Notes under the pieces: generated by a model | Told to the model about the DNA's origin: nothing | Seen by the model: only the letters and a program-made list of their open reading frames with translations | The model's database searches: none | Program-made: the position numbers and the translations under genes | Shown here: positions 1 through 64,000 of the stretch, one piece after another | How the letters are laid out: each line of letters opens with the position of its first letter | Position numbering within the stretch: position 1 is the stretch's first letter | DNA from: an uncultured Alphaproteobacteria bacterium | Lineage (GTDB): Bacteria; Pseudomonadota; Alphaproteobacteria; Rhizobiales; Xanthobacteraceae | Assembly (NCBI GenBank): GCA_963813825.1 | Contig: CAWFBB010000015.1 | Location: 22,702-86,701, forward strand | Direction: 5' to 3' | Length of the DNA: 64,000 nt

Positions 1-2
1 TA

Positions 3-626
3 TTTTCACCCACCGCTGCTACTTCTGATGAGACCTGCAGGAGCCTGGACAGTGATTACGAAGGTTGGGTCCTTCCTCCCGGCATCACAGCGCTTGGTGG
101 ACTGTTGGCAGGTTATCCTGATCGTTTTGGCCGGTCTGTACTAACGACGAATTTTGATCCGCTTCTGGAGGTATCGATAAGCAAGTCCGGCGGACACTTC
201 TTCAGAACTGTTCTGCATCGCGATGGCGACCTTACTCAAACAGAGGGCACCGGGTGTCACGTAATCCACTTGCATGGTTATTGGTATGACGCGGCACTCA
301 TCTGTTACAGGAAATCGGCAATTTTGCTGGAGAAGGATCAAGAATTAAATCATGTAGAGAACAAAGCGTTCGCGAGAAAATGGATCGGTGAATTGCTTAT
401 TTATAAAGGCGAGTTCTGTTTGGCAAAAACTTTCTTAGATGCATCCCGATCTAAATGGGAAATTATTTCCCCTCCACGAGTTGCGGAGATTGACCGCGTT
501 CTTGGTTCCATTCGGGACAAGATAGCGGAATGTAAGCTATTGATTGGCGAAGACATCGAGAGATTTTGTATCGCGTGGATATTCGGGCGTGACACCGAGT
601 TTGAAACGCTGAATGAAGAAAAATGA
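3..626 (+). CDS. SIR2-like (SIR2_2-type) domain protein, C-terminal part; 5' end lies outside the window
   Basis: The frame is open from nt 3; track ORF 105..626 is only the part after an internal TTG. It contains LTTNFDPLLE and VIHLHGYW, resembling the TTNYDxLLE and hLHG motifs of SIR2_2 / defence-type sirtuin-like domains. The distal half (about 300-626) is visibly AT-richer than the rest of the window. Confidence 0.5.
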   Translation, partial: FSPTAATSDETCRSLDSDYEGWVLPPGITALGGLLAGYPDRFGRSVLTTNFDPLLEVSISKSGGHFFRTVLHRDGDLTQTEGTGCHVIHLHGYWYDAALICYRKSAILLEKDQELNHVENKAFARKWIGELLIYKGEFCLAKTFLDASRSKWEIISPPRVAEIDRVLGSIRDKIAECKLLIGEDIERFCIAWIFGRDTEFETLNEEK

Positions 627-631
627 CGCCT

Positions 632-780
632 TTACAACCGACCAACGGCCGCTTGCTCTTTTTCTCGCGCGTCACTTTGACCAGCGCCTCGCCGTCGAGC
701 GTCGCCCAGCGGCCGACCTTGCACACCCAGGTGAGCCGCGTCGCGAATTTTCCGGATCAAGTCCAGCGATGACGAAATGG
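632..780 (-). pseudogene. Decayed 3'-terminal fragment of a MaoC-like hydratase gene (paralog of 2964..3437)
   Basis: The nucleotides align by eye with 2964-3110. The translation RLTWVCKVGRWATLDGEALVKVTREKKSKRP compares with RLTCVCKVGRQVVLDGEALVKVPREEKGKRP in the intact gene. There is an upstream in-frame stop, the native stop is out of frame, and no N-terminal hot-dog part is present. Confidence 0.6.
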
Positions 781-880
781 TGTGAGTGTGATCGGCGCCG
801 GATGGCAATGCGGAAGGGCCGTGGGTCCGCTTTCATCGCGACAAACTGACAAGTAGACTGGGCTCAGGGAGAAAAACGCC

Positions 881-1717
881 ATGCCCCCGTCTGCTGCCGC
901 GGCCGCTGCGTCAGCCGATCTCGACGCCATCGCCGCGGAGGTCTTCGCGACGCTCGGCGCCGGCCGGCAGATTGCGCCGTTCACATCGCGGCCGGCGGGG
1001 CTGCCGCTCGGCGAGTCCTATCGCGTCAGCGCCAAACTCAACGCGCTGCGCGAGCGGCGCGGCGAAAGGCGGCGCGGCCGCAAGATCGGCTTCACCAATC
1101 GCACCATCTGGGCGCAGTACGGCGTCTATGCGCCGATCTGGGGTCATGTCTACGACACGACCGTGCACGATCTCGCCGACACACCGGTCTTGCCGCTCGA
1201 TGCGTTCGCCGAGCCGCGCATCGAGCCGGAAATCGTGTTCGGCCTTCGCGCCGCGCCGGCGCCGGACATGGACGAGGCCGCGCTGTTGTCGTGTCTCGAT
1301 TGGGTCGCGCATGGTTTCGAGATCGTGCAGTCGATTTATCCGCAATGGACATTCGCGGCGCCCGACACGATCGCCTGCAACGGACTGCACGGTGCGCTTT
1401 TGATCGGGACGCGCCATGCGATCGCGCCGCGCGCCAAGGCGTGGCGGGATATGCTGCCGCACTTCGCCATCGATCTGTTCTGCAACGGCGACATGATCGA
1501 TCGCGGCAGCGCCGCCAATGTGATGGAAGGGCCGGTGTCGGCGCTTCGTTATCTGGCCGCCCTCCTCGCTGGCGACACGGACAATCCTCCGCTCGCCGCC
1601 GGCGAGATCGTCACCACGGGCACGCTGACGCGCGCCATGCCGGTCAAAGCCGGCGAAACCTGGACGACGGCGCTGCGGGGCATTCCGCTCGACGGCATCG
1701 GTTTGCGCTTTACGTGA
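881..1717 (+). CDS. 2-keto-4-pentenoate hydratase / FAH-family hydratase-decarboxylase-like protein
   Basis: 278 aa with a GGGAG RBS. The GRKIGFTNRTIWAQYGV motif and overall layout resemble the MhpD/HpcG hydratase family. Confidence 0.72.
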   Translation: MPPSAAAAAASADLDAIAAEVFATLGAGRQIAPFTSRPAGLPLGESYRVSAKLNALRERRGERRRGRKIGFTNRTIWAQYGVYAPIWGHVYDTTVHDLADTPVLPLDAFAEPRIEPEIVFGLRAAPAPDMDEAALLSCLDWVAHGFEIVQSIYPQWTFAAPDTIACNGLHGALLIGTRHAIAPRAKAWRDMLPHFAIDLFCNGDMIDRGSAANVMEGPVSALRYLAALLAGDTDNPPLAAGEIVTTGTLTRAMPVKAGETWTTALRGIPLDGIGLRFT

Positions 1718-1757
1718 AGGACGGGTTCGCGGTCGGGAGACGATCAGTGAGGATTCA

Positions 1758-2351
1758 ATGAAACTGATTTGGAGAATCGGCAGGTCTCAAGCCAGCAGTC
1801 GCCGCGCCGGTGTCACCGCCGCGCTCGGTATTCTGCTGGTGGGCGGCCTTCTGCTCGCCCGGCTTTCGCCGCTGGCGGCCGACGCGGGAGACAAGACCGG
1901 CTGGTCCGTATTGACCGATCCGCGCAAACGCGCGTTCCTGATTTTCGTGCCGGCCAACGGCGCCCCGCGGCTGCTCAACATCGCATGCCTGCGCGACGTC
2001 GATAGTCTCTCGGTCATTTCGGAAGGCGTTGCCGGCGCCCTGCCCTCCGGCGCGGCGATGCTGACAGTCAGCAACGGCAACGCCCGCTACGATATTGCAG
2101 GCCGCATCGCACCGGACCCGATCAGCAATCTGCCGACATTGACATTCACCGGCGATGTCGCCGAGGACGCCAAAACCCTGAGCGGCATCGCGGCCAAGCT
2201 GCTTCCGGTGCTCCAGGGATCCGGGCCGATCCTCTACGCCATCAGCGCCGGCAGCACGCCCCCCGACCTATCGAAAAACCCGACTTCGATCCCGGTCGCC
2301 GGGTTGGCCGCACCGCTGACAAAATTCAAGTCCATCTGCTTCGGGAAATGA
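1758..2351 (+). CDS. Hypothetical secreted protein (N-terminal signal/anchor)
   Basis: 197 aa ORF with a hydrophobic N-terminal segment (AALGILLVGGLLLARL) and high GC3. No family recognised. Confidence 0.5.
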   Translation: MKLIWRIGRSQASSRRAGVTAALGILLVGGLLLARLSPLAADAGDKTGWSVLTDPRKRAFLIFVPANGAPRLLNIACLRDVDSLSVISEGVAGALPSGAAMLTVSNGNARYDIAGRIAPDPISNLPTLTFTGDVAEDAKTLSGIAAKLLPVLQGSGPILYAISAGSTPPDLSKNPTSIPVAGLAAPLTKFKSICFGK

Positions 2352-2391
2352 TGCTGCTGCCGTCAGGCGGCGGAGCCGAAGGGTCGTAAAA

Positions 2392-2559
2392 ATGGGGAAA
2401 CAGGCCGCAGCCATCCTTTATGTGCTGGCGATGGCCGCCGTCATCGTCGGTGTCGATGTCCTGTTCTTCAGAAACCAGTTCTGGCCAAGGCTGATGGCGA
2501 ATGTCGGCATTGTCCTGGTGTTCGGCGCGTTCTACTTGAGATTTGTCGGGCTTCCGTGA
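2392..2559 (+). CDS. Small membrane protein (55 aa, two hydrophobic helices)
   Basis: Not in the ORF track because it is under 60 aa. ATG at 2392 translates to MGKQAAAILYVLAMAAVIVGVDVLFFRNQFWPRLMANVGIVLVFGAFYLRFVGLP, with a stop at 2557-2559. Confidence 0.4.
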   Translation: MGKQAAAILYVLAMAAVIVGVDVLFFRNQFWPRLMANVGIVLVFGAFYLRFVGLP

Positions 2560-2577
2560 CCACAGCGCTCTACGCTT

Positions 2578-2754
2578 TCACGTCTCGATCTTGCTCAGCA
2601 CGGCCTGCATCTGCTCCAGCACCTCGCGAGTCTTCTCCGCGTAGAACGCGTTCACCACATCGCTGATCGCCTGCACCTTCGGGTCGAGCGGGTTGATGCC
2701 CGCGGCCACGAGGCGAGCATGAAGCTCCTTGAGCACTTCGTCTTTCTCGAACAT
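2578..2754 (-). CDS. Small hypothetical protein (58 aa)
   Basis: Not in the track. ATG is preceded by GGAGG. The translation is MFEKDEVLKELHARLVAAGINPLDPKVQAISDVVNAFYAEKTREVLEQMQAVLSKIET, with GC3-rich codons. Confidence 0.45.
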   Translation of the reverse strand: MFEKDEVLKELHARLVAAGINPLDPKVQAISDVVNAFYAEKTREVLEQMQAVLSKIET

Positions 2755-2827
2755 CTCGCCTCCGGTTTTTGGGCCGTTACGATATTACGACATTATATGG
2801 CGTGCGCCGGGCATCCACGTCTAAACC

Positions 2828-2935
2828 GTCATCCTGAGGTGCTCGGCGCGAAGCAGCGAGCCTCGAAGGATGCGCGGCCGAGGCGCCGGGGCCGTCGTCC
2901 TTCGAGGCTCGCTGCGCTCGCACCTCAGGATGACG
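2828..2935. repeat. REP-like long palindromic element (type B: gtcatcctgaggtgc ... gcacctcaggatgac)
   Basis: Terminal 15-nt perfect inverted repeats plus an internal inverted pair (gcgagcctcgaaggatg / gtccttcgaggctcgc). Intergenic. Confidence 0.7.
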
Positions 2936-2963
2936 GGGAACTAATGCTGCTCTCCCCGCTCCC

Positions 2964-3437
2964 TTACAACCGCATCATCGGCCGCTTGCCCTTTTCCTCG
3001 CGCGGCACTTTCACCAGCGCTTCGCCATCGAGCACCACCTGGCGCCCGACTTTGCACACGCAGGTCAGCCGCGCGCGGGATTTTTCCGGCATCAGTTCGG
3101 CCACGGTGACGATCACCGTGACGGTGTCGCCGATCTTCACCGGGGCGCGGAAATTGAGCGTCTGTGAAATGTAGATCGCGCCGGGTCCCGGCAGCCGCGT
3201 GCCGAGCACCGCCGAGATCAGGCTCGCGGTGTAGAGGCCGTGGGCGATGCGCCGGCCGAACGGCGTCCGCGCGGCAAAATGCTCGGACAGATGGATCGGA
3301 TTGCGGTCACCGGTGAGCTGCGCGAAGCCGACCACGTCGGATGCGGCGATGGTCTTCTTCAGCCGCTCGGTCATGCCGACCTTGAGGTCGTCGAAGAACA
3401 GGCTGCGCAGCGGCGGCAGGCTGGACGGAAGCGGCAT
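2964..3437 (-). CDS. MaoC-like (R)-specific enoyl-CoA hydratase / dehydratase (hot-dog fold)
   Basis: 157 aa. The GDRNPIHLSEHFAARTPFGRRIAHG motif is typical of the MaoC dehydratase domain. Confidence 0.85.
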   Translation of the reverse strand: MPLPSSLPPLRSLFFDDLKVGMTERLKKTIAASDVVGFAQLTGDRNPIHLSEHFAARTPFGRRIAHGLYTASLISAVLGTRLPGPGAIYISQTLNFRAPVKIGDTVTVIVTVAELMPEKSRARLTCVCKVGRQVVLDGEALVKVPREEKGKRPMMRL

Positions 3438-3458
3438 GGGGATGTTTTAGCATGTCTC

Positions 3459-3550
3459 GTCATTGCGAGCGCAGCGAAGCAATCCAGCGCTTAATGCACA
3501 CCGCCCCTGGATCAAGGCGCCGGGGCCGTCGTCCTTCAAGGCTCGCCATA
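3459..3550. repeat. Chimeric REP-like element (left half type A gtcattgcgagcgcagcgaagcaatccag, right half type B ggcgccggggccgtcgtccttcaaggctcgc)
   Basis: The left arm matches the repeats at 57560, 60352 and 61131. The right part matches the inner half of the repeat at 2828-2935. Confidence 0.6.
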
Positions 3551-3705
3551 GCGCGTCGCAGACGCGCGTGAGCGCGCCAGTGGCTCGCTGCAAAACCACA
3601 GAAACCAGCGATTAGCAGGCACAACTTTGCTTTTCGCGAATCTTTTCCTGGAGTGAAACGTATTGGCCGTGCGCGGCGCAGCGAATCAAATCGCGTAACC
3701 GCGCG

Positions 3706-3760
3706 ATTTATTTGAATAAATCAAAAACGCTTTGACAGCGTCTTTGTTATTTGAATAAAG
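3706..3760 (+). promoter_or_regulatory. Candidate promoter with two palindromic operators (copy 1)
   Basis: TTGACA lies at 3732-3737, with AATAAA/ATAAAG 16-17 nt downstream. It is flanked by ATTTATT-TG-AATAAAT (3706-3721) and TTATT-TG-AATAA (3747-3758). The whole block is conserved in the second copy (60910-60964, minus strand). Confidence 0.45.
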
Positions 3761-3766
3761 GCACCC

Positions 3767-4169
3767 ATCCCGCTCATCGTGAGGGACGTCAACCGGAGAC
3801 GCGGACTGACGGAGCGGGTGCGGTTCCTGCGAGCGGAGTTCGTCACTCTTTGCTCGCAGGCGGCCTGGGCATCGTACCGTCCGGTGGCTTGACCGGACTG
3901 TGAGGTGCTCACTGCACTGGCGCCGGAGAGGGTCCTCCCGTTTGGATCCGGTGATTCCAGGAAGCGCGGCCCGGGCCGAGTTTGGGATGGAGAGTCCCTG
4001 GCGCATGACCGCGGAGGAGCGCCGGAAGGCGAGCGGTCCTCTTACAGGATCGCGGCCACGTCAGGGGCTTGGTTTTCCGGACGCGGCTACCTTGGACTTT
4101 GGTGCGCCGTTCGGCGCTCCGCCTCCCTCGTTAAGGGGGCAAAAGAAACGCCTCGCTTCCGTTTGAGGC
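3767..4169 (+). ncRNA. Candidate ~400-nt structured RNA of unknown class (copy 1 of 2)
   Basis: There is no credible ORF. The sequence has dense local hairpins, for example 3769-3775/3812-3818 and 3827-3834/3852-3859, and a terminal hairpin at 4150-4169. It is repeated at 60498-60906 on the minus strand, with pairing-preserving substitutions between copies. The ends are approximate. Confidence 0.5.
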
Positions 4170-4395
4170 AAAGCCATTACAACGCCTGACAACTGCACAG
4201 CGCAAGCGCGCTGCGAGAACGGGAAAGCGCGTCATTCGCTGTGGGACGCCGCCAGACATCGGTATAACTGTGCCAGGCGCCAGTCACGCGCGAATGATCC
4301 CGGCGGTACCCGGGTGCGGCTTTACGGCGGGTTCCGGCGCGCCGCGGGCCGGAACGAGGAAATAAGTAACGCGTTGAGGTGATTGGAGGACTTTC

Positions 4396-5517
4396 TTGCC
4401 AGGATCGAAACTTTCAACCGCCGAGCGGCGCGCGGCCCTGATTGCCACAGGGCTCCTGGATTCGCCCGCCGAAGCATCCTTCGATCGCGTCACCAGCCTG
4501 GTCAGCCGCATCCTCTCCGTTCCGGTCGCACTGGTGTCGCTGGTCGACATCGACCGGCAGTTCTTCAAGAGCAGCACCGGGCTGCCCGAACCCTGGGCCA
4601 GCAACCGGCAGACGCCGCTGAGCCATTCGTTCTGCCAGCACGTCGTCACCAGCGGCCAGCCGCTCGTGGTCGAGGACGCGCGCGATCATCCCGTGGTCGG
4701 TACCAATCACGCCGTCGGCGAGCTCGGCGTGCTCGCCTATCTCGGCGTGCCGCTGACGACGCCGCAGGGTCATGTGCTCGGTTCGCTGTGCGCCATCGAC
4801 GCCAAAGTGCGGCCATGGAGCGACCAGGATGTGCGCACGATGCGCGATCTCGCCGAAATCGTCATGCGCGAAGTCGCCTTGCACCACGAGATCAAGCAGC
4901 GCGAATACGCCGAGCGGCAGCAGCACTTGCTGAACGCGGAGCTGCACCATCGCGTCAAGAATACGCTCACGGTGGTGCAAAGCCTGGTCGAGCTCTCGAT
5001 CCGCCACACCCAAAGCCTCGATGCGTTCCGCGAAAGCATCACCGGCCGCATCGCCTCGCTGGCGAAGACGCACACGCTGCTGGTCGAGGGCGAGTGGCTG
5101 TCGGTATCGCTGCGTCCGATGATCGACGGCGAACTGGAAGCGCACGAGGCCGCCAACCGCATCTCCGCCAACGGCGAAGACGTGCTGTTGCCGTCGCGCA
5201 GCGCGGTCGCGATCGGCATGGCGGTGCACGAGCTGATCACCAACGCCGTCAAATACGGCGCGCTCTCGGTGCCCGAAGGTCACGTCACGATCAGGTGGAC
5301 GACGGTGCCCAAGGCCGATGGCGACTGGCTGCTGCTCGACTGGTTCGAAGCCGACGGCCCGACGGTGCTGCCGCCAACCAACCGCGGCTTCGGCAGCGTG
5401 CTGCTCGACCGCGTGCTCAGCCCCGAACTCAACGGCAAGATCACCATGGACTTCGCGCCCGCGGGTTTGCGCGCGCGGATCGAGGCATTGTTGCCGAAGA
5501 CGGTGGGCGGTATTTGA
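4396..5517 (+). CDS. GAF-domain sensor histidine kinase, HWE/HisKA_2 family
   Basis: 373 aa; TTG start with GGAGG 7 nt upstream. It has an N-terminal GAF-like region, the H-box HHRVKNTL, and a C-terminal WFEADGP (HWE-type) motif. Confidence 0.88.
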   Translation: MPGSKLSTAERRAALIATGLLDSPAEASFDRVTSLVSRILSVPVALVSLVDIDRQFFKSSTGLPEPWASNRQTPLSHSFCQHVVTSGQPLVVEDARDHPVVGTNHAVGELGVLAYLGVPLTTPQGHVLGSLCAIDAKVRPWSDQDVRTMRDLAEIVMREVALHHEIKQREYAERQQHLLNAELHHRVKNTLTVVQSLVELSIRHTQSLDAFRESITGRIASLAKTHTLLVEGEWLSVSLRPMIDGELEAHEAANRISANGEDVLLPSRSAVAIGMAVHELITNAVKYGALSVPEGHVTIRWTTVPKADGDWLLLDWFEADGPTVLPPTNRGFGSVLLDRVLSPELNGKITMDFAPAGLRARIEALLPKTVGGI

Positions 5518-5567
5518 GTGAGTTGTTCGCTCACCAATGACGGCGCTGGCGACAAACGGAGACCGGC

Positions 5568-6005
5568 ATGAAACCGATCAGTGGTCGCTGCCTGTGCGGC
5601 GGCATCACGTTCGAGATCGCCGGTCCGCTGCTCGGTCCGCTGAACTGCCACTGCTCGCAATGCCGCAAGCAGCATGGCGCCGCGTTTCGCAGCCGCGTTC
5701 GTGTCGCGGCCAACGATTTCCGCTGGCTCCAAGGCGAGCACCTGATCAAATATTACGAAAGCCCGCGCGGCTATCAGCGCGGCTTCTGTGGCGAGTGCGG
5801 CTCGCCGATCATCAACCGCGCCGGGCCGAACTGGAAACCGCCCGCCGAATTTCCCGTCACCGCGCCGCAATACGGCATCGCACTCGCGCTGCTCGACGAT
5901 CCGCCAGTGCGGCCGGAGCTTCACTGTTTCGTCGCCAGTAAGGCACCGTGGTTCGAGATCACCGACGATCTGCCGCAATATGCAGAATACCCGCCGCCCG
6001 GTTGA
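5568..6005 (+). CDS. GFA-family protein (CENP-V/glutathione-dependent formaldehyde-activating domain)
   Basis: 145 aa with the zinc-binding cysteine pattern GRCLCGG...CHCSQCRK...CGECGS. Confidence 0.85.
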   Translation: MKPISGRCLCGGITFEIAGPLLGPLNCHCSQCRKQHGAAFRSRVRVAANDFRWLQGEHLIKYYESPRGYQRGFCGECGSPIINRAGPNWKPPAEFPVTAPQYGIALALLDDPPVRPELHCFVASKAPWFEITDDLPQYAEYPPPG

Positions 6006-6077
6006 GCCAGCGAAGGACTTGGATTGCCGCCCGATGACGACTACGTGCAAGCGTCCAACAATGGCGGGATACCAATC

Positions 6078-6431
6078 ATGAGCGATGACGGCCTCATCAC
6101 GGTCGCAAGCCGTTTCCCGGTGCGCGAAACCATGGATCGCCTGTTGGCGGCGCTGCCGGCGCGAAACATGACCGTGTTTGCTCGCATCGACCATGCCGCC
6201 GGCGCCGCGGCTGTTGGGCTGTCGTTGCGTCCGACCGAAGTGGTGATCTTCGGCAATCCCAAAGGCGGCACGGTGCTGATGCAGGACGATCAGCGTGTCG
6301 GCCTCGATCTGCCGCTCAAAGTTCTGGTGTGGGAAGGCGACGCCGGCAAAACGTTCGTTACCTATAGCGATCCCGCGTGCGACGGCGCGGCGGTATTTAC
6401 ATCGGCCATCCGGCCGCGATCGAGGCAATGA
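6078..6431 (+). CDS. DUF302 domain protein (3' end possibly frame-disturbed)
   Basis: The start was chosen at MSDDGLITV. PTEVVIFGNPKGGTVLM and LDLPLKVLVWE are typical of DUF302. The tail CDGAAVFTSAIRPRSRQ looks unnatural, while another frame reads GHPAAIEAMIAVLKAIVAAATA and stops at 6472. Confidence 0.72.
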   Translation: MSDDGLITVASRFPVRETMDRLLAALPARNMTVFARIDHAAGAAAVGLSLRPTEVVIFGNPKGGTVLMQDDQRVGLDLPLKVLVWEGDAGKTFVTYSDPACDGAAVFTSAIRPRSRQ

Positions 6432-6497
6432 TTGCGGTGCTCAAAGCAATCGTCGCGGCGGCGACGGCCTAGCATGCACTCAAGCGGCGACCGACAA

Positions 6498-6710
6498 TCA
6501 GTTGTTGCCGCCGCGGTCGGTGTCGTTGGCGTTGGCGTCCTGGATCGCTTCGTCGTGATACCAACTGTTGCCGCCCGACACGAGCTTCACGCCGCGCGGC
6601 AATTGCACGTCCGCCGGGGCGGCAGAATTTCGGTCGTCGATGCGCAGCGCAAAACGGCCGCGCGGCGGGAAGGTGAAAATCTTGGCTGATCCTGCAATGG
6701 GGGTGGTCAT
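6498..6710 (-). CDS. Small conserved hypothetical protein (DUF2735-like)
   Basis: 70 aa. The motifs SAKIFTFPPRGRFA and GNSWYHDEAIQD resemble the alphaproteobacterial DUF2735 family as I remember it. Confidence 0.55.
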   Translation of the reverse strand: MTTPIAGSAKIFTFPPRGRFALRIDDRNSAAPADVQLPRGVKLVSGGNSWYHDEAIQDANANDTDRGGNN

Positions 6711-6942
6711 TGGTCGGCTCCTTCGCCGTGCGCGCTGTTCAACAAACGCGCATCAAATGAGTTTCCTGATTCGGTCTTAATATAATCCTCTGCCGTTAAA
6801 TTGCTCGGAATGCCTCACAGAATATCAGCGCATGGCTACAATATGTGCATCCGTGTTTTTGCTTATCCGAATTGCAGAAGTTCTGTAGCGAACCGTTGAG
6901 ATTTCGCCGCGTGCACCGCACAAGACGCGAAAACGGTTTGAT

Positions 6943-6959
6943 TGGCACAGGAAATGCTT
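6943..6959 (+). promoter_or_regulatory. Sigma54 (-24/-12) promoter upstream of glnII
   Basis: TGGCACaggaaaTGCTT has GG and GC spaced exactly as in the consensus TGGCAC-N5-TTGCW. It lies about 105 nt upstream of the glnII ATG. Possible NtrC half-sites (TGCACC at 6912, TGCATC at 6855) are not confirmed. Confidence 0.7.
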
Positions 6960-7062
6960 GAAAGCGGCGGCGGCGGCGCCGCGGCTGCCTCAATTATCGC
7001 CGCGGCTCATTGTTGGGCACGCGTTCTGCGTGCTCGCCACATCAGTCAACAGAGAGACGCCA

Positions 7063-8100
7063 ATGACAAAATACAAACTCGAATACATCTGGCTCGACGG
7101 TTACACGCCGGTGCCGAGCTTGCGCGGCAAGACGCAGCTCAAGGATTTCGACACGTTTCCGACGATCGACCAGCTGCCGCTGTGGGGCTTCGACGGTTCG
7201 TCGACCAACCAGGCCACCGGCTCGAACTCCGATTGCGTTCTAAAACCCGTCGCCGTGTATCCGGACAGCTCGCGTTTGAATGGCGTTCTGGTGATGTGCG
7301 AAGTCATGCTGCCGAACGGCCAGCCGCACGAGTCGAATAAGCGCGCCACCATCCTCGACGATCCCGGCGCCTGGTTCGGCTACGAGCAGGAATATTTCTT
7401 CTACAAGGACGGGCGGCCGCTCGGCTTCCCCGAGAGTGGCTATCCGGCGCCGCAAGGCCCCTACTATACCGGCGTCGGCTACAAGCACGTCGGCAGCATC
7501 GCCCGCAAAATGGTCGAGGAGCATCTCGACCTTTGCCTCACCGCTGGCATCAACCATGAAGGCATCAATGCCGAGGTGGCAAAGGGCCAGTGGGAATTCC
7601 AGATTTTCGGCAAGGGCTCCAAGACCGCGGCCGACCAGATGTGGATGGCCCGCTATCTGATGCTGCGGCTCACCGAGAAGTATGGCGTCGATATCGAGTT
7701 CCACTGCAAGCCGCTCGGCGACACCGACTGGAACGGCTCCGGCATGCACGCCAACTTCTCCACCAAGTTCATGCGCGAAGTCGGCGGCAAGGAGTATTTC
7801 GAGGCGTTGATGAAGGCATTCGAAGCGAACCGCGCCGATCACATCGCAGTCTATGGCCCGGACAACCACATGCGCCTGACCGGCAAGCACGAGACCGCCG
7901 CCATCACCGAGTTCACTTACGGTGTGGCCGACCGCGGCGCCTCGATCCGCGTGCCGCACAGCTTCATTAACAACGGCTACAAGGGCTATCTGGAAGACCG
8001 CCGCCCGAATTCGCAAGGCGACCCATACCAGATCGCTTCCCAGATCCTAAAGACGATCGCATCGGTCCCGACCAGCGGCCAGGTCAGCGCCGCCGCCTAA
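7063..8100 (+). CDS. glnII: Glutamine synthetase type II
   Basis: MTKYKLEYIWLDGYTP... is the eukaryote-like GSII N-terminus. 345 aa from the internal ATG at 7063; the track ORF begins further upstream at 6958. Confidence 0.95.
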   Translation: MTKYKLEYIWLDGYTPVPSLRGKTQLKDFDTFPTIDQLPLWGFDGSSTNQATGSNSDCVLKPVAVYPDSSRLNGVLVMCEVMLPNGQPHESNKRATILDDPGAWFGYEQEYFFYKDGRPLGFPESGYPAPQGPYYTGVGYKHVGSIARKMVEEHLDLCLTAGINHEGINAEVAKGQWEFQIFGKGSKTAADQMWMARYLMLRLTEKYGVDIEFHCKPLGDTDWNGSGMHANFSTKFMREVGGKEYFEALMKAFEANRADHIAVYGPDNHMRLTGKHETAAITEFTYGVADRGASIRVPHSFINNGYKGYLEDRRPNSQGDPYQIASQILKTIASVPTSGQVSAAA

Positions 8101-8350
8101 CCGGAAGACGTTTGCACTTGCACCGTCAGCGCGTGAGAGTTCGAAAGGACCCTCACGCGCGAAGGCGGAGCGCACCCGGCGTCCGCCGCGCCGGCGGCGC
8201 TTGCTGCCGCAGCAAGGTTGGCATCGTCTTTCCTTCCATCTTCAGAAAGCCGATGCCGCGGGGGAGGTACTTGGCGTCCCTCCCCCGATCTCGCGTGCGA
8301 TTTTTGGCAAGTCCTTGGCGCCGCACCGTTGCCACCGATCCGGCTGGGAC

Positions 8351-8557
8351 GTGCTACTCTCCCCCGATGAAGTCGAAGACATCGAAGAAGCCATCCTCAA
8401 GCTGTCGCCCGAGGAATTGGCTAAATTCCGGCGCTGGTTCGCGGAATTCGAAACCGGCATGGCGCCGCCGAAAATCCCCGAGGCAGCGGCGGTAAAGCTC
8501 GGCCGCATCGCCGGACGAACCATGGCCGAGTTCCGCAAGCTCAAGCGTGAGCCGTAG
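8351..8557 (+). CDS. Small protein with an addiction-module-component-like LSPEE helix (68 aa)
   Basis: GTG start at 8351. IEEAILKLSPEELAKFRRWFAEFE resembles short antitoxin-type components. GC3-rich codons. The start is uncertain. Confidence 0.42.
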   Translation: MLLSPDEVEDIEEAILKLSPEELAKFRRWFAEFETGMAPPKIPEAAAVKLGRIAGRTMAEFRKLKREP

Positions 8558-8562
8558 CCGCG

Positions 8563-8778
8563 ATGGCAACGCGGCAGCAGCGGCTGGACGCCTTCGCCCA
8601 TGACGGCGAGCCGCCAAGCGGCGAGCCGCTCGAACTATTGTGCGAGGACCATGTTGGCACCTATGTGGTCCCGTTCCTCTGCCGATGGACCGACGCAGCG
8701 TGGCAGAGCGTCGAGACCGGCGAGCGCATAGAGGCCACCGTAATAGGCTGGCGGACTCGCGTCGCAATGAAGTATTAG
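8563..8778 (+). CDS. Small hypothetical protein (71 aa)
   Basis: The ATG lies 5 nt after the preceding stop. Codon usage is consistent with coding. No family recognised. Confidence 0.42.
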   Translation: MATRQQRLDAFAHDGEPPSGEPLELLCEDHVGTYVVPFLCRWTDAAWQSVETGERIEATVIGWRTRVAMKY

Positions 8779-8811
8779 TCGGCGCGGAAAACCGCTGCGA
8801 GGTCGGGGGAT

Positions 8812-9183
8812 ATGGGTAAGGGTCGATCCAAAGAGCCGGAATTCGTCGAACGCCAGACTGCGGCTCAAAACGCCAAGAAGGCGCTGCTGGAGCGGTTTCG
8901 CGCCAAGGCCGCGGACCCCGATGCGGCGGTGCGGCTGCAAGAGCGGGTGGTGGAAGCGGCCCAACGCGAGGCCGCAAGGAAAGTCCGCGAGGCGGAGAAG
9001 GCCGAACGCAAAGCTCGCGAAGCCGAAGCGGCGGCTGCGGCGAAGCGCGAGGCGGCCGCACAGGCCGAACGTGCCGCCGCCGAAAAAGCCGAACGCGAAC
9101 ACGCCGCCGAGGTCGAAGCGAAAGCCGCGCGCGACGCCCGCTATGCCGCCCGCAAGGCAAAATCGAAAAAAGGCAAACGCTGA
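8812..9183 (+). CDS. Ala/Glu/Lys-rich coiled-coil small protein (DUF6481-like)
   Basis: 123 aa, GGGGGA RBS. N-terminus KEPEFVERQTAAQNAKKALLERFRAK, then low-complexity AEKAERKAREAEAAA repeats. Confidence 0.58.
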   Translation: MGKGRSKEPEFVERQTAAQNAKKALLERFRAKAADPDAAVRLQERVVEAAQREAARKVREAEKAERKAREAEAAAAAKREAAAQAERAAAEKAEREHAAEVEAKAARDARYAARKAKSKKGKR

Positions 9184-9327
9184 CCGGTTCGTCACGGTCG
9201 ACGCATAGCTGTTAGGAAATACGCCAAATTCGGCGTGAAACCTGATTTTTAAGTAGCCGCGCCCCGCAACGCCGGAATAATCTTCTCCTCGATCTGGCAA
9301 ACAGGAAAACGGGTTGAGGCCGCTGAA

Positions 9328-10104
9328 GTGACTGCGAAACGACCCGTCGTCGGCGTCATCGGCAGCGCCCATCTGGTCGAGGGCAAGTTCACCGCGCAGC
9401 GGGTCGGCGAGCGGCCGCTGCGGGCGGTGGCCGAGACCGCAGGCGCGCTGCCGCTGATTTTCGCCGGCGCGCCGGAACTCACCGACATCGGCACGCTGCT
9501 CGATACCGTCGACGGCATCCTGCTCACCGGCGGGCGCGCCAACGTCCACCCGAGCCATTTCGGCCATGAAGAACACCCGCGCTACGAGCCCTATGACCGT
9601 AATCGCGATACGATTGCGCTGGCAGTGATCGAGGCTTGCGTCGCGCGCGGCGTGCCGGTGTTCGGGATTTGCCGCGGCCTTCAGGAGATGAACGTCGCGT
9701 TCGGCGGCAGCCTACATCCCGAGATCCGCGAACTGCCGGGCCGTATGAATCACCGCATGCCGCGGCTGCCGAACGGCGAGCCGCATCCCGATATCGAGGT
9801 CATATTCGCCGACCGCCACGAAGTCAGCCTGACGCCGGGCGGCGTGTTCGCAAAGCTGCTCGGCGCCGAGACGATCCGCGTCAACTCGCTGCACGGCCAA
9901 GGCATCCTTGAACCGGGCAAACGCGTCGTCGTCGAAGGTATCGCCGAGGACGGTACCTACGAGGCCATTCGCATCGCCGACGCGCCGGGCTTTGCGCTCG
10001 GCGTACAGTGGCACGCCGAACACGAGGCCAACCGCAACCCGATAAATCGCAAGCTGTTCGAGGCGTTCGGCTCGGCACTCGCCGCCTACCGGCGGACGCG
10101 GTAA
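9328..10104 (+). CDS. Gamma-glutamyl-GABA hydrolase-like class I glutamine amidotransferase (peptidase C26)
   Basis: 258 aa. Nucleophile motif GICRGLQEMNVAFGG and C-terminal GVQWHAE (His of the triad). Confidence 0.88.
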   Translation: MTAKRPVVGVIGSAHLVEGKFTAQRVGERPLRAVAETAGALPLIFAGAPELTDIGTLLDTVDGILLTGGRANVHPSHFGHEEHPRYEPYDRNRDTIALAVIEACVARGVPVFGICRGLQEMNVAFGGSLHPEIRELPGRMNHRMPRLPNGEPHPDIEVIFADRHEVSLTPGGVFAKLLGAETIRVNSLHGQGILEPGKRVVVEGIAEDGTYEAIRIADAPGFALGVQWHAEHEANRNPINRKLFEAFGSALAAYRRTR

Positions 10105-10113
10105 GTACCGGCA

Positions 10114-10398
10114 ATGGCCGACACGATCCGCGACAACACCGCCCTCTCCCGCTTCGAGCTTGAAGACAGCGGCGTCACCGCGTTCATGATCTACAGGGTT
10201 GCCGGCGATGTTATCACGTTCCTGCACACCGAGACGCCGGTTGCAGCGCGCGGGCGCGGACTTGCTTCGCGGCTGGTGCAAGGCGCGCTCCGCCTTGCGC
10301 GGGCGCGCGGACTGAAGGTGGTGGCACGTTGCGCTTTCGTGCTTGCCTATTTGGCCAAGCATCCGGAATTCCGCGACGTGGTGGCGGCAGGCGCATAG
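10114..10398 (+). CDS. Small GNAT-like N-acetyltransferase domain protein (YjdJ-like)
   Basis: 94 aa. RFELEDSGVTAFMIYR...HTETPVAARGRGLASRLV...CAFVLAYLAKHPEF is typical of the short GNAT_2-like family. Confidence 0.8.
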   Translation: MADTIRDNTALSRFELEDSGVTAFMIYRVAGDVITFLHTETPVAARGRGLASRLVQGALRLARARGLKVVARCAFVLAYLAKHPEFRDVVAAGA

Positions 10399-10472
10399 CG
10401 CCAACCCGGTCACTTCGGCTCGGCGTTAAAGTCGTTATTATCGCTGCAGTGCCCTGCCCGCCAAAAATGAGA

Positions 10473-10763
10473 TTATTTGATCTCTATTTTCTTTGACTCC
10501 AGCACACCGCACTTTGGGCACTTGAATATGCGATCTTCGTAGGCGGGATCATCGGCAGGCATAATTTGGACGATGACCATTGCGAGCCCGCAACTCTGGC
10601 ATGGCGGGAAGGCGGCATTTCGGCCCATTTCGCCGATGAGTTTGTCAAACATATCGGACGCATCTTCCGCGCCAACTTGCCGAGCGGTTTCCATGGACCG
10701 CTCGGATTGTCGTTTGTCCTTTATCTTCGGCTTTCGCGTTTGTTCTTCGCCGGCTTTTTTCAT
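10473..10763 (-). CDS. Small zinc-ribbon protein (CxxC...CxxC)
   Basis: C-terminal PPCQSCGLAMV...FKCPKCGVLE. The start was set at MKKAGEE; the longer ORF start at 10847 is also possible. Lower-GC DNA. Confidence 0.45.
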   Translation of the reverse strand: MKKAGEEQTRKPKIKDKRQSERSMETARQVGAEDASDMFDKLIGEMGRNAAFPPCQSCGLAMVIVQIMPADDPAYEDRIFKCPKCGVLESKKIEIK

Positions 10764-11129
10764 AGGGCTTCTCAGTGTGAGCGGTGCGACAGGTCGGGCG
10801 CTTGCCGACGATGCCATCGAGCGTGCGATCTGCACGGGCCGGGTCATTGACGCCCGACCGATCCTTTTGAGTACTGGAAATCGAATTCAGCCAATATCGG
10901 TGAAGGTGCTTCTCGGCGCAATGCTTGCCTTTTAGCTCACCATCCGCTCGAAATCGCCGCAATGTGGCTGACCGCACCAGTTGGCCAGAGCATTGCTTCG
11001 AGATACTCTTCTCACCAAGCAAACCCTCACCAAACGAACAAAGAAAGAACGTGTGGTGCGGGGCCGAGCCTTGGGAACGAATTCCGGGCGGCGACCATTG
11101 AGTGGCGGATCAGTCAGTGGAGTAAAACG

Positions 11130-12002
11130 ATGGCCCCGCGTGCGTACTGGAAGGGCTTCCTGAAATTGTCGCTGGTGTCCTGTCCCATTTCGCTATTTCC
11201 GGCGACGTCGGAGCGGGAAAAGATCAGCTTCCATCAGCTCAATAAAGATACCGGAAACCGGGTCAGGTATCGCAAGGTCGATGCGGAAACCGGCGACGAA
11301 GTCGAGCAGGCCGATATCGTCAAGGGCTACGAGGTCACGAAGGGCGAATACGTCGAGCTCGACCCTGAAGAGCTTGAGGCCGTTGCGCTCGAAAGCAAGC
11401 GCACCATTGAGATTGACAAGTTTGTCCCGAAGTCGGAGATCGACGAACTGTATATGCGCGATCCGTACTACATCGTTCCTGATGGGGAGGTGGGCCAGCA
11501 GGCATTCGCGGTGATTCGCGAAGCTATCCGCAAGGAAGGTATGGTCGCGATAGGCAAGGTTGTATTCACAAATCGCGAGCACGTCATCGCAATCGAGGCG
11601 CGCGACAAGGGAATGATGGGCATCACGCTGCGGTATCCGTATGAAGTCCGGCAACCGAAAGAGTATTTCGATGGTATCGAAGACGAGAAGGTCCCCAAGG
11701 ATATGCTCGATCTCGCTCTTCACATCGTTGAGACAAAGAAGGGCACATTCGAGCCCGAAAAATTCCAAGATGAATATGAGGACGCGCTAAAGGAGTTGAT
11801 CCGTAAGAAGCAGAAGGGCGAGACGATCGAACGGCCGAAAGAACCAGCCCGCTCGAACGTCATCAACCTCATGGATGCGCTTCGGCAGAGCGTTAAGGGT
11901 GACAAGGGCGGCGAACGGCGCAAGCCGGCGCGCACTGCCGGCCATCATCGGGCACCGAAAAAGGCTGGCCGATCAAGCGCCCGGCACAACCGAGCAAGCT
12001 AA
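11130..12002 (+). CDS. ku: Non-homologous end-joining protein Ku
   Basis: MAPRAYWKGFLKLSLVSCPISLFPATS...ISFHQL is the hallmark bacterial Ku N-terminus. 290 aa with a basic C-terminal tail. Confidence 0.95.
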   Translation: MAPRAYWKGFLKLSLVSCPISLFPATSEREKISFHQLNKDTGNRVRYRKVDAETGDEVEQADIVKGYEVTKGEYVELDPEELEAVALESKRTIEIDKFVPKSEIDELYMRDPYYIVPDGEVGQQAFAVIREAIRKEGMVAIGKVVFTNREHVIAIEARDKGMMGITLRYPYEVRQPKEYFDGIEDEKVPKDMLDLALHIVETKKGTFEPEKFQDEYEDALKELIRKKQKGETIERPKEPARSNVINLMDALRQSVKGDKGGERRKPARTAGHHRAPKKAGRSSARHNRAS

Positions 12003-12076
12003 ATCGGCCCTCAGGGAATTGACGGACTGCGTATGGTCAATGTGGCGTGGCGGGGTGCTGCCGCGTACTGCAAAAA

Positions 12077-12098
12077 GAACCCCGCGCGAGCGGGGTTC
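12077..12098. terminator. Hairpin terminator between convergent ku and PRC-barrel genes
   Basis: GAACCCCGC-GCGA-GCGGGGTTC is a perfect 9-bp stem. On the minus strand it is followed by TTTTTG. The + strand context is weaker (TTCGAG). Confidence 0.6.
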
Positions 12099-12113
12099 TT
12101 CGAGTAGGTCCGG

Positions 12114-12503
12114 TCAATACCAAAGAGGTGTCTTGTAATAATCATAGACACGTCGGTCATTGGCTCGATCGCCCCATGCCCAGTCGGTTGAGCTGCTGTA
12201 TCTGGGGGCACCTTTCAATTGATCCTCAGTCACAGCGACCCGGTAGCCGTCGAGGCGCGTATCGTATTTTAGCGTCGGCCAAGGCATCGGATAGTAGTCC
12301 TCGCCCATACCGAGAAAGCCTCCAAAAGAGATGACGGCATAAGCGACCTTGCCGCTCATCTTGTCGATCATGACGCGCTGAACAGAGCCGATTTTTTTGT
12401 CATCGGCACCATACACCGCGGTACCCTGCACCTTGTCGCTTCCAATCAGCGAGACAGTTTCGCTGCGATTGTCCACGTTAGTGGTAGCCGTAACCATGAG
12501 CAT
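12114..12503 (-). CDS. PRC-barrel domain protein
   Basis: 129 aa. LIGSDKVQGTAVYGADDKKIGSVQRVMIDKMSGKVAYAVISFGGFLGMG is classic PRC-barrel. AGGAGGA RBS. Confidence 0.9.
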   Translation of the reverse strand: MLMVTATTNVDNRSETVSLIGSDKVQGTAVYGADDKKIGSVQRVMIDKMSGKVAYAVISFGGFLGMGEDYYPMPWPTLKYDTRLDGYRVAVTEDQLKGAPRYSSSTDWAWGDRANDRRVYDYYKTPLWY

Positions 12504-12530
12504 TCCTCCTGGGGGTTTACGTGCTAGAGG

Positions 12531-12556
12531 AACGCTCAGCGAAGAGCGCTTGTTCC
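12531..12556 (-). promoter_or_regulatory. EcfG-type (general stress response ECF sigma) promoter upstream of the PRC-barrel gene
   Basis: The minus strand reads GGAAC-aagcgctcttcgctgag-CGTT, matching the consensus GGAAC-N16/17-CGTT. It lies about 25-30 nt upstream of the RBS. Confidence 0.65.
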
Positions 12557-12674
12557 TTGTTTCTCTCCAAGTTTTCCCAAGCTCGTCCGGAAAGCCCGTT
12601 TGAGGTGGCGCGACTACCTCATCAAGCGCGGTTTGTTCCCGCTAATTAGCTTTCTACATACTCCCGTAACTTTC

Positions 12675-13649
12675 TTACTTCGGCTCGATGCCGGCTTGCT
12701 TGATCACATCGGTCCAGCGAGCGAGATCGGTGGCGAGGACTTTGCTGAATTCGGCAGGCTCGCTGGCGACAGCTTTCATGCCCTGCTTGTCGAACAGGTC
12801 CACGATGTCGGGCGCGGCGACCGCTTTGGCGACTTCGTCGCGCAGCTTTTGCGCGATCGCTGGCGGTGTGTCCGGCGGCGCCAGGATGCCGAAATAGTTC
12901 GACACGTTGTATTCCTTGAACCCGGACTTCAACATAGTCGGCACCTGCGGCAACGCCGCGAGACGCTGCGCGCCGGTTACCGCGAGCCCGCTGACAGCGC
13001 CTGCCTTGACCTGCGGAATCTCGATTGGCGTGGCATCGAACATTGCATCGACCCGGCCGCCGAGCAGATCGCTGAGCGCCTCGGCGGCGCCTTTGTACGG
13101 CACGTTGACGATCGCGATGCCGGCGGCAAGCCGCAGCAGTTCAGCGTTAAGCGCGAGCGAGCCGGCACTGCCGCCGCCCGAGCCGAACGTGAGCTTGCCG
13201 GGATTCTTCCTGCCGTAAGCGACAAGGTCGGTGACATTGCGGAAGCCGAGCGCGATGCGGCCGGTCAGGATGAATGGCCCATCCGCCACTTCAGTCACCG
13301 GCGTCATCCGACGCACGTCGAACGGATAGTCCTTCTGCGCCGGCTGCGTGACGACGGTCGCGGTCGAGATCAGAAACAGCGTGCGGCCGTCGGGCGCGGC
13401 GCCGGTCAGTTCACGATAGGCCGGCTCGAACGCACCGCCCGGTTTGTTTTCCACATAGACGTTGGTGGCGAGGCTCGCGGACAGCCGCTGCGCAATCAGC
13501 CGCGCGGTGACATCGGTGCCGCCGCCAGGCGCCAGCCCGACAATGATGCGGATCGGCTTGCCGGAAAAATCCTGCGCCGCCGCGCGGAAATGCCCGCCTA
13601 AAGGCACCAGCGCGATCAGCGCGGCTGCCGCCGTCTGTTGCCAGTTCAT
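12675..13649 (-). CDS. Bug-family (TctC-like) tripartite tricarboxylate transporter substrate-binding protein
   Basis: Signal peptide followed by KPIRIIVGLAPGGGTDVTARL, the Bug family signature. The start was set at MNWQQT, which has a GGGAGGA RBS. Confidence 0.9.
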   Translation of the reverse strand: MNWQQTAAAALIALVPLGGHFRAAAQDFSGKPIRIIVGLAPGGGTDVTARLIAQRLSASLATNVYVENKPGGAFEPAYRELTGAAPDGRTLFLISTATVVTQPAQKDYPFDVRRMTPVTEVADGPFILTGRIALGFRNVTDLVAYGRKNPGKLTFGSGGGSAGSLALNAELLRLAAGIAIVNVPYKGAAEALSDLLGGRVDAMFDATPIEIPQVKAGAVSGLAVTGAQRLAALPQVPTMLKSGFKEYNVSNYFGILAPPDTPPAIAQKLRDEVAKAVAAPDIVDLFDKQGMKAVASEPAEFSKVLATDLARWTDVIKQAGIEPK

Positions 13650-13823
13650 CAAATTCCTCCCGATCACACCGCACTGCGGCGGTTTCCCGGCATCCTGCCG
13701 TGTTTCGACGTCGCTCGCAAAGTGCCGGAAGGCCCTTGCGTCGCGGGCGTCCGCTTGGCAGCATCACGGCGTTTCGTCGCGCTCCTGGCCGGGACCGTGA
13801 TCGCTCACGAGGGCTGTGCAGAC

Positions 13824-14387
13824 ATGTTCAAACATCTTGCTTTGACGCTATTCGGTGCTCTGGTTTTTGCCGCCGCGGCCGCGCCTGCAAACGCGCAGGA
13901 CGACATCGCGCAGAAGGCTCAGGTCTGCGCCGCTTGTCACGGCGAAAACGGTGTGCCGGCCGATCCAAAGACCACACCGATCATCTGGGGCCAGCAATCG
14001 AGCTATCTCTACAAGGAACTGCACGACTACCACAACGGCGACCGCAAGAGTCCGATCATGGCGCCGGTCGTGATGGATTTATCGCTCCCAGACCTGCGCA
14101 AGATCGCCGATTATTTTGCCGCCAAGAGCTGGCCGCCCGGGCATCCCGCGGCCTCCGCCGCGCCGGCGCCCGAAGGCATCGCCCAGTGCCGGGCATGCCA
14201 CCAGCCGAATTTCGAAGGCGGCGAACCGGCGCCGCGGCTCGCGGGCTTGAGCTACGAATATCTCGTTGCTGCGATGCGCGCCTTCGCCGACGGGACGCGA
14301 ACCAACAACCTCGACATGCCGGGCTTCATGAAAGCTCACACAGAGGGCGACCGCGACGCCATGGCGCGTTATATCGCCGGGCTATGA
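13824..14387 (+). CDS. Dihaem cytochrome c (c4-like)
   Basis: Signal peptide MFKHLALTLFGALVFAAAAAPANA and two CxxCH motifs (CAACH, CRACH). Confidence 0.88.
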   Translation: MFKHLALTLFGALVFAAAAAPANAQDDIAQKAQVCAACHGENGVPADPKTTPIIWGQQSSYLYKELHDYHNGDRKSPIMAPVVMDLSLPDLRKIADYFAAKSWPPGHPAASAAPAPEGIAQCRACHQPNFEGGEPAPRLAGLSYEYLVAAMRAFADGTRTNNLDMPGFMKAHTEGDRDAMARYIAGL

Positions 14388-14400
14388 CCTCGCGCGGCGA

Positions 14401-14610
14401 TCATTTCCTGACGAAGCCGAGATAAGAGAACAAAAGGAACAGCGCGAGGTGAATGACCGCACGAATGCCATTCACACCCGGCGTCACGGAAAGCTGCGTG
14501 CCGACCAGCTGAACGGGCGTGCCAGCGATATATAGGTAGAACAGCACGCCGGTGCTGACGAAGAAGGCGCCGGACAGGAATTTGCAGACGTCTTTCCAGG
14601 TTAACGTCAT
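14401..14610 (-). CDS. Small membrane protein (69 aa)
   Basis: Two hydrophobic helices. It lies directly downstream of the esterase gene on the same strand. Confidence 0.42.
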   Translation of the reverse strand: MTLTWKDVCKFLSGAFFVSTGVLFYLYIAGTPVQLVGTQLSVTPGVNGIRAVIHLALFLLFSYLGFVRK

Positions 14611-14652
14611 GCTCGCTCCTGCCCCGCTCTGCGCGAGAGGCGGATATGCCGT

Positions 14653-15558
14653 TCAGGCCTTGATGTTCTGGCCGACGAACTTGACCATGCGTTCGAACAT
14701 ATCGCCGCTTTGCGTCAGGTCGGGCGAATGGCCGACGTGGCGCTCCATGGCAGTATATTCCAGCGCGATGTCGCCGCCGGCCTTCTTGTAGTTGGCGACG
14801 AAGCGTTGCGGTTCGTTGCCGGGGAAACCGGAGTCGGCGTCCTTGTAATCGTGCACGACGTCGCCGCGGCCCTGAAACCACACCGCCGGCGGTAGTTGCG
14901 CTTTCTCGCCGCGCTCCAGCGCCAGCATCGGATTACCTTCTTCCATGTTGGCTTCGCTTTTCCAGTACGAGTCGTGGCGCGGAATGATCGGCTTGCCCCA
15001 TTCGTTGCCGGCCGCGACCGCGCGCTTGGCATGGCGGTAGCGCGACAGCGGATTGATCACCGGCCAGGACATCACGACGGCGCGCACCGTGGCGTCCTGT
15101 GCCGGCGTGCCGGCCGGCAGTGCGATGGCCGTATAACGCGGATCGTGCGGGCGCATGGCAACGAGCATGGCAAGATGGCCGCCGCTCGACTGGCCGGAAA
15201 TACCGATCAGGTCGGGCCGCGTTTTCAGTTCGCGGGCGTGCGCCTTGGCCCAGCGCACGGCGTAATTGATGTCCTGCACGGAAGCCGGATACGGGTCGGT
15301 ATTGCCGGAACGGAAATCGAGCGCGATGGAGACGATGCCGTGGGACGCCATGTATTTGTGACGCAACGCCTCGGTCAGGCGGTCGCTCTGGCACCAGGCG
15401 CCACCGTGGCACTCGACCAGCGCCGGGAACGGCCCCGGTCCGTGCGGTTTGAACACGCGGGCGAGCAGCGGCTTATCGCCGTGCCGCAGATACTCGACGT
15501 CCTCGACGTCGTATGCGGCGGACTTGGCGTCCAATACATCGGTTGTCATGGCGAACAT
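14653..15558 (-). CDS. Alpha/beta hydrolase (esterase/lipase fold-3 type)
   Basis: HGGAW oxyanion motif and GQSSGG nucleophile elbow. The start is at MFAMTT or MTT (15549). Confidence 0.85.
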   Translation of the reverse strand: MFAMTTDVLDAKSAAYDVEDVEYLRHGDKPLLARVFKPHGPGPFPALVECHGGAWCQSDRLTEALRHKYMASHGIVSIALDFRSGNTDPYPASVQDINYAVRWAKAHARELKTRPDLIGISGQSSGGHLAMLVAMRPHDPRYTAIALPAGTPAQDATVRAVVMSWPVINPLSRYRHAKRAVAAGNEWGKPIIPRHDSYWKSEANMEEGNPMLALERGEKAQLPPAVWFQGRGDVVHDYKDADSGFPGNEPQRFVANYKKAGGDIALEYTAMERHVGHSPDLTQSGDMFERMVKFVGQNIKA

Positions 15559-15648
15559 CCTTTCTGCATTTCCACCCTGAGCAATTGTCGCGCAGCACGC
15601 AGGCGACGGCAAGGCGGGCCCGCGTCTGGGGTCACTGCGTTCCGAACG

Positions 15649-16950
15649 TCAAGCCGCCGCCTGCGGCAGGATGACGTCTCGTGTCATAGTCGCCAGCGCC
15701 AGCGCACCGATGGCCAGCAGAATGCCGGCGATCCACAGCGCCCAATCATAACTGCCGAGCCCGGACACGACATAGCCGGTAACGATCGGCGCAATGAGCC
15801 CGCACAGATTGCCGGCAAGGATGCAAAGTCCGATCGCCTTGCCGACGTCGCGGGCGCGATGCACGAGGTCGGTGACAAGCGACAGGTTGAGCGAGATCGC
15901 GGCGTTGATGCCCGAGAGCGACAGCGCGAACAACGCGAGGATCGTCGTGGTGTCGTTTGTAAACGGCACGAATGCCAGCGTCGCCGACAACAGCACGCAA
16001 AGTATCACCATGCCACGGCGGCCGCCGGCAAGCAGCGTATGGTTCTTGAGCAGCCGGTCGCTGACGAGGCCGAGCACAATGCTCACCGGCACCGCGATCG
16101 CCCACGGCACAGCGGTGTAAAGACCGGTCTTCATGATGGTCAGGTGTTTGGTATCCTGCAGATAGCTCGGCAGCCAGAACAGCAGCAGGTAGAGCGTATA
16201 AATACCGGCGGCCTGCGCGATCATGGTTCCCCACATCGACGGCGATCTCAGAAGTTCCGCGATGACCGCCGGGTTGCCATGGATGCCGACCTCGTCCGGC
16301 GTGCCGGCGGAACGCTCGCTGACGATCTTTTTGCGCTCGTCTTCGCTGAGCCAGCTCACCTTTTCGGGCCGGTCGAACCAGATCAGGTTGCAAGCGAGCC
16401 AAACGAAGCCGAGCGCGCCCAGAATGACGAAGGCGGAGCGCCAGCCCCACGCCGCGGTGATCGATGCCGTGATGATGGCGCCGATCGCCGGGCCGAGGAA
16501 GCTGCCGGCGCTCCAGAACGCATTAGCGACACCGCGCTCCTGCGCCGGCATCCATTCGCGCACGATGCGGCCGCACGAAGGAATCGAGGTCGCCTCGCCC
16601 GCACCCATGACCATACGGGCGACGATCAGCGTCGCAAAACTCCACACCCCGGCGGTCGCCATCATGGCCAGCGACCAAAATGTGATGCCGATGGCGTTGA
16701 TGTTCCGCGCGGTGAAGCGGTCGAGCAGGATGCCGATTGGCAGCAGGAAGATGACGTAAGTCCACAGGAACGACGAGAACAGAAAACCCATCTGGACCGG
16801 CGACAGCGAGAATTCGCCGCGCACCGCCTGCGCCACAACGCCAAGCGCCGAGCGGTCCATATAATTGATGGTGACCAGCGCGAGGGTCAGGGCGTAAACC
16901 CAGCCACGCCGGAAATGCGCAGGCACGCTTGCAGCCGTCAGGCTTGTCAT
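15649..16950 (-). CDS. MFS transporter (anion/sugar-acid type)
   Basis: 433 aa with about 12 hydrophobic segments. DRSALGV and LLDRF motifs are typical of ACS-type MFS transporters. Confidence 0.9.
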   Translation of the reverse strand: MTSLTAASVPAHFRRGWVYALTLALVTINYMDRSALGVVAQAVRGEFSLSPVQMGFLFSSFLWTYVIFLLPIGILLDRFTARNINAIGITFWSLAMMATAGVWSFATLIVARMVMGAGEATSIPSCGRIVREWMPAQERGVANAFWSAGSFLGPAIGAIITASITAAWGWRSAFVILGALGFVWLACNLIWFDRPEKVSWLSEDERKKIVSERSAGTPDEVGIHGNPAVIAELLRSPSMWGTMIAQAAGIYTLYLLLFWLPSYLQDTKHLTIMKTGLYTAVPWAIAVPVSIVLGLVSDRLLKNHTLLAGGRRGMVILCVLLSATLAFVPFTNDTTTILALFALSLSGINAAISLNLSLVTDLVHRARDVGKAIGLCILAGNLCGLIAPIVTGYVVSGLGSYDWALWIAGILLAIGALALATMTRDVILPQAAA

Positions 16951-17009
16951 CGTTTCCTCCCCGTTTATACGGCGCCGCTTATGCCGCGGCGTCCGCTCGT
17001 ATCGTCCAT

Positions 17010-17249
17010 TCAGTTCTTCGGCGGTGGTGCCGCGGTCGGCCCCATCGTCCCGATGGCGCCGGCGCCACCGCGCGGATCGTTCCGGTTGGCCATGCAGTCC
17101 TTGATGAACTTCGTCCGCTGCGCCCCTGCGAGTTTCTGGTCGTTAGCGCCGAACTGGCATGTTGCCAACTTTTCTTTCGGCGTCACCGCAAACGACGGAG
17201 CACTGAACATCACGGTCAACAGACCGGCAGCAACTGCGAATCGAATCAT
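17010..17249 (-). CDS. PsiF-repeat family small periplasmic protein
   Basis: Signal peptide plus CQFGANDQKLAGAQRTKFIKDCM, which resembles the PsiF repeat. Confidence 0.65.
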   Translation of the reverse strand: MIRFAVAAGLLTVMFSAPSFAVTPKEKLATCQFGANDQKLAGAQRTKFIKDCMANRNDPRGGAGAIGTMGPTAAPPPKN

Positions 17250-17342
17250 GGCGAAGGTTCCTGGCTGCGAGGGCGCTATCTTAGCATTGATCGAAAGGCC
17301 AATGGAACGTTATGACATTATTGCGAAAGGAATCCGTGATTC

Positions 17343-17780
17343 ATGTCTGAGCCAGCCTCCGTCCGGGTCTCAAGCGTGCTTGCAAGCGTTACGCCGGGCC
17401 TCACCGGCATGCACCAGATCGTCGTTGGCCCACAGCATACCGCGCCCTTTGTCGGCTCGGGCCGCATCCCGGTGCTGGCAACGCCGGTGATGATAAATGT
17501 CATCGAAGCGGCAGCGCTAGCGGCGGTCGAGCATCTGCTGCCGCTCGGCCATCAAAGCCTCGGCATAAGGCTCGATGTCAGCCACGTCGCGGCGACCCCG
17601 ATCGGGCTCCGGGTCACGGCCACGGCCGAAGTGCTGCGCGTCGAAGGCCGCACCATCACGTTCCGCGTCGAAGCCCGTGACGATTTCGAGGTCATCGGCG
17701 GCGGCACGCACGAGCGCGTGGTGGTCAGTGTGGAACGCTTCGACGAGCGCGTGCAGCGCAAGATTCGCCGCGAGAGCTAG
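17343..17780 (+). CDS. Hot-dog fold thioesterase (fluoroacetyl-CoA thioesterase-like)
   Basis: 145 aa; VGSGRIPVLATPVMINVIEAAA...HVAATPIG...G.H.R.VV pattern. Confidence 0.78.
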   Translation: MSEPASVRVSSVLASVTPGLTGMHQIVVGPQHTAPFVGSGRIPVLATPVMINVIEAAALAAVEHLLPLGHQSLGIRLDVSHVAATPIGLRVTATAEVLRVEGRTITFRVEARDDFEVIGGGTHERVVVSVERFDERVQRKIRRES

Positions 17781-17786
17781 CTACCG

Positions 17787-17987
17787 TCAGCGCCGGCCCA
17801 TGATCCAGCCGATGACGAATAGCACAACAGCTGCAACCGCGGCGGCGATGGCGTGGGTCGTATGAATGTGGTCTGAGCCAGCGATATAACCGGGCATAAA
17901 GGTCGGCAACGACCCGGCCGGCATCGTGTAATACATCACAGCCGCAATCACGCAGACAATGGCGAGCAGATAGGCGAGCATTTTCAT
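17787..17987 (-). CDS. Small membrane protein (66 aa)
   Basis: Two transmembrane helices. GGATAT-type RBS context. Confidence 0.5.
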   Translation of the reverse strand: MKMLAYLLAIVCVIAAVMYYTMPAGSLPTFMPGYIAGSDHIHTTHAIAAAVAAVVLFVIGWIMGRR

Positions 17988-18143
17988 GGAGATATCCTTG
18001 GGTGCAAAAGCCGGTCGACGCGAAGCGGTGCCTCGTTAGCATAGGAGCGCGTTCCTTGGCGAGAGCAGCGCGCGGCCGCCGCTTGTTTTCCCCAACGCGT
18101 GCGGCATGATCGGGGAAAAGCACAAGCAACTCGGGAGGAAGAC

Positions 18144-19197
18144 ATGATTGCGCGACAAGCGGCCGCAATAGCCTGCGCCGCCATAACCTCGCTTGCAGTA
18201 GTATCAGCCGCGCAGGCGCAAGCGCTCGACGACTACTACGGCAAAGCCAAAAGCGAGGGGGCGTTCTCATTTTATGTGGGCGGGCCGACGGCGCCCTGGG
18301 AGGCGCGAGCGAAGGTTTTCGAAGAGCGTTATCCGGGAGTGAAAATCACAATCGGCGGCGGCTTTTCGAACGTGCTCGACCAGAAGATCGATGCGCAACT
18401 CGCCGCCGGCAAGCTCGAAGTCGACGCCGCTATCCTGCAGACCGCCGCCGATTTCGTACGCTGGAAAAAAGAAGGCCGACTGGCGACGTTCAAGCCCGAC
18501 GGTTTCGATAAGATGGATGCCGCTTTCAAGGATGCCGGCGGCGCCTACTGGGCAACGATGGTGAGCGTCGTGCCCTACATGTACAACACCGAGAAGGTCG
18601 CCGCCGCCGACATACCGAACGCGGCGAACGGATTTCCTTAAGCCGCAATTCCAGGGCAAGATCGTCACCGCCTATCCTGCGGACGACGATGTTACGCTGT
18701 GGGTCTTCTATCACATCGTGCAGAAATACGGCTGGAGCTACATGGATAAGTATATGGCGCAAAAGCCGAACTTCATCCAGGGCCATCTCGGCGAGCAGCG
18801 CAGCATCGGCTCCGGCCAAAATCTCGTAACGTTCGATTCGATCCTCGACATCACCGACGGACTCAAGCGTCAGGGCCAGCCGGTCGAGACACATATCCCG
18901 ACGGGCGATGCCCTGCCGATCTGGCCACTGATGGGCACGATCTTTAAAGACGCGCCACATCCAAATGCGGCGAGGCTGTTCCTCTCCTGGCTGCTGGCGC
19001 CCGAGCAACAATCAAAGCTGCCGACATGGTCGCCGCGGAGCGACGTCCCGGCGCCTGCGGGCTTTAAACCGATCTTCTCGTACAAGGTAGCCAACGATTA
19101 CGTTGCCTTCCTTACCGACCAAACCAAGGTCGCCGAACTCCGCAAGCGCTTCGAGGGTTATAGCGGCCCGATCGTCAATTCCGGCGGCGTGCGGTAA
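18144..19197 (+). pseudogene. ABC-transporter periplasmic substrate-binding protein (iron/solute type), frame-disrupted near 18628-18632
   Basis: The N-terminal part (18144..18641) stops after ...ADIPNAANGFP. The +1 frame continues immediately with DFLKPQFQGKIVTAYPADDDVTLWVFYHIVQKYGW... through to 19197. Confidence 0.7.
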
Positions 19198-19945
19198 CCG
19201 AGCGGCTGACATCCGAAACTCGCAAATCCATATCGGCTGCGCCGGGTGGGCGATTCGCAAAACGCGTGCATCGCTGTTCCCATCAACAGGCAGCCACCTC
19301 GCGCGTTATGCGCAGCAGTTCAATGCGGTGGAAATCAATTCATCGTTCTATCGCCCTCACCGACGCAGCACCTATGAGCGCTGGGCGGCGGCGGTGCCGG
19401 ACGAGTTTGCATTTGCCGTCAAAGCCCCGAGGGCGATCACTCACGAATTGCGGCTGATGCAAACAGGTGCTGCGCTCGATGCTTTTCTTGCCGAGGTTTC
19501 AGGGCTTACCGAAAAGCTCGGGCCGCTACTCTTTCAATTACCGCCCATGCTCGCATTCGACCTACGCATGGCGCAGGCGTTTTTCACCGATCTGCGGGCG
19601 CGTTTCCAGGGCACGGTCGTGTGCGAGCCAAGGCACAAAGACTGGTTTACTCCAGTAGCCGACGATCTTCTGCAAGAGTTCTGCATTGCACGCGCGGCCG
19701 CCGATCCGAGTGTCGTGCCGGCAGCGGCCAATCCCGGCGGGTGGCGTAATCTCGACTATTTCCGGCTGCACGGATCGCCGCGCATGTATTACTCGGACTA
19801 CGATGACGGAAGGCTCGGGGGTTTTGCGGCGCAACTGATCGCCACTGACGATCACGCGTGTTGGTGCATCTTCGATAATACCGCTGATGACGCCGCAATC
19901 AGCAACGCGCTCAAGCTCAAAAGGCTTGTCGGCGCCCAGCCATAA
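19103..19945 (+). CDS. DUF72 family protein (start codon uncertain)
   Basis: IHIGCAGWAI...YAQQFNAVEINSSFYRPH is the DUF72 signature. The conserved N-terminus begins about 19226. The only canonical in-frame start (TTG 19103) overlaps the upstream gene by 95 nt. Confidence 0.72.
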   Translation: MPSLPTKPRSPNSASASRVIAARSSIPAACGNRAADIRNSQIHIGCAGWAIRKTRASLFPSTGSHLARYAQQFNAVEINSSFYRPHRRSTYERWAAAVPDEFAFAVKAPRAITHELRLMQTGAALDAFLAEVSGLTEKLGPLLFQLPPMLAFDLRMAQAFFTDLRARFQGTVVCEPRHKDWFTPVADDLLQEFCIARAAADPSVVPAAANPGGWRNLDYFRLHGSPRMYYSDYDDGRLGGFAAQLIATDDHACWCIFDNTADDAAISNALKLKRLVGAQP

Positions 19946-19957
19946 GCCCGGGCAATA

Positions 19958-20857
19958 TCAATACGGCCGCACATTGCCATCGACCGTGGTGCGCAACATA
20001 AGCCGCCGTTCGGTCGAGGGAAAATCAGTGCGCGCATGCGACGAGCAACGGTTATCCCATAGCAGGAGATCGCCGACGCGCCAGACGTGCTCATAGACGA
20101 ATTCGCGTTTCTCGGCGTGATCGTAAACAGTATTGAGAAGCAGATCGCTTTCGTCTTGCGGAGTGTCGAGGACCTTCACCGTCATCAGCCGGTTGACGTA
20201 AACGGCCTTTCTGCCGGTGTCCTCATGGGTGCGGAACACCGGATGTAGCTGCTCGGCGAACGCCTCTGTGCCGCGGCTGTCGCCACGGATCGTCGAGCCA
20301 TAATTGTAGTGGTGCAATGCTTTCTTGCCCTCGAGCCGGCTGCGAATCGCCGGATCGAGCGTTTCATAAGCGGCATAACCGCTGGCAAACAGCGTATTGC
20401 CGCCGCCCGACGGGATCTCTACCGAATAGAGCAGCGTCGCCTTGCTCGGGATTTCGGCATGGATCATGTCGTGATGGAACATCATCTCGCCGTCCGGCAA
20501 CGCCCCAATTGGCTCGCCATTCTCGCGGATGTTCGAAATCATCATGATGCCGGGCAGCAGTGAGGAATAACCCTTGGGAAAATATTTCGGCGGCCTTGAG
20601 ATTTTGCCGAGATGGCCGAAGAAACCAGTGGCCCGGATCAAATCCTCCTGTCCGAGATTCTGCTCCGGGAAGATCAGTACCAGATGGTCAAGCCAAGCCT
20701 TGTAGATCGCTGCGATCGTTTCATCGCTTGGTTTTTGCCGCAGATCGAGGCCCCGGACTTCCGCACCGATGTGCTTGGTAAGTGGAACGACTTCGAAGGG
20801 TGCAGCGCCTGCCGAATATGTTCGGCTCGAGACAGACTCGTGCGTCGAAAGCGACAT
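19958..20857 (-). CDS. TauD/TfdA-family Fe(II)/2-oxoglutarate dioxygenase
   Basis: 300 aa from MSLSTHE with a GGGAGG RBS. Family-typical HHDMIH (H-x-D) and C-terminal CSSHARTDF region. Confidence 0.88.
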   Translation of the reverse strand: MSLSTHESVSSRTYSAGAAPFEVVPLTKHIGAEVRGLDLRQKPSDETIAAIYKAWLDHLVLIFPEQNLGQEDLIRATGFFGHLGKISRPPKYFPKGYSSLLPGIMMISNIRENGEPIGALPDGEMMFHHDMIHAEIPSKATLLYSVEIPSGGGNTLFASGYAAYETLDPAIRSRLEGKKALHHYNYGSTIRGDSRGTEAFAEQLHPVFRTHEDTGRKAVYVNRLMTVKVLDTPQDESDLLLNTVYDHAEKREFVYEHVWRVGDLLLWDNRCSSHARTDFPSTERRLMLRTTVDGNVRPY

Positions 20858-20898
20858 GAAGCGACCTCCCAAAGTTAGTATCTTAATCCGTTTTTCAT

Positions 20899-21192
20899 TC
20901 ATTCCGCCGCGATGGCCACGGCCGGCGGGGGCACAGCGTGCGCGATCTCGCCGCTCGCCAACGCCGCGAGGATACGGTCGACCAGCGCGCGCGCCGAATT
21001 GGCGCTCAGCTCGACAGCCACGCGATCGCGCCCGCCCTCGCCCTCATTGGTGAAGTCGATGGCCAGAACGTGGTCGAGCGTAGAGTAGTACGGATGGTCG
21101 AAGTAGACATTGGCGGTATCGATTTTCATCCAGCCCTTGCGGCCTTTGGCGCTGCCGACAAGAGCGGCTTTCTCGACAATGTAGGAGCACAT
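20899..21192 (-). CDS. Small conserved hypothetical protein (97 aa; MCSYIVEKAALVGSAKG... type)
   Basis: GGGAGG RBS. It sits between the dienelactone hydrolase and TauD genes with short gaps. Confidence 0.6.
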   Translation of the reverse strand: MCSYIVEKAALVGSAKGRKGWMKIDTANVYFDHPYYSTLDHVLAIDFTNEGEGGRDRVAVELSANSARALVDRILAALASGEIAHAVPPPAVAIAAE

Positions 21193-21205
21193 AGCGGTCG
21201 CCTCC

Positions 21206-21988
21206 CTATTCCGCGGCGATGTTGCTGGCGGACGTCGCCAGATTGCGGTTGAAGAAGTCGAACACCTTGCGCCAGCCGTCCTGTGCCTGCTCGGGCCGAT
21301 AAGCATCGCGCATAGTGTTGAAGAACGCATGGCCGGCGCCGTCGTAACGGTGGAATTCGTAGTTCTTGCCGAGCTTCTTGAGCACCGCTTCAGTGCGGTT
21401 GACCTGATCGGCAGTGGGATTGGCGTCGTCGTTACCGAAAATCCCGAGCAGCGGACAAGTCATTTTCTCGGTGAGATCGATCGGCGCTACCGGCCGCTTG
21501 GCGTTGAGGTCCTTCGGATTGTCGACGATGACGTTACCGCCCCAGCAATCGACCGCGGCGTCGATGCCGGACAGCGTGCAGGCGGCGAGATATGTGTGAC
21601 GGCCGCCGGAGCAGAAGCCGATGACGCCGATCTTGCCAGTAACGTTCGGCTGCGCCCGCAAATAGGCCATCGCGGCGGCAACGTCGCCCATCACCTGGCC
21701 ATCGGCGACACCGCCGGCGGCACGGATGCGCGCTCCCAGATCGTCGGGAGCCTCACCGGGATTGCCTTCGCGGAAATAAAGGTGCGGCGAGATCGCCGCG
21801 TAACCATGATGCGCGAACTTGCGCACGACCTCAGTGGTCCACTCGCACCAGCCTGGGATGTGATGAATGACGACCACGCCGGGGAATTTTGCCGACCGGG
21901 TCGGGCGCGCGTAATAGGCCTCACCCTGATCGCCATTGTGGCCGCGGAACGGCACGACGTCCGCTTGCAGACCCTGGTAAAAGCTCAT
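21206..21988 (-). CDS. Dienelactone hydrolase family protein
   Basis: 260 aa from MSFYQGL. GVIGFCSGGRH contains the nucleophile Cys motif of DLH. Confidence 0.88.
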   Translation of the reverse strand: MSFYQGLQADVVPFRGHNGDQGEAYYARPTRSAKFPGVVVIHHIPGWCEWTTEVVRKFAHHGYAAISPHLYFREGNPGEAPDDLGARIRAAGGVADGQVMGDVAAAMAYLRAQPNVTGKIGVIGFCSGGRHTYLAACTLSGIDAAVDCWGGNVIVDNPKDLNAKRPVAPIDLTEKMTCPLLGIFGNDDANPTADQVNRTEAVLKKLGKNYEFHRYDGAGHAFFNTMRDAYRPEQAQDGWRKVFDFFNRNLATSASNIAAE

Positions 21989-22077
21989 GGTGCTCTCCCT
22001 GTTTTCTAGCCATTTGACCCACTGCCCTGATCGTAACATGGCACGTCCGCGATGGCAGCCGTACTGCGACACTCCGC

Positions 22078-22464
22078 TCAGTTCGGACAGCGATGCAAGA
22101 CCGACTTGTAATTGCCCTCACGATCGACGAACTCGACCGTATGATCGGGCATTGGCGTGAAGCTGACGTCCCCCATCAGCGGACCGGCGGCGAAGTGGCA
22201 TTCGATATGGATGTTCGTGGTGCTGCCGTCCTGCTTGAGATCGAGGATCGTGCAAACACCCACATTCGACACAATTTCCTTGGGCGAAATCTTGACCCGG
22301 ACACCAACGGGATCGCTGCCATCGCCTTTGCAAGGCACATTCTGTGTGTAATTTCCGACCAGCGCGGAATCGTCCTGCGCAAACGCGATGCCGGTGACTA
22401 TGGCAAGCGTAACGGCGGAGCGGGCAACGTTATGGAGAACCATCCTCAGCACGAAGGCACACAA
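22078..22464 (-). CDS. Hypothetical secreted protein
   Basis: Signal-like N-terminus (AVTLAIVTGIAFAQ) and four Cys. No family recognised. Confidence 0.5.
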   Translation of the reverse strand: MCAFVLRMVLHNVARSAVTLAIVTGIAFAQDDSALVGNYTQNVPCKGDGSDPVGVRVKISPKEIVSNVGVCTILDLKQDGSTTNIHIECHFAAGPLMGDVSFTPMPDHTVEFVDREGNYKSVLHRCPN

Positions 22465-22606
22465 TAGAAATTGACGCTATCGGAAAGCCCCGAAAACTCC
22501 GACGCGATCCGCCCGATGATCTGCCGGCATACCCAATGTAGCGAATGTCCGTCGTCCGGCCAATCGGAATTAATGCATTCCGCGATGCGGCTGGCGGCAG
22601 TTGCCG

Positions 22607-23032
22607 CTAGTGATCCCGGAACCCCGTACTGATGACTTTCACGCGGGCGGCCGACCATTGTTTCGGCGATCCGATACCGCTCTGGTAGGCCGCCTGCACG
22701 CAGTCAACGTGACCGTTGTCGGTAAAGCGGCCGCTGCGGTTATCGAACAATAGCTGCCGGCAATTCGCGCCGTCGTAGGGAATGTAGAGGATCGAGCCGG
22801 TGTAGATTTCATCATCATGTGCCGCGGCTGTAACCGCGGGGCCGGTTGGCTCCGTGGCGGCCTTGATGAATGACTTAACCACGGCAGGCGCGTGCTCTCC
22901 GGCAACCACATAGTTGCCGGCGGCAAACAGGCCGGCCGCGAGCGCCGCCCCGATTGCAATGGCAACAACGGTCTGGCGCAAGCCGTCGCCGGTGCGCCCG
23001 TGACGCTTCGAAGGATGCGTAGGTCTGGCCAT
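22607..23032 (-). CDS. Hypothetical membrane-anchored protein
   Basis: Basic N-terminus followed by one TM helix (VVAIAIGAALAAGLFAAG). No family recognised. Confidence 0.5.
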   Translation of the reverse strand: MARPTHPSKRHGRTGDGLRQTVVAIAIGAALAAGLFAAGNYVVAGEHAPAVVKSFIKAATEPTGPAVTAAAHDDEIYTGSILYIPYDGANCRQLLFDNRSGRFTDNGHVDCVQAAYQSGIGSPKQWSAARVKVISTGFRDH

Positions 23033-23151
23033 GAACTGCCCAAGCCAAATGCCAAAGCCCGAGTATCAGGCCCATCATAGGACCAGACGAGCTCAGTAAG
23101 CGCAGGTTCTCGGAGATCGGTTAAAAGATTGCTCACAAAGTAGCTGCAAAC

Positions 23152-23180
23152 AAAAAGGGCGGCGCCAGCGGACGCCGCCC
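23152..23180 (-). terminator. Intrinsic terminator downstream of lon
   Basis: The minus strand reads GGGCGGCG-uccgcugg-CGCCGCCC followed by UUUUU. Confidence 0.72.
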
Positions 23181-23199
23181 CTATGTTGTTACCGAGCGT

Positions 23200-25635
23200 T
23201 CAGTGCGCGGTTAAGCCTGAAGAATCTTCCTCGACCACCGGCTCGGCGACCTCGACCGGCTTGGCCGTCGCCTCTTCCCAGGTGATCGGCTCTGGCTTGC
23301 GCACCAGTGCGCGCGCCAGCACCTCGTCCATGCGTGAGACCGGAATGATATCGAGGCCACTCTTGATGCTGTCGTTGATCTCGACAAGATCCTTGGCGTT
23401 CTCTTCCGGAATGAGCACGGTTTTGATGCCGCCGCGATGTGCCGCCAGGAGCTTTTCCTTCAAGCCCCCGATCGGCAGCACGCGACCGCGCAGCGTAATT
23501 TCGCCGGTCATGGCGACGTCACGATGCACCGGAATGCCGGTCATCACCGACACGATCGCGGTGACCATGGCGACACCCGCCGACGGTCCATCCTTCGGCG
23601 TCGCACCTTCCGGCACGTGCACGTGGATGTCGCGCTTCTCGAACATCGGCGGCTCGATGCCGAAGGCGGCCGAACGCATGCGGACATAAGAGGCCGCAGC
23701 GGAGATCAACTCCTTCATCACATCGCGCAAATTGCCGGTGACGGTCATCTTGCCCTTGCCGGGCATCATGGCCAACTCGATGGTCAGCAACTCACCACCG
23801 ACGTCGGTCCAGGCCAGGCCGGTGACGACACCGACCTGATCGACGTCCTCGACTTCGCCGTAGCGGAACTTGGGCACACCGAGATAGTCCGGCAGGTTCT
23901 TGTCGGTGATCTCGACCGATTGCGTCTTCTTGATCGTGAGCTCCTTCACCGCCTTGCGGATCAGCGTCGAAAGCTCGCGTTCCAGATTGCGCACGCCTGC
24001 TTCCCGCGTATAGCGGCGAATGAGCGTCAGCAATGCTCCGTCGTCGATCGACCACTCTTTGATCTCAAGGCCGTGCTTGACGACCGCGTGCGGGATGAGA
24101 TGCTTGCGCGCGATCTCGACCTTCTCGTCCTCGGTGTAGCCGGCGATCCTGATGATCTCCATGCGGTCCATCAAGGGCGGCGGAATATTCAGCGTATTCG
24201 CCGTGGTGATGAACATCACGTTGGACAGATCGTAGTCGACCTCAAGATAGTGGTCGTTGAAGGCGTGGTTCTGCTCGGGGTCGAGAACCTCGAGTAGCGC
24301 CGAAGACGGATCGCCGCGGAAATCGGCGCCCATCTTGTCGACCTCGTCGAGCAGGAACAGCGGGTTCGAGGTCTTCGCTTTGCGCATCGACTGGATGACC
24401 TTGCCCGGCATCGAGCCGATATAGGTCCGCCGGTGACCGCGGATCTCCGCTTCGTCGCGCACGCCGCCGAGCGAAACGCGCACGAATTCGCGCCCCGTCG
24501 CCTTCGCGATCGACTTGCCGAGCGAGGTCTTGCCCACGCCGGGAGGTCCGACCAGGCACAGGATCGGCCCGGTCAGCTTATTGGCGCGCTGCTGCACCGC
24601 GAGGTACTCGACGATGCGTTCCTTGACCTTCTCGAGGCCGAAGTGATCGGCATCGAGAATTTGCTCGGCGAGCGTCAGATCCTTCTTGATCTTCGACTTC
24701 TTGTTCCACGGGATCGACAGCAGCCAGTCGAGATAATTGCGCACGACGGTAGCTTCCGCCGACATCGGCGACATCTGGCGCAGCTTCTTGATCTCGTGCT
24801 GCGCTTTCTCGCGCGCTTCCTTGGAGAGCTTGGTGCGCTTGATCTTCTCTTCGAGCTCGGCGACCTCGTCCTTGCCGTCTTCGTCGCCCAGTTCCTTCTG
24901 GATCGCCTTCATCTGCTCGTTGAGGTAGTACTCGCGCTGGGTCTTCTCCATCTGGCGCTTGACGCGCGTACGGATGCGCTTCTCGACCTGCAGGACCGAG
25001 ATTTCGCTTTCCATCAGGCCAAGCACCTTCTCGAGGCGCTCGGTGATGGAAGGCGTCTCCAGGATGAGCTGCTTGTCGGGAATCTTCACCGCGAGATGCG
25101 AAGCTACCGTATCGGCAAGTTTGGCGTAGTCCTCGATCTGCTGGACCACGCCGATCACTTCCGGCGACACCTTCTTGTTGAGCTTCACATAGCCTTCAAA
25201 CTCATTGATGACCGAGCGCGCCAGCGCTTCGGCCTCAACCTGATCGCCCGAAGCGTCCGCGAGCACGACAGCCTCGGCCTCGAAGTAGTCCTCGCGGTCG
25301 GTGTATTTGTTGACGCGCGCGCGCGCCGCACCCTCCACCAGCACCTTCACGGTACCGTCGGGCAGCTTGAGCAGTTGCAGCACACTCGCCAGCGTGCCGA
25401 CGCTGAAAATAGAGTCCGTTGCCGGATCGTCATCGGACGCATTCTTCTGCGTCGCAAGCAGGATGAATGTATCTGAGCGCATCACCTCTTCGAGCGCCTT
25501 GATCGACTTTTCGCGGCCGACGAACAGCGGCACGATCATGTGCGGGAAGACAACGATGTCTCGCAGCGGCAAAACCGGATAAGCACGGGTTTCGCCGGCG
25601 GTCAGGAGTGGCTTTGGTTTGGCGGCACTTGTCAT
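23200..25635 (-). CDS. lon: ATP-dependent Lon protease
   Basis: 811 aa with Walker [10 protein letters not shown] and the protease-domain motif PKDGPSAG. Confidence 0.98.
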
Positions 25636-25796
25636 GGCCCCATTTCCTTATTGTTGTGCACCTTCGCCGCAACCCGCAGGATGCGCTGCCGCAACGAACT
25701 GCCATTAAGCCGGGAGATTTCGGTACCCCGAACGCGGATACAAAGCCCAACCCGGAGTAGTCCACACAGTACTTCGTACGACAATGTCATACGATC

Positions 25797-25830
25797 ACTA
25801 TAGGTGGCGACGCGACACGGGTGTGTCAAG
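25797..25830 (-). promoter_or_regulatory. Possible RpoH (sigma32)-type promoter for lon
   Basis: The minus strand reads CTTGAC-N17-CCACCTATAGT, a partial match to CTTGAA-N16/17-CCCCATNT / CYTATNT. It lies about 160 nt upstream of the lon ATG. Confidence 0.35.
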
Positions 25831-25922
25831 AAAGCCTGGTTTTCCAAGCAAAACACTACATCGGGAAGACGCTGCGGCCGGCCGCGTGCCGAATCGAGGA
25901 CACCGGGCGAGCCGGTTACCAC

Positions 25923-27200
25923 TCACGCACTCGCGCCGCCGGCATCGCTCGCGCGATCGGAACGGTCGGCATAGATGTAAAGCGGCCGGGCGCTGCCCTC
26001 GACGACTTCGCGCGAGATCACCACTTCCTCCACGCCTTCGAGGCTCGGCAGGTCGAACATGGTGTCGAGCAGGATAGTCTCCATAATCGACCTCAACCCG
26101 CGTGCGCCGGTCTTGCGGTCGATAGCCTTGCGGGCGATCGCTGAAAGCGCTTCGTCGGCCAGCGTAAGATCCACCGTCTCCATCTCGAACATGCGCTGAT
26201 ACTGTTTGACCAGCGCGTTCTTCGGCTCGGTGAGGATGCGCTTGAGTGAAGGCTCGTCGAGATCCTCCAACGTCGCCACGACCGGGAGCCGGCCGACGAA
26301 CTCAGGAATGAGGCCGTACTTCAACAAATCCTCGGGCTCGACCTCACGAAAAATCTCGCCCTGCTTGCGATCCTCCGGCGCCGAGACCTTGGCGCCGAAC
26401 CCGATCGACGTGGAGCGACCGCGTGCTGAGATGATCTTTTCCAGACCCGAGAAGGCGCCGCCGCAGACGAACAGGATATTTGTGGTGTCGACCTGCAGGA
26501 ATTCCTGCTGCGGATGCTTGCGACCGCCCTGCGGCGGGACGCTGGCAATGGTTCCCTCCATGATCTTCAGCAGCGCCTGCTGCACGCCCTCGCCCGACAC
26601 GTCGCGCGTGATCGAGGGGTTGTCTGACTTGCGCGATATCTTGTCGATTTCGTCGATATAGACGATGCCACGCTGCGCCCGCTCGACGTTGTAGTCGGCC
26701 GATTGCAGGAGCTTCAGGATAATGTTCTCGACGTCCTCGCCGACATAGCCGGCTTCGGTGAGCGTCGTCGCATCCGCCATCGTGAACGGCACATCGAGGA
26801 TGCGCGCCAGCGTCTGGGCGAGCAGCGTCTTGCCCGAGCCGGTTGGCCCGATCAAAAGGATATTCGACTTAGCCAGCTCGACGTCGCTGTGCTTGCTCTG
26901 ATGATTGAGCCGCTTGTAGTGATTGTGGACCGCGACCGAGAGCACCTTCTTGGCGTGATCCTGGCCGATAACGTAGTCGTCCAGCACCTTGCGGATTTCG
27001 CGCGGGGTCGGAATACCGTCGCGCGACTTCACCAGCGAGGATTTGTTCTCCTCCCGGATGATGTCCATGCACAGTTCAACGCATTCGTCGCAAATGAAAA
27101 CGGTCGGCCCGGCGATGAGCTTACGCACCTCGTGCTGGCTCTTTCCGCAGAAAGAGCAATACAGCGTATTCTTGGAGTCGCCGCCGCCAACCTTGCTCAT
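25923..27200 (-). CDS. clpX: ATP-dependent Clp protease ATP-binding subunit ClpX
   Basis: N-terminal zinc finger [26 protein letters not shown] and Walker A GPTGSGKT. Confidence 0.98.
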
Positions 27201-27491
27201 TCCAGTCTCCGTCTTGCCTGCGAGGGCGCGACCTCACACCCTAAGTCTCGCCGCGCTAAAAAACCGTAGCGTGGACCCTTTCTGCGTCAGGCTGGTACGC
27301 AACAGTCACTACACCCTACGACGCAGCACAAGGTGCCATGCTAGCGGCGTGCCAACCAAGAATCCATTAACGATAACGCGAGTTTGGGCCAGTGTGTTTT
27401 CCGTATCACACTGCCACGAATGCCGTTTGACGTGCCCGAGGAACCGTTTAGGGCGGCCGAATCAGCCCATTTGATGGCGCCTAGCAATTTG

Positions 27492-28148
27492 CTAGCTCAC
27501 CCCTTTAAGGATTGGTTCGGATTTCAGGCTCGGTTCCTCCGGCCGTTTCTCGATCACCTTGTCGATCAGGCCGAAGTCCTTCGCCATCTCCGACGTCAGG
27601 AACATATCGCGTTCAAGGGCATCTTCGATCTTCTTGAGCGGCTGCCCGGTATGGCGGACATAAATTTCATTGAGCCGGCGCTTGAGGTTCAGGATTTCCT
27701 GGGCGTGGAGCATGATGTCGGTCGCTTGGCCCTGGAACCCGCCCGAGGGCTGGTGCACCATGATGCGCGCGTTCGGCAGCGCGAAGCGCATGTCCTTGGC
27801 GCCCGCCGCGAGCAGTAGCGAGCCCATGGAGGCTGCCTGCCCGGTGCAAAGGGTCGAAACCTGCGGCCGGATGAACTGCATCGTGTCGTAGATCGCCAGG
27901 CCCGAGGTGACGATGCCGCCCGGCGAATTGATGTAAATGGAGACCTCTTTCTTCGGATTGTCTGCCTCAAGGAACAGGAGTTGGGCGACGACGAGGGAGG
28001 CCATGCCATCCTCGATCGGGCCGGTGATGAAGATAATCCGCTCCTTCAGAAGCCGCGAATAGATGTCGTAGGCCCGCTCCCCGCGGTTGGTCTGCTCAAC
28101 CACCATGGGAACGAGGTACTGCATGTAAGTTTCTTTCGGGTCGCGCAT
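27492..28148 (-). CDS. clpP: ATP-dependent Clp protease proteolytic subunit ClpP
   Basis: Start at [20 protein letters not shown]. Catalytic-region motifs [11 protein letters not shown] and MVHQPSGG. Confidence 0.97.
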
Positions 28149-28321
28149 TAGGTCACCTGCCAAAGGGGCTCCGCATAATGGGCCCGACGAATTCCTCAAT
28201 GTGACTGAGTCGGGCTCGGTTTGTCGAAGCCCGGATGCATTTCCGATCCGAACCGCCTCGCATCGGCAATTCAGCTATCCTAGATATGCGCGCAAAACCT
28301 TCCGACAAGGCGCGAGTAGCG

Positions 28322-29656
28322 TCACTCCTCGTCGTCCTTGAACAGCTCTTCCCGCGATACCTGCTTGTCGGTGATCTCCGCAAGCTCGAGCAGGAAGTCG
28401 ACGACCTTCTCCTCGAAGATTGGTGCCCGGATCGACGCAAGCGCATTAGGATTGTTACGGTAATACTCCCACACCTGCTGTTCCTGGCCCGGAAGCTGCC
28501 TAGCGCGCTCCACCACAGCCGCAGTGATTTGTTCGTCGGTGACCTTGATATTGTTCTTCTCGCCGATCTCCGCAATGACGAGGCCGAGCCGCACCCGCCG
28601 CTCGGCGATTGCGCGGTACTCAGCGCGCGCCCTTTCCTCGGTCGTGCCCTCGTCGGCGAAGGTGCGGTTTTGCGCCTTGAGATCGCCCTCAATCGAGCTC
28701 CAGACGCCGTTGAACTCCTGCTCGACCAGGGTCGGAGGCGGCTCGAATTTGTGGCGTTCGTCAAGCTGATCGAGCAGCACCCGCTTGAGCTTTTGCCGCG
28801 AAGCCGCGGCGTGCTCGCGCTGCAGGCGATCCTTGACGCCATCGCGCAGCTTGGCAAGCGATTCCAATCCAAGCGTCTTGGCGAAGTCGTCATCTAGCGT
28901 GACTACGCCAGGCACCTCGACTGCGCTTGCGGTGACGTTGAATGTCGCGTCCTTGCCGGCCAGAGCGGGCGACGTATAGGCGTCGGGAAATTTGACGTCG
29001 AAGGTACGGCTTTCGCCGGCCTTCATGCCGATAATTTTATCCTCAAAACCCGGGATGAATTGCGCCGAGCCGATGACGATCGGCACGCCCTCGCCGGAGC
29101 CGCCCTCGAACGGCTTGCCGTCGAGCATGCCCTGGAACGAAATCGTGACCTTGTCGCCTTTCTCGGCGCCCTCGACCTTGCCGATAAACGGGCGGTTCTG
29201 CTCGGCAATCTTTCCCAGCGCTTCATCCACTTCGGCATCAGTCACGTCGGCAGTGAGCCGCTGCAATTTGATAGCCTTGAAATCGGTCAGTTCGATCGAC
29301 GGGACGATCTCGATCTCGACTTTGTAGGCGAGATCCGCCGTGCCCTCGATGACGCCCTCGACCGCGCCTTCCTCCGGCACCACTTTCGGCTCGGTGGCGA
29401 GCTTGTAGCCATTGTCAGTGACGATTTTGCTGTTGGCCTCCCGCACGGCGGCTTCGATGACTTCCGCCATGGCTGCCTTGCCATACAGACGCTTGAGGTG
29501 CGCAACCGGAACCTTACCCGGACGAAAGCCGCGGAGCTGCACCCGGCCTTTAAGATCGTCGATTTTCTCATCCACTTTCGCGGCGAGATCGCTTGCGGGA
29601 ACGACAACGCGATATTCGCGCTTGAGGCCGTCGGCAGAAGTTTCAGTCACTTGCAT
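28322..29656 (-). CDS. tig: Trigger factor
   Basis: Start at MQVTETSADGLKREYRVVV. GFRPGKVP motif and a central PPIase region. Confidence 0.97.
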   Translation of the reverse strand: MQVTETSADGLKREYRVVVPASDLAAKVDEKIDDLKGRVQLRGFRPGKVPVAHLKRLYGKAAMAEVIEAAVREANSKIVTDNGYKLATEPKVVPEEGAVEGVIEGTADLAYKVEIEIVPSIELTDFKAIKLQRLTADVTDAEVDEALGKIAEQNRPFIGKVEGAEKGDKVTISFQGMLDGKPFEGGSGEGVPIVIGSAQFIPGFEDKIIGMKAGESRTFDVKFPDAYTSPALAGKDATFNVTASAVEVPGVVTLDDDFAKTLGLESLAKLRDGVKDRLQREHAAASRQKLKRVLLDQLDERHKFEPPPTLVEQEFNGVWSSIEGDLKAQNRTFADEGTTEERARAEYRAIAERRVRLGLVIAEIGEKNNIKVTDEQITAAVVERARQLPGQEQQVWEYYRNNPNALASIRAPIFEEKVVDFLLELAEITDKQVSREELFKDDEE

Positions 29657-29734
29657 CGGCGTTACTCTCACGGCCCAAGCGGATGGCTCGACGTCGAGCG
29701 TGATCCAGGCCGGGTTTGGGAAAATCCGCCCGGG

Positions 29735-29819
29735 TGGTGCGGGCGGAGGGGCTCGAACCCCCACGACTTTCGTCACGGGAACCTAAATCCCGCGCGTCTA
29801 CCAATTCCGCCACGCCCGC
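29735..29819 (-). tRNA. tRNA-Leu (anticodon UAG)
   Basis: The reverse complement gcgggcgtggcggaattggtagacgcgcgggatttaggttcccgtgacgaaagtcgtgggggttcgagcccctccgcccgcacca has a 7-bp acceptor stem, a long variable arm, a GGTTCGAGCC T-arm and an encoded CCA. Confidence 0.95.
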
Positions 29820-29872
29820 GACACGCAGGGCGCCCGACGGCGCGGCTTATATCATGTGGCGCCGACGCGGCA

Positions 29873-31357
29873 CTAACAAAATAGCCCCCGGTAAAGCCCA
29901 GGCAATTGCTCGGGCAAATCCTCGGCGATAAGGCCCGGGCCGAATGCCGTGGCGGCCTCACCATGGAGCCAAACCGAAGCGGTGGCAGCCTCGAAGGCCG
30001 GCATGCCTTGCGCCAAGAGGCCAGTGGCGATCCCCGTCAGCACGTCTCCTGCCCCTGCGGTGGCCAGGAACGGCGGTGCATTGGCATTGATGGCGGCGCG
30101 GCCGTCGGGGCTGGCAATAACGGTGTCGGCACCCTTGAGCACGATGACCGCGCCGCAAAGCTGCGCCGCCAAACGGGCGCGTTCTAGTTTTGATCCTACT
30201 TTAGTATTTCCGTCTAAGGCTCCGAAATAACGTGAAAATTCTCCTTCGTGCGGAGTCAGAATAGTGCTTTGCGCTGACCGGGCCCGCAGCGCATCGTCAA
30301 GTTGTTTGGGATTGCCCGAAAAACTCGTCATCGCGTCGGCGTCGAGGACTACGGCGCGCTCGCCCGAAAGGCTCGCAAGGACAAGTTTGCAGGTTGTCTC
30401 GCCGACACCAATGCCGGGGCCGATCGCGAGCGCATTGATCCGCCGGTCGGCAAGAAATGTGGTCAGTTCCGCAGCGCCATCGACCGGCCGGACCATGACC
30501 GCGAGACTTGCCGCTGCATTGACCGGGAGCGCCTCGCGCGGACTGGCAATCGTCACGAGCCCTGCCCCGGCCCGCAACGCACCGCGCGCGGCAAGCCGCG
30601 CGGCCCCGGTCGACCACGATGGCCCCGAGACCACCACGGCATGCCCTCGGTCGTATTTGTGGCCAGCGCTTGCCGGTGCCGGAAAATACTGGCGCCACAA
30701 CGCCGGCGTGTTCTCAAAAGTCTTGGGCGCGATGACTACCAACACCGAGGCGGGAATGCCGATGTCGGCAACGGCCGTCGCACCGCAATGGAGCCGGCCA
30801 GGCAGCAGTAAGTGCCCGGGTTTCTTGCGAAAGAATGTCACGGTCTGCGCCGCCTTCACGGCGACGCCCATAACCGCGCCGGAGGTGCCATTGATGCCGC
30901 TCGGCAGGTCCACGGCGATAACTGGTTTAGAGAGCGTATTGATGGTCTCGATTAGCGCGTGCGCTGCGCCCTCGACTGGCCGATCAAGGCCGGCGCCGAA
31001 TAACGCGTCGATTATGACGTCGGCAGTAGCGAGAAAACCGGGATCATCGGTAATGCCACCGGGCCACTTTTTTGCCGCAAGCGCGGCATCGCCCTTGAGC
31101 CGCGAAGGCTCGCCAACAAGCAGTACGGTAACCCGACAACCTTGCTCAGCCAAAAGCCGTGCCGCAACGAAACCGTCGCCGCCGTTGTTGCCCGGTCCGG
31201 CGACGACAGTGACCCGGTTGGCGGTCGGATAGGCGGCCATGAGGGTCTCGGCCACCGCCCGGCCGGCCCGTTCCATTAAATCGATCCCGGCGGTACCGCC
31301 GGAAATTGCACGGCGGTCGGCTTGGGCCATTTCAGCCGTCGTCAAAAGCTCATTCAT
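29873..31357 (-). CDS. nnr: Bifunctional NAD(P)H-hydrate repair enzyme (epimerase / ADP-dependent dehydratase, YjeF family)
   Basis: 494 aa. N-terminal YjeF_N (GPGNNGGDG) and C-terminal carbohydrate-kinase-like domain (GAGDVLTG). Confidence 0.9.
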   Translation of the reverse strand: MNELLTTAEMAQADRRAISGGTAGIDLMERAGRAVAETLMAAYPTANRVTVVAGPGNNGGDGFVAARLLAEQGCRVTVLLVGEPSRLKGDAALAAKKWPGGITDDPGFLATADVIIDALFGAGLDRPVEGAAHALIETINTLSKPVIAVDLPSGINGTSGAVMGVAVKAAQTVTFFRKKPGHLLLPGRLHCGATAVADIGIPASVLVVIAPKTFENTPALWRQYFPAPASAGHKYDRGHAVVVSGPSWSTGAARLAARGALRAGAGLVTIASPREALPVNAAASLAVMVRPVDGAAELTTFLADRRINALAIGPGIGVGETTCKLVLASLSGERAVVLDADAMTSFSGNPKQLDDALRARSAQSTILTPHEGEFSRYFGALDGNTKVGSKLERARLAAQLCGAVIVLKGADTVIASPDGRAAINANAPPFLATAGAGDVLTGIATGLLAQGMPAFEAATASVWLHGEAATAFGPGLIAEDLPEQLPGLYRGLFC

Positions 31358-31556
31358 ACCGCAAGGAAGATAGCCAAAGCGGCAAGGTGCGAATATCCCT
31401 CGCGGCCTCCACAGTTCCGTGGGTGCGGTGCATTGACGACATAATAGGCAATCTGCTCATTTTATCATCGAAGGCCCGTCCAAGGGTTTCGCAGCACAAC
31501 CGGGAGCATCGCGCAGGCCCCTGATCCGACTGCAGTTTTTTAGCTCTCTAACGCCT

Positions 31557-31572
31557 TGGCACGGGACCTGCT
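31557..31572 (+). promoter_or_regulatory. Sigma54 (-24/-12) promoter upstream of glnB
   Basis: TGGCACgggacCTGCT has GG/GC spacing identical to the consensus TGGCAC-N5-TTGCW. It lies about 60 nt upstream of the glnB ATG. Confidence 0.7.
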
Positions 31573-31574
31573 AA

Positions 31575-31970
<396 letters not shown>

Positions 31971-32076
31971 ATTGTTGGTCAGGCTGCTTCCGGCGACGCG
32001 CCGTAGACCGCGGCCATAGCGACAATTCATCCACTAGCACTACCACGCACTAGCACCACGAAAGGGTATGCACTCC

Positions 32077-33486
32077 ATGACGACGCCAAAGAATGTCATG
32101 AAAACGATCAAGGACAGCGACGTGAAATACGTCGACTTCCGCTTCACCGATCCGCGCGGCAAGTGGCAACATGTGACCTTTGACGTCAGCATGATCGAAG
32201 AGGACACCTTTGCCGAAGGAATGATGTTCGACGGCTCGTCGATCGCGGGCTGGAAGGCGATCAATGAATCCGACATGTGCCTGATGCCGGATCCGTCGAC
32301 TGCCTGCATAGATCCATTTTTTGCCGAAACCACGATGTCGCTGATTTGCGACATTCTCGAGCCGACCACTGGCGAACCCTACAACCGCGACCCGCGCGGT
32401 ATCGCCAAGAAGGCCGAGGCCATGGTCAAGTCGATGGGCGTCGGCGACACGATATTCTTTGGACCCGAAGCCGAGTTCTTCGTGTTCGACGACGTGAAGT
32501 ACAAGGTAGACCCTTACAACACCGGCTTTAAGCTCAACTCGGTCGAACTGCCTTCCAATTCGGACACCGACTACGAAGGCGGCAATCTCGGCCATCGCGT
32601 CGGCACCAAAAAAGGCTACTTCCCGGTGCCGCCGCAAGATTCAGCGCAGGACATGCGCTCGGAAATGCTTGCTGCCATGGCGCGCATGGGCTGTGTCGTC
32701 GAGAAGCATCATCACGAAGTGGCTTCCGCGCAACACGAACTCGGCCTAAAATTCTCGCCGCTCACGGTGATGGCCGATCGGCTAATCATCTACAAGTACT
32801 GCATCCAGCAGGTCGCGCAAGTCTACGGCAAGACCGCAACGTTCATGCCGAAGCCGGTCTATGGCGATAACGGCTCGGGCATGCATTGCCACCAGTCAAT
32901 CTGGAAGAGCGGCAAGCCGGTGTTTGCCGGCAACAAGTACGCCGATCTGTCGGACACCTGCCTGTCCTACATCGCCGGCATCATCAAGCACGCCAAGGCG
33001 ATCAACGCGTTCACCAACCCCACGACGAACTCGTATAAGCGGCTGGTGCCGGGCTTCGAGGCGCCGGTGTTGCTCGCCTATTCGGCGCGCAACCGCTCGG
33101 CTTCATGCCGCATTCCCTATACGACCAACCCCAAGGCCAAGCGTGTCGAGGTGCGTTTCCCCGATCCGCTCGCCAATCCGTATCTTGCATTCTCGGCGAT
33201 GTTGATGGCCGGGCTCGACGGCATCAAGAACAAGCTCCATCCGGGCGAAGCCATCGACAAGGACCTTTACGATCTGCCGCCAAAGGAGCTGAAGAAAATC
33301 CCGACCGTCTGCGGCTCACTCCGGCAGGCGCTGGAGGAGCTCAACAAGGATCGCGGCTTCCTCACCACCGGCGGCGTGTTCGACGACGACTTCATCGATT
33401 CCTATATCGACCTGAAGATGAGCGAAGTCATCCGCTTCGAGCACACCCCGCATCCGGTCGAGTTCGAAATGTATTACTCGTCGTAA
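32077..33486 (+). CDS. glnA: Glutamine synthetase type I
   Basis: 469 aa from [27 protein letters not shown]-terminus and an adenylylation-site region NLYDLP-like (DLYDLPPKE). Confidence 0.97.
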
Positions 33487-33534
33487 GCGTAAGCGTCGCA
33501 TCCTCCCAGCATTGCCTGCGCAATGCGAACTTAA

Positions 33535-33560
33535 GGGCGCCGTCACCGGCGCCCTTTTTT
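33535..33560 (+). terminator. Intrinsic terminator after glnA
   Basis: GGGCGCCG-TCAC-CGGCGCCC followed by TTTTTT. Confidence 0.8.
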
Positions 33561-33583
33561 CTTTCCGGACCGGCGATCCGGCG

Positions 33584-34921
33584 TCAGGGGTTGCACAAGG
33601 CGTCCTGCCTCACCGCCCGAAGCGATCCAAGCAGCGGCACCGCCAGATTTGGAACTGAAGCCGGAAATACCCGCTGCAATTCTTGATTGGACTCTTGGGC
33701 TCGATTGCAGTCTTGGGCTCGAATGCCGCGGGCCGCCGGCGCTCCGGCGACCGCTTCATCGGCGGCCTCGATGCGGTTACGGCCGCTGCTCTTGGCGCGA
33801 TAGAGCGCGGCATCGGCGCGGGCGATCAGCGTATCGATCTCTGCTGACGGCGATCCGCACGCGACGCCGATGCTCACCGTTGCCGTGGCGTGAGCGCCCG
33901 GCAATACGCTTGCCAACTCGAAGGCCCGCCGCACGCGTTCGGCGGCGATCCCTGCCTCAGCCAGGGTGCTTGGCAACAGCGCGATGAATTCCTCGCCGCC
34001 CAGCCGGCCGATGACGTCGCTGGCGCGCAAGGTCTTTTTCACGACCGATGCAAACAGATGGAGCGTTGCATCGCCGGTATGGTGTCCATGCGTGTCATTG
34101 ATCGTCTTGAAGTGATCGAGGTCGAACGCCAGGACACTGACAGGCTGCTTGGTCAGCCTGCGGCTACTCATCATCTCGGCGCAAGCCTCAAAGAAGCCGC
34201 GTCGATTGAGCAATTCCGTCAACGGATCGGTTGCGGCCGCCAATTTGTATTGCCGCACGGTGCGATCCTTCGCCAAGACGAGTACGATGAAAGCTGCGCC
34301 GACAACGTAAAGCACGACTTCTATCGCGTAGACTGCAACCCAACCGGTGCCGAGACTGAGAACGCCGCCGCCAGGCTGCGATAATCCTGCAAGCGCCACT
34401 GGAAACAGGAAAATCACGCCATGCAGCATTGGCACCAAAATCGCCGGCCATTGTCGGATCACCGATTTTCGGCGCTCGCGCCACAGCTCGGCGGCGATCA
34501 GGAACGTGTAGGTAGCGACGATCACGGAGCTGAGTACCAGCCGCGAACCCGGCGACCCCGCGAACGCCGGAACCGAGCTGGAGGCGAGCCAGACTACCGC
34601 GCCAAGGCACATCGAGCCCCACAGCACCTGACGGCCATGGAACAGGCGCGCCGCGCTCCAGATCATGCCGACCGCTATGAACAGCAGGACATCTGGAACG
34701 CTTGCCGGCAGCGGCGGCGAGATGGCGTCACCGAGACGCCATATCACGCCGGATATCGCGCCTATCAGATAAGCAGCACCCCACCAGGCGAGCGCGCTGA
34801 TGCGATCCTGCGCCCAAGCGAACAACAGAAACAGCCCAAGCAGCGAGGTGACACAGATGGCGATAACGAAAAGCGTTCCGATGTCGAGCGACAACGACGC
34901 CTCGGCAAGACGCGCGAACAT
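33584..34921 (-). CDS. Membrane-bound diguanylate cyclase (GGDEF domain, GGEEF active site)
   Basis: 445 aa. About 6 N-terminal TM helices, then DPLTELLNRRGF...RLGGEEFIALLP. Confidence 0.88.
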   Translation of the reverse strand: MFARLAEASLSLDIGTLFVIAICVTSLLGLFLLFAWAQDRISALAWWGAAYLIGAISGVIWRLGDAISPPLPASVPDVLLFIAVGMIWSAARLFHGRQVLWGSMCLGAVVWLASSSVPAFAGSPGSRLVLSSVIVATYTFLIAAELWRERRKSVIRQWPAILVPMLHGVIFLFPVALAGLSQPGGGVLSLGTGWVAVYAIEVVLYVVGAAFIVLVLAKDRTVRQYKLAAATDPLTELLNRRGFFEACAEMMSSRRLTKQPVSVLAFDLDHFKTINDTHGHHTGDATLHLFASVVKKTLRASDVIGRLGGEEFIALLPSTLAEAGIAAERVRRAFELASVLPGAHATATVSIGVACGSPSAEIDTLIARADAALYRAKSSGRNRIEAADEAVAGAPAARGIRAQDCNRAQESNQELQRVFPASVPNLAVPLLGSLRAVRQDALCNP

Positions 34922-35367
34922 TCAAGCCTCCTACCCTCAATCAGTAAAAGCGCGTAACAGCTTTTACGGATGCGCGCGCGGGCGTTTGCAATTCAGGCTT
35001 TGCCAAATGTTTGGTACATGCCGAAGGTTTACCGGAATTAATCGCCGAAAATTGCATCGGTCTAATATTCGAATATGAAAATCGCTAAAGGATGATGTTC
35101 AATATTAGGATTTGTGCCAGATGCCGCGCGCCGGAACTTGCCGCTGCCGGCCCTAGCGGCCGCAGATTAGGCCGCGGGCGTTTCGAACCGCATTAACGGT
35201 CGGCACGATTTCGCTGCACGATTGCCCGCCGGTAAACGATTGTTCTGCAATTTATTCGATCCTGAGGCGAAACCAGCGTTTTCCCGACGCAATCCCTGCC
35301 CCGCCCCTCGACACCTTCACGACAGGCCCGTCACAGCTTAAATTCAGGAGAAGCTAAGGAGTGCCCT

Positions 35368-36202
35368 ATGGCGCAAACAGCCGAACTTGACGTTGCCCCC
35401 GACACCATCGAGGCGACGCTAAATTACATCGTCGACGACGGTAGCAAGATTTTCACTATCGTCGGCAGTCCTGGCGGCAGTGATACGCGGTCCGGCGGCA
35501 CCGCCGATCCGCATCGCGTGACAATCCACAATGGCCGGCTGGCGGCTGAAGATTTTGCGCTGGAGCGGAACGGCTTCCGCTTCGTACGCCACGACACCAA
35601 AGTCGCCGATTTTTACGACGAGGCGGAAATCAGGCGTGTCTATTATCCGGAGATGGAAGCGCTGATCAAAGCCGAGAGCGGCGCCAAGCGCGTCGTGGTG
35701 TTCGATCACACGCTGCGCACCGCTGATGACGAATTGCGCGAGTTCGAAGCAAATCCGCGAGGTCGTGCGCCGCGTGCACAACGACTATACGGAATGGTCG
35801 GCACCGCAGCGCGTCCGCGACATCCTACCCGACGAGGCGGCGGACCTGTTGCAGCGCCGTTTTGCCGTCATCCAGGTATGGCGGCCGATCCGCCATCCGG
35901 TCGAAACTTTTCCGCTGGCGATGGCAGACGCGCGGACGCTATCGCCGGACGACATGATTGTCTCGGAGCGGCGCGCTGCCGGCCGTATCGGCCAGACCTA
36001 CGCGATCAAGTACAATCCGAAGCACGAATGGTACTGGTTTCCGCGCATGCGGCGTGAGGAAGCCTATGTCTTCAAGGTGTTCAATTCGATGAAAGATGGC
36101 CGCGCGCGCTGGACCGCGCATACCGCGTTCGAAGATCCGACCACGCCGCCACACGCAAGGCCGCGCGAGAGCATCGAAATTAGAACCTTGGCGTTTTTCT
36201 GA
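35368..36202 (+). pseudogene. CmcJ/NvfI-family oxidoreductase-like gene, frame-disrupted near 35745-35752
   Basis: Frame 1 (35368-) reads ...VVVFDHTLRTADDELREFE and then becomes Arg-rich nonsense. Frame 2 continues with KQIREVVRRVHNDYTEWSAPQRVRD... through to 36202. Confidence 0.62.
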
Positions 36203-36220
36203 GAACGGCGACATCCGCTC

Positions 36221-36290
36221 CTTCCCGCGCAAGCGGGAAGCCAGTCTGTCTTTAGCACTGGGTCCCCGCTCTCGCGGGGACGAGCGGGGC
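36221..36290. repeat. Pair of GC-rich REP-like hairpins (cttcccgcgcaagcgggaag; gtccccgctctcgcggggac)
   Basis: Two perfect short palindromes in the intergenic space downstream of rpsI. Confidence 0.5.
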
Positions 36291-36299
36291 TTGGCCGGA

Positions 36300-36779
36300 T
36301 TACCGCTTGGAGAACTGGAAGCTGCGGCGGGCCTTGGCCTTGCCGTACTTCTTGCGCTCGACAACGCGTAAGTCGCGGGTGACGAAGCCGCCGCGCTTGA
36401 GCACCGAGCGCAGTTCCGGCTCGTGCTTGATGAGCGCCTTGGACAGACCGTGGCGGACAGCGCCGGCCTGCCCGGAAAGGCCGCCGCCCGACACCGTGCA
36501 CACCACGTCGTATTGACCCTGGCGATTGGCCGCGACCAGCGGCTGCTGGATCAGCATGCGCAGCACCGGCCGGGCGAAATAGGTTTCAACCGTCCGGGTA
36601 TTGATGACGATCTTGCCAGCGCCGAGCTTGATCCAAACGCGCGCGACGGCGTCCTTGCGCTTGCCGGTGGCATAGGCGCGGCCCTGCTTGTCGAGCTTCT
36701 GCACATAGGTTGGAGTTTGCGGCGCCGCAGCGGGCTTCAACGTCGACAATTCGTCGAGCGACTGCATCGTCTCGGCCAT
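36300..36779 (-). CDS. rpsI: 30S ribosomal protein S9
   Basis: 159 aa from MAETMQS. C-terminus [17 protein letters not shown]...[19 protein letters not shown]. Confidence 0.97.
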
Positions 36780-37243
36780 TACGCGCTCCTCTTGTTCTTG
36801 CGGTTCATGGCCGCGATGTCGATCGTTTCCGGCTGCTGCGCTTCGTGCGGATGCTCGGCGCTCGGATATACCCGAAGATTGCTGAGTTGCTGCCGGCCGA
36901 GCGGGCCGCGCGGCAACATGCGTTCGATCGCCTTCTCGACGATGCGCTCGGGAAAACGTCCGGCGAGAATCGATTTTGCCGTCCGCTCTTTGATGCCGCC
37001 GATATAGCCGGTATGCTTGTAGTAGATCTTCTGCTCGACCTTGCGGCCGGTCAGCACCGCCTTGGCGGCGTTGATGACGATGACGTTGTCGCCGCAATCG
37101 ACGTGAGGCGTGTAGGTCGGCTTATGCTTACCGCGCAGCCGCATGGCGACAAGCGAAGCGAGACGGCCGACGACGAGACCGTCGGCATCGATCATCACCC
37201 ACTTCTTGTCGACTTCGGCGGGCTTTGCCGAATACGTTTTCAT
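36779..37243 (-). CDS. rplM: 50S ribosomal protein L13
   Basis: [30 protein letters not shown]... The stop overlaps the rpsI start (TAATG). Confidence 0.97.
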
Positions 37244-37378
37244 GTCCGCTTCCATCTGGGAGGGGTCGCCGAAACGACGGCGTGTGCCGGCTTCTAGCCG
37301 GGTGCTCGGTTCACGGTCAAGCCCCTCTCCTAATCCGAAGCGTTCTCAGATACTTGTATTGGAGGTATTTTATTACCA

Positions 37379-37822
37379 TCATGCAATCTGAGGTGGGATC
37401 GAATACGTGGACGTCACATGCGCCACCAATTCGTCGTCGCCGTCGGACCGAATGCCGACCTCGCCGACCGCAAGCCGCTTGCCGAGCTTGATCAATTGGG
37501 TCGTGGCGACAAGATCACGCGCCGCCGGTTTTTTGAGAAAATTGATGGTCAAATTGGTGGTGACGGCGAGCGGCACCCAGCCGATCGAGGCGAGGACTGC
37601 GACGTACACGGCGAAATCGGCTAGCGCCATCATGGTAGCGCCCGACAAGGTGCCGCCGGGCCGCAATGAACCGGTGGAAAAATGCCTGCGTACGACACAG
37701 CCGCCATGCCACACTTTTTCAATGGCGTAGCCGCTCTTGTCGTTGAACATTTCCGGGAATTCGGCGCCCAGCAGGTCGACCAGCTCCTTACGCGTCAGTT
37801 TCGGCGCCGCCATCTCGGCCAT
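37379..37822 (-). CDS. PaaI-family hot-dog thioesterase
   Basis: Start at MAEMAAPK. GGTLSGATMMALADFA is a motif typical of PaaI/YigI-like thioesterases. Confidence 0.82.
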   Translation of the reverse strand: MAEMAAPKLTRKELVDLLGAEFPEMFNDKSGYAIEKVWHGGCVVRRHFSTGSLRPGGTLSGATMMALADFAVYVAVLASIGWVPLAVTTNLTINFLKKPAARDLVATTQLIKLGKRLAVGEVGIRSDGDDELVAHVTSTYSIPPQIA

Positions 37823-37895
37823 GTTCGCCCTTTTCGCATCCCTTGCATCGTAAATCGGGTACAATAAAACCAACCCAACAACCGCAGATCAACCG

Positions 37896-38723
37896 ATGAA
37901 TGCCCAATCCGCAGCAGCCGCCGCTTCCTCGTCGTCGCTGATACTTTTACGCGAGGATATTGCCGGTGTCGCCGTTCTCACGCTCAACCGGCCGGCGGCG
38001 CGAAACAGTTTGTCGGAGGCTATGCTCGAGGCACTTGGCGATGCGTTTACCGCGATCGCGCACGAGCGCACGGCGCGAGTGGTCGTGCTGACGGCGAACG
38101 GCCCGGCATTTTCCGCCGGCCACGATCTCAAGGAACTCAATGCGCGCCGCCATGACGAAGACCGCGGGCGCGCTTATTTCAAGCACATCATGACAATGTG
38201 CAGCGGCGTAATGCAGCAGATCGTAGCGCTGCCTCAGCCGGTCATCGCCGCGGTGCAAGCAACTGCGACCGCAGCGGGGTGCCAACTGGTGGCAAGCTGC
38301 GACCTTGCCGTCGCCTCGCAAGCCGCAAAATTCGCGACGCCTGGCGTCAATATCGGCCTGTTCTGCTCGACGCCCATGGTGGCGCTGTCGCGCAATGTCA
38401 TGCGAAAATCGGCGATGGAAATGCTGCTCACGGGCGAAATGATTTCGGCCGAGGACGCGGCCCGCATCGGACTTGTCAATCACGTCGTCGCGCCGGGCAC
38501 CGAGCGTGACGAAGCAGTCAAGCTCGCCAAGAAGATCACGGCGAAGTCGGCGCTGACGGTAAAGATCGGCAAGGAAGCATTTTATCGCCAGATCGAAATG
38601 CCACTCGCCGAGGCGTACCGCTACACTTCGGAAGTGATGGTGGAGAACATGCTCGCGCGCGACGCCGAGGAAGGCATCTCGGCTTTCATCGAAAAACGCG
38701 ACCCAAAATGGGAAGGCCGCTGA
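37896..38723 (+). CDS. Enoyl-CoA hydratase/isomerase (crotonase) family protein
   Basis: 275 aa. LNRPAARNSL, FSAGHDLKE and ATAAGCQLVASCDLAVAS are crotonase signatures. Confidence 0.9.
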   Translation: MNAQSAAAAASSSSLILLREDIAGVAVLTLNRPAARNSLSEAMLEALGDAFTAIAHERTARVVVLTANGPAFSAGHDLKELNARRHDEDRGRAYFKHIMTMCSGVMQQIVALPQPVIAAVQATATAAGCQLVASCDLAVASQAAKFATPGVNIGLFCSTPMVALSRNVMRKSAMEMLLTGEMISAEDAARIGLVNHVVAPGTERDEAVKLAKKITAKSALTVKIGKEAFYRQIEMPLAEAYRYTSEVMVENMLARDAEEGISAFIEKRDPKWEGR

Positions 38724-38733
38724 AGCGCGCGCG

Positions 38734-39312
38734 ATGAACCACGACAGCTACGACGACAGCTTCATTCGCGGCATTCTCAATACCGTGAAGACGATTGCCA
38801 TGGTCGGCGCCTCGGAAAAGGAAAACCGGCCGAGCTACTTTGCGTTCAAGTATCTGCTCGAGCGCGGCTATAGGATGATTCCGGTCAATCCTGGCCACGC
38901 CGGCAAGGACATGCTCGGCCAGCACATCTACGCCAAGCTTTCCGACATTCCGGTGCCGGTGGATATGGTCGATATTTTCCGCGGTTCACAATATGCGCTG
39001 GGTATCGTGCAGGAGGCGCTCGCGCTCCAACCACGGCCGCCCGTGATCTGGATGCAGCTTGGCGTGCGTAACGACGAGGCGGCCGCCCTTGCGGAAGCCA
39101 ATGGCCTGAAGGTCGCAATGAATCGCTGTCCGAAAATCGAATACGGCAGATTGTCGTCTGAGATCGCCTGGATGGGCGTCAATACGCGTACCATTTCGTC
39201 GAGAAAAGCGACCATGGGCGGCATCCAGCGCATGACGCTCAATCGCACCAGTGCTCAGGGCGGAGCGACCCAAGCCGCCGATCGCGTTCAACGCGAGGAA
39301 AGCGGGCAATGA
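38734..39312 (+). CDS. CoA-binding domain protein (YccU-like)
   Basis: IAMVGASEKENRPSYFAFKYLLERGYRMIPVNP is typical of the CoA_binding_2 family. Confidence 0.87.
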   Translation: MNHDSYDDSFIRGILNTVKTIAMVGASEKENRPSYFAFKYLLERGYRMIPVNPGHAGKDMLGQHIYAKLSDIPVPVDMVDIFRGSQYALGIVQEALALQPRPPVIWMQLGVRNDEAAALAEANGLKVAMNRCPKIEYGRLSSEIAWMGVNTRTISSRKATMGGIQRMTLNRTSAQGGATQAADRVQREESGQ

Positions 39313-39332
39313 AAACATCTGGAGGGCCGACA

Positions 39333-39554
39333 ATGAATAAGCGTATTTCGCTAGTGCTTGGACTGTTTTTCCTCACGTTCGCGCCGGTCGCGGCGACGGC
39401 CGATCCGCAGCAGGATCAGAACGCTTGTATGATGGATGCGCAGACCGTTTGCGGGCAATTCATTCCGGACCGCGAGCGCGTCGCTCACTGCCTGATGACC
39501 AATCGCCGCCGCATCTCGCCCGCCTGTCGCGCGGCATTGAAGCATTTCAAATAG
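39333..39554 (+). CDS. Small secreted cysteine-rich protein
   Basis: Start at MNKRISL with a GGAGGG RBS. Signal peptide followed by 4 Cys in the pattern C..D....C.......C......C. Confidence 0.58.
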   Translation: MNKRISLVLGLFFLTFAPVAATADPQQDQNACMMDAQTVCGQFIPDRERVAHCLMTNRRRISPACRAALKHFK

Positions 39555-39712
39555 TCTCGATACGCCAGGTGCGATCGAGAGAAGATATTACTACCGCGGC
39601 CACGGCCGCCAGCGCGGCGGTTGCGTTTTGGCGCGGACGGCTTGCCGCGCCTTGACGGCTTCGGCCGGTCCTATAAACCGGAGCATTACCTTTCAACTTC
39701 GAGGATGGGACG

Positions 39713-40993
39713 ATGACCGAACGCATACCCGGTTTTGCCACGCTCGCCGTCCACGCCGGCGCGCAACCCGATCCCACCACCGGCGCGCGCGCGACGCCGA
39801 TTTATCAAACCACGTCCTACGTTTTCGAAAGCGTGGATCATGCGGCCTCGCTGTTCGGGCTGCAAACCTTCGGCAATATCTACACGCGGATCGGCAATCC
39901 GACCACCGCGGTGCTCGAGGAGCGCGTCGCCGCGCTTGAAGGCGGCACCGCGGGTCTAGCCGTGGCGTCCGGCCATGCCGCGCAGGTCCTGGTGTTCCAC
40001 TGCCTGATGCAACCCGGCGACGAATTCGTCGCGTCTAAGAAGCTCTACGGCGGCTCGATCAATCAGTTCAATCACGCATTCAAGAATTTCGGCTGGAACG
40101 TGGTATGGGCGGATCCCGACGACATCTCGTCGTTCGAGCGCGCCATCAGCCCGAAGACCAAAGCCATTTTCACCGAATTGATTGCCAATCCGGGCGGCGT
40201 CATCACCGACATGGATGCGGTGGCGCAAATTGCGCGGCGCGCCGGCGTGCCCTACATCGTCGATAACACGCTCGCCACACCGTATCTGTGCAAGCCGTTC
40301 GAACATGGCGCCGATATCGTCGTGCACTCGCTGACCAAATTTCTCGGGGGCCACGGCAATTCGATCGGTGGCATGATCGTCGACGGCGGCACGTTCAACT
40401 GGTCGCGCGAGCGGCGCTACCCTATGCTGTGCGAGCCGCGGCCGGAATATCATGGTATCGTGCTGCACGAGACGTTCGGCAACTTTGCCTTCGCCATCGC
40501 CTGCCGGGTGCTGGCGTTGCGCGATATCGGCGCTGCGATCTCACCATTTAACTCGTTCCTGATCCTCACCGGCATCGAGACGCTGCCGCTGCGCATGCAG
40601 AAGCATTGCGACAACGCTAAAGCAGTCTCGCAATGGATCGGCGATAATCCGAAGGTCGCGTGGGTGAGCTATCCGGGACTGCCCGGCGATCGCTATCACA
40701 ACCTCGCCGCCAAATATTGCCCGAGCGGCGCCGGTGCGGTGTTTACCTTCGGGCTCAAGGGCGGATACGACGCCGGCGTCAAGCTGGTCTCGAATGTGAA
40801 GCTGTTCTCACATCTCGCCAATATCGGCGACACGCGGTCGCTGATCATCCATCCCGCTTCGACCACCCACCGGCAGCTCAGCGACGCGCAAAAGGTGCAA
40901 GCGGGCGCCGGTCCCGATGTGGTGCGGCTCTCGATCGGCATCGAGGACCAGGCCGACATTATCGGCGATCTGGAGCAGGCGCTCGCAGATTGA
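39713..40993 (+). CDS. metY: O-acetylhomoserine aminocarboxypropyltransferase (sulfhydrylase), PLP-dependent
   Basis: 426 aa. [10 protein letters not shown]...TPIYQTTSY...[11 protein letters not shown] contains the PLP-Lys motif. Confidence 0.93.
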
Positions 40994-41002
40994 CAGCGGC
41001 GT

Positions 41003-42073
41003 TCAACCGCGCCGCGGCGCGGTGAAGGTGCGCGGCGCACGCTCGGCGACCAACGCGGCATGCGTTGTCGCGACCGTCAGCACCAGCATCGCCATGGCTT
41101 GGTGCATCAGCGCGAGCGTGATCGGCACGCGTTCCAGCAGGGTCAAGATACCGAGCCCGGCTTGCAGCGTAACCGCGGCAGCGAGCACGGCAGCGCTCGA
41201 GACGACCCAGCCTCGCTTCACGGTTCGCGACACGTCATAGGCGTGCAACAGCGCGCAGGCGAAAATCGTATAGGCAAGCATCCGATGGTCAAACTGCACG
41301 GTGAGTGTGTTCTCGAAAAAATTCCGCCACAGCGGGGTGTCGAGGAAGAGCCGCGCGCGCTCGGGCAGCAACGCGCCGTCGATCAGCGGCCAGGTGTTGT
41401 AGACGTAGCCGGCGCGAAGCCCGGCCACCAATGCGCCAAGATAGATTTGCGCCAGCACCAGAAGCACTAAGGTGAACGCGCTAACGCGCAGGCGTGGTGG
41501 CACCGGCATTGCCGGCCGCTCGCCCAATCGCTGTGCCGTCCAGATGATCGCGACATATATTGCGCAAGCGAGCACCAGATGAGTGGCGAGCCGATATTGC
41601 GAAACCTCAATGCGATCGGCGAGACCCGAAGCGACCATCCACCAACCGACCGCGCCCTGCAAAGCACCGAGGCCGAAAATGAACCACAATCGGCCGCGCA
41701 GTCCCGGTCCAACCCAGCCGCGCCAGAGGAACCACACGAACGGCAGCAGAAAAACTACGCCGATCAGGCGGCCGATGAACCGGTGCGTCCATTCCCACCA
41801 ATAGATCGTCTTGAACGCGTCAAGGCTCATGCCTTGATTGAGCGCGTGATATTGCGGGATGGCCTGATACTTTTCGAATGCGCCCTGCCACTGCGCTTCG
41901 CCGAGCGGCGGCAATACGCCCATGACCGGCTGCCACTCGGTGATCGACAGGCCCGATTCCGTCAGCCGCGTTGCACCGCCAACCAAAACCATGGCGAGCA
42001 CCAAGGCGGCGACGGCATAAAGCCACAGCCGTATCACGCCGGAATGAACATCGCTCGGGGTTCGCGCCAGCAT
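41003..42073 (-). CDS. ctaA: Haem A synthase (COX15/CtaA)
   Basis: 356 aa polytopic protein. [16 protein letters not shown] and WEWTHR motifs. Confidence 0.9.
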
Positions 42074-42187
42074 GACCTATCGTTTGTCATTGCCAAGTCG
42101 TATTGGCCAAGTCGTGTCGGCTAAGTTGTCTTGGCGGCGCGGACCATATAGTGCTGCCCCTGCCCTCGCAACCGACGCGAAAGTTCC

Positions 42188-42400
42188 ATGCCTGCCCGCC
42201 TGCGCAAATTCATCGGCGCCGTTCTCTTGCTGATACTCGTCATCGTGTGGGCACTAGTGGCAATGGCGTTGGCGCAATCGCCGTTCATCTTCGACAATAT
42301 GTTCGCGTCGATTGTGTATTACGTCATTGCCGGAATTGGCTGGGTATTGCCGGCAATGCCGATTGTGTCGTGGATGTCGCGGCCTAATAAATTTCAATGA
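42188..42400 (+). CDS. DUF2842-like small membrane protein
   Basis: 70 aa with two TM helices. MPARLRKFIGAVLLLILV... pattern. Confidence 0.72.
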   Translation: MPARLRKFIGAVLLLILVIVWALVAMALAQSPFIFDNMFASIVYYVIAGIGWVLPAMPIVSWMSRPNKFQ

Positions 42401-42446
42401 AGCATGATCTGTTTGGAAAACCGCTTCCCGCTTTTCCGGATCGTGC

Positions 42447-43505
42447 TTAAGCCGCGTCGAGACGGCGGAAGCCGCTCCACACCGCGGTCGCCGACCCCGA
42501 CAGCAAAACGCGCACATAGCGCAAGCGCTGATATTCGCCGTTGAGCGAAATCCGCGGCAACGCGGTCAAGTACCGGCCATGCTTGGCAAACAGCACGCCC
42601 GGCCTGGTCGTGACCGCGGTCTTGAAGCCGAGTTCCGCCGCGATCTCGAATTCGCGCGGCCCCGCCGAAGAGCGGTCGCCGATCGGGTACGACAGATGCT
42701 CGGGCCGAACGCCGAGGCCGGCTTCGATGATCGAGCGGCTCAAATCCATCTCCGAGCGCACCGCCGTCTGCGGCAGCTTTGCGAGCATCGGATGGTTCAC
42801 CGTATGCGCGCCGATGGTGACCAGCGGATCGGCCGCGAGTTGGGCGAGTTCAGGCCACCCCATGCAGAGCTCATTGCAGAACGCCGTGATGTCGACGTGA
42901 TAACAGGCGGCAAGATTATGGACGACGCTGCGCAGCTCGGCTTCCGTCGTGCGCGCCCGCAACCACCAATAAAGCTCGTCGTAGAGGGAGCGTTTGGCGG
43001 CGACCGTGGCGCAATCGAAGGTGCGATTGCGGCCGTCGATTTGCAGGCCAATGTGATCGTTGCGCGCGATCACCGCTTCGAGCGCCAGCCACCACAGCTC
43101 GCCGATCCGATCCGGAAAACTCGTCGGCACATAGACGGCGAACGGCACCTCGGCTTCTTTGAGGATGGGATATGCCCATTGCAACATGTCGCGGTAACCG
43201 TCATCGAAGGTCAGGCAGACGAAACGCCGCGAAAAATCGCACTCGATCAGCCGACGGTGCATCTCGTCGAGGCTGACCAGATCGAGGCGCGAGCGGCGCA
43301 GATATCTCACCACTCGTGTGAGAAAGCGCGGCGTGATCTCGAGGAGCCGGTTCGGCTGGAAACGGTCGAAGCGCGGCGGCCGCACATGGTGCAGCGTCAA
43401 AATCGCACCAACACCGGCGACGAAAGGCTTCAGCGCCAGATGCGCGCCGCTGAAATAAAGCAACTCCAATCCGCCGCGGATAATCGTCTGTCTCAGACTG
43501 GCCAC
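42447..43505 (-). CDS. Polysaccharide deacetylase family protein
   Basis: 352 aa. LTFDDGYRD NodB-type motif and HTVNHP. Confidence 0.88.
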   Translation of the reverse strand: MASLRQTIIRGGLELLYFSGAHLALKPFVAGVGAILTLHHVRPPRFDRFQPNRLLEITPRFLTRVVRYLRRSRLDLVSLDEMHRRLIECDFSRRFVCLTFDDGYRDMLQWAYPILKEAEVPFAVYVPTSFPDRIGELWWLALEAVIARNDHIGLQIDGRNRTFDCATVAAKRSLYDELYWWLRARTTEAELRSVVHNLAACYHVDITAFCNELCMGWPELAQLAADPLVTIGAHTVNHPMLAKLPQTAVRSEMDLSRSIIEAGLGVRPEHLSYPIGDRSSAGPREFEIAAELGFKTAVTTRPGVLFAKHGRYLTALPRISLNGEYQRLRYVRVLLSGSATAVWSGFRRLDAA

Positions 43506-43599
43506 GGATTATTCCTGGTCGAACGGGGCGCTGTTCGCCCGTTTCGTTGACAATCCTTTGCCACCATTATGGCAGGATCAATACCAAACCGCCCCGCGC

Positions 43600-45723
43600 T
43601 CAGGCGGCAACGGCAGTCGGTCCCGCATCGGCGGCGGCAGCTTCCACAACGACCGTCACGTCCTGGAAGCCCGCATCAAGCAGGCGCTCGCGCGCCGTGG
43701 TGATACCGGCACTTGTCATTGTACCGGCAACGATGATCGCGTCTGGCGCAATAGTGCCGATGACCTCAAGCTCGTGCCCGACGATGGAGCCGGCAGCGAC
43801 GATGACGAACTCATAACTTTGCGACAGCGCCTGGAAGCTCGTCGCGATCCCTGGTGCCGCTAAAATGGCGCCGCGGTCGGTCGGTGTGCGGCCCGACGAG
43901 ATAAGATGCAGATCTGTCTGCCTGTCCTTGGTGATGATGTCGCGGAATGAGGCCGCGCCGGTAGCAAGGTCGGCGAGCCCGCCGGCCGATGGGTCAGCGG
44001 ACGCGGCCCGGATTGCGGCATCCGCCGAACCGACCCCGACAAGAATCACGCGACCGCCGAGTGCAAGCGAGCGTGCGATTTTGAGCGCTGTCCAGCTCGA
44101 ATCCATGCCTTGAGCGGCGGCGCCGAATATCGCGATCGGGCTTCCGGCCACGCCGTTGCGGCGCAAGTCGCCCGCGACATTATCGATCACGGTGACCGGA
44201 TAAGCCGCGGGCTGCGGCGCCTTTTTGCGGAACGCGTTCAAGGCGGCGGCAACTTTGGACGTTACTGCTTTATCTGCCACGGGCGGCAACGGCCGCGCCG
44301 GCATCAGCGTCGGACCGCCTGGCGCCGCCATAAGCTCCTTGGTCAGCACAAAACCCGAGGCAATGATCATCGTCGTTAGGACGGCGATCAACACCGCGGG
44401 GAGTTTTTTCGGATACGCCGGCACATTCGAGACTGCCGCGCGCGAAATTACCCGGGAATCGGCCGGCGAGGCATTGATGGTATCTCGCGCCGTAGCTTCG
44501 CGGTATTTGGCGAGATAGGATTCGAGCACATCGCGCTGCGACTTGGCGTCGCGCTCGAGTTCGCGCAATTGTACGTCGTCTTCGTTTGTCACCGCAGCCT
44601 GGCTTTTGAGCTGATCGAGGCTCGTCGTCAGCGAATCGACGCGGGCACCGGCGATCTTGGCGTCATTATCCAGCGAGCGCGCGATCGTCGCCGCGCCCTC
44701 GGTGATCTGGCGATCGAGGTCGGCGATCTGCGCCTTCAGCTCCTTGATGCGCGGGTGATTGTCGAGCAGCGTAGACGATTGCTCCGCGAGTTGCGCGCGA
44801 AGTGTCACGCGCTGTTCCGATAACCTTCGGATCAGCTCCGAATTGACGATGTCCGAGGATTCGATCGGCTGGCCGGATTTCAGCATGTCACGGATCAGCT
44901 TGGATTTCGCTTCTGAATCCGCTTCTTGCGCGCGCGCGGCGGAAACCTGCGCCGTCATATCGCCGAGCTGCTGCGCCGAGAGTGTGGTGTTGTTGTTGCC
45001 AACCAGAAGGCCCGATTTGGCGCGGTAGGCCTCGACTTTTGCTTCGGCAGCGACAACCTTCTTGCGCAAGGTGTCAATCTGGCCGGCCAGTACTTGGCTG
45101 CCGGTCTGCGCCTGGTCTTGCTTGACCTTCTGCAGCAATTGCAAATAGCCGTCGGCTATGGCATTCGCCACTTGCGCTGCCAGCTCCGGATCCTCCGACA
45201 GAAAATCGATGACGATGACGCGCGATTTGTCCACCGGAAATACCGTCAACCGGTCGTAATAGGCTTCGAGCACGCGCTCTTCCGGCGTCATGCTCATCGG
45301 ATTCCTGACGATGCCGAGCAGCCCAAGCACTGTCTTGATCGGCGAGATCCCGCCGAGCGCCGAGTCGAATTCCGGGCGCTGGTTTAGCTTGAGTTTTTCG
45401 ATCACCTGATTGGCGAGGTCGCGCGACAGAATGAGCTGAGCCTGGCTCGTCACCGCCTCTTGGTCGACGGTACGATCTAACGTGTCCTTGTCGGCATCGG
45501 GACGCAAATAGATGTTGTCGCGTCCCTCGACAATGACGCGCGATTCCGATTGATATCTGGGCGTGATGACCTGGACGGTGATGAGCGCGACCAATCCGAC
45601 CAGAAGCGCCGGACGCAGAATTCGCCACTTCTTCCGCCAGAGGGAAGAGCCGAGCGCCGAAAGGTCCAATTCGGAATCGGTGAATTGACCGCTGCCGCGC
45701 GTCGCCTGCGACGCAAAACTCAT
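43600..45723 (-). CDS. Exopolysaccharide chain-length determinant / transport protein (Wzz-GumC/ExoP-like) with a degenerate C-terminal P-loop domain
   Basis: Start at MSFASQ with a GAGGAG RBS. Wzz-type N-terminus, a long coiled-coil periplasmic region and a second TM. The C-terminal domain has FGAAAQGMDSS where BY-kinases carry GxxGxGKS/T. Confidence 0.86.
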   Translation of the reverse strand: MSFASQATRGSGQFTDSELDLSALGSSLWRKKWRILRPALLVGLVALITVQVITPRYQSESRVIVEGRDNIYLRPDADKDTLDRTVDQEAVTSQAQLILSRDLANQVIEKLKLNQRPEFDSALGGISPIKTVLGLLGIVRNPMSMTPEERVLEAYYDRLTVFPVDKSRVIVIDFLSEDPELAAQVANAIADGYLQLLQKVKQDQAQTGSQVLAGQIDTLRKKVVAAEAKVEAYRAKSGLLVGNNNTTLSAQQLGDMTAQVSAARAQEADSEAKSKLIRDMLKSGQPIESSDIVNSELIRRLSEQRVTLRAQLAEQSSTLLDNHPRIKELKAQIADLDRQITEGAATIARSLDNDAKIAGARVDSLTTSLDQLKSQAAVTNEDDVQLRELERDAKSQRDVLESYLAKYREATARDTINASPADSRVISRAAVSNVPAYPKKLPAVLIAVLTTMIIASGFVLTKELMAAPGGPTLMPARPLPPVADKAVTSKVAAALNAFRKKAPQPAAYPVTVIDNVAGDLRRNGVAGSPIAIFGAAAQGMDSSWTALKIARSLALGGRVILVGVGSADAAIRAASADPSAGGLADLATGAASFRDIITKDRQTDLHLISSGRTPTDRGAILAAPGIATSFQALSQSYEFVIVAAGSIVGHELEVIGTIAPDAIIVAGTMTSAGITTARERLLDAGFQDVTVVVEAAAADAGPTAVAA

Positions 45724-45905
45724 CTCACTACTCCTCGCAACTGCACCGACAAACATCAACACGCGCTGCAATCACAAACTATTAAGGTTGATATCCGGTT
45801 AAAGCAGCCTTCGGATGCAATGCCATTTCCGACCGTGAGGCTTTATTAACCGCCTCAGGTCTCAATCGGATTAACGACCTGCCGCGAGCTTTAGGAAATT
45901 CCTTC

Positions 45906-47126
45906 ATGGCTGCTTTGCGCTCCGCCCGCTCGGCGCTTGATCTGGCCAAGACTTCGGGCACCGCGCAGTCGCAAGTGCCGGTCTCCGATCCGGCGAGTCT
46001 CAAGATTCTGCACATTTTGCGTGCGCCGCTCGGCGGCCTTTTTCGCCACGTCATCGATCTGGTGCGAGGTCAGGCGGCGCGTGGTCATCGCGTCGGGCTC
46101 ATCATCGACAGCACGACCGGCGGCCCGCGCGCCGAAGACGTATTGCAGGAACTCACCCCGCTTTTGGCGCTCGGCTACGAGCGAGTTGCCATCCCGCGAG
46201 AACTCAGCCCGCGTGATATTCCGGCATTGCGCTGCGTCATGCGGCGAATCGAAATGCTCGGTCCTGACGTCCTGCATGGGCACGGCGCCAAAGGCGCCGG
46301 GCTCACCCGCCTGGTGCCGAATGTCGGTCGCGCCATCCGTGCCTACACGCCCCACGGCGGTTCGCTGGTCTACTGCCCAGGCACGGTCAGCGGTGGGTTT
46401 TATCGCTCGCTGGAACGGATGTTGAATTTTCGCACCGATCTTTTCCTGTTCGAAAGCAGCTATGTGGCCGACCTGTTCCGCGCCAAAATTGGCCGGCCCC
46501 GCGCTTTGGTGCGGATCGTGCGTAACGGCGTCAGTCAAGCCGAGTTTGATCCCGTCACCGTCATGCCCGATGCAACCGATCTCGTTTGCATCGGCGAGTT
46601 GCGGCCCGTGAAAGCAATCGACATCCTGATCGAGGCCCTGGCAATCCTCAAACAGTCAGGTTGGCCGGTCACCGCGACAATCGTCGGCGAAGGACCGGAT
46701 GACGAAAAACTCAAGGCGCAGGCTCGCCAATGCGGGCTTGTCGATGAGGTGCGCTTTGTCGGCTACCAGCCGGCGCGGGTCGCCTTTGCGATGGGACGTA
46801 TGCTGGTCATTCCTTCGCGCGCGGAATCGCTGCCCTATGTGGTGCTGGAAGCTGCGGCTGCCGGCGTGCCGATCATCGCCACCGACGTCGGCGGCGTGCC
46901 GGAGATATTTGGGCCGTATTCCGAGCACCTGATTCCTTCCGATGACGTTGCGGCGCTTGTCGCGGCGATCCGGGACGCCCTCGTCAATCCGGGCCAGGCC
47001 GATGCCATAGCGCAGCAGATCAGAGCGCGGGTGCGAACCGAGTTCTCCGTCGATTCCATGGTGAATGGCGGGCTCGCAGCCTATCGCGAAGCGCTGTTAC
47101 TGCGAAAACTTGCTCAATTCACATAA
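45906..47126 (+). CDS. Glycosyltransferase family 4 (GT-B, group 1)
   Basis: 406 aa. ILHILRAPLGGLFRHV N-terminus and a C-terminal ESLPYVVLEAAAAGVPIIATDVGG (EX7E-like) motif. Confidence 0.88.
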   Translation: MAALRSARSALDLAKTSGTAQSQVPVSDPASLKILHILRAPLGGLFRHVIDLVRGQAARGHRVGLIIDSTTGGPRAEDVLQELTPLLALGYERVAIPRELSPRDIPALRCVMRRIEMLGPDVLHGHGAKGAGLTRLVPNVGRAIRAYTPHGGSLVYCPGTVSGGFYRSLERMLNFRTDLFLFESSYVADLFRAKIGRPRALVRIVRNGVSQAEFDPVTVMPDATDLVCIGELRPVKAIDILIEALAILKQSGWPVTATIVGEGPDDEKLKAQARQCGLVDEVRFVGYQPARVAFAMGRMLVIPSRAESLPYVVLEAAAAGVPIIATDVGGVPEIFGPYSEHLIPSDDVAALVAAIRDALVNPGQADAIAQQIRARVRTEFSVDSMVNGGLAAYREALLLRKLAQFT

Positions 47127-47210
47127 CCAATTTTTGAAGATTGTTCACTATGTTGCGGCTCCGACTTCCGTAGCGGATTAGGGCGCGTCCGATTCCGTAC
47201 CGGAAAGCAT

Positions 47211-48770
47211 GTGTTAACAATGACCAGTTCCGAACACGGCACGATCTTTGATGCAGCTGGCGCGGCATCGGCCGCAGTCAAGGCAATGCCGGCCGCGAAA
47301 TCCTCGGCGGCGCGCCCGCTTTCGCCCACGGCGCTGCTCGTCGCCGCGCAGGACTTCAAGCCGGCTTATTCGCCGATCGTGCTCGCCGGAACCGTGCGTT
47401 TGATCGAAGCTCTGCTGGTCGCGCTGGTCGGTCTCGCTCTGTACTTCTGGTACGTAGTGCCGGCTAACGGCTTCGCCATGCACTACATTGCGGAAATTAC
47501 CGGCATCGCGATCTTTTCGATCATCGCGTTTCAAGTCGCCGATATCTACCAGGTCCAGGCATTTCGCGGACACGAGAAGCAATATATGCGGCTCGCATCG
47601 GCATGGTCGGTAGTGTTTTTGATCGCCATCGGGGTATCGTTCTTCGCCAAGGCTGGCGACCAGTTTTCGCGGGCTTGGCTCGGCGGCTTTTACGTGTTCG
47701 GGCTGTTCGCGCTGATCGGCTTCCGCCGCGGGTTATTCCTGCTGGTGCGGCGTTGGACCCGGCAAGGGCGCCTTGATCGGCGCACCATTGTCGTCGGCGC
47801 CGACAAGAGCGGCGAAGCGTTACTGCAATCGCTCGCCGCGCAGCGCGATTCCGACGTGAACGTCATTGGCGTGTTCGACGATCGCAACGATGGCCGCAGC
47901 CTGCCATTGTGCAACGGCGTCCCCAATCTCGGCGCTATCGACGACATCGTGGAGTTCGCGCGCAAGACCCGCGTCGATCTCGTGATCTTTTCACTGCCGA
48001 TCTCGGCCGAGGGGCGCATCCTTCACATGCTCAAGAAGCTATGGGTGCTGCCCGTCGACATCCGTCTGTCGGCTCACACCAACAAGCTGCGATTCCGGCC
48101 GCGCTCCTATTCCTACATCGGCAATGTTCCCGTGATCGATGTGTTCGATCGCCCGATTGCGGACTGGGACATCGTGATGAAATGGTTATTCGACAAAATT
48201 TTCGGAACGCTGGCGCTGATCTGTCTTGCGCCGGTGATGCTACTGGTTGCGCTCGCCATCAAGCTCGAAAGCAAGGGCCCGGTGTTTTTCAAGCAGCGGC
48301 GTTATGGCTTCAACAACGAGCTCATCGAAGTCTACAAGTTTCGCTCTATCTACGCGGAGTTCACTGACGCCAATGCGGCCAAGCAAGTCAGCAGGAACGA
48401 CCCGCGCGTGACCCGAGTCGGACGTTTCATTCGCAAGACAAGCCTCGATGAGCTGCCGCAACTCTTTAATGTCGTCTTCATCGGCGATCTGTCCCTGGTC
48501 GGACCGCGTCCGCACGCAGTCAATGCCAAGGCCGCCGAGTACCCGTACGACGAGGCGGTGGATGGTTATTTCGCGCGACACCGGGTGAAGCCGGGCATCA
48601 CCGGCTGGGCCCAGATTCACGGCTGGCGCGGCGAAACCGACAGCAAGGAGAAGATACAGCACCGCGTCGAGCATGACCTCTATTACATAGAGAATTGGTC
48701 GCTCCTGCTTGATCTTTCTATCTTGCTGCGAACACCGCTCGCAGTACTCAGTATGGAAAACGCCTACTGA
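47211..48770 (+). CDS. Undecaprenyl-phosphate hexose-1-phosphate transferase (WbaP/ExoY-type priming glycosyltransferase)
   Basis: 519 aa. TM bundle plus a C-terminal bacterial sugar transferase domain (KFRSIY...[19 protein letters not shown]). The start is either GTG 47211 or ATG 47220. Confidence 0.9.
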
Positions 48771-50042
48771 TGAATACTCTCAATCCTGCACTGGCGATTT
48801 CGCCTGGCCAAGGCAGCAGCCATAATTCGGTCCTGACACAGCGTCTCCTCAATATTGTCCTTTTCGTCACCGTGCTGACCAGCTCGATCGCCTTCATCGA
48901 ACCTTCGCCGCACGACGGATTGATGATGGCGCTTTTGGTCGCGTGTGTCGCCGCCGGCGTCGGATTCGATCGCAAGCTCGTTCCGCTATTGTTTCTTATC
49001 GCAGCGTGGCTGATTGGCGGATTTTTATCGCTGATCCAGGTCGGCGATAACGCCAAAGACGTGCAATATGCCGGAACATCGGTCTATCTGGGCATCGCCG
49101 CCGTGATGTTTGCCTGTCTGTTTTCCGGCGGAGATTTGCGCCGATTAGCTGTCCTGCGGCGCGGATACATTCTCGCGGCGCTTATTGCGACGGCGGCTGG
49201 CTATATCGGTTTCTTCCATCTGCTGCCGCACTCCGAGATATTCCTCGACAACGACCGCGTCAGTGCCACTTTCAAGGATCCGAACGTCTACGCTCCGTTC
49301 CTGGTCTTTCCGATCGTATGGCTCACGATCAAGATTTTGACGCGAGGCATGAAGCTGACCGATATTATGCTGTTGATGGTTTTGACCGGCGGCCTGTTGT
49401 TGAGCTTTTCACGCGGCGCCTGGGCTCATTTCGCTATCTCGGCGACGGTCGGCATTTTGACAGTCTTTATGGTCACGCCTGATCCAGCGCATGCGCGCGC
49501 GCATTATCGTCATCAGCCTGCTGACGGCAATTCTCGCGGTCGTGCTGATTGCAGCGCTGATGTCGATCGGCTCCGTCCACGACATGTTCGTGGAACGCGC
49601 CAAGGCAATCCAGCCCTACGACGTCGGGCCCGGCGGCCGCTTTTGGCTGCAGCAACAGGCGCTGGGCACCATACTCGAGAACCCGGACGGACTGGGACCG
49701 TTCGAATTCGATCGCATCTTCGGCATGCAACAGCACAACGTCTACATGCAGGGTTTCCTGGTGTACGGCTGGCTCGGCGGCGCCGCGTATCTGACGCTGG
49801 TAGCGGTTACGCTGATGCTCGGCCTGCTCACGGTGCCGATAGCTGCCCCATGGCAATACTATCTCATCACCGCTTATGCGGTGTTCGTTGGCGAGGCCGT
49901 CGAAGGCATGATCGTGGATACCGATCATTGGCGGCATTTTTTCCTCATGCTCGGGCTGATCTGGGGCCTCGGCACGGCGTCGATCAATCACCGCAGGCGG
50001 CAAGCCCGGAGGATTATCGACCCCAGCCTCGTGCCAGCCTGA
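48770..50042 (+). pseudogene. O-antigen ligase/polymerase-like (Wzy_C) membrane protein gene, frame-disrupted near 49461-49490
   Basis: Frame a is membrane-like up to ...LSFSRGAWAHFAISATVGILTVFMV and then becomes Arg-rich nonsense. Frame b (ORF 49491..50042) continues as RARIIVISLLTAILAVVLIAALM... with further TM helices. Confidence 0.68.
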
Positions 50043-50181
50043 CTGCTTCCGCACCACGGCCGGAGGCCGTCGCCTCCAATTTGTGCCGGTCAATTACGAT
50101 TTGGTTAGTGCCGAGCCTTTACGATCGCGCCGGCAGGGAGTGGACCTTTTCCGCTGATCCGTCGAAGCCGGTGTTTGGACC

Positions 50182-51565
50182 ATGCACGGAAACATAACAC
50201 CGCAGCCGGCCGACACGGCGCCGGCCGCGCATGCGCCCGCGCGGCTCATCTCGATTCCATTCCTTCTGCTTCGCGTCACGACAGCCGGCGGCGCATTCGC
50301 CATGGGACTTGTACAGACGCTGGTGTTTGCGCGCGTACTTTCTCCCGACCGATTTTCACTGTTCATCCTCGTCGGTGCTATCGGCTATTCGCTGTGGCTA
50401 TGCGATCTCGGGCTGGCGAAGATCCTGTTCGTGCAATTGCGCAGCACGCACATCGCCGAAAGGACGGATGTGCGCGTCGCCACGCAAGCGACCGCGGTTA
50501 TTGTTTTCTACGTTTTGCTCGCCGCCTGTGGGGCACTGGTTTGTTTCGGCGTCGTGTGCATCCGGCCGACGGTTACCATTCTCGAAGCGACCGATTTCGG
50601 CTCTGTTCTTTTTATACATCACCCTCAATCTGACCTGGATTTGCCTGCGCAGCATCAGCATCGCGGTCGACGAATACGTGTTCTACGAAAAACTCGAACT
50701 CATGCGCCGCGTCGGCAATATGGCGACGATACTCGCCATGCTGATCGGCCTGCCTTTCACCGTCTTTTTGATCGGCTCGAACGCCGTGTGGGCGCTGGTC
50801 ATCGGATCGGCAGTAGCCAGACTGCTCAAACGCGGCGCGATGGCCCCCCGGCTGGGCGGCTTCGCGATCGAACTCGTTGCGTTCTTCCGAGAGCATTCGA
50901 AAGCGATCGCGCGCAGCGGAACGTTCGCGTTGAGTGACATCTTTACCTACACGTTTCCTTACTATGTCGTGCCGTGGGCATTCGGGCTCGGCGCGCCGAC
51001 AATCATTCTCGAAGCGACTTTTCGCATCTTTCGCGGAGCAAGCGTCATCTACACCGCGGCTTGCGACCTTGCTATTCCGGGACAAACTCGCGCGATAGCG
51101 GCGCGCGACGCGTCTCGGCTGGTGCGCACCACCTTGGTCGCGGCTGCGCTATGCTGCCTGCCCGCTGCGTTCGTCTGTCTGCTGTTGATCTTCGCGTCCA
51201 AACAGCTCTTCGCTTTCCTGCTCGGATCGGCGGCAACGGTGCCGCCAGCGGTGACACCGATACTTGTCGCAATGGTGCTGGCAAACCTTATCCAAATGGT
51301 GGCGCAGTCCCTACTGCTTCACGCGGGCTTTTTCCGCGAAATCTCCCGCATCGGCGCCACCGTCGCCGCAGCTATGATCGTCGCGACAGCGATTTCCATC
51401 GCCGCCAAATTCGATATCGTCGGATTTCTCGCTGCCTATACCGCCGTCTACACAGCCGGCGCACTTTATCTGGCAATAGCCGCCTATCGTGGCCCGATTC
51501 GCGCAGCGTTGCCGCAGGGGTCGCAGAAATGGAAACGCGCCGCGGCATCAGCCGCGGCGCGTTGA
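50182..51565 (+). pseudogene. Wzx-like polysaccharide flippase gene, frame-disrupted at or near the T5 run 50609-50613
   Basis: The frame of 50182 is membrane-like up to ...ILEATDFGSVLF. The frame of 50231 is nonsense before that point and membrane-like after it (LFFLYITLNLTWICLRS... to 51565). Confidence 0.62.
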
Positions 51566-51600
51566 CCGTCGATCGAGCGACAGTCCTATCCTGTCCAGAC

Positions 51601-51924
51601 TTACATGCCGCCGTCGTTGAGCGCCCTGCCGTAGTGGGCTGGCGTCGACTGTTGCGCGCTATTGCTTTGCGCCTTCGCGGCCGCGATTTGCGCGGCACTC
51701 GGCTCATTGACCGGGCCGCCATCGTTAGCAGCTCTGCCGTATTGCGGCGCGGCCGATGTTTGCGGCGTTACTGAATTATACAGCGGCTGCGATTTCGACT
51801 GTGGCTCGGAGATTGGTCCTCCGTCATTGGGACTTCTGCCGAACTGCTGCGCAAGCGCGGGAGATGCGGCGACGGCTGCGCCGAAAGCCAGTGCGGCAAT
51901 TCGGATGGCGATGCGGTATTTCAT
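51601..51924 (-). CDS. Small secreted protein with three (F/Y)GRxxNDGG repeats
   Basis: Start at MKYRIAIRIAALAFGAAVAASPALA with a GGAGGA RBS. The repeats are FGRSPNDGGP, YGRAANDGGP and YGRALNDGGM. Confidence 0.65.
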   Translation of the reverse strand: MKYRIAIRIAALAFGAAVAASPALAQQFGRSPNDGGPISEPQSKSQPLYNSVTPQTSAAPQYGRAANDGGPVNEPSAAQIAAAKAQSNSAQQSTPAHYGRALNDGGM

Positions 51925-52183
51925 GGTTTTTCCTCCAACCGAGGTTATGCGGCGGCCGCATCCATGGCGGATACGACATGCTTCCCGCTCGGAGCCGCAA
52001 CCTAGTTCGCGTAAGGTGAAAAAGAATAGAGGCGCGCGCATAAATAGGGCGCTCCCGCTGATAAAGAGAAAATAAAAATTACACGAATTATATCGGCGTG
52101 CATCGATTGGCTAGGTCAATGATATATTCGTAAAGGAAATATAACGGCACCGCTTGGCGCAGACGTTGCGCCTCGACTTAGTC

Positions 52184-52537
52184 TCAGATTAATCCGCAAC
52201 GCGCTGCTATTGCCGCAAGCCATACCAGGCCACTCAACGCCAGCGCGCAGAATACGGCAGCGGAGCCGAAGTCCTTGATCATGCCGATTTCCGGGTGACG
52301 GTCGGGAGTCACGTGATCGGACAGCTTTTCGATTGCCGTATTCAGGAACTCGACGGCGAGCAGCACGAGCAACACGCCGATCATTGCCACATACCAGACG
52401 ATGGTGGGCGCGAGGAAAAGCCCGATCGGCAGCGCAACGGCGAAAGCCACCGCCTCCTCGCGAATCGCCGGTTCCGTTCTGATGCCGTAAACGAGCGCGC
52501 GGAGCGAATTCTTTGTCGCCCTGAAAAGCCGCTTCAC
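52184..52537 (-). CDS. dgkA: Diacylglycerol kinase
   Basis: 117 aa. AIREE....LVLLAVEFLNTAIEKLSD matches the DgkA pattern. Confidence 0.9.
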   Translation of the reverse strand: MKRLFRATKNSLRALVYGIRTEPAIREEAVAFAVALPIGLFLAPTIVWYVAMIGVLLVLLAVEFLNTAIEKLSDHVTPDRHPEIGMIKDFGSAAVFCALALSGLVWLAAIAARCGLI

Positions 52538-52623
52538 GGCGAGGCGCCATTTGCCGAACGGCCGCGCGATGGCGGCGCGTGTTGCGGCACTTGAGGGCGC
52601 TGACTATAGTGCGGCCCGATATT

Positions 52624-52701
52624 CGGAGCGTAGCGCAGCCCGGTTAGCGCACCAGTCTGGGGGACTGGGGGTCCCGAGTTCAAATCTCGGCGCTCCGACC
52701 A
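52624..52701 (+). tRNA. tRNA-Pro (anticodon GGG)
   Basis: cggagcgtagcgcagcccggttagcgcaccagtctgggggactgggggtcccgagttcaaatctcggcgctccgacca has a 7-bp acceptor stem, the anticodon loop cuGGGgg, a T-arm and an encoded CCA. Confidence 0.95.
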
Positions 52702-53276
52702 TTTTGATCGGCCGGCTCGGCATCCGACAGCGCAGCATCGAGCATTCGGCGACAGGAGATAAGCTCTTCGAGTGCGGCGCGCAGCCTGCTCTCGGCGGCC
52801 GCGCTCGGAGGCCCGGCCGGAGTGGGAGCCGAAAGTGTCGGTTCACGCCGCTCATTCGAGCGCGGTTGCTTTGCGGCATCGCCGCCGCGTGACGGCCCAG
52901 GGCCGAATAGCGAAAGATCAGGTTCGTTACGCGCTTCGCTAACGGCCTCAGCAACGTCATCCTCCGCGCGATCGTCCTCGGACTGAGGTGGTGGCGCAGT
53001 GGCGCCGGCACGCCAGACATTTTGGACAAATGCGGCGCCCTCGTCGCGCAGGATGCGCTGCACGCCGCGGATAGTATAACCCTCGCCGTAAAGCAGGTGA
53101 CGCACGCCGCGCAGCAGATCGACATCGTCTGGGCGATAGTAGCGGCGGCCGCCGCCGCGCTTCATCGGCTTGATCTGCGTGAAGCGGCTCTCCCAAAACC
53201 GCAGCACATGCTGAGGAACGTCAATTTCGTCGGCAACTTCGCTGATGGTGCGGAAAGCGTCCGGCGCCTTGTCCAA
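52680..53276 (-). CDS. MerR-family transcriptional regulator
   Basis: N-terminal [28 protein letters not shown]...[17 protein letters not shown], then a low-complexity C-terminal half. The last 22 nt overlap the 3' end of tRNA-Pro on the other strand. Confidence 0.85.
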
Positions 53277-53300
53277 TTCCCAACTCCCTGCCCGTCGCGG

Positions 53301-53609
53301 TTATTTACCGCCATCAGGCTCGGAATTAATCCGCTGCTTGAGGATGGCGGACGGCTTGAACACCATGACCCGGCGCGGCGAGATAGGCACTTCCTTGCCG
53401 GTCTTGGGATTGCGGCCGATACGTTGGCCCTTCTTGCGCACGACGAACGAACCGAATGACGACAGCTTCACCGTCTCGCCACGTTCCAGGCAATCGGTGA
53501 TTTCCTTGAGTACAAGTTCTACGAGTGTAGCGGATTCGGTGCGAGACAAGCCGACCTTTTGGTAGACCGCCTCGCACAAATCGGCACGCGTAATCGTCTT
53601 TCCCGACAT
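53301..53609 (-). CDS. ihfA: Integration host factor subunit alpha
   Basis: 102 aa. [23 protein letters not shown]...GFGSF.VR.K..R.GRNPKTGEEV pattern. Confidence 0.96.
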
Positions 53610-53675
53610 CGCCAGCCCCGAGCACGGTGATCGATCATAGGTCGATCAAGATATCGTGCTGAATTATCTACGATA

Positions 53676-54704
53676 TTAGCTTGGCGCCGCGGGTGTCAAC
53701 GGGGCTCTAGCCCCGCCGATAGGGCTTACCAACGCACCAGCGCCGGCCCCCCAAGTGAAGCCGCCACCCATGGCTTCGAGCAGCAGGAGATCGCCGCGTT
53801 TGATCCGGCGGTCCGCTACCGCGTCCGCAAGCGCGAGCGGGATCGAAGCTGCCGAGGTGTTGCCATGGCGGTCGACCGTGACGACGATTTTGCCAGGCGC
53901 AATGCCGAGTTTGTGCGCCGAACCGTCGATAATACGCCGGTTGGCCTGATGTGGAATGAACCAATCGATGTCGTCGGCAGTGTAACCCGTCGCCTTGAAT
54001 GCGTCTTTGACGACATCCGTAATCATCGCGACCGCATGCTTGAAGACTTCGCGGCCCTCCATGCGCAGGTGACCCACGGTGCCGGTCGAGGACGGCCCGC
54101 CATCGACATAAAGCTTCGATTTGTGGCGCCCGTCAGACCGCAAATGGATAGAAAGGATGCCGCGGTCGCCGCGCGTGCCCGGTTGGTCCTGCGCATCAAG
54201 CACGACAGCGCCGGCGCCGTCGCCGAATAGCACGCAGGTCGAGCGGTCGGTCCAGTCGAGAATGCGCGAAAATGTCTCGGCGCCGATCACCAGCGCTCGC
54301 GAAAACGCGCCTGTTTTGAGAAGACCGTCAGCCGTCGCCAGCGCGAATACGAAACCCGAGCAAACGGCTTGTAAATCGAATGCGGCGCCGTGCGTAATGC
54401 CAAGACCGGCCTGCACCGTAACCGCGCTGGCCGGGAAAGTGTTGTCGGGCGTCGAGGTCGCCAGCACGATGAGATCGATCGATTGGGCATCGACACGCGC
54501 CTGGGCAAGCGCGGCGCGCGCAGCATGCACGGCAAGATCGGAGGTCAATTCGCCGGTAGCAGCGATGCGGCGCTCGTGAATGCCGGTGCGTTGCACGATC
54601 CATTCGTCGGATGTGTCAACCTTGCGCGCGAGCTCGTCGTTGGTGAGCACTTGGCTCGGCAGATAGCTGCCGCAGCCAAGGATGACCGAACGCCGTGCGG
54701 TCAC
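53676..54704 (-). CDS. fabH: 3-oxoacyl-ACP synthase III (FabH); 3' end apparently shifted by a G6 run
   Basis: GTG start overlapping the plsX stop (GTGA). Family motifs are present throughout. The ORF ends ...[19 protein letters not shown]..., whereas removing one G from the run at 53747-53752 gives FTWGPALVRW-stop (stop at 53726-53728), matching the E. coli ending FTWGSALVRF. Confidence 0.93.
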
Positions 54705-55756
54705 GAGACAGCCCCGCCGGCCGCCTGGCGCACCGGCTTGCCGGGGCGGCCGAGCGCGGCGGTGATCTTGGCCAGAAGCTCGTCACGCACCACGCCGTGA
54801 CCGAGTTCGATGGCGGCTGCAAAACCTTCGGCATCCGTGCCGCCATGGCTCTTGATGACGATGCCATTGAGACCAAGAAAAACGCCGCCGTTGGCCCGGC
54901 GCGGGTCCATCTTTTCCCGCAATTGCCGGAACGCCGACCGCGCGAACAGGTAGCCGATCCTGGCGCTGAGCGTGCGGCTCATGGCGCCCCTGAGGTATTC
55001 GCCAATCTGGCGCGCCGTGCCCTCGGCAGTTTTCAGCGCGATATTGCCGGCGAAGCCCTCGGTCACGACTACATCGACGGTGCCCTTGCCAATGTCATCG
55101 CCCTCGACAAAGCCGAAATACTCGAGACCGGGCAGTTTTTGGTCACGCAGCATGCGGCCTGCCTCTCGCACTTGTTCGAGACCTTTCGCTTCTTCAACGC
55201 CGATATTGAGAAGGCCCACACTCGGCCGTTCGAGGTTGAACAGGATGCGCGCGGTCGCGGCACCCATCACCGCCAGATCGATGAGATGCTCAGCGTCCGC
55301 GCCGATCGAGGCCCCGACATCCAGCACGATCAACTCCCCGCGCAAGGTCGGCCACAGCGCCGCGATCGCCGGACGCTCGATGCCCGGCAGTGTCTTGAGA
55401 TTGAATTTCGACATCGCCATCAGCGCGCCGGTATTGCCCCCCGACACCACCATGTCGGCATCGCCTTTTTTCACCGCATCGATGGCGAGCCACATCGAGG
55501 ACTTCCAGCGCCCGTAGCGCAGCGCCTGGCTCGGCTTATCCTCCATGCGGACGGCAATCTCGGTGTGGACGATGCGCGAGGCGGCCTTGAGCGCGGGCCG
55601 CGCCTCCACCAGCGGAGCAATAAGCGCCGAGTTGCCGAAGAACCGGAACTCACTCTCGGGGTGGCGAGCCAAAGCCAAATCGGCGCCGGCGACGACCACG
55701 GCAGGACCGTGATCGCCCCCCATCGCATCGAGAGCAATGCGGACCTTGTCTGGCAT
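54701..55756 (-). CDS. plsX: Phosphate acyltransferase PlsX
   Basis: Start at [18 protein letters not shown], the hallmark N-terminus. 351 aa. Confidence 0.95.
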
Positions 55757-55843
55757 CGATCGACCTTGCGGCCCTATGTCCTGGGGGTGTGGCTGTGCGA
55801 CCGGCGGGGAGAATAACGGTTCGGTGCCCAGACACAACTGCGA

Positions 55844-56431
55844 TCACCTGCCATGGCGGCCCTTGGTGGCGAGACCGGCGAGCGCGGCAAACGGACTCGG
55901 ATCCGGCTTAACCTCATGTGGCGGCTCGAAAACCGCGCCCGGTTTGCGCGGATAGGGATCAAGTCCGAGAATCAGGAACTCGATTGCCAAGGCGCCAAGA
56001 TCGACCGTACCGGCGATCAGCGGTTCCGGGCCATCCAGGTTGTGGCGGACCCTCCCGGCAGGCTTCTCCGAATTGTCGTCGTCGACAGGCTTATCCTCGG
56101 ACGACGGCGCAGGCGGCGCAAACAGCAAGTCGATGTCCTCCTCGATTTCGTTGGCGAGAGGCTCGAGTGACACTACGCAGTTTTGACCGACCGTCGCGGA
56201 TATCCGGCCGACCACGTGCACTACATCCGCGCCTTGCCGCGTTACCTCGAAACTAGCGTCGAGCCTCGGCAATTCTCGCAAACCTGCCACTGCGGCTATC
56301 GCCGAGCGCACCTCCGCATCAGCCGAAATCTCGAAGTGCCGGCCGGTCTCCACCGGCACCTCCTCGAGCGCAACCGGCACATGCCAGGTCGCGGGAGCGA
56401 GTTTGTCTGTCTTGCGTTCAGGCATTTCCAT
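55844..56431 (-). CDS. yceD: YceD/DUF177 family protein
   Basis: 195 aa, acidic. It lies upstream of plsX as in many bacteria. No rpmF is seen in the 87-nt gap. Confidence 0.82.
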   Translation of the reverse strand: MEMPERKTDKLAPATWHVPVALEEVPVETGRHFEISADAEVRSAIAAVAGLRELPRLDASFEVTRQGADVVHVVGRISATVGQNCVVSLEPLANEIEEDIDLLFAPPAPSSEDKPVDDDNSEKPAGRVRHNLDGPEPLIAGTVDLGALAIEFLILGLDPYPRKPGAVFEPPHEVKPDPSPFAALAGLATKGRHGR

Positions 56432-56437
56432 GTTCTC

Positions 56438-56974
56438 TCAGGCAATTACATTCGGCCTTGGAAAAACGACCTCGCCTCGGAGCAGAGCGTCGTCCGTCTG
56501 GCCTGCCATCTCGCTCATAGCCGCATACGCATAACGCGTCAGCCGGGCTGCTCCGTCCTCGACATCTCCTGTAAAGATATTGCGCGACAGCGCATTCTCA
56601 AAGGCCTGCCGGTCCGCCGCGGCGAGTGCCTCCAGATAGGCGGCCTGACGGCCGTAGAAAGCCTCGGCAAAGCCCTGCATCCGTTTCGGCACCGCGAGAT
56701 CGCCGATGCCCATTTCCCGCAAATTGGCGTCCAGGTCCCGGCAAAACTCGTCAAAAAGATCCTGGCCTAGGCTGCGGCTGAGATCACTGTCCCGGCCCAA
56801 CCGCCGCAATAGCAGGACCAGGTGAAGAACAATGAGGTCGAACCGGCCCTCGACGCTGTCTGGCACGCCGTAATCTGCGTAGAACGCGGCCAAGCGCGCC
56901 TGCGCCACGACGGCGCCATAAAGGGCGCGGATTGTGCGTGCTTGAGATCGACGCCGAAACCCGGGCAGGATCAT
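56438..56974 (-). CDS. Ubiquinol-cytochrome c chaperone (Cbp3-like) domain protein
   Basis: Start at MILPGFRRR. GRFDLIVLHLVLLLRRL...DLFDEFCRDLDANLREMGIGDLAVPKRM is typical of the family. Confidence 0.84.
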   Translation of the reverse strand: MILPGFRRRSQARTIRALYGAVVAQARLAAFYADYGVPDSVEGRFDLIVLHLVLLLRRLGRDSDLSRSLGQDLFDEFCRDLDANLREMGIGDLAVPKRMQGFAEAFYGRQAAYLEALAAADRQAFENALSRNIFTGDVEDGAARLTRYAYAAMSEMAGQTDDALLRGEVVFPRPNVIA

Positions 56975-57064
56975 GGGGATAGCCCGGTTCCTTAAAGGGT
57001 GCGCTGGACGGCTGATTGCCAATTTCGGGCTTTCGGGGTACGGCACGCGGCGTTGCGGCGCAAG

Positions 57065-57541
57065 ATGGGGCTAGTCGGAGTGCGGGGAATTCGCCGGCAT
57101 AATTTCTGGGGACGTGCTGCGGCTACTCCGGCCGTACTAGTGTCGCTTGCGCTACTCTTGGGCGGCTGCTTCGGCGAGACCTTTCAGCGTGGCTATGTTC
57201 TGCCCGAGGGCGCGCTCGAGCAAATTCCGCTTGGCGCCTCGCAGGAGCAGGTGCTGCTGGTCCTCGGCACACCGTCGACGGTAGCGACTGTCAGCGGCGA
57301 AGCGTTTTACTACATCTCGCAGCGCGCCGATCGTCCGGTCTCGTTTATGAATATCGGCATCACCGACCAACGTGTGGTGGCGGTTTACTTCGACAAGAAC
57401 AGGAAAGTTCAGCGGCTTGCCGAATACGGCATGAAGGACGGCAAGCTTTTCGATTTCGTCAGCCGCACGACGCCGACCAGCGGCACCGAGGACAATTTCG
57501 TCAGCTACCTCTTCCGCACGATCCAAGGCAAGGGATCGTAA
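57065..57541 (+). CDS. bamE: Outer membrane protein assembly factor BamE (SmpA/OmlA lipoprotein)
   Basis: Lipobox LLLGGC. GASQEQVLLVLGTPSTVATVSGEAFYYISQ is a typical BamE core. Confidence 0.84.
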   Translation: MGLVGVRGIRRHNFWGRAAATPAVLVSLALLLGGCFGETFQRGYVLPEGALEQIPLGASQEQVLLVLGTPSTVATVSGEAFYYISQRADRPVSFMNIGITDQRVVAVYFDKNRKVQRLAEYGMKDGKLFDFVSRTTPTSGTEDNFVSYLFRTIQGKGS

Positions 57542-57559
57542 ACAAGCGACCTCGCAACG

Positions 57560-57642
57560 GTCATTGCGAGCGATAGCGAAGCAATCCAGCGCTCAATGCA
57601 GCCGCTCTGGATTGCTTCGTCGCAAACGCTCCTCGCAATGCC
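57560..57642. repeat. REP-like palindromic element type A (gtcattgcgagcg..gaagcaatccag / ctggattgcttc..ctcgcaatg)
   Basis: Nested inverted repeats, intergenic. The same family occurs at 3459, 60352 and 61131. Confidence 0.7.
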
Positions 57643-57665
57643 GTGAAGCCCGCGAGCGCTGGCCT

Positions 57666-59792
57666 TCAGCGCGCCAGCACCGCAAGCAGCAACAACGCGA
57701 CGATATTGGTGATCTTGATCATCGGATTCACGGCCGGACCGGCGGTGTCTTTATAGGGATCGCCGACCGTATCGCCGGTCACCGCCGCCTTGTGGGCGTC
57801 GGAACCCTTGCCGCCGTAATGGCCGTCCTCAATGTACTTCTTGGCGTTGTCCCACGCGCCGCCGCCCGACGTCATCGAGATCGCCACGAACAGACCGGTG
57901 ACGATCACACCAAGCAGCATCGCGCCGAGCGCCGAGAACGCCGCCGACTTGCCCACAGCGCCGCCGCCGGCGACGAAGTAGATGAGGAAGTAGACGACGA
58001 TCGGCGACAGTACCGGCAACAGCGAAGGTATGATCATTTCCTTGATCGCCGCCTTGGTCAGCAAGTCGACGGCGCGGCCGTAATCGGGTTTGTCCCTGCC
58101 CTGCATGATGCCGGGGCGCTCGCGAAACTGACGCCGCACCTCCTCGACGATCGAGGCGGCGGCACGGCCGACCGCGGTCATGCCCATCGCGCCGAACAGA
58201 TAGGGCAACATGCCGCCGAACAGGAGGCCGGCCACCACGTAAGGATTGGTCAGCGAGAAATCCGGCGCGACGCCCAGGAAATACGGGTGCTCTTTCGCGC
58301 CAGCGACGAAGAACTTGAGGTCTTCGTTGTAGGCCGCGAACAGCACCAGCGCGCCGAGGCCCGCCGAACCGATCGCATAGCCCTTGGTGACCGCCTTGGT
58401 GGTGTTGCCGACGGCGTCCAGCGCATCGGTCGACTTGCGCACTTCCTTCGGCAGTCCTGCCATTTCGGCAATGCCGCCGGCGTTGTCGGTTACCGGACCG
58501 AAAGCATCGAGCGCCACCACCATGCCGGCCAGCGCCAGCATCGTCGTCACCGCGATCGCGATGCCGAACAGGCCGGCGAGATTATAGCTGACCAGGATTC
58601 CGGCGATGATCACCAGCGCCGGAAGCGCCGTCGCTTCCATCGAAATGGCCAGACCCTGGATGACATTGGTGCCGTGGCCGGTCACCGAGGCCTGTGCGAT
58701 CGAATGCACGGGCCGGAAATTGGTGCCGGTATAGTACTCGGTGATCCAGATGATCAGCCCGGTCACCGCAAGACCGACGATGCCGCAGAGGAACAGCGTC
58801 TCCCCGGTGTAGCTCACGCCGGCCAGCGGGCCGAAGCCGATCAGCTCGTAGATCACGATCGCAATGCCGACGAGCGACAAGACCGCCGTGACCAGCAGGC
58901 CTTTGTATAGCGCGCCCATGATCGACTGGCTGGCGCCGAGCTTGACGAAGAAGGTGCCGACGATTGAGGTGATGATGCAGACGCCGCCGATGGCAAGCGG
59001 GAATGTCATCATCCGCATCAGCATATCGCCGCCGGAAGCACTGAAGAAGATCGCGGCGAGAACCATGGTGGCGACCGTGGTCACCACGTAGGTCTCGAAC
59101 AGGTCGGCCGCCATGCCGGCGCAGTCGCCGACGTTGTCGCCGACGTTGTCGGCGATCGTGGCCGGGTTGCGTGGATCGTCTTCCGGAATTCCCGCCTCGA
59201 CCTTGCCGACAAGATCGCCGCCGACGTCGGCGCCCTTGGTGAAAATGCCGCCGCCGAGACGGGCAAAGATCGAGATCAGCGAAGCGCCGAAGCCGAGCGC
59301 CACAAGCGAGTTGATCACCTCGCGGTCGTTCGCCGCCATATGCAGCCCGTCGGTAAGAAAGGCGAAGTAAAGCGTCACGCCGAGCAGCGCCAGGCCCGCG
59401 ACCAGCATGCCGGTGATAGCGCCGGCACGGAATGCGATCTCAAGTCCGCCGGCGAGCGAGCCGATCGCCGCTTGCGCGGTACGCACATTGGCGCGGACCG
59501 AGACGTTCATGCCGATGAAGCCCGCCGCTCCGGACAGGATTGCGCCGACCGCAAAACCGACCGCGACCAGCCAGCCGAGGAAATAACCGACGATGAAGAA
59601 GATCACGATGCCGACAATGGCGATGGTGGTGTATTGCCGCTTCAAATAGGCCTGCGCGCCCTCGCGCACCGCCGCGGAGATCTCCTGCATTTTCTCGTTG
59701 CCGGCGTCGGCCGCCAACACCGAGCGCGTCGCCCAGATGGCGTAGACGATCGCCAAAGCACCGCACAAAACGATGAGCCATAGAGTATTCAT
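57666..59792 (-). CDS. hppA: Membrane-bound proton-translocating pyrophosphatase
   Basis: 708 aa polytopic protein. [19 protein letters not shown] and [19 protein letters not shown] are signature motifs. Confidence 0.97.
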
Positions 59793-59990
59793 GGAAGTCC
59801 CCGGTCTCTATTGAAGGGCCGGAGATGCAAATCGGCCCGAAGGAAGGCGCTCCGCATACAATGGACTGGCGGGCGGCGCAAATCGGCCGGAACATGCCCA
59901 AAATGGCCCGGCCGTGCAACGCGTAATCACACCTTTTCCCGCCTGCGGCTGAGCTGGCAACCCTCCGTCTCGCGGCACTTCCGCGCCCCG

Positions 59991-60287
59991 TCAAAGGTCA
60001 CTCTTGAGACCGTCAAGCCGCGCCCATTCCCGCCACAGCGTCTTGGGCCTCACCGGCTTGCGGCGCCAAAGCTTTTGCTGGCACGATCGAGGGTCATCGC
60101 CGCAGCAGGTTCGCTTGCGCCGGCACGATTTTCTGACGCAGAACCTGAACGATCCCAGCAGGTCGCACTGCGCGCGAAAAATCAAATTCATGCGCTTCCG
60201 ATCCGGAATGGCCAGCCACTCTTCGAGAGTCAGCCGGCCCGAAAAACTGCGTTTGCCAATTTGCAAATATTCCTCCTTCGCAAGCAT
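59991..60287 (-). CDS. Hypothetical basic Cys/Arg-rich protein (98 aa)
   Basis: The start was set at MLAKEEY because the longer ORF runs into a REP element. No family recognised. Confidence 0.38.
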   Translation of the reverse strand: MLAKEEYLQIGKRSFSGRLTLEEWLAIPDRKRMNLIFRAQCDLLGSFRFCVRKSCRRKRTCCGDDPRSCQQKLWRRKPVRPKTLWREWARLDGLKSDL

Positions 60288-60351
60288 TGTTGCATCACGC
60301 TTGGGCGCGGGCCTCATCCTGCCCTGCGACAGCGGGGGCGGCTGATTTGTC

Positions 60352-60434
60352 GTCATTGCGAGCGCAGCGAAGCAATCCAGCGCTCAATGCAGGCGGCCCC
60401 TGGATTGCTTCGTCGCAAGGCTCCTCGCAATGAC
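60352..60434. repeat. REP-like palindromic element type A
   Basis: gtcattgcgagcgcagcgaagcaatccag...ctggattgcttcgtcgcaaggctcctcgcaatgac is a near-perfect long palindrome. Confidence 0.7.
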
Positions 60435-60497
60435 GAGTTTTCTCGTTCTCGCGACGCGCTTTTGCGCCCGAGTCATTCTTCACGCTTCAAGAAAGCT

Positions 60498-60906
60498 GCC
60501 TCGAACGGACGAGAGGCAATTTGTTTGCTCCCCCGAAAACGAGGGAGGCGGAGCGCCGAACGGCGCACCTAAGTCCAAGGTAGCCGCACCCGGAAACAGC
60601 AAGGTCCGAGCGTGGCCGCGATCCTGTAAGAGGATCGCTCGCCTTCCGGCGCTCCACCGCGGTCATGCGCCGGGGACTCTCCATCCCCAACTCGGCCCGG
60701 GCCGCGCTTCCTGGAATCACCGGATCCAAACGGGAGGACCCTCTCCGGCACCAGTGCAGCGAGCACCTCGCAGTCCGGTCACGCGCCGGACGGGACGATG
60801 CCCAAGCCGCTTGCGAGCAAAAAGTGACGAACTCCGCCCGCAAGAACCGCACCCGCTCCGTCAGTCCGCGTCTCCGGTTGACGTCCCTCACGATGAGCGG
60901 GATGGG
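60498..60906 (-). ncRNA. Candidate ~400-nt structured RNA of unknown class (copy 2 of 2)
   Basis: Reverse complement of the 3767-4169 element, roughly 85-90% identical by eye. Substitutions concentrate in loops or are pairing-preserving. The ends are approximate. Confidence 0.5.
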
Positions 60907-60909
60907 CGC

Positions 60910-60964
60910 CTTTATTCAAATAACAAACACGTTGTCAAAGCTTTTTTGATTTATTCAAATAAAT
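60910..60964 (-). promoter_or_regulatory. Candidate promoter with two palindromic operators (copy 2)
   Basis: Minus strand: ATTTATTTGAATAAAT (60949-60964), TTGACA (60933-60938) and GTTATTTGAATAAAG (60910-60924). The arrangement is identical to 3706-3760. Confidence 0.45.
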
Positions 60965-61130
60965 CGCGCGGTTATGCGATTTGATTCGCTGCGCCGCGCA
61001 CTGCGAATACGTTTCACTCCAAGAAAAGATTCGCGAAAAAGCGAATTTGTGGCTGTCAATCACTGGGTTATGCGATTTTTTATGTTTTGAAATTTTTGCA
61101 AAATTAAATCAGAGGCGTCATAGCCGGGCT

Positions 61131-61182
61131 GTAGCGAAGCAATCAATCGCTCAATGCAAGCCGCCCTGAATTGCTTCGTCGC
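61131..61182. repeat. Partial, diverged REP-like element type A
   Basis: gtagcgaagcaatcaatcgctcaatgcaagccgccctgaattgcttcgtcgc retains the inner arms only. Confidence 0.5.
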
Positions 61183-61190
61183 TTCGCTCC

Positions 61191-61628
61191 TTAGGAATCC
61201 TCGTCCGGTTCATAACGCCGTATGCCGATCACGCTCATATCGATTGCCGTGCGCGACGGTTTCGGATTTTTCCGAAGCCGCACGTAAGTCGAGCTCCGGT
61301 GCGTAACGTCCAGGCTTGAGCGCACGATATAAGGCTTGAACGCTGGGTCTTTGCGCAGCGCTCGCCTGATCCGTACGCCGAAATAACCCGTACGCACCGT
61401 TTTTCTTCGGCCGCGGCCATGCCCATGGACCAGCGAAATCCAAGGTGCGCCGGTTTGCCAAACCTGCTCGATCAGCGCCGGCAGGTTGATATCGGCAGGG
61501 TGATAACCGTGAAGGTCGATGTGCATTCCGTCGCCGCTACCGCCCGTCACTAAACGCAAGCGCTCACCATGTATAGCGCAACGTGCCGGTGCCTCTGTAT
61601 TGGCCTCGATGCCGTTTGACAGGTTCAC
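61191..61628 (-). CDS. Smr-domain-like protein
   Basis: IDLHGYHP and LVHGHGRG resemble the Smr LDLHG / HGxG motifs. The GTG start overlaps the stop of the upstream hydrolase gene by 4 nt. The start is uncertain; MHIDLHG is also possible. Confidence 0.55.
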   Translation of the reverse strand: MNLSNGIEANTEAPARCAIHGERLRLVTGGSGDGMHIDLHGYHPADINLPALIEQVWQTGAPWISLVHGHGRGRRKTVRTGYFGVRIRRALRKDPAFKPYIVRSSLDVTHRSSTYVRLRKNPKPSRTAIDMSVIGIRRYEPDEDS

Positions 61629-62485
61629 GCCGGATGCGCTGCCAGATGGGCGAGTAGCAGGGCAGCGACTTGGTCCGGCGCTTGGTCGGCAACAAAATGG
61701 CCTACGCCTGGCAACTCTACAAATTGATAGGGCGCAGCCACAAACTCCTGCGTTCCCTCCGCTGCCATTCGGCCGACAGTGTCGTCGGCGTCACCCCAGA
61801 TGTATAAAGTCGGTACTTTGATGGCACCGATGGGTGCACGGATCGCGCCGCGCGCGCGATACCAGGTAAGCGCCGCTTCCATCGTCTCGGGATTGCCGAG
61901 GACGGCTACATACTCTGCGATTGCCGCTTCGGGCACCTTGTTCGTCTTGAGCCGCTCCCGCAGCCAGCGAGCGTCGTCCGCAAGAATCCGTGCAGTCGCG
62001 TCCGCTTCAAGAAACCACCAATGATGTGATGATCGACGCTTCTGCTCGCCATCTGGTGCCGAGAGCGCGCGGTTGAATGCGTTCGGATGCGGGCGCGAGA
62101 GGACGGTTAGAGACGCAATGCGCTCCGGGTAACGGTCCGCGATACCCCAGGCGATGCTTCCGCCCCAATCGTGGCCGACGACGTGAAAACGATCACTGGC
62201 GTTACCGCAGGCAGCCGCGATGGAAAGCGCATCTTCTATCAGGTGATCGAAGCTAAAATTTATGGGCTCGCGCGTGTCCGGCCGCGCACCTGCCGAATAA
62301 CCGCGCTGGCTTGGAGCTACCGGGCGATATCCCGCTGCCGCAAGCTTTGGCATGTGCGAACGCCACATATGGAAAGTTTCCGCAAACCCATGCAGGAGCA
62401 GCAGCAGAGGCCCGTCTTCGGCGCCGCAAATCATCACGTCGAAGGTGAGATTTGGGGCGGTGGTAATCTTCTTCAGGTTGATCAT
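61625..62485 (-). CDS. Alpha/beta hydrolase (epoxide hydrolase / haloalkane dehalogenase-like)
   Basis: LLLLHGFAETFHMW and VVGHDWGGSIAW (Asp nucleophile elbow). Confidence 0.88.
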   Translation of the reverse strand: MINLKKITTAPNLTFDVMICGAEDGPLLLLLHGFAETFHMWRSHMPKLAAAGYRPVAPSQRGYSAGARPDTREPINFSFDHLIEDALSIAAACGNASDRFHVVGHDWGGSIAWGIADRYPERIASLTVLSRPHPNAFNRALSAPDGEQKRRSSHHWWFLEADATARILADDARWLRERLKTNKVPEAAIAEYVAVLGNPETMEAALTWYRARGAIRAPIGAIKVPTLYIWGDADDTVGRMAAEGTQEFVAAPYQFVELPGVGHFVADQAPDQVAALLLAHLAAHPA

Positions 62486-62611
62486 CAGCTTATGACAGGA
62501 CCAATTCAGGAAGATCGCGCTACCTAAGCCATCATATCACTGAAGGGAACTGCGCCGTAACTCACACGCGATGGGCGAGGAGCAGACATGGCGCCCAGCG
62601 ACGGAACAGTG

Positions 62612-62765
62612 TCATGGCATCGTGCCAAGTGGCGCGCCGCGCGGAAGGGTAATCATGATTTCGGTAAACTCGCCTGGCTGCGTGTCGACCTCGATCGAGC
62701 CCGCGTGTTGCTTGACCACGATGTCATGGCTGATCGAAAGCCCAAGCCCCGTCCCTTCTCCCGTC
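62612..62765 (-). pseudogene. C-terminal remnant of a histidine kinase (HATPase_c G2 box onwards)
   Basis: The minus strand translates to [49 protein letters not shown]-stop, preceded by an in-frame TGA. Weak kinase-like pieces further upstream are in other frames. Confidence 0.6.
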
Positions 62766-63000
62766 GCTCATCTACTGAAAGATGTGGGTGGCCGGAGCGG
62801 GTCCGGCCATGACGAAGAGCGGTCCTTGCGAGACTTGAAATGACCGTAGCAATTCAGCATTTAATGCGATGGGCCGGCTAGTAACTTTCAGATCGTCATT
62901 GCGGACTCGATCCGGCGATCCTGCAGCGTTTTTCAAAACGGGCTAGAGAAGAAAGAGCTTATGGGAAGCCGACGCGACACGCCGGCCTCCCGAAATAATA

Positions 63001-63192
63001 CTACTTCTGTTGCTGGCTCTTTTCGTTCGCAGTCTGCGATTGATTGCGAGCGTTTTGCGAATGCTGCTGAGCCTGCGTTGAATGCTCCTTGCCCTTGACG
63101 TGGTCATTTTTGCCATGGGCATCGGCAGCGGCACGATGCGACTTCGCTGCGTTTTCGTGCTGTTCCGCCGCCTTGTTGTGTTCGTCCTTCAT
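63001..63192 (-). CDS. Small hydrophilic His/Lys/Gln-rich protein (63 aa)
   Basis: MKDEHNKAAEQHENAAKSHRAAADAHGKNDHVKGKEHS... Helical repeat-like composition of the kind seen in small stress-induced proteins. Lower-GC DNA. Confidence 0.55.
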   Translation of the reverse strand: MKDEHNKAAEQHENAAKSHRAAADAHGKNDHVKGKEHSTQAQQHSQNARNQSQTANEKSQQQK

Positions 63193-63403
63193 GGTGTTTT
63201 CTCATTGTTGGCCGAAGAGTGTCGGCTGTACACACTAACGGCGTTAATAGTGGCCTCACCAAGTGGCAACGGTGTCTTTAATGAGTTGCTCCGGCGGAAC
63301 TCCCGACGATTGTGGACGTCTCATCTCGTTACTATACGTAAGGTCGTATTTTTTAGCGTTTGGGTCTAAGCTTGGGGGCAATTCCATCCAATCGAGGTCT
63401 TCA

Positions 63404-63640
63404 GTGCAAAAGCGTAGCGTCGTTCGCCTCCCGACTAACGATGAAGCGAAAAGCGAAGTGGAAGAAAAACTTCGGAAGCAGCAGCTGACGAAGCCGCTGA
63501 CTGAAAGGGAGATGATGACGTTCTGCGAGGCGATGGTCAGAAACCTTGAATTGAATACCGGCGCGCTATCAGACGTTCGCAGGTGGGCACAAGACTGGCA
63601 GTCCACATGGCTCCGCTCCCCTCGCAGCTCATCCCTTTGA
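63404..63640 (+). CDS. Hypothetical protein (78 aa), weak call
   Basis: GTG start with GAGG 6 nt upstream. The competing longer antisense ORF (63256..63729) looks less protein-like. No family recognised. Confidence 0.3.
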   Translation: MQKRSVVRLPTNDEAKSEVEEKLRKQQLTKPLTEREMMTFCEAMVRNLELNTGALSDVRRWAQDWQSTWLRSPRSSSL

Positions 63641-64000
63641 CAAAGGAGAGCCGCTCTTAGATCGCCTTCGATACGCCTGTTTCGTGCCAATTCCCGTTTG
63701 TAGCTGGCGACCGAGCGCCTCTCAGCCACTCCAGACGAGTATTGCCAAGGCGTTCAACAATAATGTTGCCTGATTCGGATATCGGCTTGCGCGCAATTCA
63801 CCGCCCTTAAGTCGTCGATTGGTCTAAGGCGGTAACATCGGAACTGCAGCGCAAACATTTCGGAAAAGTTAGAGGCACTGTCTCTCCAGGTGTCCACTGT
63901 TGAGCAAGTGCATAATCCGCTGTGAAACGCATGCGGCGTTGGCGGCGTGGACGATTGCTGACAAAATCGGTAACTGACTCATCGCGTCCCAACCGGAGTA

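Follow-up and report, generated by a model that had tools for sequence, protein, structure and literature searches.

OLE, ROOL, GOLLD and raiA are large 'ornate' bacterial noncoding RNAs whose functions are unknown or have been solved recently (PMC12286853, PMC11109978). The element described here occurs twice in the window (the whole 64-kb stretch of Xanthobacteraceae DNA that was analysed) and resembles these RNAs in its length of several hundred nucleotides, its multi-helix junction and long-range helices, its invariant blocks between covarying stems, its lack of ORFs, and a function that cannot be read from the sequence. It differs from them in giving no covariance-model match to any of them, in having an alphaproteobacterial (Xanthobacteraceae) host, in its two to at least ten diverged paralogues per genome, all of them behind conserved promoters of their own that are flanked by operators, and in its absence from the phage and plasmid records searched.

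The CsrB/CsrC/RsmX-Z sponges and Qrr1-5 are multi-paralogue regulatory RNAs driven by different promoters. Like these, the element has several paralogues per genome that differ in the regulatory sites upstream and have the same conserved body, and its size (350-450 nt) resembles that of CsrB. By analogy, we infer that it may behave like the multi-paralogue CsrB and Qrr RNAs rather than belong to them; unlike CsrB and RsmZ, it lacks arrayed hairpin loops with A(N)GGA, and its core is one globular fold, not a set of repeated modules. A CsrB-like sponge was rejected on the GGA count (17, against 10.9 +/- 3.0 expected), with only three A.GGA and most of the motifs in stems. Alphaproteobacteria also encode multi-copy sRNAs with C/U-rich anti-Shine-Dalgarno motifs (alpha-r14/'cuckoo'/CcsR and AbcR), which are simple hairpins of 70-150 nt. 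The host, the multiple copies, and a conserved CCUCCC are common to these and to the element, but in the latter the CCUCCC forms one side of a conserved hairpin that ends a ~400-nt fold without an Rfam match. HEARO, the IscB and TnpB omega-RNAs, ORF-less group II introns, and IS110 bridge RNAs are likewise structured and present in many copies per genome. In contrast to these mobile-element RNAs, the element is nowhere associated with an ORF for a nuclease, reverse transcriptase, or transposase, has its own promoter rather than being read into from the flank, lies at syntenic positions, and has no Rfam HEARO or intron match.

The family matches no catalogued RNA family. Rfam 15 (4227 covariance models) was searched at gathering and permissive thresholds: the entire window yielded only a tRNA at the gathering threshold, positions 3400-4400 yielded only noise (at most 20 bits) at E<=10, and five other family members yielded nothing on the RNA strand at E<=0.5, the one overlapping match among them being opposite-strand noise (Ms_AS-8, E 0.42). 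The original prediction, which recognized no known RNA class in the element, therefore held at both kinds of threshold. By-eye likenesses to the cobalamin riboswitch, SRP domain IV, and the T-box find no support in the corresponding covariance models, and searches of the literature on RNA motifs of Xanthobacteraceae and on ornate multi-copy RNAs of alphaproteobacteria gave no relevant paper.

Distribution and genomic context of the family

The element was originally described as one of two copies of a block between a MaoC-like gene and an HWE kinase gene. Both neighbors are correctly named (MaoC, 2964-3437, - strand; GAF-HWE_HK kinase, 4396-5517, + strand), and the inverted recurrence of the block is confirmed by a blastn search of 3501-4300 against the window, in which 3592-4236 (+) aligns with 61079-60429 (-) at 87.5% identity over 654 nt. 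The two copies are 87% identical across the entire block and ~92% identical across the RNA part; aligned with MAFFT, they are almost identical over ~3611-4170, where the indels are two of 1 nt and one of 3 nt. Searches of the window with the nhmmer family profile and with the covariance model (filters off) detect these two copies and no more (239 and 229 bits), the next-best score being 21.6 bits. The count of two is thus right for the window, but the family is far bigger, and, although the repeat is present as described, the conserved unit extends 30 nt further 5' and ~50 nt further 3' (to ~4221) than the limits first drawn.

More than 220 homologous copies were found elsewhere in public genomes and metagenomes, all from uncultured Xanthobacteraceae MAGs and from soil and peat metagenomes; the MAGs include palsa_90 and bog_931 (L001, L014, L023) of the Stordalen Mire palsa and bog sites. 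The GTDB species genomes contributed 102 matches, 80 of which were retained for alignment, with up to 10 loci in one MAG; the JGI soil and peat metagenomes contributed at least 120, every one confirmed by profile search. The full-length set comprises 149 copies of 334-486 nt. Plasmids (PLSDB) and phages (INPHARED) gave no blastn match to the element, and a 20-mer of the core is absent from viral contigs (IMG/VR).

The paralogues of one genome share 66-98% identity, and the closest relative belongs to a different genome in 53 of the 80 aligned copies (e.g., L021 and L045, 98.4%). The neighbors are housekeeping genes, each common to 4-8 loci of different MAGs; for example, hppA is located downstream of the element and on its strand at the locus of window copy 2 and at six other loci of different MAGs, and different genomes carry different subtypes of the element at this syntenic position. 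Comparison of the loci shows the copies as stable paralogues kept at syntenic housekeeping loci across uncultured soil Xanthobacteraceae species. Clustering of neighbor genes found no protein family common to the loci and no candidate partner protein.

Predicted structure, strand and promoter

The consensus fold derived from the 80-copy alignment contains 81 base pairs, 25 of which show compensatory changes on both sides (Table 1). Cells are paired in 97.8% of cases, compared with 38-48% when the partners are slid; cells changed on both sides number 334 versus 20-41 slid, pairs changed on both sides 25 versus 4-17 slid, and none of 500 shuffles attains the observed covariation values. Covariation in this alignment is therefore strong. 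Among the helices proposed at the outset, CCCGCUC/GAGCGGG, CUGCGAGC/GCUCGCAG, GUCCGGU/ACCGGAC, and GGGA..UCCC have compensatory changes in homologues, and variants of GCGGUCCU..AGGAUCGC differ on both arms. Helix P1 (U-A 46/C-G 29; C-G 49/U-G 18/U-A 10) covaries better than the alternative 5'-domain pairing given by RNAalifold (A2 columns 16-19/82-86 and 62-64/79-81), which was set aside; the 36-nt insert within P1 is of 'type A' (GGGACGUCAACCGG...), and across the family this insert has two main architectures. Variants of P4 and P5 in L146 and L037 are compensatory, and pair 293/516 of the 3' domain is G-C in 76 copies, G-U in two, and A-U in two.

Table 1. Features of the two copies of the element, in window coordinates; RNA boundaries and helices are predicted
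Feature	Position	Strand	Remarks
Upstream block	3592..3704	+	common to both window copies and 'window-type' relatives
Operator-like palindrome GATTTATTTGAATAAATC	3705..3722	+	~10 bp upstream of -35; holds first TTATTTGAATAA
-35 hexamer TTGACA	3732..3737	+	distance to RNA fixed; <=1 mismatch in 147/149 members (95 exact)
Second TTATTTGAATAAA copy	3747..3760	+	overlaps -10 region
Predicted RNA, copy 1, ~405 nt	3767..4172	+	nhmmer 3766-4169; covariation; G-U strand statistics
5' domain	3769..3818	+	helix P1, CCCGCUC 3769-3775 with GAGCGGG 3812-3818
Hairpin P2, sequence-variable	3827..3859	+	both-side changes in 8/9 pairs (A2 columns 90-101/113-124)
Core multi-helix junction	3860..4012	+	closed by long-range helix GCGGC 3860-3864 with ACCGC 4008-4012
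P4	3879-3885/3891-3898	+	inside core junction
P5	3900-3904/3908-3912	+	inside core junction
P6, invariant	3917-3927/3947-3960	+	inner GGG/CCC 3930-3932/3937-3939
P7	3964-3969/3976-3981	+	inside core junction
P8, dispensable	3982-3986/3996-4000	+	missing from L121 and L128
3' domain	4013..4123	+	long-range helix GGAGGAGCGCCG 4013-4024 with CGGCGCUCCGCC 4112-4123
Alternative local hairpin CGCC-GGAA-GGCG	4020-4031	+	loop GNRA in all copies
Variable hairpin	4034-4052	+	arms change jointly among variants
Hairpin T1	4122..4139	+	conserved CCUCCCU strand with GGGGG; nearly every copy
Terminal hairpin GCCUC..GAGGC, terminator-like	4150..4169	+	U-rich tract lost in copy 1 (AAAGCCAUUAC)
Conserved 3' flank	4198..4221	+	hairpin CAGCGC-AAGC-GCGCUG plus CGAGAACG
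Copy 2, full repeated block	60429..61079	-	inverted relative to copy 1; MAFFT, blastn
Copy 2 promoter region	60912..60962	-	TTATTTGAATAA 60951-60962 and 60912-60923; TTGACA 60939-60934
Predicted RNA, copy 2	60490..60904	-	predicted start 60904; nhmmer 60904-60512

Some 100 nt of the core do not vary at all among the 80 copies, including paralogues that differ by 5-35% elsewhere; covariance-model matches to the window copies cover 3816-4048 (copy 1, 228.7 bits) and 60854-60623 (copy 2, 238.9 bits). Because the invariant core is without covariation, its modeled fold derives only from thermodynamic prediction and conservation. One hairpin loop is GNRA in every copy, with the variants GAAA, GGAA, GCAA, and GAGA. 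A kink-turn in the internal loop of P6 was considered and rejected: the first sheared G.A pair of a k-turn needs a G at a position that in the element is G or C. An all-versus-all column covariation analysis for pseudoknots was dropped, as it was swamped by subfamily-correlated transitions.

Folding energy lies below that of dinucleotide shuffles on both strands (z = -4.4 on the + strand and -4.2 on the - strand), and the strand was accordingly not chosen by energy alone. Because G-U cells outnumber A-C cells 573 to 34 in the consensus helices, base-pair statistics fix the putative RNA strand as + for copy 1 and - for copy 2; cells are canonical in 98.3% of cases on the promoter-proximal strand, compared with 89.7% on the opposite strand. 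Together with the conserved promoter, the excess of G-U cells settles as promoter-proximal an orientation that had been regarded as insecure.

The promoter, TTGAC(A/T)-N17-TACAT, is present in 147 of the 149 homologues, in the forward orientation only, and is located 182-186 nt ahead of the core in most copies (counts: T138 T143 G145 A145 C142 A107, N17, T103 A120 C94 A100 T93). Of the sigma70-like promoter predicted from the window, the TTGACA is thus well conserved, but the -10 is weak: 16-17 nt past the -35 the window has AATAAA/ATAAAG where the majority of the family has TACAT, and it is because of this non-canonical -10 that a generic consensus promoter scan called nothing at copy 1. The RNA of copy 1 is predicted to start at A3767, 35 nt past the first base of the -35, and to end beyond the 4150-4169 hairpin. 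Around the promoter, TTATTTGAATAA occurs as a direct repeat with a spacing of 39 bp, and its four occurrences in the 64-kb window, two per copy, compare with 0.05 expected. In relatives, the corresponding place upstream of the -35 is occupied by a related palindrome, GATTT-N8-AAATC, and the operator-like palindromes differ between subfamilies. The combined operator-plus-promoter motif has 82 occurrences in 1.36 Mb of DNA, 78 of them followed by the RNA core; the remaining four belong to RNA genes broken up by insertion sequences. The upstream block also contains, at 3612-3617, a degenerate second TTGACA-like hexamer, which is TTAGCA in copy 1 and TTGACA in copy 2 and in relatives.

At the 3' end, the CCUCCC stretch noticed earlier is found at 4122-4127 of copy 1, in hairpin T1, which is retained even with a 48-nt palindromic element inserted in its loop. 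The GCCUC..GAGGC hairpin also proved real, as it recurs with varied stems in window-type copies. Copy 1 has no U-tract after this hairpin, as had been pointed out; the tract was lost there and is kept in copy 2 and relatives. In copy 2, the hairpin (60517-60498) is followed by AGCUUUCUUG, and a terminator scan reports a terminator-like site at 60514-60499 with the tail CAGCTTTCTT; in relatives, GCUUUCUU or UUUUUU follows, and the tracts are broken by C. The scan called no terminator at the copy 1 hairpin, where the U tract is missing. A terminator/antiterminator switch in the 3' tail, in which GGGGAG would pair with either CUCCC, was rejected, the second CUCCC being mutated in both window copies. 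Most family members have a (hairpin)-GCGAGAACG module on the 3' side; in the window this motif occurs beside both copies and, with two mismatches, at two other places, which is approximately the chance level. The ~50 nt past the predicted terminator are also conserved and lie outside what a model of an RNA gene explains.

Interpretation and alternative readings

The element very probably represents a family of functional, structured RNA genes. Its best explanation, to which we assign a probability of roughly 60%, is a free-standing, transcriptionally regulated, trans-acting folded noncoding RNA with a predicted length of ~405 nt per copy. The outcomes of the Rfam, covariation, ORF, and IS/MITE analyses all favor the original proposal of an independently promoted, multi-copy, ~400-nt structured RNA of no known class. 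Each copy would be its own gene, with a predicted transcript from a sigma70-type promoter (TTGACA, 17 nt, TACAT; AATAAA in the window). The predicted RNA would consist, in order, of a 5' domain closed by P1, a variable hairpin, the near-invariant core, and a 3' domain with the GNRA-loop hairpin, and would end with the CCUCCC/GGGAGG hairpin, the terminator-like hairpin, and the U-rich tract. It could be a trans-acting globular scaffold, with the invariant core as the binding site for a conserved partner. This partner would most likely be a protein (in an RNP or as a titration target); a small ligand or further molecules of the RNA itself would be less likely. Transcription factors at the operator palindromes would set the amount of RNA, and in that case different paralogues would pass on different signals to one common activity. 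This specific mode, a protein-binding or titrating scaffold regulated at transcription, is a tentative model that we hold at somewhat less than even odds.

Several other readings share part of this evidence. The ~100-nt core could be a catalytic or ligand pocket of a ribozyme or RNA-only machine, or an oligomerization interface as in ROOL and GOLLD. The invariance of the core among paralogues differing by 5-35% elsewhere, the multi-helix junction with its long-range helices and GNRA loop, and the lack of a partner protein gene close by are consistent with such a machine; we nevertheless consider it unlikely, as the models of known ribozymes and riboswitches give no match, nothing hints at a processing site, and the known large assemblies are single-copy and often phage-borne, whereas the element is absent from viral, phage, and plasmid records. 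It is also doubtful, though conceivable, that the family opens a new class of large bacterial RNAs with a biochemical activity of their own, be it catalysis, ligand sensing, or self-assembly by the invariant core, and with as many as ten or more paralogues in a genome under differing regulation. An improbable reading is that of a cis-acting leader, in which a riboswitch-like attenuator would control read-through, e.g., into the H+-pyrophosphatase gene below copy 2. The same-strand position upstream of hppA in the window and at six other loci of different MAGs would fit, as would the consecutive 3' hairpins with a U-rich tract and the capacity of CCCUUC to pair with AAGGGAGG or GAAGGG. However, hppA is ~700 nt away with REP-like elements between, and the second CUCCC required for an antiterminator is conserved in neither window copy. 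The gene downstream is on the opposite strand at 46 of 77 loci, and the presence of 2 to at least 10 copies beside unrelated genes is unlike a riboswitch; a riboswitch or cis-regulatory 5' leader was rejected on the same grounds, namely that no related downstream gene is consistently found on the same strand.

We give little credence to a selfish repeat (a MITE, a SINE-like element, or an IS derivative) whose conservation would stem from its spread and not from RNA function. The multiple copies in inconsistent orientation, the many metagenome contigs that break inside the element, and the different subtypes at the syntenic hppA locus of different genomes could be so explained. Against this, a repeat search of 3560-4260 found only internal helices and no terminal inverted repeats at the ends of the element, and the neighbor clusters contain no transposase, reverse transcriptase, or integrase beside intact copies; the sole transposases seen belong to IS1595-family elements, genuine insertion sequences that insert in and split the RNA gene. 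No IS or MITE signature was thus found. Moreover, diverged copies retain their base pairs through compensatory changes, the promoter is conserved, orthologous positions are retained across species, and orthologues are often closer than paralogues of the same genome (66-98%). Least probable is that the function resides in a product of the opposite strand, in a small protein, or in a type I toxin-antitoxin pair. The opposite strand, too, is more stably folded than its shuffles (z = -4.2), and the 4150-4169 hairpin, when read in that direction, is followed by GUUUCUUUUG, as the original prediction remarked; yet the conserved helices have 573 G-U and 34 A-C cells, only the forward orientation has a conserved promoter, and neither strand has a conserved ORF. 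Among ORFs of at least 25 aa, none has a common stop column in more than 34 of the 80 homologous copies; at 79 of 80 loci, the element is free of overlap with any ORF showing a coding-type GC3 bias, and indels between the window copies interrupt the reading frames. A protein-coding gene or type I toxin-antitoxin pair was rejected on these findings, and the initial view that the element contains no protein-like ORF is confirmed.

Under the doubtful reading of a new RNA class with its own activity, one specific lead concerns the 3' end of the family. Its invariant 3' module (the hairpin followed by GCCUCCCUUCUUUU, with CCUCCC pairing with the Shine-Dalgarno-like GGGAGG) may resemble 16S helix 45 and the anti-Shine-Dalgarno tail. 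If this likeness is true, the RNA might imitate the 3' end of 16S rRNA and so titrate mRNAs or factors recognizing that end. Large, intricately folded bacterial RNAs are rare, and RNase P, OLE, GOLLD, ROOL, and HEARO/omega-RNA have each led to unexpected biochemistry. The present family is abundant in a dominant bacterial group of acid soil and peat, its core is conserved to a degree comparable to that of a ribozyme or a ribosomal RNA segment, and the upkeep of many regulated paralogues would imply dosage or signal integration. Its clean promoter and operators make the RNA gene experimentally tractable.

The element also has practical consequences for annotation and assembly. Gene callers likely mislabel it as Arg/Ser/Pro-rich hypothetical proteins, and an IS1595-family element favors it as an insertion target. 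As a repeat, it disrupts metagenome assemblies, and many metagenome contigs terminate inside it.

Fold and strand of the predicted RNA

The repeated block of the original prediction is real: a blastn search of 3501-4300 against the window pairs both copies (87.5% identity over 654 aligned nt), which are near-identical from ~3611 to 4170 in a MAFFT alignment, with three indels there, two of 1 nt and one of 3 nt. Both nhmmer and a core covariance model run with filters off recover exactly two copies in the window; the latter scores them at 238.9 and 228.7 bits, with the third-best match at 21.6 bits.

Folding of 3755-4175 beats dinucleotide shuffles on both strands (z = -4.4 and -4.2). An alignment of 80 family copies (A2) contains about 100 invariant nucleotides in three blocks, separated by stems that vary in sequence and keep their complementarity. 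From A2, RNAalifold predicts 81 pairs, 25 of which change on both sides. Of the cells, 97.8% are paired; sliding the 3' partners by 1-3 columns lowers this to 38-48%. Both-side changes occur in 334 cells, compared with 20-41 after sliding, and not one of 500 column shuffles attains any of the observed measures, in keeping with the structured RNA first proposed. P1, the CCCGCUC/GAGCGGG helix already drawn in that proposal, is better supported than RNAalifold's alternative, as its column pairs covary (A2 columns 20/75, U-A 46 and C-G 29; 16/79, C-G 49, U-G 18 and U-A 10). P8 is dispensable, being absent from two metagenome loci (L121 and L128).

Among the curated helices there are 573 G-U cells against 34 A-C cells, and canonical cells make up 98.3% on the plus strand of copy 1 versus 89.7% on the opposite strand. 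This settles the strand of the predicted RNA as plus for copy 1, the orientation that the promoter-like motif had favored and that had been left open.

Features of the window and of homologous loci (L numbers; L081-L200 are from metagenomes)
Feature	Position or loci	Strand	Remark
Repeated block, copy 1	3592-4236	+	type A P1 insert
Repeated block, copy 2	61079-60429	-	
Predicted transcript start	3767 / 60904		A, 35 nt past first -35 base
5' domain			P1-closed; 35-nt insert in two main architectures
P2			variable hairpin
Invariant blocks	~3875-3975, 4008-4035, 4100-4128		
Core junction	3860-3864 / 4008-4012		closing helix GCGGC/ACCGC; contains P4 to P8
3' domain	4013-4024 / 4112-4123		long-range closing helix; one pair G-C -> G-U -> A-U
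Hairpin CGCC-GNRA-GGCG			loops all GNRA: GAAA, GGAA, GCAA, GAGA
Terminal hairpin			CCUCCC/GGGAGG
Hairpin + GCGAGAACG module	4198-4221 and 60467-60444		in most loci ~60-110 nt past GCGCUCCGCCUCCC
MaoC-domain protein	2964-3437	-	flanks copy 1
GAF-HWE_HK histidine kinase	4396-5517	+	flanks copy 1
H+-pyrophosphatase (hppA)	57666-59792	-	neighbor of copy 2
tRNA-Leu	29735-29819		between copies
tRNA-Pro	52624-52701		between copies
REP-like pairs	3474-3487, 57576-57620, 60367-60413, 61134-61179		flank both RNA copies and hppA 3' end
48-nt loop insertion	L009, L015, L030, L033, L046, L051, L052, L062, L068		
3' tails bearing on GGGGAGCAAAGACAUC repeat	L018, L028, L036, L043, L061		
IS1595-family insertions	L075:1812-3950; L089:3414-5350; L163, from 2397	L163 -	
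Interrupted member	L059:3941-5576		three pieces; insertions ~120 nt + 1 kb
Interrupted member	L095, from 1631	-	IS between -10 and P1; inverted repeats GGGACCTATATC, 8-bp duplication AACCAAAA

Promoter, operators and 3' end

The sigma70-like TTGACA of the original prediction belongs to the whole family: TTGAC(A/T), with at most one mismatch, lies upstream of the RNA in 147 of 149 copies, followed after a 17-nt spacer by TACAT (T103 A120 C94 A100 T93 of 145). Both window copies have AATAAA/ATAAAG at the TACAT position, which explains why a generic promoter scan of the window called no promoter for the element. The -35 hexamer is flanked by operator-like palindromes whose sequence depends on the subfamily. 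The window subfamily carries GATTTATTTGAATAAATC and a second copy of TTATTTGAATAA overlying the -10, and this 12-mer is confined within the window to the promoter regions of the copies. A third subfamily has GGAATAAATTCC, and the majority subfamily GTCNC-N7-GNGAC with a further GTCNC within the spacer. Since its fourth base does not covary, the majority palindrome is a predicted protein site and not a hairpin. Of 82 occurrences of the majority operator-plus-promoter motif in 1.36 Mb of DNA, 78 have the RNA core downstream. The family promoter is apparently strong, and expression of the RNA gene is predicted.

The CCUCCC hairpin is kept even in copies with a 48-nt palindromic insertion in its loop. 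Past it lies either another hairpin or a segment reading GAAGGG, then GCUUUCUU or UUUUUU; the U-rich tract, whose absence from copy 1 had been noticed at the outset, has been lost there and is retained in copy 2. The inserted 48-nt element, CGCATGATCCCGAAAAGTGCCGTTGCGGTTTTCGGAAAAGATCATGCG, is MITE/REP-like and occurs in at least nine copies with the hairpin arms intact. Between the two terminal hairpins, a 16-nt unit (GGGGAGCAAAGACAUC) is repeated 2-3 times in tandem in some copies of the window subfamily and is single in others. A stretch of about 50 nt past the predicted terminator is also conserved, as a hairpin with varied stem sequences and then GCGAGAACG; this module falls outside what the RNA-gene model accounts for.

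An apparently old, uncatalogued family

Homologs of the element, whose collection was originally envisaged, came from searching one genome for each GTDB species with a degenerate DNA probe made by translating the longest frame of copy 2; of 102 confirmed matches, 80 were retained. The hosts are labeled nearly all as Xanthobacteraceae, Hyphomicrobiales or "uncultured Alphaproteobacteria" MAGs, and multiple loci per genome are common (10 in CAWARC; 8 each in CAVZFX, CAWBUA and CAWFLM). At least 120 JGI soil and peat metagenome contigs match a degenerate 29-mer derived from the core, and a family profile confirms the RNA in 120/120 of those listed. The 29-mer has zero matches in viral contigs, and no similarity to the element was found in plasmid and phage collections. 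Full-length copies number 149 among the matches listed (334-486 nt). The family appears to cause breaks in short-read assemblies: many metagenome contigs start or stop within the RNA gene, with matches located, for instance, at 3-31, 18-46, and 5502-5530 of 5565.

The early view that no ORF in the element is protein-like holds across the family: no conserved ORF was found among its copies, and none with coding-type GC3 bias overlaps the element, which rules out a protein-coding gene. Nor is the element a leader, since in 46/77 loci the gene that follows it is encoded on the other strand. Multiple copies could point to a mobile element, such as the IS or MITE initially considered, yet the element is not one: the ends lack terminal inverted repeats and no transposase, reverse transcriptase or integrase is found among the neighbors, which are housekeeping genes (SDR, PRPP synthetase, ThiC, H+-PPase, Hsp20, DegP and others). 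Recent spread is also disfavored: individual neighbor genes recur in 4-8 loci from different MAGs (the downstream gene is hppA, for instance, both in the window and at L006, L025, L050, L063, L073 and L078), and the nearest relative lies in another genome for 53/80 copies (for example, L021/L045, 98.4%), whereas within-genome paralogs share 66-98% identity. This pattern argues for an old gene family and not for recent transposition.

Rfam 15, the first comparison suggested for the element, has no match to it at gathering thresholds or at E<=10. The nearest known RNAs, OLE, ROOL, GOLLD and raiA, are alike in size, complexity and obscure function, but they are known as single-copy RNAs, mostly from outside Proteobacteria, and none of their covariance models fits. 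In Alphaproteobacteria, the known multi-copy sRNAs bearing CCUCC motifs form short, simple hairpins, unlike this large fold. The multi-copy structured RNAs known from mobile elements always come with an ORF, unlike this one. Full-text literature searches turned up no account of an RNA like this from Xanthobacteraceae, and these taxa go unmentioned in a 2024 survey that covered 50 bacterial genomes. The element therefore qualifies as a putative uncatalogued RNA class, defined by sequence analysis alone and against Rfam and a searchable literature that are not exhaustive.

Proposed action and genomic surroundings

As read from sequence, the family combines a conserved promoter and subfamily-specific operators with a globular covarying fold, an invariant core and stable paralogs, and has no coding or cis-regulatory role. 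The predicted RNA would act in trans, its invariant core forming a surface that binds a conserved partner, most likely a protein (in an RNP or as a titration target), and differently regulated paralogs could tune the dose of a single activity to differing signals. Multi-gene sponge RNAs likewise have paralogs under different regulators that adjust one activity; the lack of a GGA-loop array rules out a CsrB-type sponge here. A ribozyme, ligand sensor or self-assembling RNA is a possible alternative to such a protein-binding RNA.

The gene is itself a target of insertion. In three loci an IS1595-family element (transposase domains DDE_Tnp_IS1595 and Zn_ribbon_IS1595; 23-bp inverted repeats, CGATGTTCCCGAACTAGACAGAC; 13-bp flanking duplication, CCTTTCGCGAGGG) occupies one shared site in the type-B 5' domain. 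The RNA gene appears to be a site-specific target of this IS lineage. Two other members, L095 and L059, carry interruptions at other positions.

Copy 2 has an alpha/beta hydrolase operon on one side and hppA on the other. The copies are mutually inverted, 56 kb apart, with both promoters facing inward, and they could mediate inversion of the DNA between them, which includes hppA. REP-like inverted pairs built on GCGAAGCAATCCAG / CTGGATTGCTTCG give 8 matches in the window, against ~1 expected. A 385-aa frame (4383-5540) overlapping the plus-strand HWE kinase gene in a different frame is a GC-rich shadow ORF; the GAF and HWE_HK Pfam domains are only in the latter. The weak third match of the covariance model (8160-8296, minus strand; rough E 4e-4) contains GGGTGCGCTCCGCCTTC, resembling the family 3' module GGUGCGCC...GCGCUCCGCCUCCC, and may be a decayed element fragment or GC-rich chance.
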